The position numbers were made by a program, and so were the translations under genes. From contig DAOULA010000058.1 in the NCBI GenBank assembly GCA_034420735.1, positions 13,154-77,153 on the forward strand: a stretch of 64,000 bases of DNA, written 5' to 3'. Shown here one piece after another: positions 1-64,000 of this stretch. This DNA comes from Dehalococcoidia bacterium. Its GTDB lineage: Bacteria > Chloroflexota > Dehalococcoidia > Lucifugimonadales > CAJWER01. The notes beneath the pieces were generated by a model. It was not told the origin of the DNA. It did not search any database and worked only from the letters and a program-made list of their open reading frames with translations. Every line of letters begins with the position of its first letter. Within the stretch, counting starts at the first letter, position 1.

Positions 1-119
1 TCTCTGGGGCTCGGCTTGATCACAGCAGTTTCCCAAACGAAGATCCTGACTTCCTCGAAGTCGATACCGTGCTTGCGCCTGTTGGTCGCCCGCTTTGCCT
101 CATCCCATTCGTAGAGCAT
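1..119 (-). CDS. brnT: BrnT-family (DUF497) toxin, N-terminal part; gene runs off the left edge
   Basis: The reverse-strand ATG (119-117) gives MLYEWDEAKRATNRRKHGIDFEEVRIFVWETAVIKPSPR. This fits the EWDxxKxxxNxxKHGxxFEE signature of BrnT/DUF497. The ORF is partial and too short to appear in the ORF track. Confidence 0.6.
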   Translation of the reverse strand, partial: MLYEWDEAKRATNRRKHGIDFEEVRIFVWETAVIKPSPR

Positions 120-158
120 ACTAACGTCTTGCAGGTCATGTTAGCCTTACTCGCGGGG

Positions 159-1064
159 CTACTTCAAGCTGACATACATCGTGGCGACGACCAGGTCGGC
201 TTCCTCGGGACGGCCCGATTCCTCGTGCGACCACCAGGCCGAGAGCACGCGGTCGGCGATGCCCCAGCCGATCATGCGCTCCTGGTCGAGGCCCGCTTCA
301 TTGGCAAGCTGGTCGATGCGCATGGACAGGACCCTGGTCGGGTCGGGCTTGTCGAGCAGGTTGTTACGGAGGTAGGCCGCGGCTTCGTACTCAGGCTCGG
401 CGACGATGCCCTTGGGGTCGATGGCCAGCCAGGGCTCGCGGTCGGCGGAGAGTATGTTGTAGTGATGAAGATCGCCGTGCAGCATTGCCTTTTCACCGCT
501 CGGGTTTCGCAGGTGCGCCTCGGCCCTCTCGACGAGCGAAGTGGGGAACGGCCCGGTCCCGCCGTCGAAGCGCGACCGCAGCCGCTCCAGCCCCTGCATC
601 CACTCCAGGATGTCGTGGAATCGATGGCTGGCTGGCACGGGCCTTCTGAGCCTGGCCATCAGCTCAGCCGCGACGCTGGTCGCCTCCCTGTCGTCGTCTA
701 CCTCCAACAGCAGCGCGCCCGGCTCCAGCCGCTCTAGAAGCATCGCGCCCAGGCCTTCGACGCTGTCGATGAGTCTCGCGGCCCCGTCGCCGTCGAACAC
801 CCGCAGGGCGTCCATCTCGGCGCCTATGGAGTGATCGGGGACGGCAAGCTTCAGCACTACCCCGGCGCCATGCGGACCCACTGCTGGCGCGGTGTAGCTG
901 TAGTTCACCTGGCCGAACGGAGGACCGGCGGCCAGCGACCACCGGCGCTCGCACTCGGCGATGAGTCCGGGCAGCCTCTCCAGCCATGTCCTGCCGCTGT
1001 CGCCGTGGGTCCGCTCGATTCGGCGGGCGAAGTCGCCGGGTATCTCTATGGAGTGCTCTCCCAA
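159..1064 (-). CDS. aminoglycoside phosphotransferase family kinase (APH(6)/streptomycin 6-kinase-like)
   Basis: 301-aa ORF with a TTG start 8 nt after GAGGAG. It has the HGDLHHYNIL catalytic-loop motif (HGDxxxxN) and an N-terminal region typical of APH(6)-type kinases. Confidence 0.8.
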   Translation of the reverse strand: MGEHSIEIPGDFARRIERTHGDSGRTWLERLPGLIAECERRWSLAAGPPFGQVNYSYTAPAVGPHGAGVVLKLAVPDHSIGAEMDALRVFDGDGAARLIDSVEGLGAMLLERLEPGALLLEVDDDREATSVAAELMARLRRPVPASHRFHDILEWMQGLERLRSRFDGGTGPFPTSLVERAEAHLRNPSGEKAMLHGDLHHYNILSADREPWLAIDPKGIVAEPEYEAAAYLRNNLLDKPDPTRVLSMRIDQLANEAGLDQERMIGWGIADRVLSAWWSHEESGRPEEADLVVATMYVSLK

Positions 1065-1109
1065 TAGCCCCGCTCCTCGGGCAATGGTAACCGAGTGGCC
1101 TCACTCGCG

Positions 1110-1138
1110 TTGACCACTGGTGGCGCCCTTGCTAGACT
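1110..1138 (+). promoter_or_regulatory. candidate sigma70-type promoter for the oxidoreductase gene
   Basis: TTGACC (1110-1115), a 17-nt spacer, then TAGACT (1133-1138), about 40 nt upstream of the ATG at 1177. This is a pattern match only. Confidence 0.3.
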
Positions 1139-1176
1139 CCGTGCCGTCCCACTCCCATCAGAAGGAGACAGTCCCC

Positions 1177-2244
1177 ATGCTGAACGAAAAATACGTTGTC
1201 GGGTTCATTTCGTCGCCCCATCCCCATTCACCCTCCCACATGAGGACCCTGGAGGTGCTGGACTCCATCGAGGCCGTCCACCTTTGCGGCGTGGCCGGGG
1301 AGGACATGGACGGGCTGTCCGAAGGCTCCACCAAGGTCGTCTCGACGACCGACAGCGTGGAGGAGCTGCTGGGGCGGGACGAGGTCGACGCCCTGATCGT
1401 GTCCGTGCGCAACGACCTGGGTCCGGACATCCTGAATGCCGCCGTCGACGCGGGCAAGGGGGTCCTGTTCGAGAAGCCCGGCGTCCTTCACGCCTCCGAC
1501 CTCCGCAGCGTCGCGGAGAAGGCGGCGGCCAAGGGCGTGACGGCTGCGATCATGTTCCAGAACCGGTACCAGCCCAAGATCGCCGATGCGCGCAGGTCGA
1601 TACAGTCCGGCGCCGTCGGGCGGATCATGGCCGCCGAGGCCCGCATGGTGACCTCCCAGGTCAGGTACCGGAACCCCGACCACTGGCTCTTCAAGAAGGG
1701 CACCGGCGGCAGCGGCATACTGGGCTGGCTTGGCTGCCACCACATCGACCTGCTCTGCAACATCATGGACGACCGCATCGCCGAGGTGTCGGCATTCGTG
1801 GCCAACCAGAGCCCGGAGAAGCTCGAGGTCGAGGACACGGCCATGCTGTCCCTCAGGTTCGAGAGCGGCGTCCTGGGGACCATGCACGCCGGGTACCACC
1901 TCGCGGGGAGCGGGTCGGGCTACCACGGCGCGTCGTACGACTCCTTCCTGGCATTCAGGGGGACCGACGGCTACGCGCGCATCCAGATGGAGGACAACTA
2001 CTACCAGCTATTCAGCATGGCCCCCGGCTGGCTGACGGGCGGGCTGCGCAAGCTGTCCTTCACGCCGCCGGACTCCGCGGCGTACGGAGGCCTGGGCGGC
2101 GAGATATTCGTCAACGAGTTCCTGGCCGCCGCCCGTGCGGGAAGGCCGGCGCCCATACCGATAGAGGCAGGCGTGCACGTGCTGGACGTCATAGAGGCCG
2201 CGTTGGAGTCCTCGGAAACGGGCAGGGCGGTGAAGGTCGGGTAA
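1177..2244 (+). CDS. Gfo/Idh/MocA family NAD(P)-dependent oxidoreductase
   Basis: The track ORF is 1120-2244. The ATG at 1177 (MLNEKYVVGF) follows GGAGA. It has an N-terminal Rossmann segment and the family EKP motif (VLFEKPGV). Confidence 0.85.
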   Translation: MLNEKYVVGFISSPHPHSPSHMRTLEVLDSIEAVHLCGVAGEDMDGLSEGSTKVVSTTDSVEELLGRDEVDALIVSVRNDLGPDILNAAVDAGKGVLFEKPGVLHASDLRSVAEKAAAKGVTAAIMFQNRYQPKIADARRSIQSGAVGRIMAAEARMVTSQVRYRNPDHWLFKKGTGGSGILGWLGCHHIDLLCNIMDDRIAEVSAFVANQSPEKLEVEDTAMLSLRFESGVLGTMHAGYHLAGSGSGYHGASYDSFLAFRGTDGYARIQMEDNYYQLFSMAPGWLTGGLRKLSFTPPDSAAYGGLGGEIFVNEFLAAARAGRPAPIPIEAGVHVLDVIEAALESSETGRAVKVG

Positions 2245-2255
2245 GACGCCCTTTG

Positions 2256-2292
2256 CTGGTGAGCACTGGCCTTCGACAGGCTCAGGCCGAAC
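2256..2292 (-). repeat. dispersed REP-like repeat, family A (inverted copy)
   Basis: The reverse complement gttcggcctgagcctgtcgaaggccagtgctcaccag matches the copies at 28096, 57962 and 58424. It is intergenic. Confidence 0.75.
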
Positions 2293-2373
2293 GCTCTCCC
2301 CAGGCCGTGACCGGCCTTGAGTCCTGCGAACGCCCTTACCGGGGGGCGGCTGTGAGCATATAATGTAGTTGAG

Positions 2374-3426
2374 ATGTCCGATCAGACTCCAAGCACCGGC
2401 GATGGCAGGAAGTCGGGCCTGAGCCGTGTGCAGCGTTCCCTTGGCCTTGCCCTCATCGCGGTAGGCGCGGTCCTCCTGGCGCTGGTGGGCGGGTTCTACC
2501 TGTATGGGGCCTGGGCGAAGGCCGATATAGACTCCTACACCTCCGAACGGCCGCGCCCGGCGCAGAAGGCCCCGGCCCCGGCGCTTCCCGCGGTCGCGGC
2601 GGTCGTGCCCTCGAGCCCGACGCCGGCCGCGCGCGCCGCGCCGCAGCCGGCCGACCCTGCGCCGACCCCGTCCGCCGCCAGCGTGGAGCCGGTCCCGACG
2701 CCCACGCCCGAGGCCTCGCCGGCCGTTCCTACGCCGGCGTCCGACGCCTACAGCGAGCGCACCGGCGCCGTCGGTATGGGGAGAGTCCTGGGCCGGGAAA
2801 CCCCGGCAGCAGGGCTCGCAGCACAGTCCCAGGCCGGACCCGTCGCGACGCCCACGCCGGACTACGCGGCGGTCATCGAGCAGGACCTCCAGGGAGTCAT
2901 CGACGCCTCGAGCGCCGAGGCCCTGAAGTACGCGCCGGTCTCCTCCCAGCTGCCTGCGGCATCGAGCTCGCTGCCCGCGGTCAGGATCAGGATCCCCGTG
3001 GTCGGCATCGACTCCGACGTGAAGGAGCTCGAGGTCATCGACAACGGCGAAAGCCGTGCATGGGAGACGCCCAAGCACATCGTCGGGCACATACCGACTA
3101 CCGGGCTTCCGGGCGACTCAGGGCAGGGCTGGTACTTCGGTCACCTGGAAAGCCCCCTTGCCGGCGAGGGTAACGTATTCGGCAGGCTGCCGGACCTTGC
3201 CGAGTTGTTCACGTCCCGCGTGGAGTCCCCCTTCTACATTTTCCTGGAGTCCGAAGACCTCAAGTTCGTCTACCAGATCTATCGCACCCAGATGGTACAT
3301 AGCAAGGACTTTGTCCTGCAGGACTCGGGGGAGAGCGACATCACCCTTGTGACCTGCTACCCGCGACTAACCTACGACTACCGGCTGCTGGTCACCGCCG
3401 CCCTGGTGGGCGTGCGCGAGTTCTGA
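2374..3426 (+). CDS. sortase family transpeptidase (membrane-anchored, Pro/Ala-rich linker)
   Basis: It has the TLVTCYP (TLxTC) active-site Cys motif, a conserved His region (HIVGHIP), an N-terminal TM helix (LGLALIAVGAVLLALVGGFYLY) and a long P/A-rich linker. Confidence 0.85.
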   Translation: MSDQTPSTGDGRKSGLSRVQRSLGLALIAVGAVLLALVGGFYLYGAWAKADIDSYTSERPRPAQKAPAPALPAVAAVVPSSPTPAARAAPQPADPAPTPSAASVEPVPTPTPEASPAVPTPASDAYSERTGAVGMGRVLGRETPAAGLAAQSQAGPVATPTPDYAAVIEQDLQGVIDASSAEALKYAPVSSQLPAASSSLPAVRIRIPVVGIDSDVKELEVIDNGESRAWETPKHIVGHIPTTGLPGDSGQGWYFGHLESPLAGEGNVFGRLPDLAELFTSRVESPFYIFLESEDLKFVYQIYRTQMVHSKDFVLQDSGESDITLVTCYPRLTYDYRLLVTAALVGVREF

Positions 3427-3488
3427 CTCCCCTGAAGATAGCCGCGTTCGCGCTGCTGGGGGCCCTGGCGCTCGCATTCGTTGCGCTG

Positions 3489-3962
3489 ATGGCGTGGGGG
3501 CTCGCGGGCAAGGAGCCGCCGACCGGCCGCAGCGGCTACACGCTGGTGGGCGGTCCCGCGCCGGGCTTCACAGTCCCCCTGTTCGACGGCGGCGAGCTCT
3601 CCCTGTCCGACCTGGCGGGGCGACCCGTGGTAGTGAACTTCTGGGCATCCTGGTGCTCCCCCTGCCGGGACGAGGCCCTTCCCCTCGAACGCACCTGGAA
3701 GGCCTACCGCGAGCAGGGCGTGGCGTTCGTCGGCATCGACAACCAGGACGCCGAGGACGACGCCCGGGCATACCTGGCCGAGTTCGGGGTCACGTACCCT
3801 AACGGAATCGACGGCGACGGTCGGGTCTCCATCGACTACGGCATCATCGGTATGCCAGCGACCTTCTTCATAGACAGCGAGGGCGTGGTCGTGAGCCGAT
3901 GGGTCGGGGCAATCCCGGAGGGGACACTCATCGAGCGGGTCGAGGCGCTGCTCGACAACTGA
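3489..3962 (+). CDS. TlpA/ResA-type thiol:disulfide oxidoreductase (thioredoxin fold)
   Basis: It has the WASWCSPC CxxC motif and an AhpC/TSA-like fold. The coordinates start at the first canonical start codon, and the probable true N-terminus lies upstream (see finding). Confidence 0.85.
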
Positions 3963-3998
3963 GGTCGCTGTGCTAGTCTGTCTGCAGGGTCTCGCAAA

Positions 3999-4469
3999 GT
4001 GAGGCATACCGGAGTGATCAGGAGCGGAAAACCAGCGGGCAGGGCACTTGCCCTCGGGCTCGTCGCAGCCCTGGGACTGCTGCTCTCAGTCGGTTGTGGA
4101 GGCGGCGACTCGTCGGAGCCGGACGACCCAGAGAGCACCCAGTCAACGTCGTCCTCCCTGTCCAAGATGGCCCGCGACGGAGAAGAGCTGTTCGACGCCA
4201 ACTGCTCGGCCTGTCACGGCATGAGAGCCGCTGGCACGAACCAGGGCCCGACGTTGATCGACAGGATCTACCACCCCGGCCATCACTCGGACGCCAGCAT
4301 CCGAAACGCGGTCAGCAGGGGAGTGCAGCAGCACCACTGGACGTTCGGCGACATGGCTCCCGTCGCCGGGGCCTCGCCGGACGACGTGGAGAAGATCATC
4401 TGCTACGTCCGCGAGCTGCAGCGCGCCGACGGCATCTTCGAGGGGGATGACTTCCAGACGGTGTGCTGA
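3999..4469 (+). CDS. class I c-type cytochrome, probable lipoprotein
   Basis: It has the CSACHG heme-binding motif, a distal Met candidate (GDMAP) and a signal peptide with a lipobox-like LLLSVGC. Confidence 0.85.
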   Translation: MRHTGVIRSGKPAGRALALGLVAALGLLLSVGCGGGDSSEPDDPESTQSTSSSLSKMARDGEELFDANCSACHGMRAAGTNQGPTLIDRIYHPGHHSDASIRNAVSRGVQQHHWTFGDMAPVAGASPDDVEKIICYVRELQRADGIFEGDDFQTVC

Positions 4470-4541
4470 TCCGGCCTCCCTTAGCTTGGCCCTGTGGCCC
4501 TCGCCTGATAAACTGCGCCGGAACTTGCAGGGAGGTCCGAC

Positions 4542-5423
4542 TTGGCCCGAATCCACGTGCTTGGCGCAGGCACACCCACTCCGACGCCCACCCGCTTCGG
4601 CTCGTCCTACGTAGTCGAGGTTGCCGGCGAGCAGGTCATGGTCGACTGCGGCCCCGCCGCGACGCACAAGATGGTCAAGGCAGGGCTCTGGCCCACCGAT
4701 ATCGACTACCTCTTCTTCACACACCACCACTTCGACCACGACGTCGACTATCCCTGTTTCCTGCTGTGCCGGTGGGACCAGAGCGTCGGCAGGGAGAACC
4801 GGCTCCAGGTCTACGGGCCTCCGCCCACCGAGAAGTTCACCGACGACCTCCTGAGGGAAGACGGCGGGCTCTTCGCACACGACTGGAAGACCCGCGTGGA
4901 GAACCCGGACAGCCAGCAGCTTCACCAGAATCGCGGCGGCACCCTCCCCCGAAAACCGCCGGACGTTTTCGCGAAGGACATCGCGCCCGGCAAGGTCTTC
5001 TCAGGCGATGGCTGGGAGGTCACGGCCGCTGAGGCCGAGCACGTGCAGCCTTACCTCGACTCCCTGGCGTATCGCATCGACAGCGACGAGGGCAGCATGG
5101 TCTTCACCGGCGATACGCAGCCGTGCGAGTCGGTCGTCGAGCTGGCGCGGGGCGCGGACATCATGCTCTGCATGTGCTGGGACGACCAGGAGACGATGGA
5201 GCGCAACGGCGAGGCGCACCGCCAGTGCGGCACGACCGGGGCTGCCCGCATGGCACAGGAGGCCGGGGTCGGTGCGCTCGCCCTGGTCCACATAGGGCCC
5301 AACCTCTCGCGGCACGGGCCCATGGAGAAGGGACTGGGCGACGTGTGCGCCGTCTACGACGGCAAGGTCATATTCACCGACGAGCTGCTCGCCATCGACG
5401 TCGAGCCCAGCTCGCAAGCCTGA
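4542..5423 (+). CDS. MBL-fold metallo-hydrolase, tandem paralog 1
   Basis: It has the HHHFDHD (HxHxDH) metal motif. The TTG start follows GGGAGG. It is the most divergent of the three tandem copies. Confidence 0.85.
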   Translation: MARIHVLGAGTPTPTPTRFGSSYVVEVAGEQVMVDCGPAATHKMVKAGLWPTDIDYLFFTHHHFDHDVDYPCFLLCRWDQSVGRENRLQVYGPPPTEKFTDDLLREDGGLFAHDWKTRVENPDSQQLHQNRGGTLPRKPPDVFAKDIAPGKVFSGDGWEVTAAEAEHVQPYLDSLAYRIDSDEGSMVFTGDTQPCESVVELARGADIMLCMCWDDQETMERNGEAHRQCGTTGAARMAQEAGVGALALVHIGPNLSRHGPMEKGLGDVCAVYDGKVIFTDELLAIDVEPSSQA

Positions 5424-5441
5424 GTCAAGGAGTCTGACGGC

Positions 5442-6302
5442 ATGGCGCGAATTCACATCCTCGGCGCGGGTACGCCCACACCGACGGCCGAGCGTTTCGG
5501 CTCCTCTTTCGTCGCGGAGGTTGGCGGCGAGAAGATCATGGTCGACTGCGGCCCGGCCGCCACCCACAAGCTCGTGCAGGCCGGCCTCTGGCCGACCGAG
5601 ATCGACTACGTATTCTTCACCCACCACCACTTCGACCACGACGTCGACTTCCCGTGCTTCCTGCTGTGCCGGTGGGACCAGAGCATCGGCAAGGAGAACA
5701 CGCTGCAGGTCTTCGGGCCGACGCTGACGGAGCATCTCACCCACGGAATCATCGGCGAGGACGGCGTATTCGCCCACGACTGGAAGGCGCGCGTGAGCCA
5801 TCCCGCCAGCCAGCAGGTCCACGTGAACCGGGGCGGCACCCTCCCGCGCAGGCCGCCGGAGGTACTGGCGAAGGACGTGGGGCCCGGCAAGTTGTTCTCG
5901 GGCAGCGACTGGGAGATGACCGGGGCCCCGGCGGTGCACGCCCAGCCGTGGCTGGACTCCCTCGCATACCGGATAGACAGCGACGAGGGCAGCATCGTCT
6001 TCACCGGCGACACCGAGCCGTGCGATTCGGTGATCGACCTCGCCCGGGACGCTGACGTGATGTTCTGCATGTGCTGGGACGACGAGGAGTCCATGGAGGA
6101 GAACCAGGAGACCCACGGGGTCTGTGGGACGATGGGCGCTGCCCGCATGGCGCAGGAGGCCGGTGTGAAGAAGCTCGTGCTCGCACACCTCGGCCCGAAC
6201 CTCACCCGGCATCCTGTCATGGAGAAGGGCATCGGCGACGTGAAGAGCCGCTACGATGGCGACCTCGTATTCGCCGAAGAGCTGCTGGTCTTGGACGTGT
6301 GA
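5442..6302 (+). CDS. MBL-fold metallo-hydrolase, tandem paralog 2
   Basis: It has the HHHFDHD motif. The ATG follows AAGGAG. It is nearly identical to paralog 3. Confidence 0.9.
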   Translation: MARIHILGAGTPTPTAERFGSSFVAEVGGEKIMVDCGPAATHKLVQAGLWPTEIDYVFFTHHHFDHDVDFPCFLLCRWDQSIGKENTLQVFGPTLTEHLTHGIIGEDGVFAHDWKARVSHPASQQVHVNRGGTLPRRPPEVLAKDVGPGKLFSGSDWEMTGAPAVHAQPWLDSLAYRIDSDEGSIVFTGDTEPCDSVIDLARDADVMFCMCWDDEESMEENQETHGVCGTMGAARMAQEAGVKKLVLAHLGPNLTRHPVMEKGIGDVKSRYDGDLVFAEELLVLDV

Positions 6303-6341
6303 GTGCCGGTCGCACCCACTGCAGGAGAGGAGCCTGACGGC

Positions 6342-7202
6342 ATGGCGCGAGTGCACATCCTGGGTGCGGGTACGCCCACGCCGACCGCCGAGCGCTTCGG
6401 CTCCTCCTTCGTGGTCGAGGTCGCCGGCGAGAAGATCATGGTCGACTGCGGCCCAGCCACGACCTATAAGCTGGTCAAGGCCGGTCTGTGGCCCACCGAG
6501 ATCGACTACGTATTCTTCACCCACCACCACTTCGACCACGACGTGGACTTCCCGTGCTTCCTCCTCTGCCGCTGGGACCAGAGCATCGGCAAGGAGAACA
6601 CGCTGCAGGTCTTCGGTCCGACGCTGACGGAGCATCTCACCCACGGCATCATCGGCGAGGATGGCGTATTCGCCCACGACTGGAAGGCGCGCGTGGATCA
6701 TCCAACCGGTCAGCGCGTCCACGTGAACCGGGGCGGCACCCTCCCGCGCAAGCCGCCGGAGGTACTGGCGAAGGACGTGGGGCCCGGCAAGCTGTTCTCG
6801 GGCCGCGACTGGGAGATGACCGGAGCCCCGGCGGTGCACGCCCAGCCGTGGCTGGACTCCCTTGCATACCGGATCGACAGCGACGAGGGCAGCATCGTCT
6901 TCACAGGCGACACCGAGCCGTGCGACTCGGTGATCGAGCTCGCCCGGGACGCCGACGTCATGTTCTGCATGTGCTGGGACGACGAGGAGTCCATGGAGGA
7001 GAACCAGGAGACCTACGGGGTCTGTGGGACGATGGGCGCTGCCCGCATGGCCCAGGAGGCCGGGGTGAAGAAGCTCGTCCTGGCACATCTGGGCCCGAAC
7101 CTCGCCCGCCACCCTGTCATGGAGAAGGGCATAGGCGACGTGAAGAGCCGCTACGAGGGCGACCTGGTATTCGCAGACGAACTGCTGGTAGTGGACGTGT
7201 AA
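6342..7202 (+). CDS. MBL-fold metallo-hydrolase, tandem paralog 3
   Basis: The track ORF starts at 6303. The ATG at 6342 (MARVHILGAG) aligns with the paralog 2 start and follows GGAGAGGAG. Confidence 0.9.
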   Translation: MARVHILGAGTPTPTAERFGSSFVVEVAGEKIMVDCGPATTYKLVKAGLWPTEIDYVFFTHHHFDHDVDFPCFLLCRWDQSIGKENTLQVFGPTLTEHLTHGIIGEDGVFAHDWKARVDHPTGQRVHVNRGGTLPRKPPEVLAKDVGPGKLFSGRDWEMTGAPAVHAQPWLDSLAYRIDSDEGSIVFTGDTEPCDSVIELARDADVMFCMCWDDEESMEENQETYGVCGTMGAARMAQEAGVKKLVLAHLGPNLARHPVMEKGIGDVKSRYEGDLVFADELLVVDV

Positions 7203-7246
7203 TGGCTATTGGCAGGGTTGCTGAGCGAGATGGAAGAAGGGGCGGG

Positions 7247-7780
7247 ATGGTGCTGGGCGACGTCCTGATCTCGGAGAGCCAGATAGCGGGTGCCGTCGAC
7301 GGGCTTGCGTCCAGGATAGGCGATGACTACGACCTGTCCAGGCTGGTCCTGGTGGGCGCGATGGACGGCGCGGTCTGCTTCCTGGCCGACCTGATGCGGG
7401 CGTTCGACGCTCCCGTGGATGTTACGACAGCGCGGATGCGTCGCTACGACGGCACTGACGCGGGAGAGGTCAAGGTGACCTGGCTGCCTCTGCGCGACCG
7501 CATCCAGGGCAGGGACGTCCTGATAGTCGAGGGAATAGTGGACACCGGCGCAACCTGCGCGCTCCTGGGAGGAAAGCTGCGAGACCTGGGGGCGGCGTCA
7601 GTCGACGTGTGCGCGCTGCTGGACAAGCCGTCGCGCCGCACCCATGAGGTCCGGACGGCGTACCGCGGGTTCGAAGTGCCCGACGTGTTCGTGGTCGGCT
7701 ACGGCATGGACTACGACGGCGCGTACCGCAGCCTGCGCAACGTCCACGTGCTGGAGCGCGAGGGAACCGTAGTGAGCTGA
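7247..7780 (+). CDS. hpt: hypoxanthine(-guanine) phosphoribosyltransferase
   Basis: It has the PRPP-binding motif VLIVEGIVDTGAT and the C-terminal FVVGYGMDYDGAYR. An alternative start at 7202 overlaps the stop of paralog 3 (TAATG). The track ORF 6488-7780 is an upstream off-frame extension. Confidence 0.85.
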   Translation: MVLGDVLISESQIAGAVDGLASRIGDDYDLSRLVLVGAMDGAVCFLADLMRAFDAPVDVTTARMRRYDGTDAGEVKVTWLPLRDRIQGRDVLIVEGIVDTGATCALLGGKLRDLGAASVDVCALLDKPSRRTHEVRTAYRGFEVPDVFVVGYGMDYDGAYRSLRNVHVLEREGTVVS

Positions 7781-7838
7781 GGCCGCCCGTCCGATCTGAC
7801 GGCCGCAAGACCATGTACCGAGGCAAAGGAGCTAGCGA

Positions 7839-8579
7839 GTGAATATCAGGTTCACCGGCACGTTCATCATCGTTCTGACCCTCTTCGTCACCGTGCTGAT
7901 TACGTCCAACATCATCGCGGTGAAGCCCATACGGCTGCTGATTCTCCCGTTCGAGTTCCTCGGCAGCAAAGACGTGGTCCTGCCGTCGGCGATAATCATC
8001 TTCCCCATCAGCTACATCATCGGCGACGTGCTTACGGAGGTGTACGGCTTCCGGATCGCCCGGGGGGTGATATGGCTGGGGTTCGGCGCAAACCTGCTGG
8101 TTGTCATCGCCCTCTGGATTGCGGGCTTTATTCCCGGCGCTTGCCAGGATCCGAATGGCTTCTGCCTCTGGTCGCCGGACACCCAAGCCTCATACGATCG
8201 CATTTTGGGCCAGGTGCCCTGGATACTGGTGGCCTCCTTCGTCGCCTACCTGATCGGCGAGTTCTCCAACTCCTCGGTGCTGGCCCTGCTCAAGTACAAG
8301 ATGCAGGGCCGCCTGCTGTTCGTCCGCACCATAGGCTCGACGGTCGTGGGCCAGGGGCTGGACTCGTTCATCTTCATATACATCGCCTTCGGAGTTGGCG
8401 GCGACTGGGGCGCACAGGGTCTGCTCAGCGCGGCGCTGGCCCAGTGGATAACGAAGATCCTGTACGAGACCGCGGCCACGCCCCTGACATACGCGGTCGT
8501 GGGATACATGAAGCGCACCGAGAAGATGGACGTGACGGACGTTCCCCGCTCGCTCAACCCGCTGGGGATATTCGCCTGA
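7839..8579 (+). CDS. yhhQ: queuosine-precursor transporter (YhhQ/DUF165, VUT family)
   Basis: It is a polytopic membrane protein with the family-typical ISYIIGDVLTEVYG segment. Confidence 0.8.
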   Translation: MNIRFTGTFIIVLTLFVTVLITSNIIAVKPIRLLILPFEFLGSKDVVLPSAIIIFPISYIIGDVLTEVYGFRIARGVIWLGFGANLLVVIALWIAGFIPGACQDPNGFCLWSPDTQASYDRILGQVPWILVASFVAYLIGEFSNSSVLALLKYKMQGRLLFVRTIGSTVVGQGLDSFIFIYIAFGVGGDWGAQGLLSAALAQWITKILYETAATPLTYAVVGYMKRTEKMDVTDVPRSLNPLGIFA

Positions 8580-8597
8580 GCCGTACGGCGTCCCCCT

Positions 8598-8625
8598 CCG
8601 TCATTCCCGCGCAGGCGGGAATCCA
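8598..8625 (+). repeat. dispersed hairpin repeat, family B
   Basis: The sequence ccgtcattcccgcgcaggcgggaatcca contains the stem ATTCCCGC/GCGGGAAT. A second copy lies at 23186-23213. Confidence 0.7.
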
Positions 8626-8737
8626 TCCCCGGCTGGGGTCACTCATGTGTTGGCCCCGCGGCGGCGGCTTGGTATAAAATAGCACCCTGAACAGGCGAGC
8701 CCCGCGCGGGCTCGCCCTTTAGGCTTTGAGGTGCTGA

Positions 8738-11700
8738 ATGTCGCTCGGTGTGCTCGGTCCGCTGCTCGAGGGCTCGCCCGAATTCCGCCGCCTGTCCTCG
8801 GCGCTGGACCGCAGCCGCTTCGGCTCCAGGCTGCAGGTGCTGTCCGAGGCCGCGCCCTTCGCCCTCGCGCAGGTACACCGCGTCTTCGAGTCGCCTATGC
8901 TCGTCGTTGCGCCGCGTCCCGAGGACGCCCGGCGACTCTACGAGCAGGTGCTGCTTTGGGCCGGGGACGAATCGGCGGTGCTGCACTTCCCTGAGACCGA
9001 GACGCTGCCATTCGAGAGGCTCGTCCCCGACGTCGACACGTCCCAGCACCGCATCCGTACGCTGTGGGCCCTGGCGCAGGAGCGGGCGCAGCCTCCCATC
9101 GTCATTGCCTCCTCGACCGCCATCGCGCAGAAGACTATCGGCCGGGACGCCCTCGAGGACAGCGTCCAGACCCTGGAGCGCGGCCAACGCATCGACCTCG
9201 AAGAGACTATCGACTCGTGGCGCAGGATGGGCTACCGGGTTGAGCCGACCGTTGACGTACCGGGCCTCGTGGGCCGCCGGGGCGGCATCGTGGACATATA
9301 CCCCGTCGCCTCGGAAGCTCCCGCCCGCCTGGAGCTTTGGGGAGACGAGATCGACTCGATCCGCCACTTCGACCCGGAGACCCAGCGCTCGACTGACATG
9401 GTCGACTCGGTGACCGTAATTCCCGCACAGGAGACCCTCCCGGGCCTGGTGGACCGCGAGCAGCTCGACCGGATGCTGGGAGCCATCGACATGTCAGGAT
9501 GCAGCGCGGAGACCCGCGACCGGATATCCGGCGAGATCGACATGCTCCTGGAGGGCGTGGAGGCCGAGGAGATCGACTTCTACGCCGGCTTCTTCAACAC
9601 CGGCTCCCTGTTCGACTACTTCCCCCAGGATGCCCTGCTCGTGACCGTGCGTCCCAACGAGGTGGCCGAGGCCGCATGGGAGAATGACGAGCGCACCCAC
9701 GAGCTACGGCAGGTGAAGGAGCGCCGGGGGGAGCTGCCGTACGGCTTCCCCTCGTCCCACCTGCTCAACCGGGAGGTCGACGAGCGGTCCGCTCACGTCG
9801 GCAGGCGCATGGACGTCACGCCGTGGGGGGCCGAGGACCTCGACCACGACGGCGGCTACGCCCTGCCGGTCTCCTCGCCGCCGGACTTTCTCGGCAACCT
9901 CAATGCGTTCGTCGACGAGGCCGAGTCCCTGGCCAATGAGGGCAACCGCGTCGTGGTGGTGTCGTCGGCCTCGAAGAGGATCGAGGAGGTTATGGGCGAG
10001 CTCGGCGTCAGCGCCCAGGCCGTCGACCGGCTCGCCGACCTGCCTCGCCCGGGCTCCATCACGCTGGTGCAGGCCTGGGGCGCCGGGCTGAGCGACGGCG
10101 TCGTGCTGTCGGTCGACGGGCAGAGGCTGTGCGTCTTCAGCGACTCCGAGATATTCGGCATGACGAAGCTGCGCAGGACGTCGCGCCGCCGGGCCGCCAA
10201 GCGCGAGGCCATGCTCTCGGAGCTGAATCCAGGCGACTACGTGGTGCACGTCGAGCACGGGGTCGGCAGGTTCGTCGGGTCGGGACGCGCGTCCCAGGAC
10301 GAGGGCGACCGCGAGTACCTGATTCTCGAGTACGCCAGGGGCGACCAACTCTACGTGCCGATGGAGCACGTGGACCGCGTCACCCCATACGTCGCGCCGA
10401 TGGAGAAGCCGCCGTCGCTCACGCGGCTGGGCACCCAGGAGTGGAAGCGGGCCAAGGAGCGAGTCGCCGAGTCGACCCGCGAGATGGCCGCTGAGCTGCT
10501 GTCCCTGTACGCCTCGCGGGAGCTGGCTGAGGGCCACGCCTACACGCCGGACACCCCCTGGCAGGCTGAGCTGGAGAGCTCGTTCCCATACGAGGAGACT
10601 AAGGACCAGCAGGAGACCATCGTCCAGGTCAAGTCCGACATGGAGCATCCCGTGCCCATGGACCGGCTCGTCTGCGGCGACGTCGGGTACGGCAAGACCG
10701 AGGTCGCGCTCAGGGCCGCCTTCAAGGCCGTGATGGCCGGCAAGCAGGTGGCAGTGCTCGTGCCCACGACCGTGCTCGCCCAGCAGCACTACTCCACCTT
10801 CAGCGAGAGGCTGCAGGCCTTCCCGGTCTCGGTGGAGGTGCTGAGCCGCTTCCGCACCGACGCCGAGCAGCGCGGCGTCGTGGAGGGGCTGGCGGCGGGC
10901 AAGGTCGACATATGCATCGGGACCCACCGGCTGATCCAGAAGGACGTCGCATTCAAGGACCTCGGCCTCGTCATAGTGGACGAGGAGCAGCGGTTCGGCG
11001 TCGCCCACAAGGAGCGCCTGAAGGAGATGCGCCGCGAGGTGGACGTGCTCACCCTCACGGCGACCCCCATCCCGCGCACCCTGCACCTCTCCCTGGCGGG
11101 CGTGAGGGACATGAGCAGGATCGAGACGCCCCCCGAGGAGCGGCTGCCCATCAAGACGTACGTGTCGGAGTTCAGCGATGAGCTGATCCGAGAGGCCATC
11201 AGGCGAGAGATCGATCGCCAGGGCCAGGTCTTCTTCGTGCACAACCGCGTCTACAACATCGACTACATGGCCGGCTACATCCGCATGCTCGTGCCCGAGG
11301 CGGAGGTGGCCGTAGGGCACGGCCAGATGCCCGAGCACGAGCTGGAGCGCGCCATGCTGGGCTTCGCCGAGGGCAGCACCGACGTGCTCGTCTGCACGAC
11401 CATCATCGAGTCCGGCCTGGACATCCCGAACGCGAACGCGCTGATAATCAACCGGGCCGACGCATTCGGGCTCGCCCAGCTCTACCAGCTCCGCGGGCGA
11501 ATCGGCAGGGGGGCGCGGCGCGCGTATGCCTACCTGCTCGTGCCCGCCCACAGGAGCATCAACGAGGTCGCCGAAAAGCGGCTCAAGACGATGCTGGCGG
11601 CCACGGAGCTGGGCGCCGGCTTCCAGATCGCCATGAAGGACCTGGAGATCCGCGGGGCGGGCAACGTCCTCGGCTCCCAGCAGAGCGGGCACATCGCCGC

Positions 11701-12298
11701 CGTCGGATTCGACCTCTACACCAGGCTGCTGAGCGAGGCTGTCGAGTCGCTCCGAGCCCGCATGGCATCCAACGGCAGCAACGGTGCCGCCGAGGGCCCC
11801 AAGGCCGCGCCCGTCGCGCCGGAACCGGCGTCCGTGGCGGAGACGCGGGCCGCCATCGAGCTCGGCATCCCGGCGAGCATACCTGCGGACTACGTCCAGG
11901 ACCTGCCCACCAGGCTCGACGTCTACCGCCGAATTGGCTCGGCCGCTGCACTCGACGACCTGTCGGAGATGGAGGAGGAGATGGCCGACCGGTTCGGGCC
12001 GCTCCCCTGGCAGGTCGAGAATCTGCTGTACGTGGCCAGGCTGAGGCTGAAGGCCGAGGGGGCCGGGATCGAGTCGGTCTTCCGCGACGAGAAGTACGTC
12101 GTGCTGAAGCTGCAAGAGGAGACGGGCGGCGCGAGGAGCGCCCTGCAGCGCGCCCTGGGACGCAGCGTCAGGGTAGGGCACTCCCAGATACGCCTCGATC
12201 TCGGCGCGATCCCGGAAGCCTGGGAGGAAGCCCTCGTCTCACTCATCGACGGCATAGGCGCTTTCCGCGAGCGGCTGGTGGCGGCGGGCGTGGGATGA
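8738..12298 (+). CDS. mfd: transcription-repair coupling factor Mfd
   Basis: 1186 aa. It has a UvrB-homology N-terminus, a CarD-like domain (GDYVVHVEHGVGRF), helicase motifs (GDVGYGKTEVA, IVDEEQRFG) and a TRG motif region. Confidence 0.95.
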   Translation: MSLGVLGPLLEGSPEFRRLSSALDRSRFGSRLQVLSEAAPFALAQVHRVFESPMLVVAPRPEDARRLYEQVLLWAGDESAVLHFPETETLPFERLVPDVDTSQHRIRTLWALAQERAQPPIVIASSTAIAQKTIGRDALEDSVQTLERGQRIDLEETIDSWRRMGYRVEPTVDVPGLVGRRGGIVDIYPVASEAPARLELWGDEIDSIRHFDPETQRSTDMVDSVTVIPAQETLPGLVDREQLDRMLGAIDMSGCSAETRDRISGEIDMLLEGVEAEEIDFYAGFFNTGSLFDYFPQDALLVTVRPNEVAEAAWENDERTHELRQVKERRGELPYGFPSSHLLNREVDERSAHVGRRMDVTPWGAEDLDHDGGYALPVSSPPDFLGNLNAFVDEAESLANEGNRVVVVSSASKRIEEVMGELGVSAQAVDRLADLPRPGSITLVQAWGAGLSDGVVLSVDGQRLCVFSDSEIFGMTKLRRTSRRRAAKREAMLSELNPGDYVVHVEHGVGRFVGSGRASQDEGDREYLILEYARGDQLYVPMEHVDRVTPYVAPMEKPPSLTRLGTQEWKRAKERVAESTREMAAELLSLYASRELAEGHAYTPDTPWQAELESSFPYEETKDQQETIVQVKSDMEHPVPMDRLVCGDVGYGKTEVALRAAFKAVMAGKQVAVLVPTTVLAQQHYSTFSERLQAFPVSVEVLSRFRTDAEQRGVVEGLAAGKVDICIGTHRLIQKDVAFKDLGLVIVDEEQRFGVAHKERLKEMRREVDVLTLTATPIPRTLHLSLAGVRDMSRIETPPEERLPIKTYVSEFSDELIREAIRREIDRQGQVFFVHNRVYNIDYMAGYIRMLVPEAEVAVGHGQMPEHELERAMLGFAEGSTDVLVCTTIIESGLDIPNANALIINRADAFGLAQLYQLRGRIGRGARRAYAYLLVPAHRSINEVAEKRLKTMLAATELGAGFQIAMKDLEIRGAGNVLGSQQSGHIAAVGFDLYTRLLSEAVESLRARMASNGSNGAAEGPKAAPVAPEPASVAETRAAIELGIPASIPADYVQDLPTRLDVYRRIGSAAALDDLSEMEEEMADRFGPLPWQVENLLYVARLRLKAEGAGIESVFRDEKYVVLKLQEETGGARSALQRALGRSVRVGHSQIRLDLGAIPEAWEEALVSLIDGIGAFRERLVAAGVG

Positions 12299-12337
12299 TG
12301 CGGATCGTGGATCGATAGGACCTGGCCGAAGGAGCCG

Positions 12338-13684
12338 ATGCCCATGTACAAGCGATTGCTCGCGCTCGAAGAGGAAGAGATGCCCCTCCGCGTGGCCGTC
12401 GTCGGCTGCGGCCGGTTCGGGTCGATGGTGGCCGCGCAGGTGCTGCGCGCGCCGGGGATGGACCTCTCGGTCGTGTGCGACCTCGACGTCGAGCGCGGTC
12501 TCGAGGTCCTGCGCCTCTCTGGACGCGATCCTGCTGACGCAACAGTGACCTCGAAGGTCGGCGAGGCGAACGACGCGATTGCTGCTGGGGGCATCGTCGT
12601 CACCGGCGACCCGGGAGTAGCAGTCCACTCTGAGGTCGACGTCGTGGTGGAGGCGACCGGCAACCCCGACGCGGGCTCACGCCATATCTACGAGGCGATC
12701 ATGGACGACCGGCACGTCGTCAACGTCACCGTCGAGGCCGACGTGCTCGTGGGCCACCTGCTGAAGAGCATGGCCGACAAGGCGGGCGTGGTCTACAGCC
12801 TCGTCTACGGTGACCAGCCCGGCAACATCGACGAGCTGTACGACTGGGCGGTCAGCACAGGCTTCGAGGTCGTGGCGGCGGGCAAGGGCACGCGGTACCT
12901 GCCCGAGTTCCGTATGGGCAGGCCGGAAGAGGCACTGACCCGCTACGGCCTCACGGACGAGGAGGCCGCCGAGTCCGACCTGAACCCCCAGATGTACAAC
13001 TCCTTCCAGGACGGCACCAAGTCCGCCATCGAGATGTGCGCCGTCGCGAACATGACCGGCCTGGTGCCCGACGTCCCCGGCATGCACCAGCCTCCGGCGG
13101 GCATCGAGGAGATCCCCCAGGTTCTCCGGCCCATCGAGGACGGCGGCATCCTGCACCGGAAGGGCGTCGTCGAGGTCGTGAGCTGCATCGGCGAGGGCGG
13201 CGTCGACGTGCCGAACCCGATGCGATGGGGCGTATACGTCGTCATAACCTCGGACAGCCCTTACCTGCTGGGCTGCCTCAGGGACTACGGCGTGGCGATG
13301 GACTCCACGGGCAAGTACGCGCTGATGTACCGCCCCTACCACCTCGTGGGGATGGAGGCGCCGATCTCCATCGCCAGGGCGGCCCTCTACGGCGAGCCGA
13401 CGGGCGCGCCCGAGTCTATGGTCGGCGAGGTTGCGGCGACGGCCAAGCGCGCCCTGGAGCCGGGCGACGTTCTCGACGGCGAGGGAGGCAGCCTGGTCTA
13501 CGGCTCACTGGTCGAGGCGGAGTACGCGAGGCAGCGGGACCTGCTGCCCATCGGCCTGTCGGACAAGGCCCGGGTCACAAGCCCGGTCGCGCCGGACGCC
13601 ACGCTGACGATGGCCGACGTGGACCTGCCGCCCGACACCTTCGTAGCCCACCTCCGCAAGGTCCAGGACGCCACGCTGGGGTGA
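12338..13684 (+). CDS. NAD(P)-binding oxidoreductase with C-terminal SAF domain (COG4091, homoserine-dehydrogenase-like)
   Basis: It has the Rossmann motif VAVVGCGRFG and a C-terminal SAF-like segment (EPGDVLDGEGGSLVYG). The start follows AAGGAG. Confidence 0.7.
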   Translation: MPMYKRLLALEEEEMPLRVAVVGCGRFGSMVAAQVLRAPGMDLSVVCDLDVERGLEVLRLSGRDPADATVTSKVGEANDAIAAGGIVVTGDPGVAVHSEVDVVVEATGNPDAGSRHIYEAIMDDRHVVNVTVEADVLVGHLLKSMADKAGVVYSLVYGDQPGNIDELYDWAVSTGFEVVAAGKGTRYLPEFRMGRPEEALTRYGLTDEEAAESDLNPQMYNSFQDGTKSAIEMCAVANMTGLVPDVPGMHQPPAGIEEIPQVLRPIEDGGILHRKGVVEVVSCIGEGGVDVPNPMRWGVYVVITSDSPYLLGCLRDYGVAMDSTGKYALMYRPYHLVGMEAPISIARAALYGEPTGAPESMVGEVAATAKRALEPGDVLDGEGGSLVYGSLVEAEYARQRDLLPIGLSDKARVTSPVAPDATLTMADVDLPPDTFVAHLRKVQDATLG

Positions 13685-13779
13685 GTCCAATAGCGTTTGA
13701 CAGGGATGAGGTAAGGTCTAGATGGCGGGCGCTCAGGCACACTATAATCCCAAACACGGAAGACTGAGGTAATTCGCTG

Positions 13780-14970
13780 TTGTCCACGACTACGGTCGAA
13801 GTCAAGCCCGAGATCCTCGTATGGGCGCGCGAAACGGCGGGGCTCGAGCCGGAGGATGCGGTCAAGAGACTCGGCATCCGCGACGCACGGGGGACGGCTG
13901 CCCTGGACCGGTTGACTGCGCTTGAGACGGGTCAAGCTGCGCCTACCCGGCCTATGCTCGTCAAGATGGCAAAGCAGTACCGTCGTCCACTCTTGGCCTT
14001 CTATCTTTCCGAACCGCCCAAGTCCGCTAGCCGGGGCGCCGACTTTCGAACCTTGCCTGCGGGATACTCGGACTCGCAGGCAGCGCAGATAGATGCGCTT
14101 GTTCGGGATCTGTATACCCGCCAGAGCATGGTACGTGCCGTGTTGGAGGACGAGGACGAGGCGGAAGTAGTCGCGTTCGTGGGCTCCGCAGAGATGTCTG
14201 ACGGAAAGCCCGCTGTTCTCAAGTCCCTGCGCAGCCTGTTGGATCTAGACCCAGAAACATACTACCGTCAGCCGAATGTAGAAGCGGCCTTCAAGCTCTT
14301 GCGGGATAGGGCTGGACGCCTGGGCGTGTTCGTCCTGTTGAAGGGCGACCTGGGAAGCTACCACACCGCAATGGATGCGGACGTATTCCGAGGGTTTGCG
14401 CTGGCCGACCCGGTGGCGCCGTTCATCGTCATCAACGATAGGGACTCTCGCGCCGCCTGGTCGTTCACACTCCTTCATGAGATGGTGCACCTCATATTGG
14501 GCCAAACAGGCATCGACGGTGCCAAGGTAGGCACGGATGTAGAACGCTTTTGCAACGATGTTGCCGGAGAGTTTCTGCTACCGGGGGCTGAGCTCGACGC
14601 GCTCGAAATCCCAACTAGCGCAGACCTGGAGGCAAGACAGCGGCTAATTGGCAACTTCGCTCAAGAACGCAACTTGAGCCGAACGATGGTCGCGTATAGC
14701 GCATACCGCCAATCTCTTATGGGACGCGATGAGTTCGAAGCCCTATCCGAAGTCTTCCGCCAGCAGTGGACGCAGCAGCGTCAGCCCACGCAGCGGCAGG
14801 AGGGTGGGCCAAGCTACTACACGCTTCGCCGGCATCGCATTGGGGATGAGCTCATCGGACTTGTACGCCGGACGATGGCCTCCCGCGCCCTCTCGCCGTC
14901 TAGGGCAGCCCGCATCCTTGGTGTTGCCCCGACTCAGGTCTACAGGCTGCTTGAGTCCGACATGGCATAG
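13780..14970 (+). CDS. HTH (XRE-like) + ImmA/IrrE family zinc metallopeptidase
   Basis: TTG start 9 nt after GAGGT. It has an N-terminal HTH-like region and the HEMVH (HExxH) motif in TLLHEMVHLILG. G+C is lower than in the neighbours. Confidence 0.8.
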   Translation: MSTTTVEVKPEILVWARETAGLEPEDAVKRLGIRDARGTAALDRLTALETGQAAPTRPMLVKMAKQYRRPLLAFYLSEPPKSASRGADFRTLPAGYSDSQAAQIDALVRDLYTRQSMVRAVLEDEDEAEVVAFVGSAEMSDGKPAVLKSLRSLLDLDPETYYRQPNVEAAFKLLRDRAGRLGVFVLLKGDLGSYHTAMDADVFRGFALADPVAPFIVINDRDSRAAWSFTLLHEMVHLILGQTGIDGAKVGTDVERFCNDVAGEFLLPGAELDALEIPTSADLEARQRLIGNFAQERNLSRTMVAYSAYRQSLMGRDEFEALSEVFRQQWTQQRQPTQRQEGGPSYYTLRRHRIGDELIGLVRRTMASRALSPSRAARILGVAPTQVYRLLESDMA

Positions 14971-14979
14971 GGCTCTCAG

Positions 14980-15462
14980 TTGCTATATCTGCTTGACGCG
15001 AACGTGCTAATCGACGCAAGAAGAGACTACTATCCGCCCGACAGGGTGCCTCAGTTCTGGCAGTGGCTGGTTGACATGGGCACGCGGGGCCAGATCAGGG
15101 TTCCCAAGGAGATATTCGACGACATCGCGAGAGGCAAAGATGAACTGGTAGATTGGCTGAGACTGAACAGACACACTCTGGTACTGGACGAGTACGCCCC
15201 TAGGGACCTGGTGGCCTACGTAACAGAACGAGGCTATGCCGATGACTTGGCCGATGACGAAATTGAAAAGATCGGCAGTGACGCATTCCTCATTGCGCAA
15301 GGGCTCGTCGATATAGGGAACCGCTGCGTTGTAACGACAGAGTCTTCCAAGCCAACTTCAACCAGAGCGAATCGGCGCATACCAGACGTTTGCCAGGATC
15401 TTCACGTGGAATGCATCGATACGTTCAAACTAATCCGGAGGCTGGATTTCCGCATTAGCTAG
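14980..15462 (+). CDS. DUF4411 family PIN-like protein (putative nuclease/toxin partner of ImmA/IrrE)
   Basis: The N-terminus MLYLLDANVLIDARRDYYPPDRVPQFWQWL and the C-terminal segment RIPDVCQDLHVECIDTFKLIRRL fit the DUF4411 pattern. The start lies 9 nt after the stop of the upstream gene. Confidence 0.75.
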   Translation: MLYLLDANVLIDARRDYYPPDRVPQFWQWLVDMGTRGQIRVPKEIFDDIARGKDELVDWLRLNRHTLVLDEYAPRDLVAYVTERGYADDLADDEIEKIGSDAFLIAQGLVDIGNRCVVTTESSKPTSTRANRRIPDVCQDLHVECIDTFKLIRRLDFRIS

Positions 15463-15516
15463 AGTACGTCCACGATGGCTGCCATTCGTACGATGCTCCG
15501 GTAGCGTTCGTTAGGC

Positions 15517-18285
15517 CTACTCCAAATCGCCCCAGTTGGCGCCTGTCTTTACGTCAACCTCTAGGGGCACCGCCAGGGTCATGGCGGCGGGCATGATCTC
15601 GTCGACCAGGCCCTTCAGCTCGTCCAGCTCGTCCTGGGGCGACTCGAATATCAGCTCGTCGTGCACCTGCAGGATCATCAGCGACCGGAGCTCGCGCCCG
15701 TCCATCTCGGCCTGCAGGCGCACCATCGCCAGCTTCAGGATGTCGGCCGCGGTCCCCTGGATGGGCATGTTGATGGCCATGCGCTCGCCCGCCGAGCGCT
15801 GGTGGAAGTTGGGCGAGCGAATCTCCGGGATGTAGCGCCGCCTCCCCTTCAGTGTCTCCACGTAGCCGTCTTCCTTAACGCTGCGCTTGATCCCGTCGAT
15901 GTAGCTCTCTATCCCCGGGTACTTGCCGAAGTAGGCGTCGATGAACGCCTTGCCCTCGTCCGGCGTCAGCCCTGTCTGCTGGCTCATCCCGAACGGGCTC
16001 AGGCCGTATATCACGCCGAAGTTCATGATCTTGGCGATGCGCCGCATCTCAGGGTCCACCTCGTCTATGCCCACCCCGTACACCGACGACGCCGTCGCCG
16101 CGTGGATGTCCTGCCCGCTCTCGAACGCATCGATCAGGCCCTCGTCCATGGACAGCTCCGCCAGGATGCGCAGCTCGATCTGCGAGTAGTCCGCCGCCAG
16201 CAGCGTCCACCCGGGGTCCTGTGCTATGAAGGCCTGGCGCACCTCGCGCCCCATCTCCGTGCGGATCGGGATGTTCTGCACGTTCGGGTCGTTGCTCGAA
16301 ACGCGCCCCGTCGCCGACCCGGTCTGGTGGTACATCGTGTGGACGCGCCCCGTCTCCGGGTTCACCTGCCCGGGCAGCGAGTCCAGGTAGGTCGACTTGA
16401 TCTTGGTAAGCTGCCGGTACTCCAGCACCCTGTCCAGCACCTCGACGGCCACCGGGTTGACGTCGTCCACAACACCCCTGTTGATCTCCTGCCTGAGCCA
16501 CTCGAGAGACTGTGCGTCGGTGGCGTACCCTGTCTTCCTCTTCTTGGTGGGCGGCAGCCTCAGCTCATCGAACAGCACGTCCCCAAGCTGGCGCGACGAG
16601 CCGATGTTGAACTCGTGGCCCACCAGCTCGTACATCCCCGCCTCGGTCCGCTCTATGTCCCGCTCGAACCGGTTGGACATGGCCGTCAGGTGGTCCACGT
16701 CCACCGCAACACCGTTGCGCTGCATCCGGACCAGCACTGGGATGAGCGGCATCTCGAACTCGGCCAGGGAGCCCGCGACCCCCTTCTCGGCGGTCTCTTT
16801 CGCGAGCGTGTCCCTGAGCTGCCAGGTAGCGTCGGCCCGGCCGCACGCGTGGCCGGACGCGTCCCCGATGGTCGCCTCCGCCATCGTGATCTGCTTCCTG
16901 CCAGTGCCGGTGATGTCCGTGACCGGCTTGAGCTCGATGTCCAGCGACTCCAGCGCCAGCGCCTCGATGCCCACGGCCTTGCGGCCGCCCACATGCGCCG
17001 CGATCATCGGGTCGAAGTCGACGTTGCGCACCGTGACCCCGTGCCGGGCCAGCACCGTCATGCCGTGGTTGGCGTCGTGTGCCGACTTGGGTATCGACTC
17101 GTCTTCCAGCACGCCCCGGACAGCGTCCAGCGCCGCTTCGAGCCCGACCTGCTCGCCCTCCGCGTGTCCGACAGGCACGTACCAGGCGGCGTTCGCCTCG
17201 TTCGAGAAGGCCATGCCCACCAGCTCGCCGTACATGGGATTCATGGCCGTCGAGACCACCTCGAAGGCGAACCCGCCGGGCGAGTTAAGGGCCTCCGCCA
17301 TCTCGCGCAGGCCCTCGGAGGTGTCGACCACCGCGTACCGCGTGTCCCGCTCCTCGGGCTCCGGGAAGAGCTGGGCCTGCGCAGGTTCCCCGTCGCCCTG
17401 CGGGTCCGGGATCCGCGGCACGATGCTGAAGAACTCCAGCTCCTTCAGCTTCTCCAGCACCTCGGCGCGGTCGTAGTTCCACATCCGCATCCCGTCCATG
17501 TCCAGGTCTAGGTCCAGGTTGCGCACGATCGTCGTCAGGAACTTGCCGCGCCGCAGCTCCTCCACGTGGTCGCGTATGCTCTGCTGGGTCCTCGGCGGCT
17601 TGACCTCGTCCAGCCGCTCGATGATCCCCTCGACCGACCCGAACTGCGTCAGCAGCTTGATGGCCGTCTTGGCCCCCACGCCCGGCACGCCGGGTATGTT
17701 GTCCGTCGTGTCGCCCTGCAGCGCCTTGATGTCGGCGACCACCTCCGGGCCGAGCCCGTCGTACCGCTCCTTCACCTTCGCCACGTCGTACATCGTCGTG
17801 CGCTGCACGCTGTAGCTGAGCAGCACCCGCACCCGGTCCGACACCAGCTGGAGCTCGTCCGTGTCGCCCGTCAGCACCACCGTGTCGACGCCCTGCTCCT
17901 CGGCCTTCGCGCACAGCGTCCCCAGCACGTCGTCTGCCTCGTACCCCTCCCGCTCGAGCACGGGTATCCGGAACGCGTGCATGATCTCGCGCACCCGCTC
18001 GACCTGCTGCCGGAGCTCCGGCGGCATGGGCGGGCGCGTGGCCTTGTACTCGTCGTACTCGGCGTGCCTGAAGGTAGGGCCCGACAGGTCGAAGGCGATG
18101 GCGCAGTGCGTGGGCTCCAGGTCCGACAGGTTGCGCAGGAAGGTGTTGAGGAAGCCGTAAACGCCGCGCACCTCCTCGCCGGTCGTCCTGACCGTCATGG
18201 GGTTCTGGATGGCGTAGAAGGCCCTGTACACCATCGCGTGCCCGTCGAGCAGCACCAGCAGCGGCTTGTCGGCCGAACGTGTCAT
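15517..18285 (-). CDS. polA: DNA polymerase I
   Basis: 922 aa. It has a 5'-nuclease domain, a 3'-5' exonuclease-like domain and family A polymerase motifs (DYSQIELR, QVHDE). Confidence 0.97.
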   Translation of the reverse strand: MTRSADKPLLVLLDGHAMVYRAFYAIQNPMTVRTTGEEVRGVYGFLNTFLRNLSDLEPTHCAIAFDLSGPTFRHAEYDEYKATRPPMPPELRQQVERVREIMHAFRIPVLEREGYEADDVLGTLCAKAEEQGVDTVVLTGDTDELQLVSDRVRVLLSYSVQRTTMYDVAKVKERYDGLGPEVVADIKALQGDTTDNIPGVPGVGAKTAIKLLTQFGSVEGIIERLDEVKPPRTQQSIRDHVEELRRGKFLTTIVRNLDLDLDMDGMRMWNYDRAEVLEKLKELEFFSIVPRIPDPQGDGEPAQAQLFPEPEERDTRYAVVDTSEGLREMAEALNSPGGFAFEVVSTAMNPMYGELVGMAFSNEANAAWYVPVGHAEGEQVGLEAALDAVRGVLEDESIPKSAHDANHGMTVLARHGVTVRNVDFDPMIAAHVGGRKAVGIEALALESLDIELKPVTDITGTGRKQITMAEATIGDASGHACGRADATWQLRDTLAKETAEKGVAGSLAEFEMPLIPVLVRMQRNGVAVDVDHLTAMSNRFERDIERTEAGMYELVGHEFNIGSSRQLGDVLFDELRLPPTKKRKTGYATDAQSLEWLRQEINRGVVDDVNPVAVEVLDRVLEYRQLTKIKSTYLDSLPGQVNPETGRVHTMYHQTGSATGRVSSNDPNVQNIPIRTEMGREVRQAFIAQDPGWTLLAADYSQIELRILAELSMDEGLIDAFESGQDIHAATASSVYGVGIDEVDPEMRRIAKIMNFGVIYGLSPFGMSQQTGLTPDEGKAFIDAYFGKYPGIESYIDGIKRSVKEDGYVETLKGRRRYIPEIRSPNFHQRSAGERMAINMPIQGTAADILKLAMVRLQAEMDGRELRSLMILQVHDELIFESPQDELDELKGLVDEIMPAAMTLAVPLEVDVKTGANWGDLE

Positions 18286-19413
18286 CTACCCGGCCCCCTG
18301 CTCTCGCCCCGATTCGCCCACGCCGTTCGAGGAGGCGTGGGCAACGCTGCCGTTCACGCCACCTGGCCCTTCGATGGGCGGGTTCGTGAAGTGCAGCAGG
18401 TACTCGAAGGTCGTGCCCATGGTGATGTAGTTACTCGGCCAGCCGAAGATGCCGACCCGGTTCACGATGTTGGTGCGGTCCCAGATTATTGTGTTGCGGA
18501 ACTCGTAGCCCGCCTTCCTGAGGGCCTCGACGACCGATATGTGGATCGTGACGCGCTCGCCCTCCCACCACATGTCCGGCACGTTCACCACGCAGTGGCC
18601 CCCCGGCTTCAGGACCTTCCGAATACCGCCGAAGATGGAGCGCATGGCCTCAGAGTACTCGTCTAGCGGCATGGTGCCCAGGTCGCGAGGGTCCTGGGAG
18701 TACTGCTCGACTGCCCCCAGCTGCTCGTTCTTGCGGTCGCGGCGCGACTTGTTCCGCCTCTGCCTGTTCAGCAGGTTCGCGTACGGCGGCGACGTCAGCA
18801 CCAGCGACACGCTGCCGGGCTCCAGGTACTCGGCAACGCTGGATGCGTCGTCCTGCACGGCCACTTGGGCAGTGCTCGTAAACAGCCCCGCGCCTCCAAG
18901 CCGGGACTCCGAGAGGTCGACGTACCCGGCGTGAAGGTCGAAGCCCACGGCGTTGCGATTCGTGTCCTGGGCGGCCACGAGGGCCGTGCCGCTGCCCACG
19001 AACGGGTCGAGCACCAGCTCGCCCTCGTGGGTGAACAGCTCGATCACCTTAGTCGCCAGGGAGATGGGGAAGGTCGCGGGGTGCAGCTTCTTGTCGCGGA
19101 TGTCCCGGCCCTGGTAGTTGAACTGCCACACGCCTAGCTGGCTCTTCAGCCACTCCTTGGCCGTCAGGCAGTTCAGGTGGTTGGGCTTGCACTCGCACAG
19201 CCGCCCGCCGCCGATAGGCAGGCGCGTCCGGTATAGACCGCTGCCATCCCTGACCGCACGCGGCAGCCCTTGGCTCGCCAGCGTCTCGGCAGCCCCATCT
19301 GAGGCACCGGTCGCCCGCCCGTCCGTTATGGTGTCGCCCATGGGGTTCCCATCCTGCTTCAGGTGCATTGTATACCCAAGCCCGCCGCCCGCGCCCTTGC
19401 TGGACTCCGGCAT
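18286..19413 (-). CDS. DNA methyltransferase (N6-adenine or N4-cytosine type), no cognate nuclease nearby
   Basis: The SAM-binding motif DPFVGSGT is followed by the catalytic SPPY motif. The start is taken at MPESSKG (19413), and the track ORF extension to 19782 does not look like protein. The stop TAG directly abuts the polA ATG. Confidence 0.8.
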   Translation of the reverse strand: MPESSKGAGGGLGYTMHLKQDGNPMGDTITDGRATGASDGAAETLASQGLPRAVRDGSGLYRTRLPIGGGRLCECKPNHLNCLTAKEWLKSQLGVWQFNYQGRDIRDKKLHPATFPISLATKVIELFTHEGELVLDPFVGSGTALVAAQDTNRNAVGFDLHAGYVDLSESRLGGAGLFTSTAQVAVQDDASSVAEYLEPGSVSLVLTSPPYANLLNRQRRNKSRRDRKNEQLGAVEQYSQDPRDLGTMPLDEYSEAMRSIFGGIRKVLKPGGHCVVNVPDMWWEGERVTIHISVVEALRKAGYEFRNTIIWDRTNIVNRVGIFGWPSNYITMGTTFEYLLHFTNPPIEGPGGVNGSVAHASSNGVGESGREQGAG

Positions 19414-19724
19414 CTCAACTACCCAACTGCCCCTTGACAAGCATAGCACATTCGTACTACTATAGTCTCGGTAGGAAGGGGAGAAGATGAGCCCGAGCCC
19501 CTCCGGGTCCGCTCGCCGTCGGGATGGAGCGGGCCCGTGGTGTTTACAAAGCGCCTTCGAGGTCAAGCACGGCAACTCGTCCGGAGCCGTAACTGTAGCG
19601 TCTACCCCCTTTCCGGGTGCGGGTATATCCGTATTGCCGTCGCACACCCTTTGGCTGAGCAGCAAGGTCACTGGGTCTGCGGAAATTGTTGATAGAGGGC
19701 GGCGAACTGCCGCCGCTTCAGAGA

Positions 19725-19852
19725 CCGGAGCGCGTCTCCCAGGGATCCGTTGACTATCGCAGTGTGTGATCAAACCGCCCACTCAAAGTGGGCACGGTCG
19801 AACATTCCGGCTCCGCGAGGCAGCGGGCCAACCTGACAGAGACGCGCTCCGG
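19725..19852. repeat. 14-bp perfect inverted repeat closing a 100-nt loop inside a non-coding spacer
   Basis: ccggagcgcgtctc (19725-19738) and gagacgcgctccgg (19839-19852) are perfect complements. The loop contains the hairpin GCCCAC-tcaaa-GTGGGC (19777-19793). Confidence 0.6.
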
Positions 19853-20059
19853 CCCCATCGAAAGAAGAACCGAGAGTACCGACAGAAAAGACGAAGCTAG
19901 GTAGAGGCGAGACACAAGGAGAAGCTGGCGAGACGAGATACAATCGAATATAGCCTGGTGATCGGTGGCCCCGCAGGCCTCCGGCGCTGATATCTGGCCT
20001 GGACGTCGCTTGCGTCCTGTGCCGGATAAAGACGGGCAGGAGGTGAGGGCAGCGTGCCG

Positions 20060-21901
20060 CTAGACGACCCGGCGGTCGGCCCGCAGCCACTCTCCGCGAA
20101 GCTCCGCGCTTAGCACATGGCCGCAGCGATCCAGGATTGCGTCGCCCAGGGCCGCGGCCTCCGTGTCGACGATGGCCTGCGTGTCTTCGAGCGACGCGCT
20201 AGCTGGGGCGTAGTGCTGCACGTAGATTTTCAGCTTGGGCTCGGTGCCTGAGGGCCTGACGGTGACGCGCGTCCGGCGGTCTTCGGACAGGTACAGCGTC
20301 ACGATGTCGGCCGCTCCGCCCATGCGGTATGCGTCCGGCGCCCGCGCGGTCTCGTCCAGCCTGTCGTCCATACCGGTTACCGCCATCCCGACCAGGCTCG
20401 GCGGAGGGCCCGCTCGCAGGCCCAGCATCACCTCGGTCATCACGTCGCGCCCGGAGCTGCCTGGCAGCTCGACGAGCAGCAGCGCGTTCCTGTAGTAGCC
20501 GTACTCGCGGTAGATCTCGTCGAGGTACATCGGCACCGTCGCGCCCCTGTCCTTGAGGTGCGACGCCATCTCGCACACGAGCAGTGCGCCTATGGCCGCG
20601 TCCTTGTCGCGCACGAAGTCGCCCGCCAGGTAGCCCAGGCTCTCCTCCGCCGCGAACACGAACCGCGACGGGTCGTCCAGCCCGCCGATGACCTGGGCGA
20701 TGAACTTGAACCCGACCAGCAGGTCGTCCACCGGCTCCAGGCCGAAACTGCGGGCTACGTCCGCGATCAGCCCGGTCGTCACCAGCGTCTCGATCACCAC
20801 CTCGTCGCCGCGCAGTTCGCCCGCGTCCCTGCGGCGCGAGAGGATGTGGTGGGTCAGCGCCGCGCCCACCTGGTTGCCCGTCAGGGCGCGGACCCCTGCG
20901 GCCTCCAAGTCCGTCCTGGCCGCGACGCCGATGCGGTCCGCGTCCGGGTCGGCGCATATGGCGATGTCTGCTCCTACCTGCTCCGCGAGCCTTACCGGCA
21001 GCGCCATCACCTCGGCGAACTCCGGGTTGATGAGGTCGCCCGCCGCGGTCGGGAAGCCCTCGTCGGGCTCCGCCTGCTCCGGCACCACGGTCACTTCGAA
21101 CCCCTCGGCACGCAGCACCGGCAGGACGTTGGTCGAGCCCGCGCCGTGCATAGGGCTGAACACGACCTTCGCCGACCTGCTCTCCTCAGCGGCCAGGCCC
21201 CGAACGGCGCCCAGGTACGCCTCGTCGACGCCTGCGCCTATGGTCGACACGAGCCCGTTTGACCTCGCCCGGGCCAGCCCCATGCGGCGCACCTCGTCGA
21301 CGTCCGTGACGAGCTGCATGAATCGCGCGTCGTGGGGCGGCACCACCTGCCCGCCGTCGGACCAGTAGAACTTGAACCCGTTGTCGGTCCGCGGGTTGTG
21401 CGACGCCGTGATCTGTACACCGGCCGTTGCCCCCAGGTGGCGCACGGCAAAGGACACCTCCGGTGTGGAGCGCAGGCCGTCGAACAGGTGCGACCTTATG
21501 CCGTTGGCCGCGAACACCTCGCACGACAGCTCGGCGAACTCCCTGGACTGCCTGCGGGCCTCGTGGCCCACCACGACGCCCGCCTCCCTCGCGTCTGCCC
21601 CGTAGTCGTCGATGAAGGCGCTCAGAGCCTGGGCCGCCTCGCCGATGGTGCGGGCGTTGATGCGGTTGGGGCCCGGGCCGAGCGGGCCTCGTATGCCGCC
21701 CGTGCCGACCCTGAGCCTGGAGGCGAAGGCGTCCTCGATCTCGTCCCAGCGTTCGTCCGCTGCCAGGGTCTCGATCTCAGGGACGAAGGCCGAAAGGCCG
21801 GGGTCTGTCAGCCAGCGGTCGAGATTGGCGAGGGCGGCCGGACTCAGCCTGCCTGAGGATGCAGCCGTGTCGAGTACCCGTTTGGCGGTGCGGCCAGCCA
21901 T
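20060..21901 (-). CDS. alpha-D-phosphohexomutase family protein (phosphoglucomutase/phosphomannomutase)
   Basis: It has the active-site loop TASHNP (QITASHNPRTDNGFKFY) and a Mg-binding DPDADR segment. Confidence 0.9.
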   Translation of the reverse strand: MAGRTAKRVLDTAASSGRLSPAALANLDRWLTDPGLSAFVPEIETLAADERWDEIEDAFASRLRVGTGGIRGPLGPGPNRINARTIGEAAQALSAFIDDYGADAREAGVVVGHEARRQSREFAELSCEVFAANGIRSHLFDGLRSTPEVSFAVRHLGATAGVQITASHNPRTDNGFKFYWSDGGQVVPPHDARFMQLVTDVDEVRRMGLARARSNGLVSTIGAGVDEAYLGAVRGLAAEESRSAKVVFSPMHGAGSTNVLPVLRAEGFEVTVVPEQAEPDEGFPTAAGDLINPEFAEVMALPVRLAEQVGADIAICADPDADRIGVAARTDLEAAGVRALTGNQVGAALTHHILSRRRDAGELRGDEVVIETLVTTGLIADVARSFGLEPVDDLLVGFKFIAQVIGGLDDPSRFVFAAEESLGYLAGDFVRDKDAAIGALLVCEMASHLKDRGATVPMYLDEIYREYGYYRNALLLVELPGSSGRDVMTEVMLGLRAGPPPSLVGMAVTGMDDRLDETARAPDAYRMGGAADIVTLYLSEDRRTRVTVRPSGTEPKLKIYVQHYAPASASLEDTQAIVDTEAAALGDAILDRCGHVLSAELRGEWLRADRRVV

Positions 21902-21916
21902 GCCGGACGCCGGCCC

Positions 21917-23143
21917 CTAGCGACCGCCGGCGCGTCCCCAGTCCTCGCGAATGGCCTCCGCCCTGTCGGTCCGCTCCCACGGAAGGTCCAGGTCGTCGCG
22001 TCCGAAGTGGCCGTAGGCGGCGGTCTGCTTGTAGATCGGCGCCCTCAACCCCAGGTCACGGATGATCGCGCCCGGGCGCAGGTCGAAGTGCTTGTCCGCC
22101 AGCTCGACGATGACGTCGTCCGGCGCATGGTTCGTACCGAAGGTCTCGATGGACACGGACATGGGCTTCGCCATTCCGATGGCGTACGAGACCTGAATCT
22201 CCAGCCTGTCGGCCAGCCCGGCCGCCACCAGGTTCTTGGCGACCCACCTCGCGGCGTAGGCCGCCGAGCGGTCGACCTTCGTCGGGTCCTTCCCGGAGAA
22301 CGCGCCGCCGCCGTGCCTGGCCATGCCGCCGTACGTGTCGACCAGGATCTTGCGCCCGGTCAGCCCGGCGTCGCCCTTGGGGCCGCCTATCACGAACCGG
22401 CCGGACGGGTTGACGTGGTACTTGGTGTCGTCGTCGAGCAGGTCTGCCGGGATGGCGGCGGCCGCCACGTGCTCGATGAGCTTGCTCTCGATCGTCTCCT
22501 GGCTCACGTCGGGGGAGTGCTGCGTGCTCAGCACCACCGTGTCGACCCTCTTCGGTTTGCCGTACGCGTACTCGACGGTAACCTGCGACTTGCCGTCGGG
22601 CCGCATGAAAGGAAGGAGGCCAGATTTCCTGACCTCCGCCATGCGTCTGGTGAGCCTGTGCGACAGGGCGATCGGCATGGGCATCAGCTCGCCGGTCTCG
22701 TTGCAGGCGTAGCCGACCATCATCCCCTGGTCGCCTGCGCCGAGCATCTCGATGGCCGCGTCGCTCGCGTCCACCTCGCCCCTGACCTCCAGCGCAACGT
22801 CCACGCCGCCCGCGATGTCGCTCGACTGCCGGTTCAGCGACACGATAACCGCGCACGACTCGTGGTCGAAGCCGTACTCGGAGTCCGTGTAACCGGCGTC
22901 CCTGATCGTGCTCCGCACGAGGTCCGGCACGTCGATGCGGGCCTCCGTGGTTATCTCTCCCAGGACGACCACCAGCCCGGTCGTCGTGCACGCCTCGCAG
23001 GCCACGCGCCCCTCGGGGTCCTGGGCCAGGATGGCGTCGAGCACTGCGTCGGAGACCTGGTCGCACAGCTTGTCGGGGTGACCCTCCGTCACCGATTCCG
23101 AAGTGAACAGGTACTTGGGCGACTCGCTAAGGCTGTACGGCAC
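21917..23143 (-). CDS. metK: S-adenosylmethionine synthetase
   Basis: It has [15 protein letters not shown] and GGGAFSGKD motifs. The GTG start at 23143 lies 6 nt after GGAGGA, and the track ORF extends to 23185. Confidence 0.95.
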
Positions 23144-23185
23144 TTCTATTCCTCCATCGTCTCTAGGGTGTTCGGCCTTGCACAT

Positions 23186-23213
23186 CCGTCATTCCCGCGA
23201 GGGCGGGAATCCA
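23186..23213 (+). repeat. dispersed hairpin repeat, family B
   Basis: The sequence ccgtcattcccgcgagggcgggaatcca matches 26 of 28 nt of the copy at 8598-8625. It lies between the ahcY stop and the metK start. Confidence 0.7.
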
Positions 23214-23255
23214 GAGTGGCGGCGGGCGGTTTGGCTTACGCCGTTTTCTATCCCA

Positions 23256-24539
<1,284 letters not shown>

Positions 24540-25541
24540 CTACCGGCCACGCGTGCCGGGCAGCGACTCGCCCTCGCCTAGCGGGGCGAACGCAGTTATG
24601 TCCGTAAGCGTCCTGAACCGTCCCTCGATGTCGTCGCGCTCCAAAGAGCATACACGGTCGAGGCTGAAGCTCTCCACCGCGAACGACCCCATTACGGTAC
24701 CCACGATGGCGGCCCTGCGGAACCCCGAGGGGCTGAGGTCGCCGGTCGCCGCGAGGTATCCCACGAACCCGCCGGCAAAGCAGTCGCCGGCCCCCGTGGG
24801 GTCGACCACGCCATCCACCGGGTGCGCCGGAGCCGCGAACAGGCCCGACTCCTGCACCAGCAGGACCCCGTGCTCGCCCCGCTTGGCGACCACGACCGCC
24901 GGGCCCATCTCCATGATACGCCGGGCGGCCGCGAGCAGGTTCGCCTCGCCCGAGAAGCTCCGCACCTCAGTCTCGTCCATGAAAAGCACGTCGACTTCGC
25001 TCACGACCCTGTCGAGGGCCTCCCTGCTGCCGTCGATCCAGAAGTTCATCGTGTCCAGCGCGACCAGCCTGGGCCTATCGGCCATCTGGTCGAGCACGGA
25101 CATCTGCAGCTCGGGGTCGTTGTTGGCCAGGAACAGGTAGCCCTGGTTGCGGTGGGCGTCGCTCAGTCTTGGCGCGAAACCGGCCAGGACGTTGAGCTGG
25201 GTGTCCAGCGTGTCCCTCGTGTTCACGTCTTCCGCGCCGTACACGCCGGACCACCTGAAGGTCCTGCCCTGCTTGGTTTCAAGGCCCGACAGGTCGACGC
25301 CGTGGGACTCCAGCAACGTAACGTGGGCCGGGTCGAAGTCGTCGCCTACCACGGCGATCAGCCCGACGTCCGTGAAGTAGCTGCCGGCCACCGAGAAGTA
25401 GGCGACCGAACCGCCCAGGGCCTCCTCGCGGCGTCCCGCCGGGGTCTGTACGGTGTCGTAGGCGACCGTGCCCACCGCCAGCACGGCGCCAGGCAGTCCG
25501 GGGCGGAAGCGCCCGTCTGAGCTCGAAGGGGAGTCTGTCAC
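24540..25541 (-). CDS. PfkB-family carbohydrate/nucleoside kinase (probable adenosine kinase by context)
   Basis: It has the PfkB C-terminal motif DPTGAGDCFAGG. It sits between ahcY and mtnP. Confidence 0.75.
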   Translation of the reverse strand: MTDSPSSSDGRFRPGLPGAVLAVGTVAYDTVQTPAGRREEALGGSVAYFSVAGSYFTDVGLIAVVGDDFDPAHVTLLESHGVDLSGLETKQGRTFRWSGVYGAEDVNTRDTLDTQLNVLAGFAPRLSDAHRNQGYLFLANNDPELQMSVLDQMADRPRLVALDTMNFWIDGSREALDRVVSEVDVLFMDETEVRSFSGEANLLAAARRIMEMGPAVVVAKRGEHGVLLVQESGLFAAPAHPVDGVVDPTGAGDCFAGGFVGYLAATGDLSPSGFRRAAIVGTVMGSFAVESFSLDRVCSLERDDIEGRFRTLTDITAFAPLGEGESLPGTRGR

Positions 25542-25542
25542 C

Positions 25543-25896
25543 CTATTCGTCGGAGCCGTAGCTGGCCGGGAGGCCGCGCTCTATCCACGCCTCCGCGCCG
25601 TCCTCGATGTTGAACAGCCTCTCCGTGTCGAACCCCATCGCCGCGGCCATCTCGCAGGCCAGGCCGCTGCGTACGCCCTGCGCGCAGATGAACAGCAGGT
25701 TCTTGTCGTCAGGGAGCTCGTCGATCCGCGCCAGCACGTCGTCGACCGGAATGAATACGGCACCCTTGACGTGCCCGGCCTCGTACTCGTCGTCCCTCCG
25801 CACGTCCACGACCACCGACTCGCCGGCTTCGTACATCTCGCCGGCCTCGTCCAGGCTGACGCGGTAGTAGGGCTCACCTTGTTCACGTCTGGGCAT
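25543..25896 (-). CDS. rhodanese-domain protein (single-domain sulfurtransferase)
   Basis: It has the active-site loop CAQGVRS. The ATG at 25896 lies 5 nt after GGAGG, and the track ORF starts 12 nt earlier at 25908. Confidence 0.8.
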   Translation of the reverse strand: MPRREQGEPYYRVSLDEAGEMYEAGESVVVDVRRDDEYEAGHVKGAVFIPVDDVLARIDELPDDKNLLFICAQGVRSGLACEMAAAMGFDTERLFNIEDGAEAWIERGLPASYGSDE

Positions 25897-26770
25897 CGGC
25901 ACCTCCATGCGGCTCCACGTACCGGCCTATCAGGGCCGACAGCCGCGCTCTCGTTTCATTCCCGATCAGCTCGGGACTAGTAATTATCGCATTCTCCAGG
26001 GCCGATGCGCATCCACAACTTCGCTCGGAAGGGACCTCAGGCACGAGAGAGCGGACAACCCGGCGTGACGCGTCGACGTTCTTCAGCAGGTTCTGGACCA
26101 CAAGCTCGACCGAGACCTGCTCCTCCGTCTCGTGCCACGTGTCGTAGTCGGTGACCAGTGCGAGGGTCGCGTAGCACATCTCGGCCTCGCGGGCCAGCCT
26201 GGCCTCAGGCAGGGCCGTCATGCCAATGATCGCCGCGCTCCAGGAGCGGAATAGCTCCGACTCCGCCCGTGTCGAGAACTGCGGGCCCTCGATCACAACG
26301 CATGCGCCGCCCCTGTGCGCCGTAGCCTCGCCCGACGCGGCCTCCCACACGGCATGACCCAGGACCGGGCAGTAGGGCTCGGCGAAAGCGGTGTGCACGA
26401 CGATGCCCTCGTCGAAGAAAGTGCTGGGCCGCCCCCGGGTGCGGTCGATAAGCTGGTCCGGCACGACCATGTCCAGCGGCCTGATCCGCTCCTGCAGGCT
26501 GCCGACCGCACTGATGGACACGACCCGCTCGACTCCCAGGAGCTTCAGCGCGTAGATGTTGGCGCGCGCCGGAAGGTTGCTGGGGGAGATCCTGTGGCCG
26601 CGCCCGTGCCTCGGCAGGAAGGCGACCCTCTCGCCCGACAGATTCCCGACGACGATGCTGTCGCTCGGGGCGCCGAACGGGGTGTCCACGTCCACGGCCT
26701 GGGGCCCCTCGAGGCCGTCCATCTCATACAGGCCGGACCCGCCGATGAACCCGATTCGCGCCGTACTCAA
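25883..26770 (-). CDS. mtnP: S-methyl-5'-thioadenosine phosphorylase
   Basis: It has IGFIGGSGLY and FLPRHGRGH motifs. The TTG start overlaps the stop of the upstream gene (TTGA). Confidence 0.9.
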   Translation of the reverse strand: MSTARIGFIGGSGLYEMDGLEGPQAVDVDTPFGAPSDSIVVGNLSGERVAFLPRHGRGHRISPSNLPARANIYALKLLGVERVVSISAVGSLQERIRPLDMVVPDQLIDRTRGRPSTFFDEGIVVHTAFAEPYCPVLGHAVWEAASGEATAHRGGACVVIEGPQFSTRAESELFRSWSAAIIGMTALPEARLAREAEMCYATLALVTDYDTWHETEEQVSVELVVQNLLKNVDASRRVVRSLVPEVPSERSCGCASALENAIITSPELIGNETRARLSALIGRYVEPHGGADAQT

Positions 26771-27339
26771 TCGTCGAATATTTCGCTCACCGCACAGGTG
26801 AAACCGGGAAGCGCGTCCAGGCCGTCGAGGGAGTCGTGCTCAGTAAGTGAAGTAACTGCGCGGCCGCTTTGGTAGACGTCCACTGTACGCGTGTCCGGAT
26901 ACACGACCCACACAAGGCGGACCCCGTGGCCGAGCCACATGAAGGCCTTGTCGTTGACCTCCCTGACAGTGTTGCTGGGGGACACGACCTCCACCACAAG
27001 GTCGGGGGGCGTCTCGGCGTAGCCCGTAACCCTCACGCCCGGAGGCATCTTCTCAGCCGAGAAGTACGCTATGTCGGGTTCGCGCACTGTGTCGGGGTCG
27101 CGCTCCAGCCAGACTCCCGAATCCGATCCGACTAGCCTACCCAGCTCTCTGGGCTTGGTGAAGTTCTTCAACTCAGCGCCCAGGTTCATAACTATGGTGC
27201 CATGCTCAATTCCTGCCGGCATCGTTTCGCAAAGCACCCCCCGGATCAGCTCGCCGCGAACGCCCTTGGCGTCGAGTCGCAGCAGGTCGTCGGCGGTCAG
27301 CAGTTTGGTCTTCGTAACCGTGGCGCTCGTCATGTCCAA
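26767..27339 (-). CDS. Uma2 (DUF820) family putative endonuclease
   Basis: It has the family pattern GELIRG...EHG...PDIAYF...PDLVVEVVSPSN. Confidence 0.8.
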   Translation of the reverse strand: MDMTSATVTKTKLLTADDLLRLDAKGVRGELIRGVLCETMPAGIEHGTIVMNLGAELKNFTKPRELGRLVGSDSGVWLERDPDTVREPDIAYFSAEKMPPGVRVTGYAETPPDLVVEVVSPSNTVREVNDKAFMWLGHGVRLVWVVYPDTRTVDVYQSGRAVTSLTEHDSLDGLDALPGFTCAVSEIFDD

Positions 27340-27426
27340 CTCCTCTCATCCGAGAGCCCATGGGCGTTCATATTACACCATCGCACTCTCCCGGCGAGGC
27401 GTCTTCATGTTTGCGGCTTGCCAGGG

Positions 27427-28014
27427 CTACTGGAGCGGGGCTGTGCTGAAGATGACCCGGAACGGCTTGCAGTAGATGACGACTGCGCCCACCGTATCCA
27501 GGTCCGTCTCCGCCGGGATCATGTAGTTCTGGTTGCCGATGTTGCCCTTCAGCTTGCCCAGCTCGACGTAGCCGTCCTGATGCACGTCGTCGCGGCTGCC
27601 TGGGTCGGGGTGCGGCGTGAGTATGACGCGCAGGTCGGGCCCGTTCGTGCCCTTGAAGTCCTCCATCCGCAGGACGCCCGAGCCGTCGGGCAGCCTGTAC
27701 ACCGTGGCCGTCCCTTCGCCCTTGTGGAAGGAGTCAGCGCCCATGAACTGCCCGGTCTTGAGGGCCTCGGCCTCCTTCATCGGCTCCATCATCGGCTCGG
27801 TCATGGGCAAGTCGACCTTGGCCATGGTCGCCATGACCTTCTCGGCCTCGGCCATGGTGACGCCGGCCGGCATCTCCGCGTTGGCGGCGAACGGGAACTC
27901 CTCCTGGACTTCCGTGTCGAGGAACAGGGGCGCCAGCAGCCACCATGCAAATGCCCCACCGGCGATCACTACGACGACCGCAAGTCCTATCCACAACCGC
28001 ATGTTTCCTGCCAT
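27427..28014 (-). CDS. DM13-domain protein with N-terminal membrane anchor
   Basis: It has an N-terminal TM helix and a C-terminal F..H.GEG.A.VY....G..L....F....GPDL.V.L pattern typical of DM13. Confidence 0.65.
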   Translation of the reverse strand: MAGNMRLWIGLAVVVVIAGGAFAWWLLAPLFLDTEVQEEFPFAANAEMPAGVTMAEAEKVMATMAKVDLPMTEPMMEPMKEAEALKTGQFMGADSFHKGEGTATVYRLPDGSGVLRMEDFKGTNGPDLRVILTPHPDPGSRDDVHQDGYVELGKLKGNIGNQNYMIPAETDLDTVGAVVIYCKPFRVIFSTAPLQ

Positions 28015-28095
28015 GGCACACCTCCTACCTATATTCTACCGGTTTGACTAAAGGCTATATTGAGCTACTTGATGCGAGCCCCTGCCGAAAAGTGC

Positions 28096-28131
28096 GTTCG
28101 TCCTGAGCCTGTCGAAGGACAGTACCCCAGT
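28096..28131 (+). repeat. dispersed REP-like repeat, family A (divergent copy)
   Basis: The sequence gttcgtcctgagcctgtcgaaggacagtaccccagt is intergenic. Confidence 0.65.
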
Positions 28132-28164
28132 AGCGAGCTTGAGATAGTCTCTATGCGGGCTAAG

Positions 28165-29364
28165 TCAGGTCTCCCTCTTCATCTCCAGCCGCTCCATGCT
28201 CGGCAGCGGCCCGCCGATGAGCGGCTCCGCGTATGCCGCGAAGTCCGCCGTCGGCATGGCGGTCGCCGGGTCGTACATGGCCGGAGGCAGCGTCTTGACT
28301 CCGCCGGCCACATCGTCGAGCGGTGCGGTCCCAGTTCGGCAGGCGTACAGGTCGCCGGGCTCCCGCTCCAGGGTCACCATCACGTCCGAGGCCCCTTCTG
28401 CCGCGTACATCACCGCGGCCCTCCCGGCCATCTCGGCCTCGAGGGCGTCGGTGCGTGAGACAGTCTCGGCCAAGGAGCGCTGGATCGAGCCCGGCCTCTC
28501 GTACCGCACCCTTGCCCCAAGCCTCCGGCCCACCAGCTCGGAGAGATACCTGCCGGCGCCCTCGTAGTACGCGTGGCCGAAGTCGTCCACGTACCAGGGC
28601 TCGTCCGAGCCAAGGACCCCGTGTTCGCCCCGCGTGTTCTCCGAGACAACGATCACCGCCGTCCCGTACCTAGCGTATGCGTCCTCCACCAGCCCCAGGA
28701 ACCGGTCCTCGGCCACAGGCTCCTCGGGCACCACGACGACGTGCGGCGCGTCCCGCTCTTCCCGCTTGCCCAGCACCGATGCCGCGGCGAGCCAGCCCGC
28801 GTCCCTGCCCATTACCTCCAGCACGGCGAGAGGGGCTGCCTCGCCCATCGTCTCCACGTCGCGCCCAATGCCCATCGCCGCCAGCGCGACGAACCGGGCG
28901 GCGCTGCCGTACCCCGGCGAGTGATCGGTCGCGAGCAGGTCGTTGTCGATTGTCTTGGGCACGTTGACGACCGATAGGGCTAGACCCGCGCTCCGCGCCG
29001 CCTGCGCGAGGGTATGGCCGTTCTCGGCTGAGTCGTTGCCACCGATGATGAAGCAGCAGCCGATGCCCATGGCCTCGACCTGCCCGAGCGAAGCCTCGAC
29101 CTCAGAGGGGCCGAGCTTCCTCCGGGTCGATCCCAGGATTCCCCCAGGGGTGCGCGAGATCGTGTCCCATCTCGAGCCGGGGATGCCCCCGAGTTCGAAG
29201 AACCTCCCCTCGACGAGGCCCTCTATCCCTCTGACCGCGCCGAAGACCCGGCCGAACGCAGGGCTTTGGGACACTGTCCGGGCGACGCCCGCGAGGCTCC
29301 TGTTCAGCACCGCGGTGCTGCCCCCGGACTGCATCACCAAGACGTTGTTGGGCCGGTCGGCCAT
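28165..29364 (-). CDS. pfk: 6-phosphofructokinase family protein (ATP- or PPi-dependent)
   Basis: The start is taken at MADRPNNVLVMQSGGSTAVLN (29364). It has the IIGGNDS and PKTIDND motifs. The track ORF 28165-30054 is an upstream extension into lctP. Confidence 0.85.
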   Translation of the reverse strand: MADRPNNVLVMQSGGSTAVLNRSLAGVARTVSQSPAFGRVFGAVRGIEGLVEGRFFELGGIPGSRWDTISRTPGGILGSTRRKLGPSEVEASLGQVEAMGIGCCFIIGGNDSAENGHTLAQAARSAGLALSVVNVPKTIDNDLLATDHSPGYGSAARFVALAAMGIGRDVETMGEAAPLAVLEVMGRDAGWLAAASVLGKREERDAPHVVVVPEEPVAEDRFLGLVEDAYARYGTAVIVVSENTRGEHGVLGSDEPWYVDDFGHAYYEGAGRYLSELVGRRLGARVRYERPGSIQRSLAETVSRTDALEAEMAGRAAVMYAAEGASDVMVTLEREPGDLYACRTGTAPLDDVAGGVKTLPPAMYDPATAMPTADFAAYAEPLIGGPLPSMERLEMKRET

Positions 29365-29369
29365 GCCGG

Positions 29370-29573
29370 TCAGTAGGCCCAGAGGGCCAGCACGCCGGCT
29401 ATACCCAGGATCGCCAGCGATACGAGGGTGAGGGCCGGGTTGTCGAGCGTGACCGCACCAAGATAGATGAGCGGCGAGTCGATCACTATCGCCCAGAACG
29501 CGTACTGCTTGACCTTGTCCTTGGGCAGAGCCCCGGATGCGTGCTCCCTGATCCTGTCGAACATTGCGCCCAC
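29370..29573 (-). CDS. small hydrophobic protein (two predicted TM segments), function unknown
   Basis: 67-aa ORF whose start immediately follows the lctP stop (TAGGTG) and which ends 5 nt before the pfk start. It has a high G+C third position and two hydrophobic stretches. Confidence 0.5.
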   Translation of the reverse strand: MGAMFDRIREHASGALPKDKVKQYAFWAIVIDSPLIYLGAVTLDNPALTLVSLAILGIAGVLALWAY

Positions 29574-31154
29574 CTACAGCAGATTGAGTACTATCCAGGC
29601 CTGGATACCGACCAGCAGCACGATCACCAGGCAGTAGGGGATCGTCCGCTTCATCACCTCGCCCTCCTTGCCCGACAGGCCCACGATGGCCGTGCCGACC
29701 AGCACCTTGGCCGGGGCGATGGCGCTCCCCAGCGATCCGCCAATCGACTGCACGGACGCTATGGTGACCGCCGACACCCCGAGGGCGCCGGCCGTCTCCT
29801 GCTGGAGCACTCCGAACATAACGTTCGAGTTTGTGTTGCTCCCCGTCATGAATGTTCCCAGCACGCCGATGTATGGCGAGAACACGGGGAAGGCCGTCTG
29901 CGTGATGTCCGCAATCGTCCTGCCCAGCAGCACGGTCATCCCAGTGTCCGTCATTACCAGGGCCATCATGACCATGGTCGCGATCCCGACGCTGGTCGGC
30001 ACGCACTGCGAGTAGGTCTTCCTGGCCGCCGCAAGCCCGGCGCCGGGCTTCCATCTGCGCCGGGCAAGGAAGACCCCGTAGGTCAGCGCCAGGGACAGCA
30101 GTATCAGCGGAGCGGGATGCCTGAGCAGCCTGATCTTCGCGTAGCTGTCCTGCGCATCCACCGCGTAGCCCGTGCCAGTCTCGGTTGCCGGGTAGTCAAG
30201 ACCCCAGAACAGGGATGCGCCCAGCTCCTTCACGGCGGGCACCTGGGAGAGCACGCTGAGGGCCAGCACCGCGTAGTATGGCAGGAAGGCCATGTGGAAG
30301 CTGGGGCCGCCCTGCGATTCAGGGGCAGCGTGGTGCTGCTCCTGTTCCTTCGCCGGGGACGGTAGCAGCGGCGTCCTGGCGACCAGCCAACCCACGCCGC
30401 ATCCGACGAGGCCCGATACCAGCGACGCCACCTGGGGAGCGCCGGCCCATGCGAGCAGCCACAGGCAGAGGGCCATCGAGCCGCCCATGACGAGGACGAT
30501 GGGTATCCCGCGCCGCAGGGACGGCATACCGCCCTGTAGGTGGGCGACTGCGAACCCAGTGACGATGGTCGGCAGGGCGAAGAGGGCCGCCATGTGTGGG
30601 CCGATCTCCTCGCCAGGTATCTCCGTCACGAGTTGAATCGTGAAGTACGAGGAGCCGAGGGACCCGAAAGTCACCGCCCAGGCGTGCCCTACGAGCACTA
30701 TGGCCGCCGCCCGCGCCGCGCCGAACCCCATGAAGACCATCAGCGGGGCCACCACCGCGACCGGTACGCCGAACCCCGCGATTCCCTGCATGAACCCGGA
30801 GAAGGCCCATCCCACGACCAGCGCCTGCGCGAGCGGGTCCTCCACAAGCCGCGTCATGGTCCGGCCGATGACGTCGATGCCGCCCAGCTCGTCCACCACG
30901 TTGTAGAGCAGCACCGACGTCCAGATGATCGACAGAACGAAGAGGCTAAGGCTCAGGCCCTTTGCGCTCCCAATGCCGAGGAGCCTGGCGTCGGACTCGA
31001 AGAAGAGAAGCGCGATGGCAGCTACGACGAGCAAGGCCGCGGCGCCCGCCCTCGGCGCGGACCACTTCAAGAAGAGGATCGACGCCAGCAGCGCGGCCAG
31101 CGGCAGGGCCGCCAGCAGCACGTTGACGACGTTCAGCTCAGGCCCGTCACCCAC
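29574..31154 (-). CDS. L-lactate/glycolate permease (LctP family)
   Basis: 526-aa polytopic membrane protein with LctP-type sequence throughout. Confidence 0.85.
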   Translation of the reverse strand: MGDGPELNVVNVLLAALPLAALLASILFLKWSAPRAGAAALLVVAAIALLFFESDARLLGIGSAKGLSLSLFVLSIIWTSVLLYNVVDELGGIDVIGRTMTRLVEDPLAQALVVGWAFSGFMQGIAGFGVPVAVVAPLMVFMGFGAARAAAIVLVGHAWAVTFGSLGSSYFTIQLVTEIPGEEIGPHMAALFALPTIVTGFAVAHLQGGMPSLRRGIPIVLVMGGSMALCLWLLAWAGAPQVASLVSGLVGCGVGWLVARTPLLPSPAKEQEQHHAAPESQGGPSFHMAFLPYYAVLALSVLSQVPAVKELGASLFWGLDYPATETGTGYAVDAQDSYAKIRLLRHPAPLILLSLALTYGVFLARRRWKPGAGLAAARKTYSQCVPTSVGIATMVMMALVMTDTGMTVLLGRTIADITQTAFPVFSPYIGVLGTFMTGSNTNSNVMFGVLQQETAGALGVSAVTIASVQSIGGSLGSAIAPAKVLVGTAIVGLSGKEGEVMKRTIPYCLVIVLLVGIQAWIVLNLL

Positions 31155-32265
31155 CTGCGAACCGCCCGGGGTCGAAGTCCCGTATCGGCATATCCGAAAC
31201 GCCCCGGGCGACCAGGTCTGCGGTGATGCGTCCCATTGCCGCGCCCAGGATGATTCCCGAACGCCCTCCGCCCGTGGCCACGTATACGCCGTCCCAGCCT
31301 GGCGCCGGTCCCAGTAGCGGCATGTAGTCCGCCGACAGCGGGCGCGGGCAGGCGGTCTGCCTCACCACCTGCGCGTCGGACAGCGCCGGCACCATCTTCA
31401 CCAGCGCGGACATGATCAGGTCCCTGGCCTCCGGCGTGGTAGTCTCGTCGAAGCCCTGTTCTTCCTCGGTGGTGCCGGCCCAGACGAGGCCGTCCGGCTT
31501 GGTGACGGCGTAGTTGCCCGCCCAGCCCATCGAGCACCGGTACGGAGGCCCCGAGGCCCGCAGGCGGAGTATCTGCCCCTTCAGTGGCCGCACTGCTATC
31601 GGGAACCCCAGCCACTCGGAGGCCGCGCCCGACCACGGGCCCATCGCGATCACCACCTTGTCGCAGGCGACGTGCCTGTCCCCGAGCGTCACCCCGGTCA
31701 CCTTCGCGCCGTCGCGCGTCACACCGGTGACCTCGCCATGCTCGAAGCGCGCGCCCCTGATCTCCGCGCCCTTCGCCAGGGCGGTCGTCAGTCGCTGCGG
31801 CTCCAGGTCCGACGTGCCCTCGATGTAGACCACGCCTCGCGCCTCCGGGGAGATTCGCGGCTCCACGGCCGACAGGTCGTCCCCCTCCAGCCACGAGACG
31901 GTGTAGCCGTCCTCCCGCTGCATGACCGGCAGGCCGTCCCTGGCAGCGGCAGCCTCCTGGTCCGTGAAGCACAGGATCAAGGAGGGCCGGTCTCGGTACT
32001 CCATGTTCACGCCCGTCTCGTCCGGGAGCGTCGCGGCCATCTCCCGGTAGAGCCGGACGCTGAGGCGGCTGAGATCCTGGGTTGGGCCGTGCACGCCGGG
32101 CCCGGCCAGCGCACTCAGGCCCCCGTAGGCGTGTCCCGACGCGTGGCTGCCCACGGCGTCGCGCTCGATGACGACGGTGGATACTCCCGCCTCGCCCAGG
32201 AAGTAGGCTGTGGCGGCCCCTACGATTCCGCCGCCGATTATGGCTACGTCTGGAGAGCTCGTCAT
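31147..32265 (-). CDS. FAD-dependent oxidoreductase (DAO family)
   Basis: It has the N-terminal dinucleotide motif VAIIGGGIVGAATAY. The 3' end overlaps the lctP start by 8 nt. Confidence 0.8.
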   Translation of the reverse strand: MTSSPDVAIIGGGIVGAATAYFLGEAGVSTVVIERDAVGSHASGHAYGGLSALAGPGVHGPTQDLSRLSVRLYREMAATLPDETGVNMEYRDRPSLILCFTDQEAAAARDGLPVMQREDGYTVSWLEGDDLSAVEPRISPEARGVVYIEGTSDLEPQRLTTALAKGAEIRGARFEHGEVTGVTRDGAKVTGVTLGDRHVACDKVVIAMGPWSGAASEWLGFPIAVRPLKGQILRLRASGPPYRCSMGWAGNYAVTKPDGLVWAGTTEEEQGFDETTTPEARDLIMSALVKMVPALSDAQVVRQTACPRPLSADYMPLLGPAPGWDGVYVATGGGRSGIILGAAMGRITADLVARGVSDMPIRDFDPGRFAGG

Positions 32266-32311
32266 CGACGGGACGGGCCTCCATGCAGGGCTTTCACGGC
32301 TGTCGTACTGG

Positions 32312-33460
32312 CTAAGGCGTGCAAGACTTCCATTCGTCCAGGGTCACCGTGACGCCCTGCTCTTGCCCTTCCCTTATGAAGGTCAGCTCCACCTTGTCTC
32401 CCGGTATGAGCGTGTTCAGGTGCTCCACTATGTCGGCGACGCTCGAGATGGGCTCGCCGTCCACCGCCGTGATGAAGTCGCCGCGGCCCGATGGGATTGT
32501 CCTGAAGCTGTCGGACTGGATTCCGGCCCGCTCTGCAGGGCTCTCCCGGCAGACTTGCGAGACGTACACACCCCTTTCGACTGGCAGCTCAAGCAGGTTC
32601 AACTGGCTTGGAGTCAGTTGACGGCTCATGATGCCAATCCAGGGACGCTTGTACTCCAAGGGTTGCATCAGGTTCGGGAGGAGCTGGCGCAGCGTGTTGG
32701 ACGATACGGCGAAACCGACTCCGGTCTGAAGCAGGGCCCCCGACCCGAACCTGTCAGGGTCGATCTGGACCGCCGACACCACGCCGATCGCTTCGCCCTT
32801 CGAGTTAAGAAGGGGCCCGCCGGAGTTGCCGGGGTTCAGCGCGGCATCGGTCTGGATCATCTCGGGGATGGGCCTGTTGAGGGAGCCCACCTGGCTTCTC
32901 TCCTTGCCGCTGACGACGCCGACAGTTACTGAGTTAGCGTTCTGGTACGGGCTGCCAATGGCTATGGCAAGCTGCCCCGGCAAGACCCGGTCGGAGTCGG
33001 CCAGCCTCAGGGGCTCGATGTCCGAGGCCAGGTCCGGGTCCACCCGAAGGATGGCAAGGTCGTCGGCCCTGCTGCTGCCCAGCACGGTCGCGTCCAGCCT
33101 CCTGCCGTCGTGCAGCGTGACCACGACGTCGCCGTCCATGTCGACGATGTGGGCATTCGTGACGATGTGCCCGTCGTCGTCGACGAAGAACCCGGACCCG
33201 CTCTGCTGGCTGAACAGCTGGGAGACGCCTATCTCCACGATTGCAGGGCTGGCCCGCTCGAATACCGACGTGACCTGCCCCTCGTCGAAGAGGGCCGTGG
33301 GCTGGGTCGCGCCTAGGGAACCCCATGCCAGTACAAGGCCCAGGAGCATCCCAAAGGCGACGAGGAATATCGCTCCCCAGATGGTGAGCCTGACCCCATG
33401 TTGGTCCGGCGAAGGAGGCGGCGCTTCCTGCTCGGTTGCGTGGACGTCGTCCTGGTACAT
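32312..33460 (-). CDS. htrA: HtrA/DegP-type S1C serine protease with PDZ domain
   Basis: It has the catalytic Ser motif GNSGGPLLN, an N-terminal TM anchor and a C-terminal PDZ domain. Confidence 0.9.
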   Translation of the reverse strand: MYQDDVHATEQEAPPPSPDQHGVRLTIWGAIFLVAFGMLLGLVLAWGSLGATQPTALFDEGQVTSVFERASPAIVEIGVSQLFSQQSGSGFFVDDDGHIVTNAHIVDMDGDVVVTLHDGRRLDATVLGSSRADDLAILRVDPDLASDIEPLRLADSDRVLPGQLAIAIGSPYQNANSVTVGVVSGKERSQVGSLNRPIPEMIQTDAALNPGNSGGPLLNSKGEAIGVVSAVQIDPDRFGSGALLQTGVGFAVSSNTLRQLLPNLMQPLEYKRPWIGIMSRQLTPSQLNLLELPVERGVYVSQVCRESPAERAGIQSDSFRTIPSGRGDFITAVDGEPISSVADIVEHLNTLIPGDKVELTFIREGQEQGVTVTLDEWKSCTP

Positions 33461-33623
33461 CCCGGCAACTCCTCGGACGGGGAGAAAACCCGTCCGCTAC
33501 CTCCCAGTATACACCCTCGGGAGCCTTGGCACCTATCTGTACTAGGGACTCCGGCACCCAGTCCCGGCGTGTCGGAACACCGCCGCGCAGCGGTCCGGCA
33601 ACCGGCGATTCTGCACCAGTCGG

Positions 33624-33653
33624 TTGACACCTGTATTCCCTAGCGAATAACAT
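33624..33653 (+). promoter_or_regulatory. candidate promoter for the HU gene
   Basis: TTGACA (33624-33629), an 18-nt spacer, then TAACAT (33648-33653). This is a pattern match only. Confidence 0.3.
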
Positions 33654-33725
33654 CCTTGCATCTCGCGTACGCCTTCTGGAGTGGATGGCGTGCGCCCATG
33701 ACATGCTATGGAGGCGACGTCTGTT

Positions 33726-34016
33726 ATGGCTACGCTTAGAAAGAGCGACATCGCGGCCAGGGTTGCCGCCAATCTCAAGGGGTCGAGTGCTCAAGGAGAA
33801 GGTGCCCTCAACGCTGTGCTTGAAAGTATTCAGGAGGCCCTGGCGGAAGGCCACAAGGTCGTGCTCACAGGGTTCGGGTCCTTCTCTGTCAGAGATGTAA
33901 AGTCGAGGCGCGTCAAGCCTATTCGCGGCGAGGGCGACCTGATTACGATTCCCGCGCACAAGCGGGTCGGCTTCACCGCCGGTTCGGACCTGAACAAGAA
34001 GGCGGCCAAGGGATAG
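33726..34016 (+). CDS. hup: HU family nucleoid-associated DNA-binding protein
   Basis: It has the GFGSF and RNP-arm-like region (VVLTGFGSFSVRDVKSRRVKPIRGEG). The ATG at 33726 follows GGAGG, and the track ORF starts at 33708. Confidence 0.9.
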   Translation: MATLRKSDIAARVAANLKGSSAQGEGALNAVLESIQEALAEGHKVVLTGFGSFSVRDVKSRRVKPIRGEGDLITIPAHKRVGFTAGSDLNKKAAKG

Positions 34017-34029
34017 GAAAACCGGACGA

Positions 34030-34053
34030 GACCCGCGTCGTTCGACGCCGGTC
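34030..34053 (+). terminator. GC-rich hairpin downstream of the HU gene (terminator candidate, no U-tract)
   Basis: The arms gacccgcgtcg and cgacgccggtc are complementary with one mismatch. The hairpin begins 14 nt after the stop codon. Confidence 0.3.
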
Positions 34054-34091
34054 CGCCATAGGCGACACGAGGCGCGGCCCCGGAGGCAGAG

Positions 34092-34976
34092 ATGCGTTAC
34101 TACCGCATACGCGACGACATCGGTAACATTCACCTTACAGTGGAGTCCGAGCGGGGCAAGCTCGCGTCTCTCACGGCTCTCAATGACGAGGTCAGGGGCT
34201 TCGACGACCTGATGAAGGTGAGCTACGTCGGAGGGCAGTCCATAGATGACGTGGCCCGAAACGTGCTCTCCGCCGGTGACGGCCAGGTCTTCGACCTAGA
34301 CTCGGTCGTCGCGTCGTCGAAGGCGGGTCCGGGAGGGAGCAGGGTCATCCGCCCCTTGGATCCTGACGAGATCTGGGCGGGCGGCATCGGCAACTACCCT
34401 GTCCCGGACGAGGCCGTAAGCGCCATGCCCGACTTCACCAGGACGGCCTACGAGGCGGACAGGCCCCCTGTCATGTACAAGGGCGGCCCCACGCGTCTGG
34501 CCGGGCCCTTCGACGACATAGGCATCCGCTCCGACACGACCTCCGTTGCGGAGGGCGAGCTGGTGCTCGTGCTCTACAAGGGCAGGATCGTCGCCTACAG
34601 CACCGGCAACGAGGTTGCCGGCGGACTCATGGGGCAGACTATCTGGTGGATGGTCCCGAGCAAGGTGTTCACGGGCTGCGCTTCTCTCGGACCGTGCGTC
34701 GTGACGCCCGACAGCATGCCCGACCCGATGGGACGGGGCATGGAGCTGACTATCACGCGGGATGGGAGCGAGGCGGGCTCCTCGACCAATACCACCGACC
34801 ACCGGAGACCCCCGGAAGAGATAGTCAAGTGGGTGACCGCACACGACACGCCGCCTGACCTGGTCATCGTGTACACCGGCGGGTGCGTGGCCGACGGCCC
34901 CCTCGAAGAGGGCGACGTGGTCCGCATCAGCCTGGACGGGGTCGGCGCGGTGGAGAACAGGGTCACGGTCGTCTGA
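34092..34976 (+). CDS. fumarylacetoacetate hydrolase (FAH) family protein
   Basis: 294 aa. The C-terminal half resembles the FAH fold (GELVLVL...GNEV). The assignment was made by eye only. Confidence 0.55.
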
Positions 34977-35016
34977 CAGCCCGGTCGCTCCTGCGTATTC
35001 CCCCGGAACACAAGAG

Positions 35017-36846
<1,830 letters not shown>

Positions 36847-36892
36847 GGCCGCTCCCAGCCGCGCCTGTGCCTGGCTCGCCCTCCGGCCATGG

Positions 36893-36918
36893 CCTGGAAC
36901 GGACCCGCACGTTCCAGG
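36893..36918 (+). terminator. hairpin downstream of the GH15 gene (terminator candidate)
   Basis: 9-bp stem CCTGGAACG/CGTTCCAGG with an 8-nt loop and no U-tract. Confidence 0.3.
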
Positions 36919-36956
36919 GAACGGTGAATCATGAATCTCAAACCTGCTTTAGCAAG

Positions 36957-36985
36957 TTGACATGTGAACGTAGGCAGACTATAAT
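36957..36985 (+). promoter_or_regulatory. consensus sigma70-type promoter of the ribosomal-protein superoperon
   Basis: TTGACA (36957-36962), an exactly 17-nt spacer, then TATAAT (36980-36985), about 80 nt upstream of rpsL. Confidence 0.7.
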
Positions 36986-37067
36986 TGCCGCTTGTCGCCC
37001 TTGAGGGGCGTGTGGCTTGGTGTGTGCTTCATTCTCTACCTAGCTCAGTGAGGACAAAGGTCGACTT

Positions 37068-37484
37068 ATGCCTACTGTGAACCAGTTGGTGCGGAAGGGA
37101 CGGAAGAGCAAGCGGCGCAAGGACAAGGCTCCCGCGTTGCGGTTCTCTTTCAACACGATAAAGAACAGGGGCCGGAGAGACTCCGGGTCGCCCCAGAAGC
37201 GCGGCGTGTGCATCCAGGTGAGGACGCAGACGCCGAAGAAGCCGAACTCCGCCCTGCGCAAGGTGGCGAGGGTCAGGCTCACGAATGGCGTCGAGGTCTC
37301 CGCATACATTCCCGGAGAGGGTCACAACCTCCAGGAGCACTCGGTTGTGCTGATACGCGGAGGCAGGGTCAAGGACCTCCCGGGCGTCCGGTATCACATA
37401 GTGAGAGGGGCCCTGGATACCGACGGCGTCAGCGAGCGAAGACGAGGACGCAGCAAGTACGGAAGCAAGAAGGAAAGGCGGTAG
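37068..37484 (+). CDS. rpsL: 30S ribosomal protein S12
   Basis: [13 protein letters not shown]... with the [10 protein letters not shown] motif. Confidence 0.98.
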
Positions 37485-37517
37485 AGTTGCCGTCCCAGGC
37501 ACTCAAGGTTACGTCAG

Positions 37518-37988
37518 ATGGCTAGACGCAGGCGTTCGGAAAAGAGAGAGGTCAAGCCCGACCCGAGGTTCGGAAGCGTCGAGCTTGCCCGTTTCATCAA
37601 CAAGGTAATGCTGAAGGGCAAGAAGACAGTGGCGCAGCGGATCGTCTACGGCGCATTGGATATTGCCCAGCAGGAGTCCCGGTCGTCCGGCCTCGAGGTC
37701 TTCCGGCAGGCCATGAGAAACGCCATGCCCCAGGTGCAGGTCCGGTCACGCAGGGTGGGCGGCACCACGTACCAGGTCCCCACAGACATACGACCCGAGC
37801 GCCAGGAGGCCCTGGCCATGAAGTGGGTCATCACATCCGCCCGGGACAAGTCCGGCAGCCCGATGGCCAGCCGCTTGGCCCAGGAACTCGTGGAGGCGTC
37901 CCGCAGCCAGGGCAACGCCGTCAGGAGAAAGGAGGAGATGCACCGAATGGCGGAGGCCAATCGCGCTTTCGCCCACTACCGGTGGTAG
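37518..37988 (+). CDS. rpsG: 30S ribosomal protein S7
   Basis: MARRRRSEKREVKPDPRF... with the C-terminal AFAHYRW. Confidence 0.98.
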   Translation: MARRRRSEKREVKPDPRFGSVELARFINKVMLKGKKTVAQRIVYGALDIAQQESRSSGLEVFRQAMRNAMPQVQVRSRRVGGTTYQVPTDIRPERQEALAMKWVITSARDKSGSPMASRLAQELVEASRSQGNAVRRKEEMHRMAEANRAFAHYRW

Positions 37989-38026
37989 CCTCCCGCACCC
38001 CGCCCTCCCCCTCTGCATCGCTTACT

Positions 38027-40096
38027 ATGACTTCCTCCTCAGCACTCGAAGCCGTCCGAAACATTGGGTTTATTGCGCACATCGACGCCGGCAAGACGAC
38101 GGTGACCGAGCGTGTGCTCTACATGGCCGGCCGCATCTACAAGATAGGGGCGGTCGACGAGGGCACGACGGCGATGGACTGGATGGCCCAGGAGCGCGAG
38201 CGCGGCATCACGATCACCTCCGCGGCCACGGCGTGCCGCTGGCAGGGGTACGACGTCAACATCATCGACACCCCGGGTCACGTCGACTTCACCGCCGAGG
38301 TGGAGCGCAGCCTCAGGGTCCTGGACGGCGGCGTGGTGATATTCGACGCCGTCGCGGGAGTCGAGCCCCAGTCCGAAACGGTGTGGCGCCAGGCCGACAG
38401 GTACAAGGTCCCCCGCCTCTGCTTCGTGAACAAGATGGACAGGGTCGGGGCCGACTTCGAAAAGACCGTCGACTCGATCTCCCGAAGACTCCAGGCCAGG
38501 CCCGTCCCCATCCAGATGCCCCTCGGCGAGGAGCATTCGTTCAGGGGCGTCGTCGACCTGGTGGAGGGAAAGGCATACCTCACCGACCCTGATGACCCGA
38601 GGGCAGTCGTGGACGGCCCGGTCCCCGACGACGCGATGGACGACTACCTGAGGCATCGCGACGTGATGATCGAGAGGGTCGCCGAAACGGACGACGACCT
38701 GATCATGAAGTACCTCGAGGGCGAGGAGATAACTAACGAAGAGCTGAAACAGGCCCTCCGAACGGCGACGATCGAGTACAGGCTGGTCCCGGTCCTGTGC
38801 GGCAGCGCGCTCAACAACCAGGGACTGCAGCCCCTCCTCGACGCCGTGGTGGACTACCTGCCCTCTCCCCTCGACGTGGAGCCGGCTCGCGGCAGCGACC
38901 CGGACACGGGTGAGGAGATGCTGCGGGTGCCGGAGTTGGAGGCGCCGTTCTCCGCTCTTGCCTTCAAGGCCGTGGCCGACCCGTTCATCGGCAGGCTGGT
39001 CTACTTCAGGGTCTACTCCGGCTCAGTGCAGGCGGGCTCCGCCGTGCTGAATACGCGGACGGGCCGCAGGGAGAGGCTAGGCCGGATAGTCAAAATGCAC
39101 GCGCAGCACCGCGAGGACATGGCCGAGGTCAAGGTCGGCGACATCGCCGCCGTGGTGGGCGCGCGCCAGACATCGACGGGCGACACCCTCTGCGACGAAA
39201 AGGACCCGATCTCGCTCGAGACCATCACCTTCCCGGAGCCCGTTATTTCCATGGCCATCGAGCCGAGGACCCGGGCGGAGCAGGACCGGCTCGTCGACGC
39301 CCTCAACAAGCTGTCGGACGAGGACCCGACGCTTGAGGTCGTATACGACGAAGAGGTCGGCCAGACTGTAATCTCCGGCATGGGCGAGCTCCACCTCGAC
39401 ATCATCGTCGACCGCATGAGGCGTGAATACAAGGTCGACTCCAACGTCGGAAGACCAAGGGTCGCATACCGCGAGACCATCCGCCGAAAGGGCAGGGGCG
39501 AGGGTAGGCTGGTGCGCCAGACCGGTGGCCATGGCCAGTTCGCTCACGTGATCCTGGAAATCGAGCCGCTCGAGCGAGGCGGCGGCGTTGAGTTCGCAGA
39601 CCAAATAAGGGGAGGCGCGATCCCGCGCGAGTACATCCCCGCCGTGGAGAAGGGGATCCAGGACGCGCTGGGCGTCGGCCCCCTCTCCGGCTACCCCGTC
39701 GTAGACGTGAAGGTGAACCTGGTGGACGGGCGCTACCACGAAGTCGACTCGTCCGAGATGGCCTTCCGCATCGCCGGGTCGATGGCCGCCAAGTCCGCAA
39801 TCGACAAGGCTCGACCCACGAGGCTCGAGCCGATCATGAAGCTGGAGATTGCCACGCCCGGAGAGTTCCTGGGCGACGTGCTGGGAGACCTGGGCAGGCG
39901 CAGGGCCCCGATCAAGAGCATCGAAGGAACGGGCGACATACAGTCCGTCCAGGCCAGGATCCCCCTTGCGGAGAGCTTCGGATACGCAGGAACCCTCAGG
40001 TCCCTTACCCAGGGGAGAGCGACCTACTCAATGGAGTTCGAGCGATATGAGGAGGCGGCGGAGACCGACGTGGTCGTCGCCGCACACGGAGGATAG
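38027..40096 (+). CDS. fusA: elongation factor G
   Basis: The ATG at 38027 gives [25 protein letters not shown]. It has the DTPGHVDF and NKMD G-motifs. The track ORF 37823-40096 is an upstream extension. Confidence 0.97.
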
Positions 40097-40104
40097 CCCG
40101 GGTA

Positions 40105-40416
40105 ATGGTGACTCAGCAGAGAATAAGGATAATCCTGAAGGCGTTCGACCACCGGATACTCGACCTCTGGGCCACCCAGATCGTCGAGGCGGCCGAGCGA
40201 ACCGGGGCCCAGGTGGCAGGCCCGGTGCCCCTCCCGACGACGATAAAGCGGTTCTGCGTGATCCGCTCGCCGCACATCTATAAGAAGTCGCGCGAGCACT
40301 TCGAGCTGAGGACCCACAACAGGCTCATTGACATCCTGGAGCCTTCGACGAAGACGATAGACTCGCTGACCAGGCTCAACGTGCCTGCCGGCGTCCATAT
40401 TTCCATGAAGATGTAG
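40105..40416 (+). CDS. rpsJ: 30S ribosomal protein S10
   Basis: [16 protein letters not shown]... in the conserved operon position. Confidence 0.98.
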
Positions 40417-40425
40417 CTGAGAACA

Positions 40426-41046
40426 ATGAGCGTCCGAGCACTTCTAGGCAAAAAGATAGGGACCACCCAACACTTCGATCAGGACGGCCGCGCCGTGTGC
40501 GTCACCGCACTGGAGGTCGGCCCCTGCACTGTGACACAGGTCAAGACCGTCGAGAACGACGGATACGCCAGCGCGCAGATAGGATTCGAAGAGGTCAGGA
40601 AACGGTCGCAGCCCCTGGACGGCCACCTGAAGCCCTCCGGAGGTCTGTTCCGCCACCTGCGAGAGGTGGAGATCGAGGACGGCGGCGAGCTCGAGGTGGG
40701 ACAGCGGCTGGACGTCGGAGTGTTCGAGGCGGGACAGAAGGTGGATGCTACCGGCACGAGCAAAGGCCGCGGGTTCGCCGGCGGCGTGAAGCGGTACAAT
40801 TTCAAGGGCGGCCCCAAGACTCACGGACAGTCCGACAGGCACCGGGCGCCAGGCTCCATAGGAGCGGGCAGCACACCGGGGCGTGTCATAAAGGGACTCA
40901 AGATGGCCGGCCACATGGGGAACGCCCGCGTCACGGTGCGGAACCTGAAGGTGGTCGATGCCGACGCTGACAGGAACCTCCTCCTGGTGGAGGGCGCGGT
41001 TCCCGGCGCACACAACTCTATTGTCATGATCACCAAGACGGGCTAG
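40426..41046 (+). CDS. rplC: 50S ribosomal protein L3
   Basis: [12 protein letters not shown]... and the [16 protein letters not shown] motif. Confidence 0.98.
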
Positions 41047-41049
41047 ACA

Positions 41050-41712
41050 ATGCGTATTTGGTTGAAGAACAGCAACGGCGACTCTATCGGGCGTGTGGAT
41101 GCGCGCGACGACGTGTTCGACGCGCCTCCCAACCCGGCCCTGGTCCACCAGGTAGTCGTCGGGCACCTGGCGAACGCCAGACAGGGCACGGCGAGCGTCA
41201 AGACCCGGTCCGAGGTCTCGGGCGGCGGGCGCAAGCCCAGGCCGCAGAAGCACTCCGGCCTCTCGCGTGCGGGGACGATCCGCTCCCCGCTCTGGGTGGG
41301 CGGCGGCGTGACCTTCGGCCCGAAGCCCCGGAGCTACAGGCAGCGTACGCCCAGGAAGATGCGCCGCCTAGCGCTCGTTACCGTGCTCTCCGAGAAGGCT
41401 CGAAGCGGCGACCTCGTCATCGTGGACTCGCTGGATATCGACGAAGGAAAGACCCGGCGGCTCAGGGAGATTCTTGCCGCGCTGGACGTGAAGGGCCCAG
41501 CCCTCCTGTCGGCCGACGGGGCCGGACCCGAGGTGCTCAGGGCCGCCAGGAACATCCCCCAGCTCCGCACGGTGCCCGCCGCGCTCATCAGCACGGTCGA
41601 TCTCGTGCGCTGCGGCAAGGTGGTGATGACGGTCGACGCCCTGAGGAAGGTCGAGGAGATTTGGGCTGGGCCGGCGAAGTCCCGGCGCGAGCACGTGACA
41701 GAGGCGGCATAA
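41050..41712 (+). CDS. rplD: 50S ribosomal protein L4
   Basis: GGGRKPRPQKHSGLSRAGTIRSPLWVGGGVTFGPKPRSY. Confidence 0.97.
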   Translation: MRIWLKNSNGDSIGRVDARDDVFDAPPNPALVHQVVVGHLANARQGTASVKTRSEVSGGGRKPRPQKHSGLSRAGTIRSPLWVGGGVTFGPKPRSYRQRTPRKMRRLALVTVLSEKARSGDLVIVDSLDIDEGKTRRLREILAALDVKGPALLSADGAGPEVLRAARNIPQLRTVPAALISTVDLVRCGKVVMTVDALRKVEEIWAGPAKSRREHVTEAA

Positions 41713-41722
41713 CGGGGCAGAT

Positions 41723-42007
41723 ATGGTAGCTCAAGACATCCTGAGAAGGCCGGTAGTAACTGAGAAAAGCACCCTGCTGCAGGAGGAGCGCACGTACGTC
41801 TTCGAGGTCGCGCCCGAGGCGAACAAGCAGGAGATACGACGTGCGGTCGAGGCTGCGTTCGACGTGAAGGTGGAGAGAGTCAACACGCTGCGGGTGCTGG
41901 GCAAGAGGAAGCGTTTCGGCGCCAGGCTGAGCCGCCAGAGGTCCTGGAAGAAGGCCATAGTAACGCTCGCCCCAGGCGAGTCAATCACGATATTCGAGGG
42001 CGTCTAA
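41723..42007 (+). CDS. rplW: 50S ribosomal protein L23
   Basis: [11 protein letters not shown]... in the conserved operon position. Confidence 0.97.
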
Positions 42008-42008
42008 G

Positions 42009-42839
42009 ATGCCATTGAAGAGCGCAAAACCCACGACCCCGGGACGCCGCGGAGCGGTATTCCAGACCACCGACGACGTTACGTCGGACAAGCCGAAGAA
42101 GTCTCTGCTCCTTCCGCACAAGAAGCGGGCCGGCAGGGACAGGAAAGGCAGGATCTCCGTCCGGCATCGTGGCGGTGGACACAAGCGCAGGCTGAGAGTC
42201 ATCGACTTCAAGAGGGACAAGGTCGACGTCCCGGGAGAGGTGGTCTCGATCGAGTATGACCCGAACCGGTCGGCCCGCATTGCCCTGATCAAGTACAGGG
42301 ACGGCGACTGGCGCTACATCCTGGCCCCAAACGGGCTGAGGGTGGGAGCCCCGGTCATGGCGGGACCGAACGCAGGGGTCGGCCTGGGCAATGCCCTTCC
42401 CCTGAGGGCGATCCCGACGGGTACGCTCGTGCACAACATAGAAATGAAGATAGGCAGGGGCGGCCAGATGGTGCGCAGCGCCGGAGGGTCCGCACAGGTG
42501 CTGGCCAAGGAAGGGCGCTACACGCTGATCAGGCTGCCGTCCGGAGAGGTACGCCAGGTCCTGAGCGAATGCATGGCGACCGTGGGGCAGCTGAGCGCCC
42601 TCGACCATAAGAACGTCAAGCTGGGCAAGGCCGGGCGCAAGCGCAACATGGGAAGGCGCCCCTCGGTGAGAGGCGTGGTGATGTCGCCCGCCGACCATCC
42701 CCACGGTGGAGGCGAGGGACGCTCGCCCATCGGGATGCCCAGCCCGAAGACCCCCTGGGGCAAGCCTGCGCTGGGCTACCGTACCCGCAGGAACAAGAAG
42801 TCCGACAAGATGATCTTCTCGCGCAAGAACAGGCGCTAG
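42009..42839 (+). CDS. rplB: 50S ribosomal protein L2
   Basis: [15 protein letters not shown]... and [14 protein letters not shown]. Confidence 0.98.
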
Positions 42840-42849
42840 CGAGGGCCTT

Positions 42850-43134
42850 ATGTCCAGGTCTATCAAGAAGGGACCGTACGTAGACGCAAAGCTCGCCAAG
42901 AAGGTGGAAGCTGCGCAGCGAAGCAGGGGAAACGTGATGATACGGACGTGGTCCAGGTCGTCCATGATCATGCCCGACATGATCGGACTAACCATCGCCG
43001 TGCATGACGGCAGGAGGCACGTGCCGGTGTTCATCGCTGAGAACATGGTCGGACACAGGTTGGGTGAATTCGCGCCGACTCGGACGTTCCGGGGCCACTC
43101 CTCGAAGTCCGAGCGGATGACCACCCCGGCTTAG
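42850..43134 (+). CDS. rpsS: 30S ribosomal protein S19
   Basis: [12 protein letters not shown]... and [16 protein letters not shown]. Confidence 0.98.
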
Positions 43135-43142
43135 GTGAACAA

Positions 43143-43490
43143 GTGCCCGCAAGAGCCAAGACAACAAACACAGGTGTGTCGGTAGGGAAGGTCAAGCCGG
43201 TGCTCGACCTGGTCCGGGGCATGTACGTGGAGGACGCCCTGGACATGCTCAGCCTCATGCCGTCCCCGGTTGCATCGCGGGTGGCCAAGGTCGTCAAGTC
43301 GGCCTCGGCAAACGCGGAGGCCGAGCTCCTCGGGTCCCCTTCCGACCTGAGGATCGTGGAGACATTCGCGAACGAGGCCACGACCCTGAAGCGGTTCAGG
43401 GCGAGGGCAAGGGGGCGCGTCGCCCGGATCAACAAGAGAAGCTGTGACATCACCGTAGTCATAGACGAGGGGAGACCGGATGGGCAATAA
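43143..43490 (+). CDS. rplV: 50S ribosomal protein L22
   Basis: GTG start. It has the [24 protein letters not shown] motif. Confidence 0.97.
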
Positions 43491-44214
43491 GACACACCCG
43501 ATAGGCTTCCGTCTGGGCGTAATCAAGGACTGGCAGGCCAGGTGGTTCGCCGCGAAGCCGAGCGAGTACAGGGCCCAGGTTGCCGAGGACATGGAGATCC
43601 GGGGCACCGTATTGGGATCGTCCCCGGACGCGGGGATCTCGAAAGTCGAGATCGAGCGCTCCAACGAGGTGGTCGTCACGGTCCACACGGCCAGGCCCGG
43701 CATCGTGATCGGGCGGGGCGGCCAGAAGGTGGAGGAGCTGCGGAAGGTCATAGAGAGCAAGTCCGACAAGCGCGTGAGGCTGAACGTCCAGGAGATCCGC
43801 CAGCCGGAGCTGGACGCGTACCTAGTCGCGCGAAACGTCGCGGACCAGCTCGAGCGCAGGATCGCTTTCAGGAGAGCAGTAAGGCAGGCCATCACGCGGA
43901 CGATGCAGGCGGGCGCACAGGGCGTGAAGATAATCTGCGGAGGCCGGCTGGGCGGCGCGGAGATAGCTCGCAGGGAAAAGGCGATGGAGGGCCGCGTGCC
44001 GCTCCACACCCTCAGAGCCGACATAGACTTTGCCGTCACCGAGGCGGCGACGGACTTCGGGCGCATAGGCGTCAAGGCATGGATATACAGGGGAGACATC
44101 CTCCCGGCTCCCAAGGAGCAGGAGGACGACATGGCTCCCATCGAGGTAACGGTTACGGCCGAGCGAGAGGCGGCAGCGGATGCTACAACCCAGGAGAGTC
44201 AAGTACCGGAATAA
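43480..44214 (+). CDS. rpsC: 30S ribosomal protein S3
   Basis: [18 protein letters not shown]... and a KH domain. Confidence 0.98.
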
Positions 44215-44593
44215 GCACAGGGGCAGGCGCAAGGGCGTGGCCCTCGCGGGCAGCACTGTGAATTTCGGAGATATCGGGCTGAAGGCGACCGAGCCTGCTT
44301 GGGTGACTTCCAGGCAGATCGAAGCGGCTCGGCGCGTCATCACCCGCTACGTTCGCAGGAGCGGAAAGCTCTGGATACGCATATTCCCGGACAAGTCCGT
44401 GACCGCCAGGGCGGCCGAGACGAGGATGGGGAGCGGCAAGGGGCCGGTGGACCATTGGGTCGCCGTCGTCAGGCCGGGCAGGATTCTGTTCGAGATGGCC
44501 GGTGTGGAAGATGCGGAGGCGCGAGAGGCTCTTGCCCTGGCGTCGGCCAAGCTTCCCATGGGCACCAAGATAGTAACGCGGCACGAAGTGTAG
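44180..44593 (+). CDS. rplP: 50S ribosomal protein L16
   Basis: [19 protein letters not shown]... Confidence 0.98.
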
Positions 44594-44596
44594 GAC

Positions 44597-44800
44597 ATGG
44601 AAATCGACGATCTCAGAGCACTGGTTGACGAAGACCTTACCACCGAGCTGGAAGAGGCTCACCGCGAGCTGATGAACCTCAGGTTCCGGGTGGCGACGAT
44701 GCAGCTTGCCAACGTGACCCAGGTGAAGAGGGCCCGGAAGCGCATCGCGAGAATAAACACGATCATGACGGAAAGGGAGCTGGCGAAAGCCAACACATGA
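44597..44800 (+). CDS. rpmC: 50S ribosomal protein L29
   Basis: 67 aa with the EL.NLRFR motif, in the conserved operon position. Confidence 0.95.
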   Translation: MEIDDLRALVDEDLTTELEEAHRELMNLRFRVATMQLANVTQVKRARKRIARINTIMTERELAKANT

Positions 44801-45705
44801 GTTACGAGCGCCGCAAGGTAAGGACGGGCAGGGTAGTCAGCGACAAGATGGACCGCACGATCGTGGTCCAGATCGAGTGGCGGAGCCCGCACCGTCTGTA
44901 CAAGAAGCCGATTCGACGCATGTCCAAGTTCATGGTCCACGACCCGGGGAACATCTCTATGGTCGGGGACATAGTCCAGGTCATGGAGGCCCGCCCCAGG
45001 TCCAAGACGAAGCGATGGCGGCTGTTGAAAGTGCTGCAGCGCAGCGAAACGGTGGACATCCGGCCCGAGGATATCGGGGAGGACACACAGATCGCCGCCC
45101 CAGTGCCGGAACCCGCACCCGAGCCTGTGCCCGTCCCCGAGGACGTGGTGGACGCGGCGGAGGCCCCCCAGGCCGAGGCAGAACCCGGTCCCGAAGTTAG
45201 CGAGGCCGCGGAGCCCGTCGCAGAGGCCCCGGCAGACGAGGCGGAAGAGGCCGCAGGGCCCGCCGCCGAGATGGATACGGGACCCGAAGCCGAAGAGGCC
45301 GCCGAGCCGGTGGCAGAGGCTGAGGCAGACGAGGTGGAAGGGGCCGCAGAGCCCGCCGCCGAAGTGGAGACAGCAGAACCGGCCGCCGAGTCTGAGACTG
45401 GCGATGCGGAAGAGGCCTCGGAGCCGGTCGCCGAAGCGAATACCGAAGCCGAGGCCGAAGAGGTCGCTGAGCCCGTCGCCGAGACGGTAACTGAAGAGGC
45501 CGAAGGGGCCGTCGAGCCTACCGACCAGGCCGGATCCGACACGGACGACGATGGAGCAGCCGCGGAGGCCGAGTCGTCCGAGGAGACACAGCCCGAAGCA
45601 GAGCCCACCGACGCAGCGGACTCCGAGCCGTCCTCTGAGCTAGAACAAGATGCCGGCGCCCCCTCGGAGAGCGCTGACGGGAAGACGGAGACTGAGACCC
45701 GGTGA
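44797..45705 (+). CDS. rpsQ: 30S ribosomal protein S17 with a roughly 220-aa acidic low-complexity C-terminal extension
   Basis: The first ~83 aa form a normal S17 core ([19 protein letters not shown]...KRWRLLKV). The frame then stays open to the GTGA overlap with rplN. Confidence 0.85.
45187..45372 (+). repeat. two tandem 93-nt (31-codon) repeats inside the S17 tail
   Basis: 45187-45279 encodes [31 protein letters not shown]. 45280-45372 encodes [31 protein letters not shown]. Confidence 0.8.
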
Positions 45706-46070
45706 TACAGATATATTCTCGCCTCAAGGTTGCCGACAACTCCGGCGCCCGTACCATAAGCTGCATCGGCGTGCCGGGCGGCAGTGGACGGCAGTATGCC
45801 GGACTGGGCGACATCATAGTCGCCTCTGTGAAGGAGGCCGCGCCGGCCGCTGCCGTCAGGAAGGGCGAGGTCGTCCGCGCCGTCATCGTGCGGACCAAGA
45901 AGCCCTACAGGAGGACCGACGGATCGCACATTCGATTCGACGAGAACGCGGCAGTCATTGTGAACGAGGACCGGATGCCGCGCGGCACCCGCATCTTCGG
46001 CCCGGTCGCGCGCGAGCTCCGCGAAAAGAACTTCATGCGTATCGTATCGCTCGCTCCGGAGGTGCTGTGA
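45702..46070 (+). CDS. rplN: 50S ribosomal protein L14
   Basis: GTG start giving (M)[15 protein letters not shown]... Confidence 0.98.
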
Positions 46071-46071
46071 G

Positions 46072-46389
46072 GTGAAGATACGGGCGGACGACAACGTGAT
46101 CGTCATCAAGGGGCGCGACCGCGGCAAGCAGGGCCAGGTCACCAGGACCTACCCAAAGGCTGGGAAAGTGCTGGTTGAGGGCGTTGGAGTGGTCGTAAGG
46201 CACACCAAGCCCACGGGCACGGTGCGCCAGGCTGGAATCATCCAGAAGGAGATGCCGATTCCCGCGGCGAACGTGATGCTCGTCTGCACCCACTGCACCA
46301 AGGGGACCAGGGTCCGGTACAGGGTGCTGGCAGACGGGACGAAGGCCCGGGTCTGCACCCGGGACGGTTGTGGAGAAGTAATAGAGTGA
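46072..46389 (+). CDS. rplX: 50S ribosomal protein L24
   Basis: It has a KOW motif ([15 protein letters not shown]) and a C-terminal CxxC...CxxxxC cluster. Confidence 0.95.
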
Positions 46390-47123
46390 CGACGGACAAG
46401 AAAGAACAGAGCTCCAGGGCCAAGGCGTCCACGAAACAGAAGGGCAAGGCGTCAGGTGGCGCGAAGGCCCAGGCTGGCAAGGGTGGGTCTGCCCGCAAGT
46501 CTTCGGGGAAGGGCGGCAAGAAGCCGGCCAAGGCGGCCGCGCCTGTGGCCCGCCCCGTGCCCAGGCTGATCGACAGGTTCCGCGGGGAGGTTACCCCGCA
46601 GCTCATGAAGGAGTTCGAGTACTCCAGCGTGATGCAGGTGCCCAGGCTGACGAAGATCATGATGAACATAGGCATCGGGCAGGAGGCCAGCGAGAACTCG
46701 CAGGCCATCGAGAACGCCACCGGGGACATAACCAAGATCTCCGGTCAGCGACCGGTTGTCACCCGCGCCAGGAAGTCCATTGCCGGCTTCAAGCTGCGGG
46801 AGGGCACCCCGGTGGGAGTGGCCGTAACGCTGAGGGACAAGAGGATGTACGAGTTCTTCGATAGGCTCGTGAGCTCGTCTCTCCCCAGGATCAGGGACTT
46901 CAGGGGCGTCTCGCCCGAGTCCTTCGACGGCAGGGGCAACTACTCGCTGGGCATACGGGAACAGATCATATTCCCCGAGATCGACTACAACGCCATCGAC
47001 AAGATTCGGGGCCTCCAGGTCGTCATCACGACGACTGCGAGGACCGACCGCGAGGGGTTCCGGCTCCTCGAATTGATGGGAATGCCGTTTGCAAGGTCGG
47101 AGTCCGAGGCCGCGCGCCTGTAG
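46386..47123 (+). CDS. rplE: 50S ribosomal protein L5 with a possible ~58-aa Lys/Ala/Gly-rich N-terminal extension
   Basis: The canonical L5 begins at [11 protein letters not shown]...[16 protein letters not shown]. The GTG at 46386 overlaps the rplX stop (GTGA). In-frame alternative GTG starts lie at 46545 and 46557, and the track ORF starts at 46368. Confidence 0.85.
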
Positions 47124-47145
47124 TCCATACGGAGGACGGTGTACA

Positions 47146-47331
47146 TTGGCGAAGGCATCGAAGATAGCGAGCTGGAAGAGACCCAAGAAGTACAAGGTCC
47201 GCGAGTACAACCGCTGCAACCGCTGCGGCAGGCCGCGGGCGTACATCAGGTTTGCCGGCCTGTGCCGGATATGTTTCAGAGAGATGGCGCTGACCGGAAT
47301 GTTGCCCGGAATCAGGAAGGCCAGCTGGTAG
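47146..47331 (+). CDS. rpsZ: 30S ribosomal protein S14 type Z (zinc-binding form)
   Basis: The TTG at 47146 follows GGAGGA and gives (M)[45 protein letters not shown]...KASW, 61 aa with CxxC...CxxC. Confidence 0.93.
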
Positions 47332-47355
47332 CCTGACTCAGTCCCAAGGAAGAGA

Positions 47356-47760
47356 GTGATGAACGTAACAGACCCGATCGCCGATATGCTCACGCGGATA
47401 AGGAATGCCATCCTTGTCGGCCACGACTCGGTCTCGATACCCGCGTCGAACATGAAAATGTCTATAGCGAAGATACTGCGGGAGGAGGGCTTCGTGGCCG
47501 ACGTGGCCGCCGTCAAGACATCCTCCCCCAGCGGGGCGATTCGCCTGTCCCTGCACTACCACGAAGACGGCGAGCCGGCCATTACCGGCCTGAAGCGCGT
47601 CAGCACGCCTGGACTGAGAGTGTATGTGCGGAAGGGCGAGATCCCCCGGTATTACGGCGGTCTTGCGGTCTCCATCCTCTCCACGTCCAGGGGCGTGATG
47701 ACCGGTAAACAGGCGTGGAGAGAGCAGGTCGGCGGCGAGCTGCTCTGCTACGTCTGGTAA
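47356..47760 (+). CDS. rpsH: 30S ribosomal protein S8
   Basis: It has TDPIADMLTRIRNA. The start is either the GTG at 47356 or the adjacent ATG at 47359. Confidence 0.97.
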   Translation: MMNVTDPIADMLTRIRNAILVGHDSVSIPASNMKMSIAKILREEGFVADVAAVKTSSPSGAIRLSLHYHEDGEPAITGLKRVSTPGLRVYVRKGEIPRYYGGLAVSILSTSRGVMTGKQAWREQVGGELLCYVW

Positions 47761-47771
47761 GAGGTGCGGAC

Positions 47772-48317
47772 ATGTCTAGAATAGGCGCTCAACCAATCGA
47801 AGTGCCCCAGGCCGTGACGGCGTCGGTCGACGGACGCACGGTGACCGTGAAAGGACCCAGGGGCGAGATGACGCAGAGCTTCCACCGGGACATGGCGATA
47901 ACTACCGAGAACGGCAGCGTCGTCGTGAACCGCCCGACGGACCAGCGGGAGCATCGCGCCCTGCACGGCCTGACGAGGAGCCTGATATCGAACATGGTCG
48001 AGGGTGTGAGCGAGGGCTTCTCCAAGACCCTGGAGTTCGTTGGAGTAGGCTACAGGGTGCAGCAGAGCGGGAAGGGCGTGACACTCAGCGTAATGCTGAG
48101 CCACACGGTGGACGTCAACCCGCCCGACGGCGTTACCCTGGAGGTAGAGGGCAACAACATCGTAAAGGTGTCCGGCATAGACAAGCAGGCAGTCGGGCAG
48201 GTCGCGGCCGAGATTCGTTCCAAGCGCCCCCCGAATGCGTACACGGGAAACGGGATTCGCTACAGGGGCGAGTTCGTCCGGATCAAGCCCGGCAAGAGCG
48301 CAAAGAAGGCTATATAG
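47772..48317 (+). CDS. rplF: 50S ribosomal protein L6
   Basis: The ATG at 47772 gives MSRIGAQPIEVPQAV... The track ORF starts upstream at 47715. Confidence 0.96.
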   Translation: MSRIGAQPIEVPQAVTASVDGRTVTVKGPRGEMTQSFHRDMAITTENGSVVVNRPTDQREHRALHGLTRSLISNMVEGVSEGFSKTLEFVGVGYRVQQSGKGVTLSVMLSHTVDVNPPDGVTLEVEGNNIVKVSGIDKQAVGQVAAEIRSKRPPNAYTGNGIRYRGEFVRIKPGKSAKKAI

Positions 48318-48320
48318 GCA

Positions 48321-48689
48321 ATGCCAAAGGAAGGGACAAGCATGGTTCGCAGGCACGCGCGGCACGCGCGCGTGCGGCGCAGGGTCAGGGGTGTGTCCGA
48401 CAGGCCGCGGCTCGTGGTATTCCGCAGCCTGCGCCACATGTATGCACAGGTAATTGACGACACGGAAGGCGTAACCCTGGCGGCCGCATCGAGCCTCGAT
48501 GCGGAGGTGAAGACGAGGAAGAACGGCGGCGCGAAGGCCGACGTAGCTGGGATTGTCGGCTCGCTCATCGCCGAGCGCGCAGTCGGCGCTGGTATCAATA
48601 CGGTCGTGTTCGACCGGGCCGGCTACAAGTACCACGGCCGCGTGAAGGCCGTGGCGGATGCAGCAAGAAAAGGAGGGCTCTCTTTCTGA
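48321..48689 (+). CDS. rplR: 50S ribosomal protein L18
   Basis: [20 protein letters not shown]... and the C-terminal GGLSF. Confidence 0.96.
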
Positions 48690-49231
48690 TGGTATCCCGG
48701 TCCGATAGGAACCAGCCCGACGAACAGGGCATGCAGGAGCGCGTGGTCAAGATCTCACGCGTCGCCAAGGTCGTCCAGGGCGGCAGGCGCCTCAGCTTCA
48801 ACGCTGTGGTGGCTGTCGGCGACGGCGAGGGCAACGTGGGGATAGGAATGGGCAAGGCCAACGCGGTCCCCGACGCCGTCCGCAAGGGGGGAGTCAACGC
48901 CAGGAAGAACATGATCAAGGTGCCGCTCAAAGACAGCACCATTCCCCACGAGATAGTTTCCAGATTCGGGGCTTCCGAAGTGATGCTCAAGCCCGCTTCG
49001 CCCGGCACGGGCGTGATCGCAGGAGGCTCAATCAGGGCCGTGGTGGAGCTTGCGGGTATCAAGGACATAACTACCAAGGCGCGGTTCAGCACGAATCCCG
49101 TCAACACCGTCAAGGCCGCCTTCAAGGGCCTCCAGATGCTGAGGGACCCGGAAGCGGAGTTTGCCAAGCGCAGACTGCTTGCCGAGACCGCGCCGAAGCA
49201 CCCCAGGCGGGGCAGGCGGAGAGGCGGTTAA
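48689..49231 (+). CDS. rpsE: 30S ribosomal protein S5
   Basis: [40 protein letters not shown]. Confidence 0.97.
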
Positions 49232-49232
49232 C

Positions 49233-49418
49233 GTGGCAAGGTTGTCCATCACTCTGAAGAAAAGCACCATCGGGTTCCCCCAGGACCAGAGAGGGACGGT
49301 GGCGGGGCTCGGCCTGCGGCGGCTCCACCAGACCGTGGAGCACGAGGACACCCCGTCGATCAGGGGCATGCTGCATAAGGTCAGGCACCTGGTCGAAGTC
49401 AAGCCCGCCGGCGGATAG
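49233..49418 (+). CDS. rpmD: 50S ribosomal protein L30
   Basis: The GTG at 49233 gives (M)[29 protein letters not shown]... The track ORF starts upstream at 49161. Confidence 0.93.
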
Positions 49419-49474
49419 TCCGCGGGCGGCGCGTAAGCCCACACTCACGAGCTGAAAGCAAGAGCCAACACGAC

Positions 49475-49924
49475 ATGAGACAACACGAGCTGAGACCCCC
49501 GAAGGGGTGGAAGAAGAACCGAAGGCGGAAGGGCCGTGGCGACGGCAGTGGCCGCGGCACGTATTCCGGCAGGGGCATAAAGGGACAGAACTCGCGGAGC
49601 GGGGGCGGCGTACGCCCGGGCTTCGAGGGTGGGCAGCTGCCCCTGGTCAAGGCGATGCCGGCCATGAGGGGCTTCACCAACATATTCCGAAAGGAGTACA
49701 GCGTGGTCAACCTCGATCGCCTGGCCGCACTCGGGTCCGGCGAGGAGGTGACGCCGGAGGTCATGGCTGAGAACGGGCTGATCAGGGACCTGAAGAGCCC
49801 TGTCAAGGTCCTCGGCCGTGGAGACCTGGACGGCCCACTGGCGGTGAAGGCTCACAGGTTCTCGGACTCCGCGCGCCAGAAGATAGAGGCCGCCGGCGGC
49901 AGCGTGGAGGAGATCGCTTCTTGA
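49475..49924 (+). CDS. rplO: 50S ribosomal protein L15
   Basis: [26 protein letters not shown] motif. Confidence 0.97.
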
Positions 49925-51258
49925 ATCAGGCGCAGGCAGCAAGGCAGCAGGAGGTCACCAGGCCGCAGCTCGTCCAGTCGATGATCGACGCGATGAGCAT
50001 ACCCGACCTGCGCGCCAAGATACTCTTCACCCTGGGCATGCTCGTGGTCTACAGGTTCGTGGCCCACGTGCCGGTGCCGGGCGTGAACGTGCAGGCCCTG
50101 TCGCAGTCATTCGAGCAGGAGGCCATACTCGGCTTTCTGAATCTCTTCAGCGGCGGCGCGCTTGCTTCCATGAGCGTCGCGGCGATGGGCGTGTATCCCT
50201 ACATCACGTCGTCCATCGTGATGCAGATACTCACCCCCGTCCTGCCACAGCTCAAGGCCCTCTCCCAGGAGGGCGAGTACGGCCGGCAGCGCATCAACCA
50301 GATCACCCACTGGCTCACCGTGCCGATTGCGTTCTTCCAGTCGTGGGGGACCCTGACCTTCCTGCGCCAGTCGCCCGTCTTCCCGGACTTCGCGTTCGGG
50401 CTCAACCTGCCCACCGCGGCTATGCTGATATCCATGGTGGCGGGCACGATGTTCTGCGTCTGGCTCGGCGAGCTGATCACCGAGAAGGGCCTGGGCAACG
50501 GGATATCGCTGATCATATTCGGCGGCATCGTGTCCGGGCTCCCAGGGGTCATAGGCCGCGGATTCCTGGAGCGCGACCAGGCCGGCGGCCTGCTGATGCT
50601 CGCGGGATTCGGCCTCGCCATCATCTACGTCATCGTCCTCTTCACCGAGGCACAGCGGCGCATACCCGTGCAGTACGGGCGGAGCGTGTTCAGGGGAGGG
50701 AGGATGCAGCGCCAGAGCGGCGCGACGTTCCTGCCTCTCAGGGTGAACTCGGCCGGCATGATCCCGCTCATATTCGCCTCGTCCATGATGATCCTGCCGA
50801 TTACCGTCGCGAGCTACTTCAGTAATCCTATGAGCGACAGCTTCATCGTGTCGTTCATGCGCTTCTTGTCGGACTCGCTGGACCCGACCAAGTTCCCGTA
50901 CTACGTAGGCCTGTTCATCCTGGTCGTGGCGTTCACGTTCTTCTACACGATGGTCGTGTTCCAGCAGCAGAACCTGGCTGAGAACCTGCAGCGCAACGGC
51001 GGGTTCATTCCGGGCATACGCCCCGGCAAGCCCACACAGGAATACCTGAACCGCGTTATCGTCAGGATAACCTGGGGAGGCGCCCTCTTTCTCGGCGGCG
51101 TGGCGATCTCCCCCTGGTTCGTGACCCAGGCGACAGACGTGAGAGCCCTCACCATCAGCAGCTTCAGCCTGTTGATCATGGTGGGCGTCGCGCTCGACAC
51201 AATGCGGCAGCTCGAAGCGCAGCTGATGATGCGCAACTATGAAGGCTTCATCCGGTAG
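49921..51258 (+). CDS. secY: preprotein translocase subunit SecY
   Basis: 445-aa polytopic membrane protein ([20 protein letters not shown]...) in the conserved operon position. Confidence 0.97.
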
Positions 51259-51892
51259 CCGTTTGAAGCTAATACTCCTGGGACCGCCCGGCGCCGGGAA
51301 GGGCACCCAGGCCGCAATGCTCGCAGAGGATATGAGTGTTCCCAGGGTCTCCTCCGGCGACCTGTTTCGGGACCATCAGAGTCGCGATACCGAGTTGGGA
51401 CGCCTCGCCAAGTCCTACATGGAGCGAGGGGTTTACGTCCCGGACGACGTGACGATTGCAATGGTGATGGACTGGATAGACGGCCAGGACGGCCGGGGAG
51501 GTTACCTCCTCGACGGCTTTCCGAGGACCCTCGCCCAGGCGGAGGCTCTCGACGAGGCCGTGAAGGACAAGGGAGGGATCGACGTAGCGCTGAACATAAC
51601 GGTCGGTACGGACGAGCTGGTGAGCCGGCTGTCCACCAGGCTCATCTGCCGCGGCTGCCAGGCCCCGTACAGCCGTGACTCCGTCGAAGGCGAATCCTGC
51701 GAGACGTGCGGGGGAGAGTTGTACCAGCGAGAGGACGACAGGCCCGAAGCCATCACCAAGAGGCTGGAGACGTACTTCGGGGAGACCGAGCCGCTTGTCG
51801 ACTACTACCGCAGGGCGGGCGTCCTGCGCGAGGTAGACGGCGAGGGAACGGTCGAAGAGGTTAGAAAGGCCATCGGGGCGGTCTTGGGCTGA
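51239..51892 (+). CDS. adk: adenylate kinase (zinc-lid type)
   Basis: It has the P-loop GPPGAGKGTQ and lid Cys motifs CRGC...CETCGG. The TTG at 51263 is an alternative start. Confidence 0.95.
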   Translation: MKASSGSRLKLILLGPPGAGKGTQAAMLAEDMSVPRVSSGDLFRDHQSRDTELGRLAKSYMERGVYVPDDVTIAMVMDWIDGQDGRGGYLLDGFPRTLAQAEALDEAVKDKGGIDVALNITVGTDELVSRLSTRLICRGCQAPYSRDSVEGESCETCGGELYQREDDRPEAITKRLETYFGETEPLVDYYRRAGVLREVDGEGTVEEVRKAIGAVLG

Positions 51893-51944
51893 GCCCCGGC
51901 AACAGGGAGACCAGGCAATCAATCGTACGGCTTCCATAGGCGGC

Positions 51945-52697
51945 GTGAGGGCTTCCGGAGTGACGATCAAGTCTGCCTCGGAGCTGGATTGCATGCGCAG
52001 GGCCGGGGTGGTCGTGCGCAGTGCGAAGAGGAAGATGCGTGAGGAGATACGACCAGGCGTGACCACGGCCGAGCTCGACAGTGTGGCGGAGCGAGAGATC
52101 AGGGCGCTCGGGGCGGTGCCGTCCTTCAAGGGACTGTACGGCTTTCCTGCGACCATCTGCGCGTCCCTGAACGACGAGATCGTGCACGGCATCCCCTCGG
52201 ACCGGGTGATCAGGGATGGGGACATCGTGAGCATAGACGTGGGCGCGGTGGTGGACGGGTTCCACGCCGACAGCGCCTTCACGGTTGCGGTGGGCAGGGT
52301 AAGCAAGCGCACGCAGGACCTGGTCGACGACACGGCCGAGTCCCTGCAGCGCGGGATCGCCCAGGTGAAGGCGGGCGCGCGCGTCGGAGACGTCTCATCG
52401 GCAGTGCAACGATACGCAGAGGCCAGGGGGTATGGAGTAGTACGGCAGTACGTTGGGCATGGCATCGGCAGGGCCCTGCACGAGGACCCGCCGGTCCCGA
52501 ACCACGGCCCGCCGGGCAAGGGCCCGCTCCTGAGAGTAGGCATGACCATCGCTATTGAACCGATGCTGAATCTGGGCTCATGGGAGACCGAGGTGCTGGA
52601 CGACGATTGGACCGTGGTCACAGCCGACGGCGAGCTGTCGGCCCACTTCGAACACACGGTAGCAATAACGGGTCAGGGCGCCGAGGTGCTAACCTAG
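51945..52697 (+). CDS. map: type I methionine aminopeptidase
   Basis: Metal-ligand segments [25 protein letters not shown] and IEP are present. Confidence 0.95.
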
Positions 52698-52708
52698 AGG
52701 GAGAAGAC

Positions 52709-52966
52709 TTGCCCAAATCAGAGGCAATAGAGGTCGAAGGCGTCGTCTCGGAGTCGCTGAGAGACGCAACGTTCAGGGTCGAGCTGGCGAACGGCCACGA
52801 GGTCATGGCAAAGATCTCCGGCAGGCTCCGTGTCAACTACATACGGGTGCTGCCTGGAGACAGGGTCCTCGTGGAGCTGTCGCCGTACGACCTCTCCCGA
52901 GGCAGGATTACATACAGGTTCTCGACGGGCGGCCCCAGGCGCACCGGCGGGTCCAGGAGGCGGTGA
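52709..52966 (+). CDS. infA: translation initiation factor IF-1 with a short basic C-terminal tail
   Basis: The TTG at 52709 follows GGGAGAAG. It has an S1-like core ([47 protein letters not shown]...GRITYRF) followed by [14 protein letters not shown]. Confidence 0.9.
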
Positions 52967-52968
52967 CC

Positions 52969-53082
52969 ATGAAGGTATCGGCTTCGGTAAAGAAACGATG
53001 TGCGAAGTGCAGGGTGATCAGGCGGCGGGGCCGCGTGATGATCATCTGCGACAACTTGCGGCACAAGCAGCGACAGGGCTGA
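52969..53082 (+). CDS. rpmJ: 50S ribosomal protein L36 (zinc form)
   Basis: This ORF is not in the track because it is under 60 aa. The ATG at 52969 gives [37 protein letters not shown], ending at the TGA at 53080-53082. Confidence 0.93.
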
Positions 53083-53104
53083 GCGGAGACCCAGGAGGAC
53101 ACTT

Positions 53105-53488
53105 ATGGCTATCGTCTCGGGAGTCAACATCCCCGACGACAAGCGCGTAGAGATCTCTCTGCGGCGCATATACGGCATTGGCCCGGCCCAGGCCAAGGAC
53201 GTGGTCGACAAGGCCGGCATCGTCGGCAATCCCCACGTCCGCGACCTGACCGAGTCGGACCTCACCCGCATCAGGGAGATAGTCGACCGTGAAAAGAAGG
53301 TCGAGGGTGACCTGCGGCGCGAAGTCAACATGAACATACGGCGCCTGATCGACATAGGCAGCTACAGGGGCTTCCGGCACCGCAGGGGGCTCCCCGTGAG
53401 GGGCCAGCGCACCCGCACCAACGCCCGGGCCAAGCGCCCGAAGCGCGTCCCCGTAGCAGGACGGCGCCACACCACGACCAGGACGTAG
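53105..53488 (+). CDS. rpsM: 30S ribosomal protein S13
   Basis: [24 protein letters not shown]... Confidence 0.97.
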
Positions 53489-53500
53489 GAGAACAGCGAT

Positions 53501-53887
53501 ATGCCAAGGAAACCGCGTACGAGACGTCGGGTACGGAAGAACGTGCCGGTGGGGCGGGCGTATATTCAGTCCACCTTCAACAACACCGTCATTACACTCA
53601 CCGACCCGCAGGGGAACCCCATAGCCTGGGGAAGCGCCGGCACTGCCGGATTCATAGGTTCGCGAAAGTCCACCGCATTCGCCGCTCAGCGGGCCGCCGA
53701 GAATGCGGCCAGGAGGGGACTCGAACAGGGTCTCCGCCAGGTGGACGCCTTCGTGCGTGGGCCGGGCGCAGGCCGCGAGGCCGCCATTAGGACGCTGCAG
53801 TCGGCCGGCATGAGAGTCACAAGCATACGAGACGTTACCCCGGTGCCGCACAACGGGTGCAGGCCCCGCAAGCGTCGAAGGGTATAA
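53501..53887 (+). CDS. rpsK: 30S ribosomal protein S11
   Basis: [20 protein letters not shown]... and [18 protein letters not shown]. Confidence 0.97.
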
Positions 53888-53932
53888 CCGAGGGTACTGG
53901 GCAACACCAGGGAAGGACCAGCGAGACCAAGA

Positions 53933-54562
53933 ATGGCAAGATACACAGACCCAGTCTGCCGGCAGTGCCGGCGAATAGGCGAAAAGCTATTCCTGAAGGG
54001 CGACCGGTGCTACTCGCCGAAGTGCGCCGTGGAGCGCCGCAAGCGCCCCCCCGGAGAGCAGGTGCCGCGGCGCAGGCGTGCCTCGGAGTGGGCGATTCAG
54101 CTCAAGGAAAAGCAGAAGGCGCGCTTCACCTACGGGGTGCTCGAGCGCCAGTTCAGGGGCTACTACGATGTCGCCCGCGAACAGACCGGCGCAACGGGCG
54201 ACCTCATCCTGCAGATGCTGGAGAGCCGCTTGGACAACGTCATATACAGGCTTTCGTTCGTGGACTCGCGCCGGCAGGCGAGACAGCTGGTGAACCACGG
54301 CCACTTCACCGTCAACGGCAGGAGGATGGACGTACCCTCATACAGGGTGAAGCCCGGGGACAACATCGCCTGGAAGGCCGTGAACGACTCGAAGCCGCGC
54401 TTCATCGAGGCCCTGACCGAGGACATCCCCAAGCGTCCGGTGCCCACCTGGCTGCGACTCGACCCGGCTGCCTTGACGGCGGAGGTCGTCGACCTGCCGG
54501 TGGTGACTGAGATCGACACCGGGATCGACTCGCGCCTCATAGTTGAGTTCTACTCTAGATAG
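53933..54562 (+). CDS. rpsD: 30S ribosomal protein S4
   Basis: MARYTDPVCRQCRRIGEKLFLKGDRC... and an S4 RNA-binding domain. Confidence 0.97.
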   Translation: MARYTDPVCRQCRRIGEKLFLKGDRCYSPKCAVERRKRPPGEQVPRRRRASEWAIQLKEKQKARFTYGVLERQFRGYYDVAREQTGATGDLILQMLESRLDNVIYRLSFVDSRRQARQLVNHGHFTVNGRRMDVPSYRVKPGDNIAWKAVNDSKPRFIEALTEDIPKRPVPTWLRLDPAALTAEVVDLPVVTEIDTGIDSRLIVEFYSR

Positions 54563-54623
54563 CTTGGGAGCATTGCCTCCCTGTGAGGGGGCTCCCAACG
54601 AGCCGATAGGAGATTTCCACCAT

Positions 54624-55766
54624 ATGCTCAACTTCCAAACGTTCGCGCCGGATGATGTCCCCGAAGAAGGGGCTGAGATTCTGCTGGACCCGACCATAGA
54701 GGTCGAGGAAGCGGACGAACAGTATGGCAAGTTCGTGGCCGGCCCCCTTCCCAAGGGCTACGGGATGACATTGGGGAACCCGCTCAGGCGCGTCCTTTAC
54801 AGCTCCCTGCCAGGGACCGCAGTGACCTCGGTCAAGATCGAGGGCGTGCTCCACGAGTACGCCACCATCCCGCACGTCAAGGAAGAGGTCTCGGAGATAC
54901 TGCTCAACATCAAGGGCATCCGTCTCAGGTCCGAGGTGGACAGGCCCGGCAAGCTCCGGCTCGAGGTCGCGGGTAGAGGCGAGATATGCGCCGGCGACAT
55001 CATGGCCTCGTCCGACTATGAGGTCGTGAACCCCGATCTGCACATCGCCACCCTGGACTCCGACCAGGCCAAGCTCTCCGTGGAATTCAACGTGGAGCGA
55101 GGCACCTCGTACCAGGAAGCGGAGGGCGAAGGCCTCCCCATCGGCGTGCTGCCGGTGGACGCGATCTACGGCCCGGTGCGCAAGGTACGGTACCACACCA
55201 CCGAGAACATCAGGGTGGGCCAGAGGACTGACCTGGAGCGCCTGACGATAGAGGTGTGGACCGACGGCTCCATCTCCCCCATCAGGGCGCTCCAGCAGGC
55301 CGGCAACGAGCTGGTCACGAGGTTCTTCCTCTTCGCCAATGCCGAGCGCGTGGTCGATGGGGACGGCACCCAGCCCGTTGCACTACAGATCTCTCCGGAA
55401 ATGTATAGCGTGCCTGTCGAGCAGCTGGAGCTGTCGTCCCGGACCTTGAACTGCCTCAAGCGGGCGGGCCTTGACCAGGTTGGACATATACTGGAGATGA
55501 AGCCGGATGACCTCCTGGAGATCAGGAACTTCGGCGAGAAGTCACTGCGCGAGCTCTACGACAAGCTGCGGGAGTCGGACCTGCTTCCGCCCGCACTGGA
55601 CCCTGAGCTCTCAAGCAAGGACGATGACGACGAGCCCGAGGAAGAGGCCGTGGAGGCCGCTGCGGAGCCGGAGGAGAAGCCCGAGGACAAGGACGATGAC
55701 GATGGCGACGGCGCGTCGGGCGTGGATGCAATCTTCTCCCAGATCGAAGGACTTGGTGACAAATAA
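54624..55766 (+). CDS. rpoA: DNA-directed RNA polymerase subunit alpha with an acidic C-terminal tail
   Basis: It has the [17 protein letters not shown] motif. The ATG at 54624 follows AGGAGA, whereas the track ORF start at 54543 would overlap rpsD. Confidence 0.93.
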
Positions 55767-56119
55767 TGAGACACAGGCTGTCAGGTAGAAAGCTGGGGCG
55801 GCCAACCGCGCACCGCATGTCGATGCTGCGGACGGCAGTGACGGACCTTCTCAGGTACGAGTCCGTCAAGACCACGGAGCCCAAGGCCAAGGAGATAAGG
55901 CGCCTCGCCGAGAAGACCATCACGCGGGGCAAGAAAGGCGACCTGCACAATAGGCGGATGGCCGCCGCTTTCCTGACCGACGAAAGCGTAGTCCGCAAGC
56001 TCTTCGATGAGCTGGGACCGCGCTACGAGGAGAGGAACGGCGGGTACACGCGAATAGTCAAGCTGGGCATGCGCAAGGGCGACGCGGCCGAAATGGCCCT
56101 GATAGAGCTGGTGTCCTAG
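55766..56119 (+). CDS. rplQ: 50S ribosomal protein L17
   Basis: [17 protein letters not shown]... Confidence 0.97.
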
Positions 56120-56127
56120 CTTCGAGT

Positions 56128-56163
56128 CCCTTCCCCCCGATGGGGAAGGGCAGGATGGGGGCT
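56128..56163 (+). repeat. hairpin repeat, family C (also a terminator/attenuator candidate between rplQ and truA)
   Basis: 9-bp stem CCCTTCCCC/GGGGAAGGG (56128-56150) followed by caggatgggggct. A related copy lies at 57382-57414. Confidence 0.6.
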
Positions 56164-56164
56164 G

Positions 56165-56932
56165 ATGAGGCTCGCTCTCGTCGTAGAGTACGACGGCACC
56201 GCCTACAGCGGCTTCCAGTATCAGCCCAACGCACCGTCGATTCAGGAGGAGCTGGAAAAGGCAGTAGAGAAGCTGACAAGAGAAAAGGTGAGGGTAGCCG
56301 GCGCCGGCAGGACGGATGCCGGAGTCCATGCCGCCGGGCAGGTCGTTGCTTTCGACACCTCGGCCCCCTACGGGCCCGACCGGTTCGTGGGAGCGCTGAA
56401 TCACCACCTGCCTGACGACATCGCCGTCAAACAGGGATACGAGGTCGGCAGCGCATTCGACCCGCGCCGGATGGCAGTGAGCCGCAGATATGTGTACACC
56501 ATCCTGCGAGCGACCGTACGCTCACCCCTCCACAGGCGCCACACCCACCGGATCTCGTCAGGGCTGAACGTAGAGGAGATGCGAGCGGCCGCAGGAATGT
56601 TTGTGGGCGTTCACGACTTCCGGAGATTCAGCGGCCCGCTCGAAGTCCCCGGGGCCAGCACCGTCAGGGAGATCTTCGATGCAGAGGTCCGCGAGTCGGG
56701 CGACAGGATCGAAATACAGGTAGAGGGAAACGCCTTCCTGCCCCACCAGGTAAGGCGCATGGCCGGGGCCCTCGTCGATGTTGGGCTGGGCCGGCTGTCG
56801 AGGGACGATTTGGAGAAGATGATCGCAGGCGAAGAGACCAAGGCCACGGCCCGCAGCCTTCCGGCCAGGGGACTGTGCCTAGCAGAAATAAAGTACGCCG
56901 GGTTCCCGCCCGGCCCGGTGAAAGAGCAATGA
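56165..56932 (+). CDS. truA: tRNA pseudouridine(38-40) synthase
   Basis: [20 protein letters not shown]... and GRTDAGVHA containing the catalytic Asp. Confidence 0.95.
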
Positions 56933-57405
56933 CAACGAATACGAAGACAAAGAAGAGACCGGCCGACGTGGCAGCGTGGCATGTCGTGGATGCCGCCGAC
57001 AAGACGCTGGGCCGCCTGGCCAGCGAAATCGCCGTGCTGCTCCAGGGCAAGCACAACCCGACCTACGTGACCTACCTGAACACGGGCGACTTCGTGGTCG
57101 TGATCAACGCCGAGAAGATCAGCGTCACCGGTAAGAAGCTCGAACAGAAGAAGTACTACCGGCACAGCGGCTACCACGGCGGCCTGACGGAGCAGACGCT
57201 GTCGACCGTGCTGGACAAGCACCCCACGCGGGTCGTGAAGGGCGCGGTCAAGGGTATGCTCCCCAAGAACACCCTTGGCAGGCGCATGCTGTCCCGGCTG
57301 AAGGTCTACGCAGGCGGCGAACACCCCCACGAGGCGCAGATCAGGGCCCACGAAAAACGGGCCGCCAAAGCCGCGCCGGCCTCTTCCCCCGAGGGGGAAG
57401 ACTGA
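56929..57405 (+). CDS. rplM: 50S ribosomal protein L13
   Basis: The ATG at 56929 overlaps the truA stop (ATGA). It reads [30 protein letters not shown]... The track ORF starts upstream at 56875. Confidence 0.96.
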
Positions 57406-57414
57406 GATGGGGGC
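57382..57414 (+). repeat. hairpin repeat, family C, overlapping the last codons of rplM
   Basis: tcttccccc-gag-ggggaaga followed by ctgagatgggggct. It shares the stem type and the 10-nt gatgggggct with the copy at 56128. Confidence 0.6.
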
Positions 57415-57481
57415 TCTCGGCCTGAGTGTTAGAGTTGTTGATGTCCCCCAAGGCGCCGCTGAATACTAGGAGGAAGCCCAG

Positions 57482-57877
57482 TTGACCCAGGAACACTACT
57501 ACTACGGTACCGGTCGCAGGAAGTCGTCGGTGGCCCGCGTAAGGCTCTACTCCGAGCGCGGCGCAATGATCGTGAACGGCAAGCCCATGGAGGAGCTATT
57601 CACCTGGAAGTCCTGGCAGGACGAGGTGATGGAGCCCTTCCGCGTCACCAACACGTCGGGCCAGTTCAGGATCGTCGCGAAGGTCTCCGGCGGCGGCGTT
57701 GTGGGCCAGGCCGGTGCGATGCGCCACGGCATCTCGCGCGCTCTCCTGGAGGCGGACCCGAACCTGCGCCCAGTCCTCAAGAAGGCCGGGCTGCTGACCC
57801 GCGACGCACGCGAAAAAGAGAGCAAGAAGTACGGCCTCAAGCGCGCCCGCAAAGCCGAGCAGTGGACCAAGCGCTAG
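57482..57877 (+). CDS. rpsI: 30S ribosomal protein S9
   Basis: TTG start. It reads YYGTGRRKSSVARVRL... and ends KYGLKRARKAEQWTKR. Confidence 0.97.
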   Translation: MTQEHYYYGTGRRKSSVARVRLYSERGAMIVNGKPMEELFTWKSWQDEVMEPFRVTNTSGQFRIVAKVSGGGVVGQAGAMRHGISRALLEADPNLRPVLKKAGLLTRDAREKESKKYGLKRARKAEQWTKR

Positions 57878-57961
57878 CCGTCTGAGAGACTACCTCAAAG
57901 CGCCTCCGGCGAGTCCTTTGACTAGGCCAGACCCTGGAATGGCAGTGATGGCAGGGTAACC

Positions 57962-58003
57962 GTTCGCCCTGAGCTTGTCGAAGGGTAGTGCTCCGCCAGT
58001 CCA
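57962..58003 (+). repeat. dispersed REP-like repeat, family A
   Basis: gttcgccctgagcttgtcgaagggtagtgctccgccagtcca matches 41 of 42 nt of the copy at 58424-58465. Confidence 0.85.
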
Positions 58004-58069
58004 GGTTGCTCGGGGGTGCAACTAAGCGGGGCCCCTGCTACCAGGAGCTAGCGCCTGTGGCCGTGAGCG

Positions 58070-58372
58070 TCAGTACGTCCCACTAAGCGTAGAGGCCGGC
58101 TGGATCCCCGCCACGAGCTCGCGCCTCTCGCCCGCTATCCTGCGGAAGTCGCACTCGACCTGCAGCCCGTGCCAGAACTCGTCCGACTGGCCGAAGAAGG
58201 CCCCGAACCTGATCGACATGGCCGGGGTGATCGAACGCTTGCCGTGGACGATCTCGTTGACGGCTCGCGGGGACACCCCGATCGCGCGAGCCATCGCATT
58301 CTGAGAAATACCCATCGGCCTAAGGTACTCCTCCAGGAGTATCTCGCCCGGCGTAAAGGGATGATCACTCAT
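58070..58372 (-). CDS. higA: HigA-family antitoxin (XRE-type HTH), no adjacent toxin gene
   Basis: The start is taken at [67 protein letters not shown], which fits the HigA addiction-module antidote pattern. The track ORF 58070-58828 is an upstream extension. Confidence 0.8.
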
Positions 58373-58423
58373 GGAGTCAGGGTGCCTGTCAGGTCTCATG
58401 GCAGAAGGAAGGCAAGAGAAGAC

Positions 58424-58465
58424 GTTCGCCCTGAGCTTGTCGAAGGGCAGTGCTCCGCCAGTCCA
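58424..58465 (+). repeat. dispersed REP-like repeat, family A
   Basis: gttcgccctgagcttgtcgaagggcagtgctccgccagtcca is a direct repeat of 57962-58003. Confidence 0.85.
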
Positions 58466-58488
58466 TGCGGAGTAGGGATGACCTATCC

Positions 58489-59628
58489 CTAGTACATCCC
58501 GATCTGGTGGTGCTTGCCCTCGGTCTTGATCGACGGCGCAAGGACTATGTCGGCCGAGTGCATGTCGCGGATGTTGAACGCGCCCACCATGCCCATGCAC
58601 ACTTCCAGGGCCCCCACGAGGTTCTGGGTCCCGTCCGGCTTGGACGTCGGGCCGTACAGGATCTCCTTCAGCGTGCCCTCTACGCCAACGTCCACGCGCA
58701 CGCCTCTGGGCAGCGCCGGATGCGGGCTCGCCATGCCCCAGTTGTAGCCCTTGCCGGGCGCCTCCTCCGACTGGGCGAGCGGCGTGCCGATCATCACGGC
58801 GTCCGCGCCGCAGGCGAATGCCTTGCACAGGTCACCGCCCGTGCGTATGCCGCCGTCGGTGATGATGGGCACATAGCGCCCCGTCCGCCTGTGGTACTCG
58901 TCCCTGGCCGCCGAGCACTCTATTGTCGCGGTAACCTGGGGCACGCCCACGCCGGTCACCTCTCGAGTGGTGCAGGCCGCTCCCGGGCCGACGCCGACCA
59001 GCACCCCGTGGATGCCCGTCTCCATCAGCTCCAGCGCGACCTCGAACGTCACGCAGTTCCCGACGATAACCGGGACGTTGACCATCTCCAGCAGGTCTGA
59101 GAAGACGAGCCCGCGCTTGCTCTTCGAGATGTGCCTCGCCGTCGTCACGGTCGACTGGACGACGATGGTGTCGGCTCCGGCCTCCACGGCCGCAGGCGCG
59201 AGCCGCTTCGTGCTTGCCGGGGTAACAGAAACGGCGCACTTGGCGCCGCTGGACTTGATCTCCTCGACCCTGGTCCCGATCAGGTGCTCCTGGATCGGGG
59301 CCGTGTAGACCCTCTGGAGAACGTTGGTGGCCTCCTCCTTGGGCGCCTCCACGATCTCCTCGAGCATCGCGTCGGAGTCCTCGTACCTGGTGTGGACTCC
59401 CTCCAGGTTCATCACCGCCATGCCGCCCAGCTCGTCGAACTTGGCCGCGAAGGACGGGGAGACTATGGCGTCCATCGCGGCGGCCAGGACCGGCATGGAC
59501 ATCGTCATGCCGTCGATGGAGAACTGCGTGTTGGTCTGGTCGGGGTTGATGGTGAACGAGCCGGGAGCGATGGCGACTTCGTCGAATCCGTACGCCCGCC
59601 GGACCTCTTTGAACCTGGGTGCTTCCAT
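58489..59628 (-). CDS. IMP dehydrogenase/GMP reductase family protein without CBS pair (GuaB3-like)
   Basis: 379-aa TIM-barrel of the IMPDH family ([11 protein letters not shown]..., [31 protein letters not shown]). Confidence 0.8.
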
Positions 59629-59723
59629 GCGATCCGCCTCCCGGACGTTTCCCGAAATTATAGTGTTTTCGGGCTCAGACGGTCAAGAAACGGCCAGCTT
59701 GGCAGACACATCAGAATGGTCCG

Positions 59724-60047
59724 CTAGACCGTGACAGTCCCGGGAGATTTGGCGGCTATTTCCACCTCGACCATGTCCACGGTTGTCTCGGGAGAGGGCC
59801 CTGCCACGCCCTCATCGGCGAGGAGACCGGTGTGGCATCCCATTGCCTCCTCTGCGGACATTCGGGGCGCCGGCACCGGTTCGCCGTCCTCCATGGTCCT
59901 CTCGATGTGGAAGACGATTGCCTCACGTATCATCTGCTGCATCTCGTCCCAGGTATCGCCCGTACTGATGCAGCCGGGCAGGTCAGGCACATAGGCGCCG
60001 TAGTTGTTTGGCAGCCGCTCGAAGACCACCGCGTAGCTCAACTTCAT
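59724..60047 (-). CDS. hicB: HicB-like (UPF0150) antitoxin-family protein, no adjacent hicA
   Basis: The ATG at 60047 follows GGGAGG and gives MKLSYAVVFERLPNNYGAYVPDLPGCISTGDTWDEMQQMIREAI, typical of the HicB N-domain. The track ORF 59724-60626 is an extension into the ogg antisense. Confidence 0.7.
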   Translation of the reverse strand: MKLSYAVVFERLPNNYGAYVPDLPGCISTGDTWDEMQQMIREAIVFHIERTMEDGEPVPAPRMSAEEAMGCHTGLLADEGVAGPSPETTVDMVEVEIAAKSPGTVTV

Positions 60048-60076
60048 TGGCCCCGCCTCCCTGATTCCCGCCTGTC

Positions 60077-60952
60077 TCATCGCCTGCTCGCCGGGCTGTC
60101 TCGAATTCTGCGGTCGTGGAACAGGTAGTGGTTGGCGTACCCCGCATACTCGCGGAAGTGCTCCATCGCCCACAGGCGCATCCTGGTCCGCGGGATCTTC
60201 GCCCCCTCCAGGTACCACTCGCGCATGGCCTTGTCGATCCACGTGTCGACCGGGAATGCCTCGGGCTTGTCCAGCGAGAAGAGCATCACGCAGTTCGCGA
60301 CCTTGTCCCCCACGCCGTCCAGCGACACCAGCGCCTCGAGCGCCGTCTCGTACGGCGCCTCGCGCAGCGACATCAGGTCCACGTCGCCGCCCGCGACGCT
60401 GCGGGCCGTGGCTTCGATATACTCGGCCCTGTAGCCCAGCCCCAGCTCCCTCATTCGCAGCGCGGCCCCGTCCACCGCAAGTGCCCCAGGCGTCGGGAAG
60501 GCATGCAGGCCGTTCGGGCTCCCTTCGATGGGCGCCCCGAACGACTCGCATATGGACTCGATGTTCCCCATTATCCGCGGGATGTTCGACGCCGACGAGC
60601 ATATGAACGACACCAGGCACTCCCACGGGTCCTGGCGCAGCACCCTCATGCCCCGGTACCGCTCGATGGCGTCCCGCAGCCTGTCATCGAACGACATCGC
60701 CCGGTAGATGCCCTCGATGTCGACATCCAGGTTCAGGTAGTCCCTGAGCCGCGCCGCGAGCTCCCCGTCGCCGTGCTGGGCTGCATCGATCTTCACGCCC
60801 TCAGGCGTCCCGCGGATCCGCACAGCCCGGCCAGACACCACGCCCCTGAACCAGCCGTCCTCGGCCCTCCAGCGAAACGCCTGGCCGCTGAACAGGGTGC
60901 TCTGCAGGTCGAGGGGCCCGTCGTGACGCAGGATCACGGTGCCTGGAGCCAT
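60077..60952 (-). CDS. ogg: HhH-GPD DNA glycosylase, 8-oxoguanine glycosylase (Ogg)-like
   Basis: It has the HhH-GPD motif LVSLDGVGDKVANCVMLF with a catalytic Lys, plus a downstream PVDTW Asp. Confidence 0.8.
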   Translation of the reverse strand: MAPGTVILRHDGPLDLQSTLFSGQAFRWRAEDGWFRGVVSGRAVRIRGTPEGVKIDAAQHGDGELAARLRDYLNLDVDIEGIYRAMSFDDRLRDAIERYRGMRVLRQDPWECLVSFICSSASNIPRIMGNIESICESFGAPIEGSPNGLHAFPTPGALAVDGAALRMRELGLGYRAEYIEATARSVAGGDVDLMSLREAPYETALEALVSLDGVGDKVANCVMLFSLDKPEAFPVDTWIDKAMREWYLEGAKIPRTRMRLWAMEHFREYAGYANHYLFHDRRIRDSPASRR

Positions 60953-63873
60953 CTGCGGATCTCGCCCGGCATCTCGTACAGCGCCGGGGTCTTCCGGGTC
61001 GCGGGCGGCAGCGAGTCCAGGAATGCCTTGCCGTAGCGCCGCGAGACTGCCCTCCTGTCCAGGATGACGGCAACGCCCCGGTCCCTGCTCGTCCGTATGA
61101 GGCGACCGAATCCCTGCCTCAGCCGGAGTATCGCCTGCGGCACCGCGTACTCGTCGAAGGCCCGCTCGTACAGCTCCGACCGCGCCGAGAAGACAGGGTC
61201 GCTCGGCACGGAGAATGGCAGCCGCGCCACCAGCAGGACCTTCAGCGCGTCACCCGCCAGGTCGACGCCTTCCCAGAACGACGACGTACCCAGCAGCACC
61301 GACTTGGGGTTCTCCACGAATCGCCGCACTAGCTGGTATGGCGTCCCATCCACGCCCTGCGCCAGCACCTCCAGTCCCTGGGCCTCGAGGCTGCCCCTGA
61401 GGGCCTTGGACGTGCTCTGGAGCGATGCGTGGGACGTGAACAGGGCCATCGTCGCCCCGCCGGCTGCCAGGGCCGCGTCCATCACCGCCTGCTCGACCGC
61501 CGCCTGGTAGTCCCACGCCGTCGGCTCGGGCATGTCGTTCGGCACGCAAAGGAGCGCGGCGTTCGGGTAGTCGAAAGGCGAGCCCAGGCGGAGCTCCTCG
61601 GCATCGGCGAAACCCGTTCGCTCGACGATGTGACCGAACCCCTCCCTGGTGCTCAGGGTCGCCGACGTGAGCACAACGGCCCGGCGCTGCGAGTAGACCA
61701 GCTTCTCCAGCAGGTCGCCCACGTGGACCGGCGCCATGTTCATCTCCAGGTCGCTGGAGCGCGATGAGCGGCTCAGCCAGTAGATGCCGTTCTCCTCCGG
61801 GTGCGGTATCGCCTCGCGCAGCCTGCTCCTGATCTCCCGCGTCCTCTCGCGCAGGCCGAACGTCTCCATCACCAGCGCGTCGTAGTCCAGTATCCCCGCG
61901 TCTTCGAGCCCTTCCAGCGCCGTGAACAGGTCGGAGGTCGCCGAGTCAAGCCCCGCAAGGGCTTCGTCCGAGTCCTCCCACGCTATCTCCGCCTCCGACC
62001 ACGCGGGCTGGCCGCGCGTCGAAGACGTGATGCGAAGCTCCTGCCCGAACCTCGACTGCGCCCCGGACGCGGCCGGCAAGAGCCGCTGCAGGATGCCGAA
62101 CAGCTTGGCCATGCCCCCGCGGACCTGGGGCAGGGCCGCAATGACCCCTTGTGCCGCCTCGTCCAGGGAGTCGCGCCGGGTCTGCGCTGCTGACGAGCTC
62201 CTCAGCGCCAGCGTGGCCCTGTTGAGCAGGCCTCTCTCGCCCGCCAGCAGGTCGAGATGGTCCTCGAGCCCCGCCTGGCTGATCTGGAATCCCATGTGGT
62301 CGGTCGCCACGCCCTCCAGGTGCTGGGCCTCGTCCACGATCAGCACGTCGTGCTCAGGGATCGCTGCTCCGCCGGTCAGAATGTCCGTGACCAGTAGCGC
62401 ATGGTTGACGATGACCACGTGCGCCGCCGCGGCCTTGTCGCGGGCGTGGCGCAGGAAGCACACGCCGTTCACCCCGTTGCAGTCCAACGCGCCCTGCGCC
62501 GAGACGCGGTCCCACGGAGTCCAGCCCCCTCCCATCAGGTTCAGCTCGCTCCGGTCGCCCGTGCCCGTCGTCTGCATCCACACCAGCAGCTTGGACAGCA
62601 TGCGAGCCTCTTCGGCCGATACCGCATCGGACGACCGCAGGGACGACCATCGTTTCAGGCACAGGTAGTTGTTCCGCCCCTTCAGGAGGCTGTACCGAAA
62701 GTCGTCGACGGGCACGCCGTCGACCCCGCCCAGCGCATCGGCCACTGCTGGAACGTCCTTGCTCAGCAGCTGCTCCTGCAGGTTGATCGTGTTCGTGGAC
62801 ACCACGACCCGCACGTTGTTCCTAAGCGCGTACAGCGCAGCGGGGAGGAGGTAGGCCATAGACTTGCCGACGCCCGTTCCCGCCTCGACGATCAGCCGGC
62901 CGCCGTCGTTGATGGTGCGGGTGACGGCCTCCGCCATCGCAGCCTGTTCGGCCCGCTCCTCGTACCCGTCCATCGCCTGCGAGACCGGGCCGCCCCGGCT
63001 CAGCAGCGACCTGACCTGGTCGCCCTCGACCGGCTGCGGTACCTGGTTGGGGACCAGCGCCCGGTTGCGCTTGAGGCGCTCCCGCAGGGACGCAATGTCG
63101 ATGCCCGTGACGCTCGCCTGGGCGCGCCGGTCCGTGTCGGGCGTTGACGGCGGCCTTGCTTCGAGCATCCTGTGGGTCTCGAGGCGGCGCAGCAGGTACG
63201 CCAGCACCCACGACGACCGGGAGGCCAGGCGCTGCATCTCGGCCAGCGAATACTCGTCCAGCCGCCCGGCCTCCTCGACGAGCAGGGCAAAGACCCGGCT
63301 GGTGACCTCCGCGTCCCCCAGCGCCCTGTGGGGGCTGTCGTGCGAGATTCCCAGCGTCGCCGCTATCTTCTCCAGCGAGTACTCCCACGACGGCTTGAGC
63401 ACGTACGCCAGGTCCAGCGTGTCGGCCTTAGGCCCCGGAAGCCTGAAGCCCTTGGCGTCCAGGAACCCCAGGTCGAAGTCGAGGTTGTGTCCGACGACGG
63501 GCAGCCCGCCCACGAACGACTCCAGCCTGCCCGCAACCCTGGAGAACGGGGGCGCCGCGTCGACGTCCCCCTGGCTGATGCCCGTGTACCTCCTGATGAA
63601 GGCCCCGATCTCACGGTTCGGGTTCACCAGCGAATGGAAGGTGTCGAGGGTGTCCCGACCCCTGAACCTGACCGCCCCGATCTCGATGATCTCGTCGTCC
63701 TCGGCCGAGAGCCCGGTGGTCTCCAGGTCGAGCGCCACCCACTCCTCCTCCAGCGGGTGAGTCCCTGCCTCGAACATAGACGGAGGCTGCAGCGGTGCTC
63801 TGGGTGGCTCAGGTAGTGATGTCAATGCTGTGTGGGTGGCGAGGGCTCCGGCAATTGTATTCCGCCGCGCCAT
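60934..63873 (-). CDS. dinG: DinG-family ATP-dependent helicase fused to an N-terminal DnaQ-like 3'-5' exonuclease domain
   Basis: It has the Exo I motif VALDLETTGL, helicase motif I AGTGVGKS and the box VLIVDEAQHLE. The ATG is at 63873, and the track ORF starts at the TTG at 63882. Confidence 0.9.
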   Translation of the reverse strand: MARRNTIAGALATHTALTSLPEPPRAPLQPPSMFEAGTHPLEEEWVALDLETTGLSAEDDEIIEIGAVRFRGRDTLDTFHSLVNPNREIGAFIRRYTGISQGDVDAAPPFSRVAGRLESFVGGLPVVGHNLDFDLGFLDAKGFRLPGPKADTLDLAYVLKPSWEYSLEKIAATLGISHDSPHRALGDAEVTSRVFALLVEEAGRLDEYSLAEMQRLASRSSWVLAYLLRRLETHRMLEARPPSTPDTDRRAQASVTGIDIASLRERLKRNRALVPNQVPQPVEGDQVRSLLSRGGPVSQAMDGYEERAEQAAMAEAVTRTINDGGRLIVEAGTGVGKSMAYLLPAALYALRNNVRVVVSTNTINLQEQLLSKDVPAVADALGGVDGVPVDDFRYSLLKGRNNYLCLKRWSSLRSSDAVSAEEARMLSKLLVWMQTTGTGDRSELNLMGGGWTPWDRVSAQGALDCNGVNGVCFLRHARDKAAAAHVVIVNHALLVTDILTGGAAIPEHDVLIVDEAQHLEGVATDHMGFQISQAGLEDHLDLLAGERGLLNRATLALRSSSAAQTRRDSLDEAAQGVIAALPQVRGGMAKLFGILQRLLPAASGAQSRFGQELRITSSTRGQPAWSEAEIAWEDSDEALAGLDSATSDLFTALEGLEDAGILDYDALVMETFGLRERTREIRSRLREAIPHPEENGIYWLSRSSRSSDLEMNMAPVHVGDLLEKLVYSQRRAVVLTSATLSTREGFGHIVERTGFADAEELRLGSPFDYPNAALLCVPNDMPEPTAWDYQAAVEQAVMDAALAAGGATMALFTSHASLQSTSKALRGSLEAQGLEVLAQGVDGTPYQLVRRFVENPKSVLLGTSSFWEGVDLAGDALKVLLVARLPFSVPSDPVFSARSELYERAFDEYAVPQAILRLRQGFGRLIRTSRDRGVAVILDRRAVSRRYGKAFLDSLPPATRKTPALYEMPGEIRRWLQAP

Positions 63874-63878
63874 GCCGG

Positions 63879-64000
63879 TCAAACGGCTGTTCTAGCCATG
63901 AACGGCAGCAGCCACCCGAAATTCCCCGCGAAGACGACGATCAGCACTGCGGCGGCGGTGGGCATCCGGCGCAGGACCACGACGATTGGCGCGGCGACGC
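63879..64000 (-). CDS. C-terminal fragment of a hydrophobic (membrane) protein; gene enters from the right edge
   Basis: The reverse frame reads ...VAAPIVVVLRRMPTAAAVLIVVFAGNFGWLLPFMARTAV and ends at TGA (63881-63879). The third codon position is G+C rich. No family could be assigned. Confidence 0.4.
   Translation of the reverse strand, partial: VAAPIVVVLRRMPTAAAVLIVVFAGNFGWLLPFMARTAV

Follow-up and report, generated by a model that had tools for sequence, protein, structure and literature searches.

A probable VapBC52-family toxin-antitoxin cassette in a swap site beside polA in a Dehalococcoidia bacterium

The 64 kb stretch of DNA analysed here (the window) carries a gene coding for a VapB52-like antitoxin (gene 1), followed by a gene coding for a predicted DUF4411 PIN-domain nuclease toxin resembling VapC52 (gene 2; Table 1). 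The original prediction placed these two + strand genes 9 nt apart, which is exactly the size of the gap. Such a spacer suggests an operon organisation and, judging from the gap, the translation of the two genes is possibly coupled. The sequences TLLHEMVHLILG and MLYLLDANVLID quoted in that prediction were both found in the pair, but its placing of the end of gene 2 at ...HVECID is wrong, as the reading frame runs on TFKLIRRLDFRIS up to its stop codon. The start sites of both genes are backed by relatives, in which ATG, GTG or TTG aligns with each of them, and a conserved GAGGTA precedes these aligned starts.

Table 1. Coordinates of the two genes, of their protein domains and of the flanking regions; residue numbers refer to the protein named.
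Feature	Position	Strand	Description
Putative upstream control region	13685-13779	+	-10-like box and GAGGTA ribosome-binding site
-10-like box	13741-13749	+	conserved ACTATAATC
Ribosome-binding site	13767-13772	+	GAGGTA
Gene 1, VapB52-like antitoxin	13780-14970	+	396 aa, start codon TTG after GAGGT
Antitoxin N-terminal domain	residues ~10-75		XRE-type HTH
Antitoxin linker, predicted disordered	after N-terminal domain		contains the D88-F89-R90 motif
Antitoxin middle domain			IrrE/M78 zinc peptidase plus helical; H233-E234-xx-H237, E255
Antitoxin C-terminal domain	residues ~346-392		four-helix
Spacer	14971-14979	+	9 nt, antitoxin stop to toxin start
Gene 2, predicted VapC52-like DUF4411 PIN-domain nuclease toxin	14980-15462	+	160 aa, TTG start
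Predicted acidic active-site residues of the toxin	D6, E44, D101, E121, D136		conserved across 122 sequences; align with VapC52
Downstream spacer	15463-15516	.	from the toxin stop to that of polA, the two genes being convergent; right-hand limit of the islet

Upstream of gene 1, ACTATAATC and GAGGTA are kept in the window and in the four related loci L006, L007, L049 and L050, while the neighbouring intergenic DNA diverges. We infer only from its sequence that the -10-like box could take part in a promoter, and a sigma-70 consensus scan of 13400-15800 gave no full promoter. Consensus scanning of the same interval gave no terminator-like site, a search of the window, L006 and L007 gave no operator-like inverted repeats ahead of gene 1, and Rfam searches at gathering thresholds returned no match in the whole window. 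Short direct repeats in two copies are present upstream of gene 1, probably by chance.

The composition of the pair differs from that of its surroundings. The region had been described as a low-GC islet on the basis of three hand counts of G+C, which proved exact (31/60, 30/60 and 44/60), and the anomaly is real: the GC content of 13685-15516 is 0.584 for a window mean of 0.656 (sd 0.022, for lengths of 1832 nt), making it the lowest-GC stretch of its size (~1.8 kb) in the window. GC3 is 0.70 for gene 1 and 0.63 for gene 2, versus 0.89-0.94 for mfd and the oxidoreductase, polA, methyltransferase and pgm genes. The window contains no second copy or paralogue of the pair.

Profile HMM searches confirmed, with Pfam cut-offs passed, the assignment of the two products to an HTH-ImmA/IrrE peptidase and a DUF4411 protein. 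Gene 2 matches Pfam DUF4411 (PF14367) over profile positions 1-158 of 159, with an E-value of 2.2e-36 and 125.5 bits for a cut-off of 23.5. Among its predicted active-site residues, D101 and E121 are present in 122/122 aligned sequences, E44 in 121 and D136 in 119, and D6 is found in all 115 sequences covering the N-terminus. The AF2 model of the toxin (pLDDT 92.9) matches PIN structures by Foldseek at a probability of ~1, the top matches being the HARP RNase P 7OG5 and the VapC proteins 3H87, 6A7V and 4CHG. Despite these probabilities, the Foldseek E-values are weak (5e-3 to 1e-2), the matches being more distant PIN and IrrE structures. The toxin dN/dS is 0.08-0.16.

Gene 1 matches Pfam Peptidase_M78 with an E-value of 1.7e-9 and 38 bits (curated cut-off 22), while HTH models give weak matches under their cut-offs and NCBIfam gives a single match, to the spr1629 antitoxin family, which stays under threshold (E 0.004). 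The HExxH motif and downstream Glu of a zinc site are present, with H233, E234, H237 and E255 aligning with H216, H220 and E245 of VapB52, and D88-F89-R90 aligns with the DFR motif proposed as the self-cleavage site of VapB52. In the 122 aligned antitoxin sequences, which share 54-87% identity, F89, R90, E234, E255 and C258 are invariant, and H233 and H237 are each kept in 121; all seven residues are invariant in a second alignment of 50 sequences (A1). In the AF2 model (pLDDT 83.7), the FR motif is located in the sole long linker of low confidence (residues 83-89, <50), and the secondary structure of the model fits the domain layout of VapB52. Foldseek relates the middle domain to IrrE 3DTI and to PprI bound to ssDNA (8SLN), and the N-terminal domain to the HTHs of ImmR, DdrO and C.Csp231I. 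The antitoxin dN/dS is 0.11-0.15.

The sole PDB sequence matches of both proteins are the chains of one complex, VapBC52 (9VZY, and 9VZZ), and these matches are collinear and near full length. Gene 1 aligns with 9VZY_A in phmmer over residues 9-393 versus 3-386 (E 3.7e-17), and its family profile over 4-394 versus 2-387 (E 2.9e-28); gene 2 matches 9VZY_D and 9VZZ with an E-value of 2e-7, and 1.8e-8 with its family profile. Since the Foldseek PDB set (to April 2026) is without 9VZY, the fold matches given above are to other PIN and IrrE structures and the similarity to VapBC52 rests on sequence alignment.

The kind of system to which the pair is related is already known, so that no new kind is revealed here. 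Makarova et al. 2009 (PMC2701414) described earlier Xre-COG2856 systems, COG2856 being DUF955. The HTH-DUF955-DUF4411.1 association was then predicted in 2017 by Matelska et al. (PMC5499597) as three-component TA systems, the class being set by genomic context only. Toxicity and rescue were demonstrated in 2019 for Rv2515c/Rv2514c of M. tuberculosis (PMC6504116), and the structure and mechanism of this system, VapBC52, were published in 2026 (PMC13273310; PDB 9VZY), where Rv2515c is the antitoxin VapB52 and Rv2514c the DUF4411 toxin VapC52 (PDB 9VZY, 9VZZ). The two proteins form a 1:2 complex and VapC52 cleaves tRNA (PMC13273310). ssDNA induces the self-cleavage of VapB52, in which the peptidase cuts off the toxin-binding N-terminal domain of its own chain at an FR motif (the proposed site), and this activity is lost in the H216A/H220A mutant; C229 is a fourth zinc ligand held in an autoinhibitory cysteine-switch loop (PMC13273310). 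Thus the view of such pairs as little tested and under-characterised is out of date, given these three studies (PMC5499597, PMC6504116, PMC13273310) and the full-length match of both window proteins to 9VZY. Likewise, the cleavage of a partner repressor, proposed from the peptidase family, is not the best model, as the VapB52 peptidase cuts itself at an FR motif that is invariant here.

Taken with the sequence alignments, these data indicate that the pair is probably a type II toxin-antitoxin or abortive-infection-type cassette of the VapBC52 (HTH-M78 + DUF4411.1 PIN) family, lodged in a cassette-swap site. The analysis itself establishes that both products are homologous to VapBC52 along their length, that the catalytic and cleavage motifs are conserved, that the predicted folds agree, that both genes are under purifying selection and that the cassette is variably present and of foreign composition. 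By homology with VapBC52, the gene 2 product would be a PIN ribonuclease requiring Mg2+ that cleaves tRNAs and halts growth, and the gene 1 product a three-domain antitoxin whose N-terminal HTH would clamp the toxin dimer while its C-terminal four-helix domain would cover the toxin active site. A stress signal, which in VapB52 is ssDNA and could originate from DNA damage or phage replication, would turn on the antitoxin's own IrrE-type zinc peptidase; the active enzyme would then cut the antitoxin at the F89-R90 linker motif, releasing the N-terminal domain and freeing the toxin. By analogy with the M. tuberculosis system, we infer for the window pair the toxicity and its neutralisation, the ssDNA trigger, the self-cleavage, the tRNA targets and any phage-defence role.

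The locus was then compared with that of related Dehalococcoidia. The neighbours of the cassette are mfd, a DRL-type oxidoreductase gene, polA, pgm and metK, and the slot between the oxidoreductase gene and polA is occupied by the pair in five genomes (the window genome, L006, L007, L049 and L050), by a HicA/HicB-like cassette in three (L001, L003 and L004), and is empty in two (L002 and L005), with clean junctions. As the slot content varies among relatives, this slot is a cassette-swap site. Homology with the two empty sites resumes at the polA stop codon in the alignment. A pair fixed at this locus with native G+C in all relatives would have spoken against acquisition; instead, it is variably present, its G+C is foreign, and close relatives have mfd and polA but lack it. 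In all five carriers the cassette has a GC3 of 0.63-0.76 for flanks at 0.86-0.95, and it holds its own G+C (~0.57) across species without amelioration.

The convergent orientation of the pair with respect to polA and the lack of a nearby integrase or tRNA, both noted earlier, were upheld: no integrase, transposase or other mobile-element gene was found within +/-10 kb, no tRNA in the window and no significant repeats in the promoter-region scan. Elsewhere, the antitoxin-first order with a gap of 9-10 nt is seen in every context examined, including the unrelated contexts L044, L046 and L047 and the conjugative Rhizobium plasmid pR132503, and relatives are carried by 46 plasmids, of which 25 are conjugative. 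Because the five genomes with the cassette in the same slot are separated by dS of 0.5-1.2, its acquisition was probably not recent; a recent single insertion was rejected, these genomes sharing the slot and the conserved upstream region at such distances. The cassette is a horizontally circulating toxin-antitoxin cassette of foreign composition, in agreement with the horizontally acquired two-gene conflict module originally proposed, for which foreign composition and variable presence in close relatives both speak.

Defence and TA genes typically vary in presence and are swapped as cassettes at a single site, and the pair could possibly, though with clearly lower probability, be a RosmerTA-type anti-phage system proper. 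The peptidase-antitoxin would then sense a phage protein or another trigger, the native operon would give population-level immunity, and the selected function would be defence and not addiction or stress response. RosmerTA associates an RmrA zinc-peptidase antitoxin with an RmrT toxin that varies (Millman et al. 2022; NetFlax node D25, PMC10440598); in NetFlax, PIN-like toxins are linked to the ImmA/Rosmer antitoxin node, and a RosmerTA system defends (PMC10440598). PADLOC RmrA models match gene 1 with E-values of 1.5e-9 to 1e-3 (capP 1.3e-3), but these matches are weak and partial, the best reaching 35.5 bits, and at E<=0.01 PADLOC gives gene 2 no match to RmrT or to any further model; the RmrA and RmrT matches on adjacent genes that define RosmerTA in PADLOC are not found together here. 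Moreover, the cassette lies outside any defence island, its neighbours being those listed above, and just 2 weak matches (~29% identity) were obtained among 50,697 phage records. With VapBC52, protection was observed upon VapC52 overexpression only, and none against phage D29 when the toxin was co-expressed with VapB52 (PMC13273310); a native phage-defence role is unproven even for this reference system.

Within the VapBC52 family, the ~400-aa antitoxin subfamily of the window protein is large, spread over several phyla and unusually well conserved, at 54-87% identity among the 120 closest clusters. The position of the cysteine switch (VapB52 C229) corresponds to D246 here and to G, S or D in the subfamily as a whole; the VapB52 switch loop contains a 7-residue insertion. 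With the FR motif and zinc site retained, the VapB52/CapP cysteine switch missing and the loop shorter, the subfamily may be gated differently. A speculative extension, to which we give somewhat less credit than to a RosmerTA system, is that this subfamily is gated otherwise than by ssDNA-released Cys autoinhibition and, separately, that alleles are being replaced at a fixed swap site devoid of recombinase. Candidate gates may include the invariant C258 beside the Glu ligand and, as has been put forward for IrrE, the sensing of metal or redox state. As for the second part, the G+C kept across species without amelioration suggests that alleles continue to be replaced at one fixed position of the chromosome.

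The repeated loss or replacement of the cassette among close relatives, its own G+C whatever the host and the occurrence of relatives on plasmids would also fit a purely selfish addiction cassette, acting by post-segregational killing only, in which the peptidase would be vestigial and no signal would activate the system. This is improbable, however, as a vestigial peptidase is disfavoured by the zinc ligands and FR motif, (nearly) invariant across 122 sequences at 54-87% identity, and by a dN/dS of about 0.1.

Location beside the repair genes mfd and polA raised the possibility of a tie to these genes, but a functional placement between them was rejected: in other genomes the pair has unrelated neighbours, and at this site close relatives have retained mfd and polA but not the pair, so that the link looks coincidental. 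An ImmA/ImmR- or IrrE/DdrO-type switch, in which cleavage of a separate repressor would turn on a mobile element or DNA-damage regulon with the DUF4411 protein as a regulated effector and not a toxin, could draw on this location between two DNA-repair genes and on a middle domain structurally closest to IrrE and PprI, including ssDNA-bound 8SLN, but it is most unlikely, as no separate XRE-family repressor gene lies beside the peptidase gene, whose sole operon neighbour is the DUF4411 gene, the XRE HTH and the peptidase form one protein, mobile-element genes are absent within +/-10 kb, and the partner of the homologue is a proven toxin neutralised by the HTH-peptidase (PMC6504116).

Assignment of the pair to the VapBC52 family extends the self-cleaving protease-antitoxin/PIN tRNase system of M. 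tuberculosis to uncultured Dehalococcoidia (Chloroflexota). As the window protein belongs to a far larger and more conserved subfamily without the cysteine switch, it offers a test point for the generality of the ssDNA/cysteine-switch model. In addition, the locus is a clean natural case in which TA cassettes turn over at one site flanked by convergent housekeeping genes, with VapBC52-like, HicAB-like and empty states and no recombinase; it could aid the study of how such cassettes move.

Finally, we compared the pair with known systems. With CapP/CapH (CBASS), IrrE/DdrO (Deinococcus) and ImmA/ImmR (ICEBs1), it shares the M78/IrrE peptidase fold and the HExxH+E site. In these systems, of which CapP and PprI are ssDNA-activated, the substrate of the peptidase is an XRE-type HTH domain on a separate repressor, whose cleavage de-represses genes, whereas in the window pair the HTH is fused to the protease, the proposed output is toxin release, and the CapP-type Cys switch is absent. 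RosmerTA is alike in pairing an HTH and ImmA/M78 peptidase antitoxin, here matched weakly by RmrA HMMs, with a swappable toxin, but its gene order is variable and often toxin-first, and the window toxin has no RmrT match in PADLOC. The resemblance to VapBC52 extends to the gene order, antitoxin then toxin, to the three collinear antitoxin domains (N-terminal, IrrE peptidase with a helical subdomain, and four-helix C-terminal), to an HExxH+E zinc site whose Glu ligand is followed, three residues on, by a conserved Cys, to an FR motif in the linker, and to a DUF4411 PIN toxin with the same acidic residues, including D6. Identity to VapBC52 is low (antitoxin 24%, toxin 29%), so that substrate and trigger may differ; the pair lacks the 23-residue N-terminal extension, and it comes from an uncultured Dehalococcoidia bacterium of marine or environmental origin, whereas VapBC52 belongs to an actinobacterial pathogen. 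It also lacks the C229 cysteine switch, with a loop 7 residues shorter, this switch being a feature of the reference VapB52 that may not define the family. With the HTH-DUF955-DUF4411.1 class, the pair shares a fused HTH and DUF955 gene upstream of a DUF4411.1 gene, and nothing material differs.

The gene pair of the original prediction was found in the window with its quoted peptides, on one strand and 9 nt apart. Gene 1 (the antitoxin) cannot be extended in frame because 13780 is the first start past a stop, and relatives carry ATG, GTG or TTG at the positions aligned with both start codons, after a conserved GAGGTA. Gene 2 (the toxin) does not end at HVECID as had been read; 13 further residues follow. 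As predicted, gene 1 passes the Pfam cut-off for Peptidase_M78 (the ImmA/IrrE profile; E 1.7e-9) and shows weak HTH matches at each end, and gene 2 matches the full DUF4411 profile (E 2.2e-36). Judged from sequence, the decisive result for gene identity is the comparison with solved structures. Among PDB sequences, gene 1 hits 9VZY chain A and nothing else (E 3.7e-17, residues 9-393 aligned to 3-386), and the hits of gene 2 are confined to 9VZY chain D and 9VZZ (E 2e-7); family-profile searches against 9VZY gave E 2.9e-28 for the antitoxin and 1.8e-8 for the toxin. The 9VZY structure shows VapB52 in complex with VapC52 of M. tuberculosis (Rv2515c/Rv2514c) and appeared in June 2026 (PMC13273310).

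Each protein was aligned with its 120 closest database clusters and the matching VapBC52 chain. Antitoxin residues F89, R90, E234, E255 and C258 occur in 122/122 sequences, H233 and H237 in 121/122, and D88-F89-R90 lines up with the VapB52 FR motif. Across the toxin alignment, D101 and E121 never vary (122/122), E44 and D136 are found in 121/122 and 119/122, and D6 in 115/115 of the sequences covering the N-terminus. For the toxin, the AlphaFold2 model (pLDDT 92.9) gave matches to PIN proteins (HARP RNase P, VapC toxins), and the domains of the antitoxin model (pLDDT 83.7), listed in the table, follow the plan reported for VapB52 (PMC13273310).

Features of the gene pair, its locus and the remaining window (window positions unless a fetched locus, L, is named)
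Feature	Position	Strand	Description
Gene 1, antitoxin	13780-14970	+	396 aa, TTG start, GAGGT nine bases upstream
Gene 2, toxin	14980-15462	+	160 aa, TTG start
Antitoxin-toxin spacer	14971-14979; L046:5992-6000; L053:3992-4000		9 nt, also in L044
Antitoxin model, N-terminal XRE HTH domain			matches ImmR, DdrO, C.Csp231I HTHs
Antitoxin model, disordered linker	residues 83-89		directly ahead of FR motif
Antitoxin model, IrrE/PprI-like middle domain			matches 3DTI, and 8SLN with ssDNA
Antitoxin model, C-terminal domain			four-helix
HicA/HicB-like cassette	L001:11345-11974, L003:11345-11870, L004:11342-11870	-	equivalent to window 13685-15516
Second HTH_3+Peptidase_M78 gene	L047:7157-8251, L048:7157-8251		364 aa
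N4/N6 DNA methyltransferase, type II	18286-19413	-	abuts polA start, zero gap
Methyltransferase-pgm interval	19414-20059		646 nt, GC about 0.60
ORF in this interval	19487-19753	+	88 aa, purine-rich stretch ahead
Metallo-beta-lactamase-fold trio	~4540-7200 (L042:763-3423)		286-293 aa each

By analogy with VapBC52, the PIN protein would be a toxin cleaving tRNA, and the antitoxin would grip the toxin dimer via its N-terminal and C-terminal domains. Upon a stress signal, which is ssDNA for VapB52 (PMC13273310), the antitoxin's own zinc peptidase may cut the linker at the FR motif, which would remove the N-terminal domain and free the toxin. We infer this whole mechanism through homology at an identity of just 24% (antitoxin) and 29% (toxin). 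The cysteine-switch residue C229 of VapB52 is not conserved, being D246 in the window antitoxin and G, S or D across the subfamily, and the VapB52 loop at C229 is 7 residues longer. In the VapBC52 study, phage protection was obtained with toxin overexpression and not with the co-expressed pair (PMC13273310). The original reading as a horizontally acquired module with a protease-controlled nuclease is largely right, but imprecise on the protease target, which by VapB52 homology would be the FR-motif linker of the antitoxin itself.

The three hand G+C counts proved exact on recount, and 13685-15516, which covers the predicted low-GC islet, has the lowest GC of any 1.8-kb stretch of the 64-kb window (0.584; mean 0.656, sd 0.022). 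GC3 is 0.70 and 0.63 in the pair versus 0.89-0.94 in mfd, oxidoreductase, polA, methyltransferase and pgm; it is thus codon usage that deviates, and not the amino-acid composition. As claimed, no integrase or tRNA is nearby: the window holds no tRNA, and no integrase or transposase lies within +/-10 kb. An Rfam search of the window gave no match.

The window comes from a Dehalococcoidia metagenome scaffold of 165 kb, and related loci were fetched with the neighbouring oxidoreductase as query. The pair is variably present between the oxidoreductase and polA stops. This slot holds a VapBC52-like pair in the window and in L006, L007, L049 and L050, is only 11-27 nt long and empty in L002 and in L005, the closest relative (Mfd 96.7% identical), and in L001, L003 and L004 is occupied by a HicA/HicB-like cassette on the minus strand (HicA, at E 1.9e-10 and 1e-7, clears the Pfam cut-off; the HicB-like partner scores under it). 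The latter cassette is likewise low in GC (~0.59). The more distant L008 has an unrelated LLM-type oxidoreductase. Upstream of the pair, a ACTATAATC...GAGGTA region is conserved among the five carriers, whose cassette proteins are 71-87% identical versus 85-97% for flanking proteins. Both cassette genes are under selection similar to that of a housekeeping neighbour (dN/dS 0.08-0.16), with dS of 0.5-1.2 among carriers. Cassette GC3 is 0.63-0.76 in 5/5 carriers versus 0.86-0.95 in flanks. Across these syntenic copies, at that dS, cassette G+C shows no amelioration. The pattern is most simply explained by an old insertion with later losses and a single replacement; repeated exchange of alleles could also have produced it.

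The cassette is mobile. As a two-gene unit it recurs in unrelated genomic settings, the genes being 9-10 nt apart (L044-L048) or, as called, slightly overlapping (L051/L052). It was also found on 46 plasmids, of which 25 are conjugative; Rhizobium pR132503 carries it annotated as 'XRE family transcriptional regulator' and 'DUF4411 family protein'. Phage records gave two matches only, both weak. The 9-nt spacer is common to Chloroflexota MAGs and a Rhizobium conjugative plasmid, though the proteins are just ~50-60% identical. Cassette G+C (0.54-0.60; antitoxin GC3 0.62-0.69) stays nearly constant regardless of host G+C (0.57-0.68; window, L044, L046, L047, L049, L050, L051, L053). Antitoxin homologues with 56-57% identity are annotated from Geminicoccaceae, an alphaproteobacterial family, which points to transfer between phyla. 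In L047/L048, from an unrelated genome, a second, shorter HTH_3+Peptidase_M78 gene and a Peptidase_S24 repressor-like gene lie beside the pair in a region dense in small unannotated ORFs, suggesting a prophage or island context.

Elsewhere in the window, the methyltransferase (Pfam N6_N4_Mtase E 2.4e-29; PADLOC MTase_II E 4e-134) is kept in most close relatives and is probably an orphan, co-oriented with polA, since no restriction enzyme gene was seen adjoining it. The interval between it and pgm has no gene in the L042 calls, gave no blastn match to ten related loci and none to Rfam, and holds a promoter-like site (TTGACA-17 nt-TACTAT). Upstream of PRTase, Vut_1 and mfd are three tandem paralogous metallo-beta-lactamase-fold genes, which match Pfam Lactamase_B and Anti-Pycsar_Apyc1.

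Among other assignments, PADLOC models do not identify the pair as RosmerTA, with RmrA matches weak and partial and none of the toxin models matching. An ImmA/ImmR or IrrE/DdrO two-protein switch is ruled out because a separate repressor is absent, and the usual signs of an integrative element are missing. More broadly, the pair belongs to the 'Rosmer' zone of toxin-antitoxin and defence systems with ImmA-peptidase antitoxins (NetFlax, PMC10440598). Calling the system under-characterised is outdated: the HTH-DUF955-DUF4411.1 association was described in 2017 as a predicted three-component toxin-antitoxin system (PMC5499597), Rv2515c/Rv2514c was validated in 2019 via toxicity and rescue (PMC6504116), and the VapBC52 mechanism appeared in 2026 (PMC13273310). 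Of modest interest are the large, conserved antitoxin subfamily without the cysteine switch and the swap site, which has no recombinase and carries a VapBC52-like cassette, a HicAB-like cassette or nothing, with cassette G+C unameliorated. At the family level, the pair adds a member to a known kind of system.

Follow-up and report, generated by a model that had tools for sequence, protein, structure and literature searches.

What is a DNA methyltransferase gene doing immediately upstream of polA, in a region where genes of the SAM cycle lie on the same strand? We analysed a stretch of 64,000 nucleotides (hereafter, the window) from an uncultured Dehalococcoidia bacterium, together with related genomes and with other loci of the same methylase family. 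The joint explanation that we regard as highly likely is that the gene encodes a solitary class-E Type II methyltransferase, with predicted m4C modification at CC(W/N)GG, that its locus is coupled to polA, and that its adjacency to the SAM genes is accidental.

A first-pass annotation of the window had called a minus-strand ORF ending in TAG (18288-18286), in which DPFVGSGT lies N-terminal to SPPY. This ORF exists, with its reading frame open back to 19782, and DPFVGSGT indeed precedes TSPPY. Counting all residues from the ATG at 19413 assigned in that annotation, HPATFP corresponds to residues 111-116 (19083-19066), DPFVGSGT to residues 136-143 (19008-18985) and TSPPY to residues 207-211 (SPPY at 18792-18781), and 164 residues follow SPPY, close to the 170 or so estimated earlier. 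The start codon, on the other hand, had been placed 24 codons too far upstream, as judged from the alignment of homologues and the comparison of leaders. The true start is most likely ATG 19341 (M25 of the longer ORF), because the homologues begin at that Met, the upstream ATG is out of frame in the relative L039, and ATG 19413 borders an insertion specific to the window and lies upstream of a −10-like box conserved in the genus. The features of the locus are listed in Table 1.

Table 1. Coordinates of the methylase, its sequence elements and its neighbours in the window.
Feature	Positions	Strand	Basis or remark
Methyltransferase CDS, revised (predicted start)	18286..19341	-	351 aa + TAG; earlier version reached 19413
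CxCx3Hx2C cluster, N-terminal region	19168..19197	-	Conserved; AF2 pLDDT ~90
Motif X (HPATFP) to motif I (DPFVGSGT), AdoMet-binding half	18985..19083	-	PF01555 positions 137-220 of 221
Catalytic motif IV, TSPPY	18781..18795	-	64 residues after motif I
Genus-specific 30-residue low-complexity C-terminal tail of the methylase	18289..18378	-	Extends to the polA start
TAG-ATG stop-start junction, methylase/polA	18283..18288	-	Read directly; minus strand gggTAGATGaca
polA, DNA polymerase I, 922 aa	15517..18285	-	NF004397 1026 bits, TIGR00593 921 bits
Leader GGGTATACAATGCACC with −10-like TACAAT (19372-19367)	19362..19377	-	Probable promoter of the methylase-polA unit
Window-specific insertion, ~640 bp, phosphohexomutase stop to methylase leader	19404..20045		In relatives the flanks are ~10-60 nt apart
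Phosphohexomutase (PGM/PMM family), ancestral upstream neighbour of polA	20060..21901	-	Pfam PGM_PMM domains I-IV
metK, ahcY, PfkB kinase, mtnP (SAM cycle, MTA salvage)	21917..26770	-	Context only, not part of the feature

The segment that runs from motif X to motif I consists of residues that are invariant or nearly so in alignments A1 and A2, and the PF01555 profile positions that it matches represent the C-terminal part of beta-class enzymes. In an alignment of 62 sequences, motif I was invariant at G, G and T and motif IV at T, P, P and Y, with the S of the latter conserved in at least 90%; in beta-class N4C enzymes, 8s9m for example, it is the N-terminal half that aligns with motif IV. 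The cysteine-rich cluster that precedes these motifs (C73, C75 and C82 invariant and H79 at least 90% conserved in A1, at least 90% conservation in A2) may be a zinc or DNA-recognition element. The C-terminal tail, absent in homologues outside the genus, is a different kind of sequence: within the genus its dN is ~0.14-0.39 versus 0.04-0.08 for the methylase core, its pLDDT in the AF2 model is below 50, and it contains the G-rich ribosome-binding region of polA. When an origin of its 30 codons was sought in the 3' end of the nuclease gene of the sister species G006 and in the PGM-polA spacers of outgroups, only the last ~15 nt were alike, and these correspond to the polA ribosome-binding region.

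The Pfam comparison proposed in the first-pass annotation identified PF01555 (N6_N4_Mtase) with a score of 104.7 bits (cut-off 26.7; E = 8.7e-30) in two non-colinear stretches that were also recovered in a six-frame search of the genome, and the PADLOC model MTase_II PDLC03363 matched end to end (E = 1.9e-134). By these matches the protein is a PF01555 DNA amino-methyltransferase, circularly permuted relative to the beta-class enzymes. The order IV-VIII, TRD, X-I-III of the beta class is replaced here by X-I-III followed by IV-VIII, and the protein is therefore homologous to that class (Malone) and not a member of it by topology. Class E has been defined by a SAM motif that precedes the catalytic motif by less than 100 aa, by B-type profiles that match in two pieces and by the lack of an inserted TRD (bioRxiv 10.1101/2023.12.13.571470). 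In the window protein 64 residues separate T143 from S208, PF01555 matches in two pieces, and the AdoMet-binding half (motifs X, I-III) lies ahead of the catalytic half (IV-VIII), which corresponds to the topology of class E, typified by M1.BcnI. An AF2 model based on 20 sequences (pLDDT 44) was set aside; the model obtained with the 62-sequence alignment (pTM 0.75) showed the canonical Rossmann methyltransferase order, with only a short helix-strand linker between the halves. Comparison of this model with the PDB using Foldseek retrieved generic unpermuted Rossmann methyltransferases, with archaeal Trm11 at the top (E = 2e-10, TM ~0.40). We discarded the Trm11 matches as a clue to the substrate, since they merely reflect the shared unpermuted Rossmann order.

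The family to which the methylase belongs is highly conserved across many phyla (61-88% identity) yet patchily distributed: it was present in 23 of 300 sampled Chloroflexota genomes, and the species-genome collection contains members on at least 577 contig stretches. Among the best 80 loci, 60 carry an endonuclease gene directly downstream (55 MvaI-like and five Ecl18kI/PspGI-like, that is, EcoRII-C-like), and a cognate nuclease is also adjacent in G006 and G035. This is a classical restriction-modification family, whose methylase and endonuclease (MvaI-like or Ecl18kI/PspGI-like) normally form a two-gene cassette. Its restriction-modification nature had not been recognised in the first-pass annotation. 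In the cassettes the nuclease gene always follows the methylase immediately, the place that polA occupies in the window.

The identity of the partners in those 60 loci is the reason to predict N4-cytosine methylation of CCWGG or CCNGG; by inference, the enzyme would use SAM to methylate the inner cytosine of the site at N4. The MvaI-like partner of the family is far closer to R.MvaI (CCWGG; E = 3.7e-16) than to R.BcnI (3.4e-5), and the partner nuclease found in the genus matches R.Ecl18kI (CCNGG; 3.5e-15) and then PspGI and EcoRII (CCWGG). The two partner types differ at the central base of that site, which may be W, N or S. The type of modification is suggested by the methylase itself: its best sequence match among solved structures is a DNA cytosine-N4 methyltransferase, and it combines an SPPY-type motif IV with an m4C enzyme as its closest characterised relative. 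SPPY has been reported as the N4C hallmark of M.MvaI and M.PspGI (PMC2532716).

No endonuclease gene is adjacent to the methylase, as had been stated, and a tblastn search of the whole 3.15-Mb assembly (89.7% complete) with the two usual partner nucleases of the family gave no match. As a positive control, the Ecl18kI/PspGI-like query (P0127) was matched in G006 and G035; the MvaI-like query was matched in none of the genomes searched. These nucleases, taken from related loci, were used in place of a search with Pfam PF15515 and PF09019, which matched neither in the genome of the window nor in the control genomes. Neither partner type being found in the genome, the methylase is taken as solitary, in agreement with its earlier description as an orphan; this search recognises homologues, and a non-homologous cognate nuclease lies outside its reach. 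The partner nucleases were likewise not found in five other genomes of the genus (93-97% complete), except for a distant EcoRII-like ORF of 409 aa elsewhere in G003. CCWGG and CCSGG are not avoided in the genome of the window (observed/expected 0.98 and 1.03), which is compatible with an orphan and does not discriminate the target.

The methylase TAG immediately precedes the polA ATG at 18285, as the first reading of the sequence had it, and the presence of the methylase upstream of polA in relatives, proposed then as a check, was confirmed, with the junction conserved within the genus. The upstream stop codon abuts the polA start in all nine genus genomes that carry an insert (TAG-GTG in one of them). 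From this abutment, and from the fact that polA's own TGTATAAT box is missing between the two genes, the methylase is very probably expressed with polA, as had been proposed. The arrangement is also kept in G006, in which a nuclease gene precedes polA, and in G001, in which a degraded remnant of the methylase does; the remnant has lost its methylase domain, yet its reading frame is still uninterrupted between the original ATG and the TAG at polA. It follows that the link between methylase and polA concerns gene architecture and not the function of the methylase, because the TAG-ATG coupling persists with an endonuclease or a destroyed remnant upstream. We infer that polA would share a transcript with the ORF that precedes it, whichever that is, and that its translation would be coupled to that of this ORF.

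The leader GGGTATACAATGCACC does not vary among the eight genus loci that were compared, which include the G001 remnant and the methylase-nuclease locus of G006, and its TACAAT is the only strict −10-like hexamer on the minus strand within 18200-19450. It also resembles GGTGTATAATC, found before polA in genomes with an empty site. The conserved hexamer and the resemblance to the outgroup box indicate that this leader is the probable promoter of the methylase-polA unit. An Rfam scan of 18000-20300 gave no match.

To trace how the gene reached this position, the genus can be compared with its surroundings. Those other genera of the host family that were searched did not yield the methylase. Outside the species that bear it, the PGM gene adjoins polA, which is preceded by a conserved TGTATAAT box: G009 and G014 show empty sites, with PGM beside polA plus the box, G004 and G011 likewise have the box, and the PGM-polA spacing in genera without the methylase is ~95-145 nt. 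Within the genus, the methylase sits between a box similar to TGTATAAT and polA. It is syntenic and solitary in seven of ten genus genomes, and the PGM-methylase-polA order is seen in G002, G003, G005, G007 and G008. Its place, between the phosphohexomutase gene and polA, is downstream of a −10-like box resembling what may be the ancestral polA promoter. The GC3 of the methylase is host-like (0.89-0.92), and this, together with its syntenic position in seven species, argues that it is a long-term resident of the locus. Its core evolves with a dN/dS of 0.10-0.24, and from this purifying selection the enzyme is probably active. At least two members of the genus dispense with it, one having a remnant (G001) and the other nothing (G004), and any cellular role is therefore not essential.

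These data tentatively suggest a possible course of events. A mobile restriction-modification cassette, or the methylase alone, may have landed between the polA promoter and the polA start codon, and polA would since have depended on transcription of the upstream ORF and on ribosomes terminating there. Given such a dependence, selection would preserve an open leader cistron ending in TAG-ATG at its 3' end, be it methylase, nuclease or nonsense remnant. The orphan, by keeping CC(W/N)GG methylated, could then have provided a safe landing pad for the capture of a cognate nuclease gene in G006, by recombination at the 3' end of the methylase.

We considered it unlikely, although worth weighing, that the ancestor of the genus had instead the complete methylase-nuclease cassette before polA and that the nuclease gene was deleted in the lineage of the window, leaving the methylase as a recent restriction-modification relic. 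The sister species G006 does carry methylase, EcoRII-C-like nuclease and polA with the same TAG-ATG junction, and the family tree places it as sister to four orphan rows (support 100/99); moreover, the enclosing Dehalococcoidia clade mixes nuclease-linked and solitary members, and the identities of methylase and nuclease co-vary between cassettes. However, the nuclease gene of G006 has a GC3 of 0.61 versus 0.92 for the adjoining methylase and polA, whereas in cassettes elsewhere both genes have a similar, low GC3. The break in composition and a rising identity to foreign cassettes start in the last ~90 nt of the G006 methylase, a pattern that fits a later capture of the nuclease gene by recombination with a resident methylase, and the 30-codon tail of the orphans is without similarity to the 3' end of the nuclease gene.

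The genes upstream on the same strand are those listed in the first-pass annotation (phosphohexomutase, metK, ahcY and mtnP), plus a PfkB kinase. The equivalog models TIGR01034 (metK), TIGR00936 (ahcY) and TIGR01694 (MTAP) of NCBIfam scored above their cut-offs; NF005657 (MTAP) was the best-scoring model for mtnP, with 378 bits, under its cut-off of 453. We judged a functional tie between the methylase and its neighbours improbable, whether as an epigenetic regulator or repair-associated enzyme working with Pol I or through a SAM supply from metK and ahcY. Such a tie would accord with the genus-wide abutment with polA, with the purifying selection on a core that has no adjacent nuclease, and with the position of the SAM-cycle genes. 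Against it, none of the 80 loci examined shows the family beside polA, PGM or metK outside the genus, its contexts there being unrelated; PGM and polA also adjoin each other where there is no methylase, and the coupling outlives the exchange of the upstream ORF in G006 and G001. In this genome only, a repeat-bearing insertion also parts the methylase from the upstream genes. It carries a dispersed repeat of ~470 bp (~19434-19897), with at least six more copies in the genome (79-89% identity), as well as a TTGACA-N18-TACTAT site on the plus strand (19434-19463), and its plus-strand RNA folds with z = −3.2. Because the PGM-polA adjacency is older than the methylase and the family occurs elsewhere in unrelated contexts, the pairing with the SAM-cycle genes, for which a functional meaning had been entertained, is judged coincidental; the adjacency is an accident of the insertion site.

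It also seems very improbable that the methylase belongs to an active restriction-modification system whose endonuclease escaped recognition, by being non-homologous, by lying in the 10% that the assembly lacks, or by being a Uma2-family gene. The incompleteness of the assembly leaves some room for this, and a Uma2 gene (PF05685, "putative restriction endonuclease") is found at 26767-27339, 7.4 kb upstream, with Uma2 genes convergent to solitary family members at three other Dehalococcoidia loci. Nevertheless, no gene resembling either partner type of the cassettes was found in the genome, the same holds for the five other genus genomes apart from the G003 ORF, neither CCWGG nor CCSGG is avoided, and the position directly downstream, where cassettes have the nuclease, is taken by polA. 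Finally, it is scarcely credible that the protein is an RNA m2G methyltransferase of the Trm11/Trm14/RlmL type and not a DNA methylase: although these enzymes share the order motif I to (D/N)PPY, Trm11 headed the Foldseek matches and weak colinear matches to PF01170 and to Trm14 models were obtained, PF01170 scored 18.3 bits (cut-off 22.3) versus 104.7 for PF01555, the NCBIfam Trm14 models gave at most ~24 bits versus cut-offs of at least 280, the protein has no THUMP or other RNA-binding domain, and a Type II endonuclease gene directly follows the gene in three quarters of its close relatives.

The gene is thus a real but ordinary DNA methyltransferase of a known kind, from a widespread restriction-modification family. 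Its most plausible role would be to keep the genome methylated at CC(W/N)GG, which would protect it from incoming cognate nucleases and allow such nucleases to be captured, as may have occurred in G006. What was an unnamed "DNA methylase" of an uncultured Dehalococcoidia becomes a solitary class-E methylase, probably m4C at CC(W/N)GG, and its proposed connection with SAM metabolism need no longer be entertained; taken alone, such a gain in annotation is routine. The comparative picture is mildly instructive, suggesting that the expression of an essential housekeeping gene can come to be tied to a gene derived from a restriction-modification system, that this tie, the TAG-ATG coupling, can outlast the methylase itself, and that an orphan of long residence can gain a new partner in a nuclease gene of foreign composition. 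Given the high conservation of the family across many phyla, a single specificity assay would annotate the members on the contig stretches counted above.

A plasmid search gave only distant colinear relatives (23-31% identity) with generic names, and our literature search found no methylome paper on this family in Chloroflexota. M1.BcnI (M.BcnIA) and M4.BstF5I also match beta-class (PF01555-type) profiles in two pieces, with the SAM motif less than 100 residues before the catalytic motif and no TRD between the halves (bioRxiv 10.1101/2023.12.13.571470). M1.BcnI belongs to a CCSGG system whose nuclease shares the Pfam family MvaI_BcnI with the commonest partner of the present family; the likeness considered here is one of topology, and neither M1.BcnI nor M4.BstF5I is represented among the PDB matches of the window enzyme. 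It differs in that the partner nucleases of the present family resemble R.MvaI far more than R.BcnI, and in that the window enzyme has no partner nuclease at all. M.MvaI and M.PspGI, N4C enzymes of CCWGG systems (PMC2532716, PMC3001055), share the SPPY catalytic motif, the association with MvaI-type or PspGI/EcoRII-C-type nucleases and the predicted modification Cm4CWGG; M.PspGI, to judge from the residue numbers quoted in PMC2532716, differs in being longer than 332 residues.

The solved beta-class structures (the N4C methyltransferase 8s9m, TTHA0409 2zig, M.PvuII 1boo, M.RsrI 1eg2 and CcrM 6pbd) have homologous motifs, with E values down to 1e-17. Their halves, however, are swapped relative to the window enzyme, in which residues 108-173 correspond to their C-terminus and residues 196-321 to their N-terminus, and the equivalent of their central TRD is split between its N- and C-termini. 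The clade-conserved orphan methylases Dam, CcrM and Dcm differ from it: conservation of the window methylase ends at the genus, with loss or decay in two of the ten genomes; its family is linked to restriction-modification and horizontally mobile; and its predicted product is m4C, not m5C or m6A. As with these orphans, the window methylase is solitary, syntenic in several species of its genus and under purifying selection, and CCWGG, its predicted site, is also the site of Dcm.

Re-reading of the sequence confirmed the minus-strand ORF that the first-pass annotation had described as an orphan DNA methyltransferase, ending at TAG 18288-18286 and followed directly, as it had noted, by the three bases of the polA ATG. 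Numbered from the ATG at 19413, where that annotation had placed the start, HPATFP occupies residues 111-116, DPFVGSGT (motif I) residues 136-143, and TSPPY (motif IV) residues 207-211 with 164 further residues behind it, so that motif I precedes motif IV as proposed. However, the start is most likely the ATG at 19341 (M25 of the original ORF), because homologues begin at this position, the equivalent upstream ATG is out of frame in a relative (locus L039), and a -10-like box conserved in the genus comes only after ATG 19413, which is also at the edge of an insertion specific to the window. Profile matches also recovered the phosphohexomutase, metK, ahcY and mtnP genes that had been listed upstream on the same strand.

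Location of the features discussed, in the window unless a relative is named
Feature	Position	Strand	Remarks
polA	15517-18285	minus	1026 bits vs Pol I equivalog
Methylase, from its probable start	18286-19341	minus	
Phosphohexomutase, metK, ahcY, PfkB kinase, mtnP, Uma2 gene	upstream of methylase	same as methylase	profile matches
Uma2 gene	26767-27339		7.4 kb upstream of methylase
Insertion, ~640 bp	19404-20045		this genome only
Dispersed repeat, ~470 bp	core ~19434-19897		
HTH + ImmA/IrrE (Peptidase_M78) gene and DUF4411 gene	13780-15462	plus	convergent with polA 3' end
Methylase-nuclease locus, sister species G006	L041 4923-6786		mosaic
Methylase remnant, relative G001	L119 1168-1500		
Distant EcoRII-C-like ORF, relative G003	G003:C1:3523937-3524323		409 aa
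Solitary family member with Uma2 gene	L053, L054, L057, ~5950-6830	minus	three other Dehalococcoidia genomes
BsobI-family endonuclease gene (PF09194)	L035 7721-8428		Anaerolineae cassette

A stop codon abutting the polA start was found in 9/9 insert-bearing genomes of the genus (TAG followed by GTG in one), be the upstream ORF the methylase, a nuclease (G006) or a remnant (G001). The G001 remnant lacks ~870 bp of the methylase, and its leader and first 8 codons are fused, with a frameshift of 1 nt, to codons ~300-372; a reading frame of ~100 codons nevertheless runs uninterrupted from the original ATG up to the TAG that adjoins polA. The chance of this is ~0.03-0.08 by a rough hand estimate, not computed with a tool, that uses the stop-codon frequency at ~65% GC and one-in-three odds of the right frame. 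Co-expression of the methylase with polA is well supported by this comparison, and that part of the proposed link stands; what is conserved is the architecture rather than a functional partnership. The pairing with SAM-cycle genes, offered earlier as possibly functional, is coincidental, because this neighbourhood is older than the insertion and the family occurs in unrelated settings elsewhere. The methylase is a new solitary member of an already known family, which the first-pass annotation spotted correctly and whose function it over-interpreted.

Inspection of relatives, which had been suggested as a check, located the methylase between the phosphohexomutase gene and polA in G002, G003, G005, G007 and G008, as in the window. 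Only the remnant is left in G001, and G004 has no methylase; two genomes of other genera in the family, G009 and G014, have polA ~95-145 nt after the phosphohexomutase gene with no methylase between. An extended -10-like box, GGTGTATAATC, is perfectly conserved 30-50 nt before the polA start in G004, G009, G011 and G014 (L120-L123). These four genomes, of which three belong to other genera, lack the methylase, and their polA is 65-74% identical. In this Dehalococcoidia family, the box is likely the promoter of polA. Wherever the insert is present, the locus has one and the same leader, GGGTATACAATGCACC, ~25 nt ahead of the methylase start codon; it resembles the outgroup box, and no other strict -10-like hexamer occurs on the methylase strand between 19450 and polA. 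We infer that the insertion fell between the promoter of polA and its start codon. The host-like composition of the methylase (GC3 0.89-0.92) and the dN/dS of its core (0.10-0.24) indicate that it is an old, selected resident of the locus.

The sister species G006 carries, in order, the methylase, an intact gene for a 270-aa EcoRII-C-type nuclease (Ecl18kI/PspGI-like) overlapping the methylase stop, and polA, whose ATG adjoins the nuclease stop. This order could represent an ancestral pair whose nuclease was lost outside G006. However, GC3 is 0.61 for the nuclease gene vs 0.92 for the methylase and polA, a compositional break and rising identity to foreign cassettes start within the last ~90 nt of the methylase, and in cassettes elsewhere both genes share a low GC3, which makes an ancestral pair doubtful. 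For these same reasons we favour a later capture of the nuclease gene, which was probably acquired by recombination with the resident orphan methylase.

The orphan status claimed for the methylase held in the window's genome: neither partner nuclease type, nor the BsobI-like neighbour, gave a tblastn match in the 3.15-Mb assembly (89.7% complete), and the control query, an Ecl18kI/PspGI-like nuclease (P0127), picked up the genes expected in G006 and G035. The genome shows no avoidance of CCWGG or CCSGG (observed/expected 0.98 and 1.03, respectively). The partner nucleases are also missing from five other methylase-bearing genomes of the genus, with the exception of one ORF in G003, which has 30% identity to the G006 nuclease and the length of full-length EcoRII, and lies far from the otherwise solitary methylase. 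Separately, solitary family members convergent with a Uma2 (PF05685) gene were observed in other Dehalococcoidia.

Conservation of the family is unusually high, with 61-88% identity among members from Chloroflexota, Poribacteria, Bipolaricaulota, Myxococcota, Nitrospirota, Spirochaetota, archaea and further groups, and the species-genome collection contains at least 577 contig stretches that encode a relative. Distribution is patchy (23/300 evenly sampled Chloroflexota genomes), and the family was not found in the other searched genera of the window's own family. Among the 80 best loci, an MvaI_BcnI-family endonuclease gene lies immediately downstream in 55 and an EcoRII-C-type gene in 5; 19 have neither, and two loci are truncated. 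The MvaI-like partner matches R.MvaI (CCWGG) over its full length (E 3.7e-16) and R.BcnI (CCSGG) only at E 3.4e-5, and for the EcoRII-C-type partner R.Ecl18kI (CCNGG) is the nearest enzyme, ahead of PspGI and EcoRII (CCWGG). TSPPY is kept throughout the family alignment, and published work regards SPPY as typifying N4-cytosine enzymes, among them M.MvaI and M.PspGI (PMC2532716; PMC3001055). Because of these partners and this motif, the enzyme is predicted to place m4C on the inner cytosine of CCWGG or CCNGG. In L035, the BsobI-family gene follows the MvaI-like nuclease gene, and no second methylase gene was called among the listed neighbours. In L050 and L076, the tblastn match crosses a stop codon in a poorly conserved N-terminal stretch, which may simply precede the actual start codon or may reflect decay of these copies.

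The window-specific insertion separates the phosphohexomutase gene from the methylase leader. Genus relatives lack its repeat at this site, and the window's genome has at least six further copies (79-89% identity), internal in contig C39 and at the ends of C31, C6, C45, C79 and C64. A TTGACA-N18-TACTAT site on the plus strand of the insertion leads to an RNA that is more stably folded than shuffled sequences (z = -3.2, vs -1.1 for the other strand). Rfam gave no match for the region, which may be a multi-copy ncRNA or a small mobile element. Elsewhere in the window, the HTH-ImmA/IrrE and DUF4411 pair looks like a toxin-antitoxin-type cassette.

The assignment as a DNA methyltransferase was upheld by Pfam PF01555 (N6_N4_Mtase; 104.7 bits), which matches in two non-colinear pieces, residues 89-169 aligning to profile positions 137-220 and residues ~196-321 to the N-terminal half. 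Solved beta-class enzymes give the same two-piece pattern, the best being 8s9m, a DNA cytosine-N4 methyltransferase; this pattern indicates that the beta-class order is circularly permuted here. A Type II methylase model of PADLOC aligns along its full length (E 1.9e-134), so enzymes of the permuted form already make up an established family. The AF2 model (62-sequence alignment, pTM 0.75), disordered in the N-terminal 23 and last ~27 residues, has the canonical Rossmann methyltransferase order, and accordingly the Foldseek hits are RNA and small-molecule methyltransferases of unpermuted order, Trm11 ranking first. An RNA methylase was ruled out: PF01170 is under cut-off, profile search found no THUMP domain, and the family's genomic partners are endonucleases. 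The 64 residues between the SAM and catalytic motifs fit "class E", a recently proposed topology founded on M1.BcnI and M4.BstF5I (bioRxiv 10.1101/2023.12.13.571470).

Follow-up and report, generated by a model that had tools for sequence, protein, structure and literature searches.

A strain-specific insertion between phosphohexomutase and methyltransferase genes of a Dehalococcoidia bacterium is the probable site of an entire gene encoding a large folded noncoding RNA

The window analysed here is a 64-kb (64,000-nucleotide) stretch of DNA from a Dehalococcoidia bacterium, and the feature under study is located in the spacer between a phosphohexomutase (PGM) gene and an N6/N4 DNA methyltransferase (MTase) gene (Table 1). 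This spacer measured 646 nt between called genes in comparison to ≤94 nt for every other called-gene gap in the surrounding 13.8 kb, which bears out the unusual gap size in a tightly packed region that the first-pass annotation had singled out. The PGM assignment was based on Pfam PGM_PMM domains I–III, which scored above their curated cut-offs, and on domain IV, which scored just under its cut-off. The closest MTase homologues were mostly 342–352 aa in length and most of their N-termini read MSDT, MGDT or MDDN, and judged by these homologues the MTase start is almost certainly the ATG at 19341 (MGDT...) and not position 19413 as originally given. The noncoding gap stands with this corrected start, which would widen it to about 718 nt. 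Open reading frames within the spacer showed no host-like codon use (log-odds of -0.08 to -0.46, where 88-codon windows of reference genes have a mean of about +0.5) and GC3 periodicity was not found from about 19250 to 20060, in agreement with their initial description as not protein-like.

Table 1. Positions of the genes, signals and predicted structural elements at the PGM–MTase junction (window coordinates).
Feature	Position	Strand	Basis or remark
N6/N4 DNA methyltransferase (MTase) gene, flanking	18286–19341	-	Pfam PF01555; homologue N-termini and lengths; outside the RNA element
Promoter-like motif GGGTATACAATGCACC ahead of MTase	19362–19377	-	Nearly invariant; outside the insert; marks the ancestral junction
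Insertion, ~640 nt	19402–20041		Boundaries read against the empty sites of sister genomes
Sigma-70-type promoter, TTGACA / 18-nt spacer / TACTAT	19434–19463	+	Scan; conserved in four lineages
-35 element TTGACA	19434–19439	+	
-10 element TACTAT	19458–19463	+	
Structured conserved core, ~390 nt, 16 predicted helices	19470–19860	+	83–85% identity; RNAalifold
H1	19474–19481 / 19607–19614	+	RNAalifold
H5	19504–19517 / 19522–19537	+	RNAalifold
Hairpin GGGTCCGCTC / GAGCGGGCCC	19505–19514 / 19527–19536		Sequence check
H6	19539–19544 / 19550–19555	+	RNAalifold
H11	19698–19704 / 19711–19717	+	RNAalifold
Hairpin GGCGGC / GCCGCC	19698–19703 / 19709–19714		Sequence check
3' domain closed by H12, enclosing H13–H16	19725–19852	+	Fold z-score -4.6 to -6.4
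H15 hairpin GCCCAC/GTGGGC, inside the H12 domain	19777–19793	+	Predicted structure
Hairpin GCCCAC / GTGGGC	19777–19782 / 19788–19793		Sequence check
U-depleted purine-rich tail, predicted unstructured	19861–19955	+	Composition, not sequence, conserved across lineages
Repeat GGCGAGAC	19906–19913 and 19927–19934		
GC-rich hairpin region closing the insert	19956–20041	+	Hairpins in whole-insert fold
Phosphohexomutase (PGM) gene, flanking, convergent with the RNA gene	20060–21901	-	Pfam PGM_PMM domains, gene calls

Comparison with five sister Dehalococcoidia genomes (L002, L007, L018, L034 and L059), whose PGM proteins are 86–90% identical to that of the window, showed no gap at this position, with ~40–70 nt from the PGM stop to the MTase motif, and the window therefore carries an insertion. 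The insert is flanked by ...CCCTCACC just past the PGM stop and, ahead of the promoter-like motif of MTase, by AGC..GGGCGCGGGCGG. This motif separates the insert from the MTase start and was identified with 0–2 differences in ten relatives (L002, L003, L005, L007, L018, L034, L059, L061, L062 and L071). The same PGM–MTase junction is retained in L003, and the unrelated cargo that occupies it in other relatives identifies this junction as a hotspot for insertions. Its two ends in the window, GGACTCCGGC... and ...GACGGGCAGGA of the insert, do not form inverted copies of one another, and both reading and a repeat scan found no terminal inverted repeats; no target duplication was found at the boundaries, which share a 2-nt GG microhomology only. 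An origin as a deletion remnant of the relatives' cargo was rejected, as blastn, tblastn and tblastx comparisons with the cargo of L005, L061 and L062 gave no match. Neither the status of the spacer as a lineage-specific hotspot insertion nor the existence of homologues at other loci had been foreseen in the first-pass annotation.

Homologues were identified by a protein search with the 88-aa ORF of the window, which led to the called ORFs P0141, P0142 and P0144, and the resulting sample is biased and small as a consequence of its discovery through spurious ORF calls. Window positions 19425–19895 were 83–85% identical over 435–469 nt to sequences in L066, L067, L068, L069 and L070; since L066, L069 and L070 represent one species, these sequences together with the window amount to four independent lineages. 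Core identity among the four lineages was 81–87%, and the element identity of 83–85% falls slightly short of the 86–93% nt that housekeeping genes of the window share with those of its sister species. The flanks, promoter spacer and tail of the homologous elements were not alignable between lineages. The element occurs as one copy per locus and in four different genomic contexts, its unrelated neighbours outside the window being mdh, a molybdopterin oxidoreductase and an FGGY kinase. Genes located downstream, 200–570 nt past the core, also differed by lineage (glyoxalase and a molybdopterin oxidoreductase; another molybdopterin oxidoreductase; AP_endonuc_2), and IS481 and IS110 were found directly downstream of element copies in two strains. 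The element is single-copy in the window, no second copy was seen in the compared loci, and an nhmmer profile search of the sequences collected for comparison found no further copies. A core with 83–87% identity, surrounded by unalignable flanks and equipped with its own conserved promoter, is the pattern generally looked for in a noncoding RNA gene.

The promoter faces into the insert on the + strand, exactly where it had been placed before, and scored 10/12 matches in our scan, with 1 site observed against 0.3 expected from shuffles of 19000–20400. Sites with at least 10/12 matches are rare (four in 60 kb, of which one is a 12/12 site ahead of rpsL and another is directly upstream of a gene start), those of this quality mark genuine operons such as that of rpsL, and the promoter is thus unlikely to have arisen by chance. 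Across the four lineages the -35 TTGACA never varies, an 18-nt spacing is kept and the -10 reads TACTAT, TATCCT or TATTCT (TAnnnT), and the spacer sequence between them has diverged beyond alignment. Transcription on the + strand would start near 19470, and we infer that the element is transcribed and that RNA rather than DNA is its functional product.

RNAalifold modelling of the core predicted 126 pairs, in which 97.2% of cells were paired, in comparison to 40–46% when the 3' partners were slid. Pairs in which both sides had changed numbered 7 against a shuffle mean of 3.5 (2/500 shuffles reach 7) and 0–2 in slid controls, counted over four lineages only and with a structure predicted from the very alignment in which pair changes were tested. 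These compensatory changes were carried by H12, H11 and H6, all without broken pairs, and H12 alone contributed 3; H9 and H10 were among the predicted helices with broken pairs. Most predicted pairs are invariant across the four lineages and covariation is statistically weak; variable columns made up 18% of paired in comparison to 36% of unpaired positions (Fisher p = 2.4e-4). The observed substitutions are consistent with the predicted structure. H12 is, in the window, a perfect 14-bp inverted repeat (19725–19738 / 19839–19852) around 100 nt, and a 42-nt insertion in L068 lengthens H15 coaxially. The predicted H1 pairing would sequester the Shine-Dalgarno-like (SD-like) GGAAGGGG. A possible long-range pairing of GGAGCCG (19583–19589) with CGGCUCC (about 19809–19815) was also spotted by eye, and neither segment varies. 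Many invariant G-U pairs would become A-C mismatches on the other strand, which favours the + strand; this strand preference agrees with the direction of the promoter.

Folding energies gave a more localized picture. The whole insert was unremarkable (z-scores of -2.1 on the + strand and -1.0 on the - strand, 20 shuffles), as was the putative 5' hairpin region alone (z -0.4), and among 140-nt sliding windows only 19715–19854 folded exceptionally (z -6.4 on + and -5.1 on -). The original description of the spacer as structure-rich holds only in part, for this segment, the other 140-nt windows being mostly unremarkable, and the three strong hairpins listed with it were all present within 1 nt of their reported positions. 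The structured RNA it proposed has gained support from + strand conservation in three other lineages, from the noncoding pattern of change and from some compensatory pairs.

Downstream of the core, the purine-rich tract of roughly 100 nt previously reported was recovered as a tail of 74% purine and 8% T, and tails from all lineages (~95–106 nt) had a similar composition (T 2–8%, purine 71–76%). Folding energy per nt was -0.06 to -0.10 kcal/mol in the tails in comparison to -0.45 in the core. Both copies of the repeated GGCGAGAC exist, the second exactly as described and the first one position further along than 19905–19912. Hfq-type ARN-triplet periodicity was not found in the tails (p 0.05–0.95 across tails), and SD-like tetramers were no commoner in the tail than base composition predicts according to a hand estimate. 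The GC-rich region that follows may, from its modelled fold, mark where the RNA ends at its 3' side or act as its terminator; GC-rich hairpins were also present ~120–170 nt after the core in other lineages, and a T-run intrinsic terminator for the + strand transcript was not found.

Several other explanations of the insert were weighed against an RNA gene. The conservation of a strong promoter, an SD-like sequence (GGAAGGGGAG) and a plausibly spaced ATG at 19487, together with ORFs of 170–174 aa called in L066 and L067, may suggest a small protein, or its pseudogene, that is represented in the window by the 88-aa ORF. Sequence evolution in the core is noncoding and argues against this: the indels separating the window from the other lineages measure 1,1,4,2,1,1 nt, 2,1,1,1,4,2,1,1,2 nt and 1,1,2,1,2,1,42,1 nt, so that only 1 of the 23 listed pairwise core indels is a multiple of three (the 42 nt), the called ORFs match the window in alternating frames, and variable columns are spread 29/29/29 over the codon positions with no third-position excess. 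The 88-aa ORF has a codon log-odds of -0.42 where the reference mean is about +0.5, it matched no Pfam family, its window copy has an in-frame stop, and L067 has GTG for the ATG, a change that converts the modelled pair there from A-U to G-U. Long ORFs are in any case to be expected from U depletion and from the discovery of homologues through ORF calls, and a protein-coding origin is considered highly improbable. The location between PGM and MTase could alternatively indicate a cis-acting part of the neighbours: MTase-polA might have a long 5' leader or regulatory region here, PGM a 3' UTR or terminator region, or a restriction gene that was lost might have left its scar. In principle, formation of the PGM 3' end could be disturbed by an antisense transcript that converges on it. 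Nevertheless, the sister genomes manage without the insert, the conserved MTase promoter-like motif is located downstream of it, and the homologues adjoin unrelated genes, with no conserved same-strand downstream gene class among the lineages of the kind that would mark a riboswitch or leader. The MTase-polA leader offered as one option by the first-pass annotation is not supported, the conserved element and its promoter lying on the strand opposite to MTase; its other option, a decayed restriction partner, is not supported either: relatives have either no gene or unrelated cargo at the junction, the insert resembles none of the hotspot's cargo genes, tblastx and tblastn comparisons with them were empty and frame constraint is lacking. 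A cis-acting or relic origin is accordingly given hardly any weight.

A divergent member of a known family that covariance models had missed (RNase P, tmRNA, SRP, 6S, OLE/ROOL/GOLLD, a group I/II intron, or a retron or transposon guide RNA) would fit a stand-alone, single-copy RNA of 400–570 nt, which resembles housekeeping or 'ornate' large RNAs, and we assume that soil Dehalococcoidia metagenome assemblies are probably scarce in Rfam seed alignments. However, a cmscan of the whole window with Rfam 15, whose families also take in HEARO and riboswitches, gave 0 matches at gathering thresholds, scans of the window copy, L067 and L068 at E-values up to 10 gave unrelated matches of ≤18 bits with none common to the copies, and ARAGORN identified 0 tRNA or tmRNA genes in the window; the first-pass annotation had likewise recognized no RNase P, tmRNA, SRP, 6S, SAM riboswitch or group II intron domain V by eye. 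The RNase P P4 motif, a tRNA-like 3' end and group II domain V were absent by reading, and neither a reverse transcriptase nor an IscB/TnpB or IS110 gene was consistently adjacent; a missed known family is therefore regarded as very unlikely. The insert may instead be conserved noncoding DNA belonging to a cassette that moves horizontally, or to a non-autonomous mobile element, in which case similarity would reflect recent spread rather than selection on an RNA and any transcript would be incidental. Its presence opposite an empty site in five sister genomes, the different context in every lineage, a junction that acts as a hotspot for unrelated cargo and the IS481 and IS110 immediately downstream in two strains all point this way, and the perfect 14-bp inverted repeat first suggested a miniature inverted-repeat transposable element (MITE). 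Like MITEs, the insert is small (~640 nt), noncoding, present or absent between close relatives and found at different loci. In contrast to MITEs, it has its inverted repeat inside, as the closing stem of an RNA-like domain whose pairs show compensatory changes, and the element lacks terminal repeats, a target duplication and conserved termini: the ends of the unit differ between copies, conservation is confined to the internal core, and one copy was seen per locus with no other in 64 kb or the compared loci. Copies of the repeat arm occurred in the window at chance frequency (3 found, 2.9 expected), with none in the compared loci or viral contigs, and the MITE reading of this repeat was set aside. 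Conservation of the core next to an unalignable tail and promoter spacer in the same element indicates differential constraint rather than uniform recent transfer, and compensatory changes with fewer substitutions in paired columns likewise speak against inert DNA. Phage or plasmid origin was also rejected, as phage, plasmid and viral collections gave no blastn matches and pattern scans of viral contigs were empty. An integron cassette was discarded because the sequences bordering the 19725–19852 palindrome, CCGGAGCG and CGCTCCGG, are by reading not RYYYAAC/GTTRRRY core sites; no integrase was called in the 13.8-kb neighbourhood, and other hotspot cargo had no comparable attC-like palindrome. 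Taken together, inert mobile DNA is considered an unlikely explanation, although less so than the readings above.

The spacer is most plausibly explained as a strain-specific insertion that most likely holds an entire noncoding RNA gene whose product is large and folded, and it is probable that this gene is independently transcribed and belongs to a structured family outside Rfam 15. Under this proposal, the conserved sigma-70 promoter would drive + strand transcription of an RNA with three sections, namely the multi-helix core, a U-poor, purine-rich single-stranded tail of ~95 nt and a GC-rich 3' hairpin region, and this makeup would give a total length of about 400–570 nt. The ~640-nt cassette would be the whole unit, placed at a recombination or insertion hotspot between PGM and the MTase-polA pair, with the RNA gene antisense to both neighbours (convergent with PGM, divergent from MTase) and its homologues located elsewhere in the genomes of other Dehalococcoidia lineages. 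A trans-acting RNA may be envisaged in which the folded core binds a protein partner and the unstructured purine-rich tail offers a single-stranded surface where a second partner, or pyrimidine-rich RNA, could attach; this is a speculative suggestion with a small chance of being correct. No description of such an RNA was found in the literature searched, and the chances are about even that it constitutes an undescribed class from soil Dehalococcoidia, defined by a length of ~400–570 nt, a multi-domain core, an obligatory U-depleted tail, its own promoter and a cassette that relocates between hotspots.

New large structured bacterial RNA families are rare, and from each of RNase P, tmRNA, group I/II introns, OLE, ROOL and GOLLD came new biochemistry or new assemblies. 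In soil and subsurface, Dehalococcoidia are abundant but for the most part uncultured, and their RNA biology is little known. That a core of ~400 nt is conserved, and in long stretches invariant, implies that it has a specific activity or molecular partner. The RNA gene would here travel as cargo through a chromosomal hotspot at which the exchanged genes otherwise encode proteins. Our analysis provides a testable object: homologues aligned as a seed, a structure and transcription start predicted from them and the window, and accessions of samples for transcript search. Should the insert prove to be inert mobile DNA, it would still mark a sharply defined insertion hotspot beside a conserved orphan methyltransferase-polA pair.

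Known systems share individual features with the proposed RNA. OLE, ROOL and GOLLD are stand-alone bacterial RNA genes of several hundred nt with many helices and highly conserved nucleotides, and their biochemical function was unknown at discovery (PMC9723947, PMC12286853). The present RNA differs from them in having no Rfam match, in its host clade of soil Dehalococcoidia, in the lack of a conserved gene neighbourhood and in resting on 4 lineages where theirs rest on hundreds. OLE sits with oapA-type partner genes, which were not seen near the present element, and to our knowledge a U-depleted purine-rich tail is not a described feature of OLE, ROOL or GOLLD. RNase P RNA and tmRNA resemble it in size (350–450 nt), single copy, own promoter and a context that varies between lineages; unlike them, the present element has no covariance-model match, shows on reading neither of the universally conserved motifs (P4 of the GGAAAGUCC type; an acceptor and T-arm like those of tRNA, with CCA), and is missing at this site in sister species. 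The protein-sponge RNAs CsrB/RsmZ and CrcZ likewise combine structured RNA with a long purine- and A-rich region of potential single-stranded binding sites, whereas the present RNA has neither repeated GGA-in-loop units nor Hfq distal-face ARN periodicity, and its conserved part is the structured core rather than repeats. 6S RNA and Ms1 are abundant stand-alone RNAs that bind RNA polymerase and are single-copy, promoter-driven and trans-acting with no conserved neighbour. The present RNA gave no Rfam 6S match but shares with both the organization of a single-copy, promoter-driven structured RNA without a conserved neighbour, for which trans-action is proposed here, and it differs from them in being 2–3 times longer and in its multi-domain architecture, which contrasts with a single long helix that is interrupted and opens into a central bubble.

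The window belongs to a 165-kb Dehalococcoidia (Chloroflexota) metagenome scaffold (ENA ERZ23495130 scaffold_290), whose source annotation called no genes between the phosphohexomutase (PGM) and DNA methyltransferase (MTase) genes. The remaining intergenic gaps of the neighbourhood were all ≤94 nt, GC3 periodicity was lost from about 19250 to 20060 and codon-use scores were negative for all spacer ORFs. This bore out the ORF-poor gap in a packed genome described in the first-pass annotation, but not its MTase start, as the 19413 start given by the gene caller falls within the insert and is probably wrong. ATG 19341 is taken as the real start: the closest homologues mostly have MSDT, MGDT or MDDN at the N-terminus and are mostly 342–352 aa long. 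The stop codon of the MTase directly adjoins the start codon of polA (window 18285–18288), suggesting translational coupling. This orphan MTase, best matched by Type II MTase models, occurs widely in Chloroflexota, with 5803 homologues at E ≤1e-40. Distant Dehalococcoidia (L008, L010, L011) lack it and have polA directly after PGM, so the MTase is itself an older occupant of the PGM–polA position; a further relative (L003, 7863–8193) appears to retain just the beginning of the MTase gene ahead of polA.

Scanning the PGM protein against one genome per GTDB species identified seven close relatives with 86–90% protein identity. Empty junctions in L002, L007, L018, L034 and metagenome contig L059 had about 40–70 nt after the PGM stop, then GGGTATACAATGCACC, followed by an SD-like sequence and the ATG of the MTase. 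Compared with these sites the window carried about 640 extra bases (19402–20041), with neither terminal inverted repeats nor target duplication at the boundaries. Other relatives, among them two (L062 and L063) whose PGM falls in the same 90%-identity cluster as that of the window, carried different and mutually unrelated cargo at this junction, and the window insert resembled none of it (L005, L061, L062/L063, L071). The junction is a hotspot with sharp limits: apart from the empty state it shows at least five kinds of occupant, namely the window insert and the cargo of L005, L061, L062/L063 and L071. No hotspot cargo matched Pfam defence domains or PADLOC, and at least two sense-oriented cargo genes (L061, L005) lie immediately behind their own strong promoter. 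The 16-nt GGGTATACAATGCACC (19362–19377, − strand), which includes the palindrome GTATAC and lies about 20–30 nt upstream of the MTase start, was nearly invariant in the window, L002, L003, L005, L007, L018, L034, L059, L061, L062 and L071, and the adjacent MTase coding start was less conserved; possible roles for the motif are a −10 element, an operator or an autoregulatory site.

The Logan assembly L065 (SRR13587050), made independently, reproduced window 16169–19826 exactly, so the MTase-side junction, at least, is no assembly artefact; the PGM-side junction rests on the window assembly. L065, probably from the same sample, ends at 19826 inside the inverted-repeat domain 19725–19852, which may hamper assembly.

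Table. Genes, junction cargo, element loci and predicted helices (positions in the window or in the named locus)
Feature	Position	Strand	Description
AdoHcy hydrolase		−	first in − strand gene order
SAM synthetase		−	after AdoHcy hydrolase
PGM	20060–21901	−	after SAM synthetase, before spacer
N6/N4 DNA MTase		−	between spacer and polA
polA	15517–18285	−	after MTase
Cargo L005	7843–8642		800 nt; 149-aa ORF resembling membrane protein
Cargo L061	1992–3500		1.5 kb; 389-aa ORF
Cargo L062	7843–13020		5.2 kb; two antisense genes, 704 and 836 aa
Cargo L063	1969–7145		as L062
Cargo L071	1649–3407		antisense gene, 527 aa, 40% identical to 704-aa protein of L062/L063
Element L066/L069/L070			between mdh and glyoxalase/molybdopterin-oxidoreductase pair
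Element L067			after DUF2298 gene, before different molybdopterin oxidoreductase
Element L068			between FGGY kinase and AP_endonuc_2 gene
Helix H12	19725–19738/19839–19852	+	A-U to G-U to G-C; C-G and U-A swaps
Helix H11	19698–19704/19711–19717	+	G-C to C-G flip
Helix H6	19539–19544/19550–19555	+	compensatory changes

Copies of the insert at other loci were found through an exhaustive HMMER search with the promoter-proximal 88-aa ORF (19487–19750), which returned three predicted "proteins". These agreed with the window in alternating reading frames, indicating homology at the DNA level with frameshifting indels. The contigs of these matches and of two members of the cluster of called ORF P0141 yielded five further copies, three of them (L066, L069, L070) from one species with flanking proteins mostly 96–100% identical. 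Window 19425–19895 was 83–85% identical to the five copies over 435–469 nt and the copies were 81–87% identical among themselves, slightly below the 84–93% nucleotide identity that the window and its sister species show for PGM, polA and MTase. An nhmmer profile found exactly one copy per element locus and no additional copy in the rest of the window or the remaining fetched loci. Immediately past the RNA gene tail, in the same intergenic region, L066 carries an IS481-type rve transposase (5657–6841) and L069 an IS110-type element (4458–5402); L070 has neither. GGCGGGTTT(C/G)AAACCCGCC, a palindrome resembling a REP element or terminator, is found repeatedly among these genomes. In L068 it stands on both sides of the RNA gene (6045–6063 and 6714–6732), and in L066 (4674–4692) and L070 (4692–4710) upstream of it; the L005 cargo holds another copy (8391–8409). 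The palindrome is absent from the 64-kb window.

A protein-coding gene was rejected on the pattern of change. Only one of 23 pairwise core indel events relative to the window (42 nt) was a multiple of three, variable columns were distributed 29/29/29 over codon positions, the window's ORF frame contains an in-frame stop, L067 carries GTG where ATG stands, and codon use is unlike the host's; the insert thus appears non-coding. That long ORFs were called in L066 and L067 is as expected, since U depletion removes stop codons and the copies were located via ORF calls.

The first-pass promoter (TTGACA-18-TACTAT, 19434–19463, + strand) scored 10/12, with one site found against 0.3 expected. Across all aligned lineages TTGACA was invariant and the 18-nt spacer was fixed in length, its sequence having diverged; the −10 read TACTAT, TATCCT or TATTCT. 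Sites scoring ≥10/12 are rare (four in 60 kb, among them a 12/12 site ahead of rpsL), so the promoter is probably real. Another such site (TTGACA-18-TAACAT, 33624–33653, + strand, 10/12) precedes the next + strand ORF, at 34092, by about 440 nt.

About 7 nt downstream of the −10 begins a core of about 390 nt with long invariant runs, for which RNAalifold predicted 126 pairs in 16 helices; prediction and testing used one small alignment of four lineages. Pairing was possible in 97.2% of alignment cells, compared with 40–46% for slid partners, and seven pairs had changed on both sides (shuffle mean 3.5; 2 of 500 shuffles reached seven; slid controls 0–2), mainly in helices H12, H11 and H6. Variable columns made up 18% of paired and 36% of unpaired positions (p = 2.4e-4), and a 42-nt insertion in the H15 loop of L068 is predicted to extend H15 coaxially. 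Many invariant G-U pairs would become A-C mismatches on the − strand, favouring the + strand in agreement with promoter orientation. All three hairpins noted at first pass were found; "structure-rich" holds for 19715–19854, which folds exceptionally (z about −5 to −6) and has a perfect 14-bp inverted repeat as its closing stem, but other sliding windows were mostly unremarkable.

The purine-rich tract with its GGCGAGAC repeat was also present, the first copy at 19906–19913, one base from the position first given. Every lineage has such a tail of about 95–105 nt after the core (2–8% U, 71–76% purine), unalignable between lineages, predicted unstructured and followed by GC-rich hairpins. Composition conserved without sequence conservation argues for a functional role of the tail within the predicted transcript. 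Equally U-poor, purine-rich 95-nt stretches occur elsewhere in the window (45231–45321, 46356–46396 and 49431–49456, + strand), so composition alone is not unique to the element.

Three origins had been proposed for the spacer. A long regulatory leader for MTase-polA and the decayed remnant of a lost restriction gene both went unsupported; an unannotated structured RNA gained support from homologues, the non-coding pattern of change, compensatory pairs and the conserved promoter. With moderate confidence, we read the insert as a stand-alone gene whose product would be a large, so far undescribed structured RNA, carried as a cassette into the hotspot that separates PGM from MTase-polA. A mobile non-coding element, inert or selfish, is the main rival and seems to us unlikely. 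As a working guess, the stand-alone gene would encode an RNA that acts in trans within a ribonucleoprotein, with a protein bound to its folded core and a purine-rich tail that might offer a single-stranded platform.

The Rfam scan proposed at first pass assigned no known family: the whole window matched none in Rfam 15 at gathering thresholds, and three divergent copies gave nothing consistent at E-values up to 10. ARAGORN detected no tmRNA, phage, plasmid and viral-contig comparisons gave no matches, and our literature search found no description of such an RNA. The insert RNA shows none of the features that define membership of known families, and its closest analogues, in kind only, include the large "ornate" RNAs OLE, ROOL and GOLLD and, as a stand-alone regulator, 6S.
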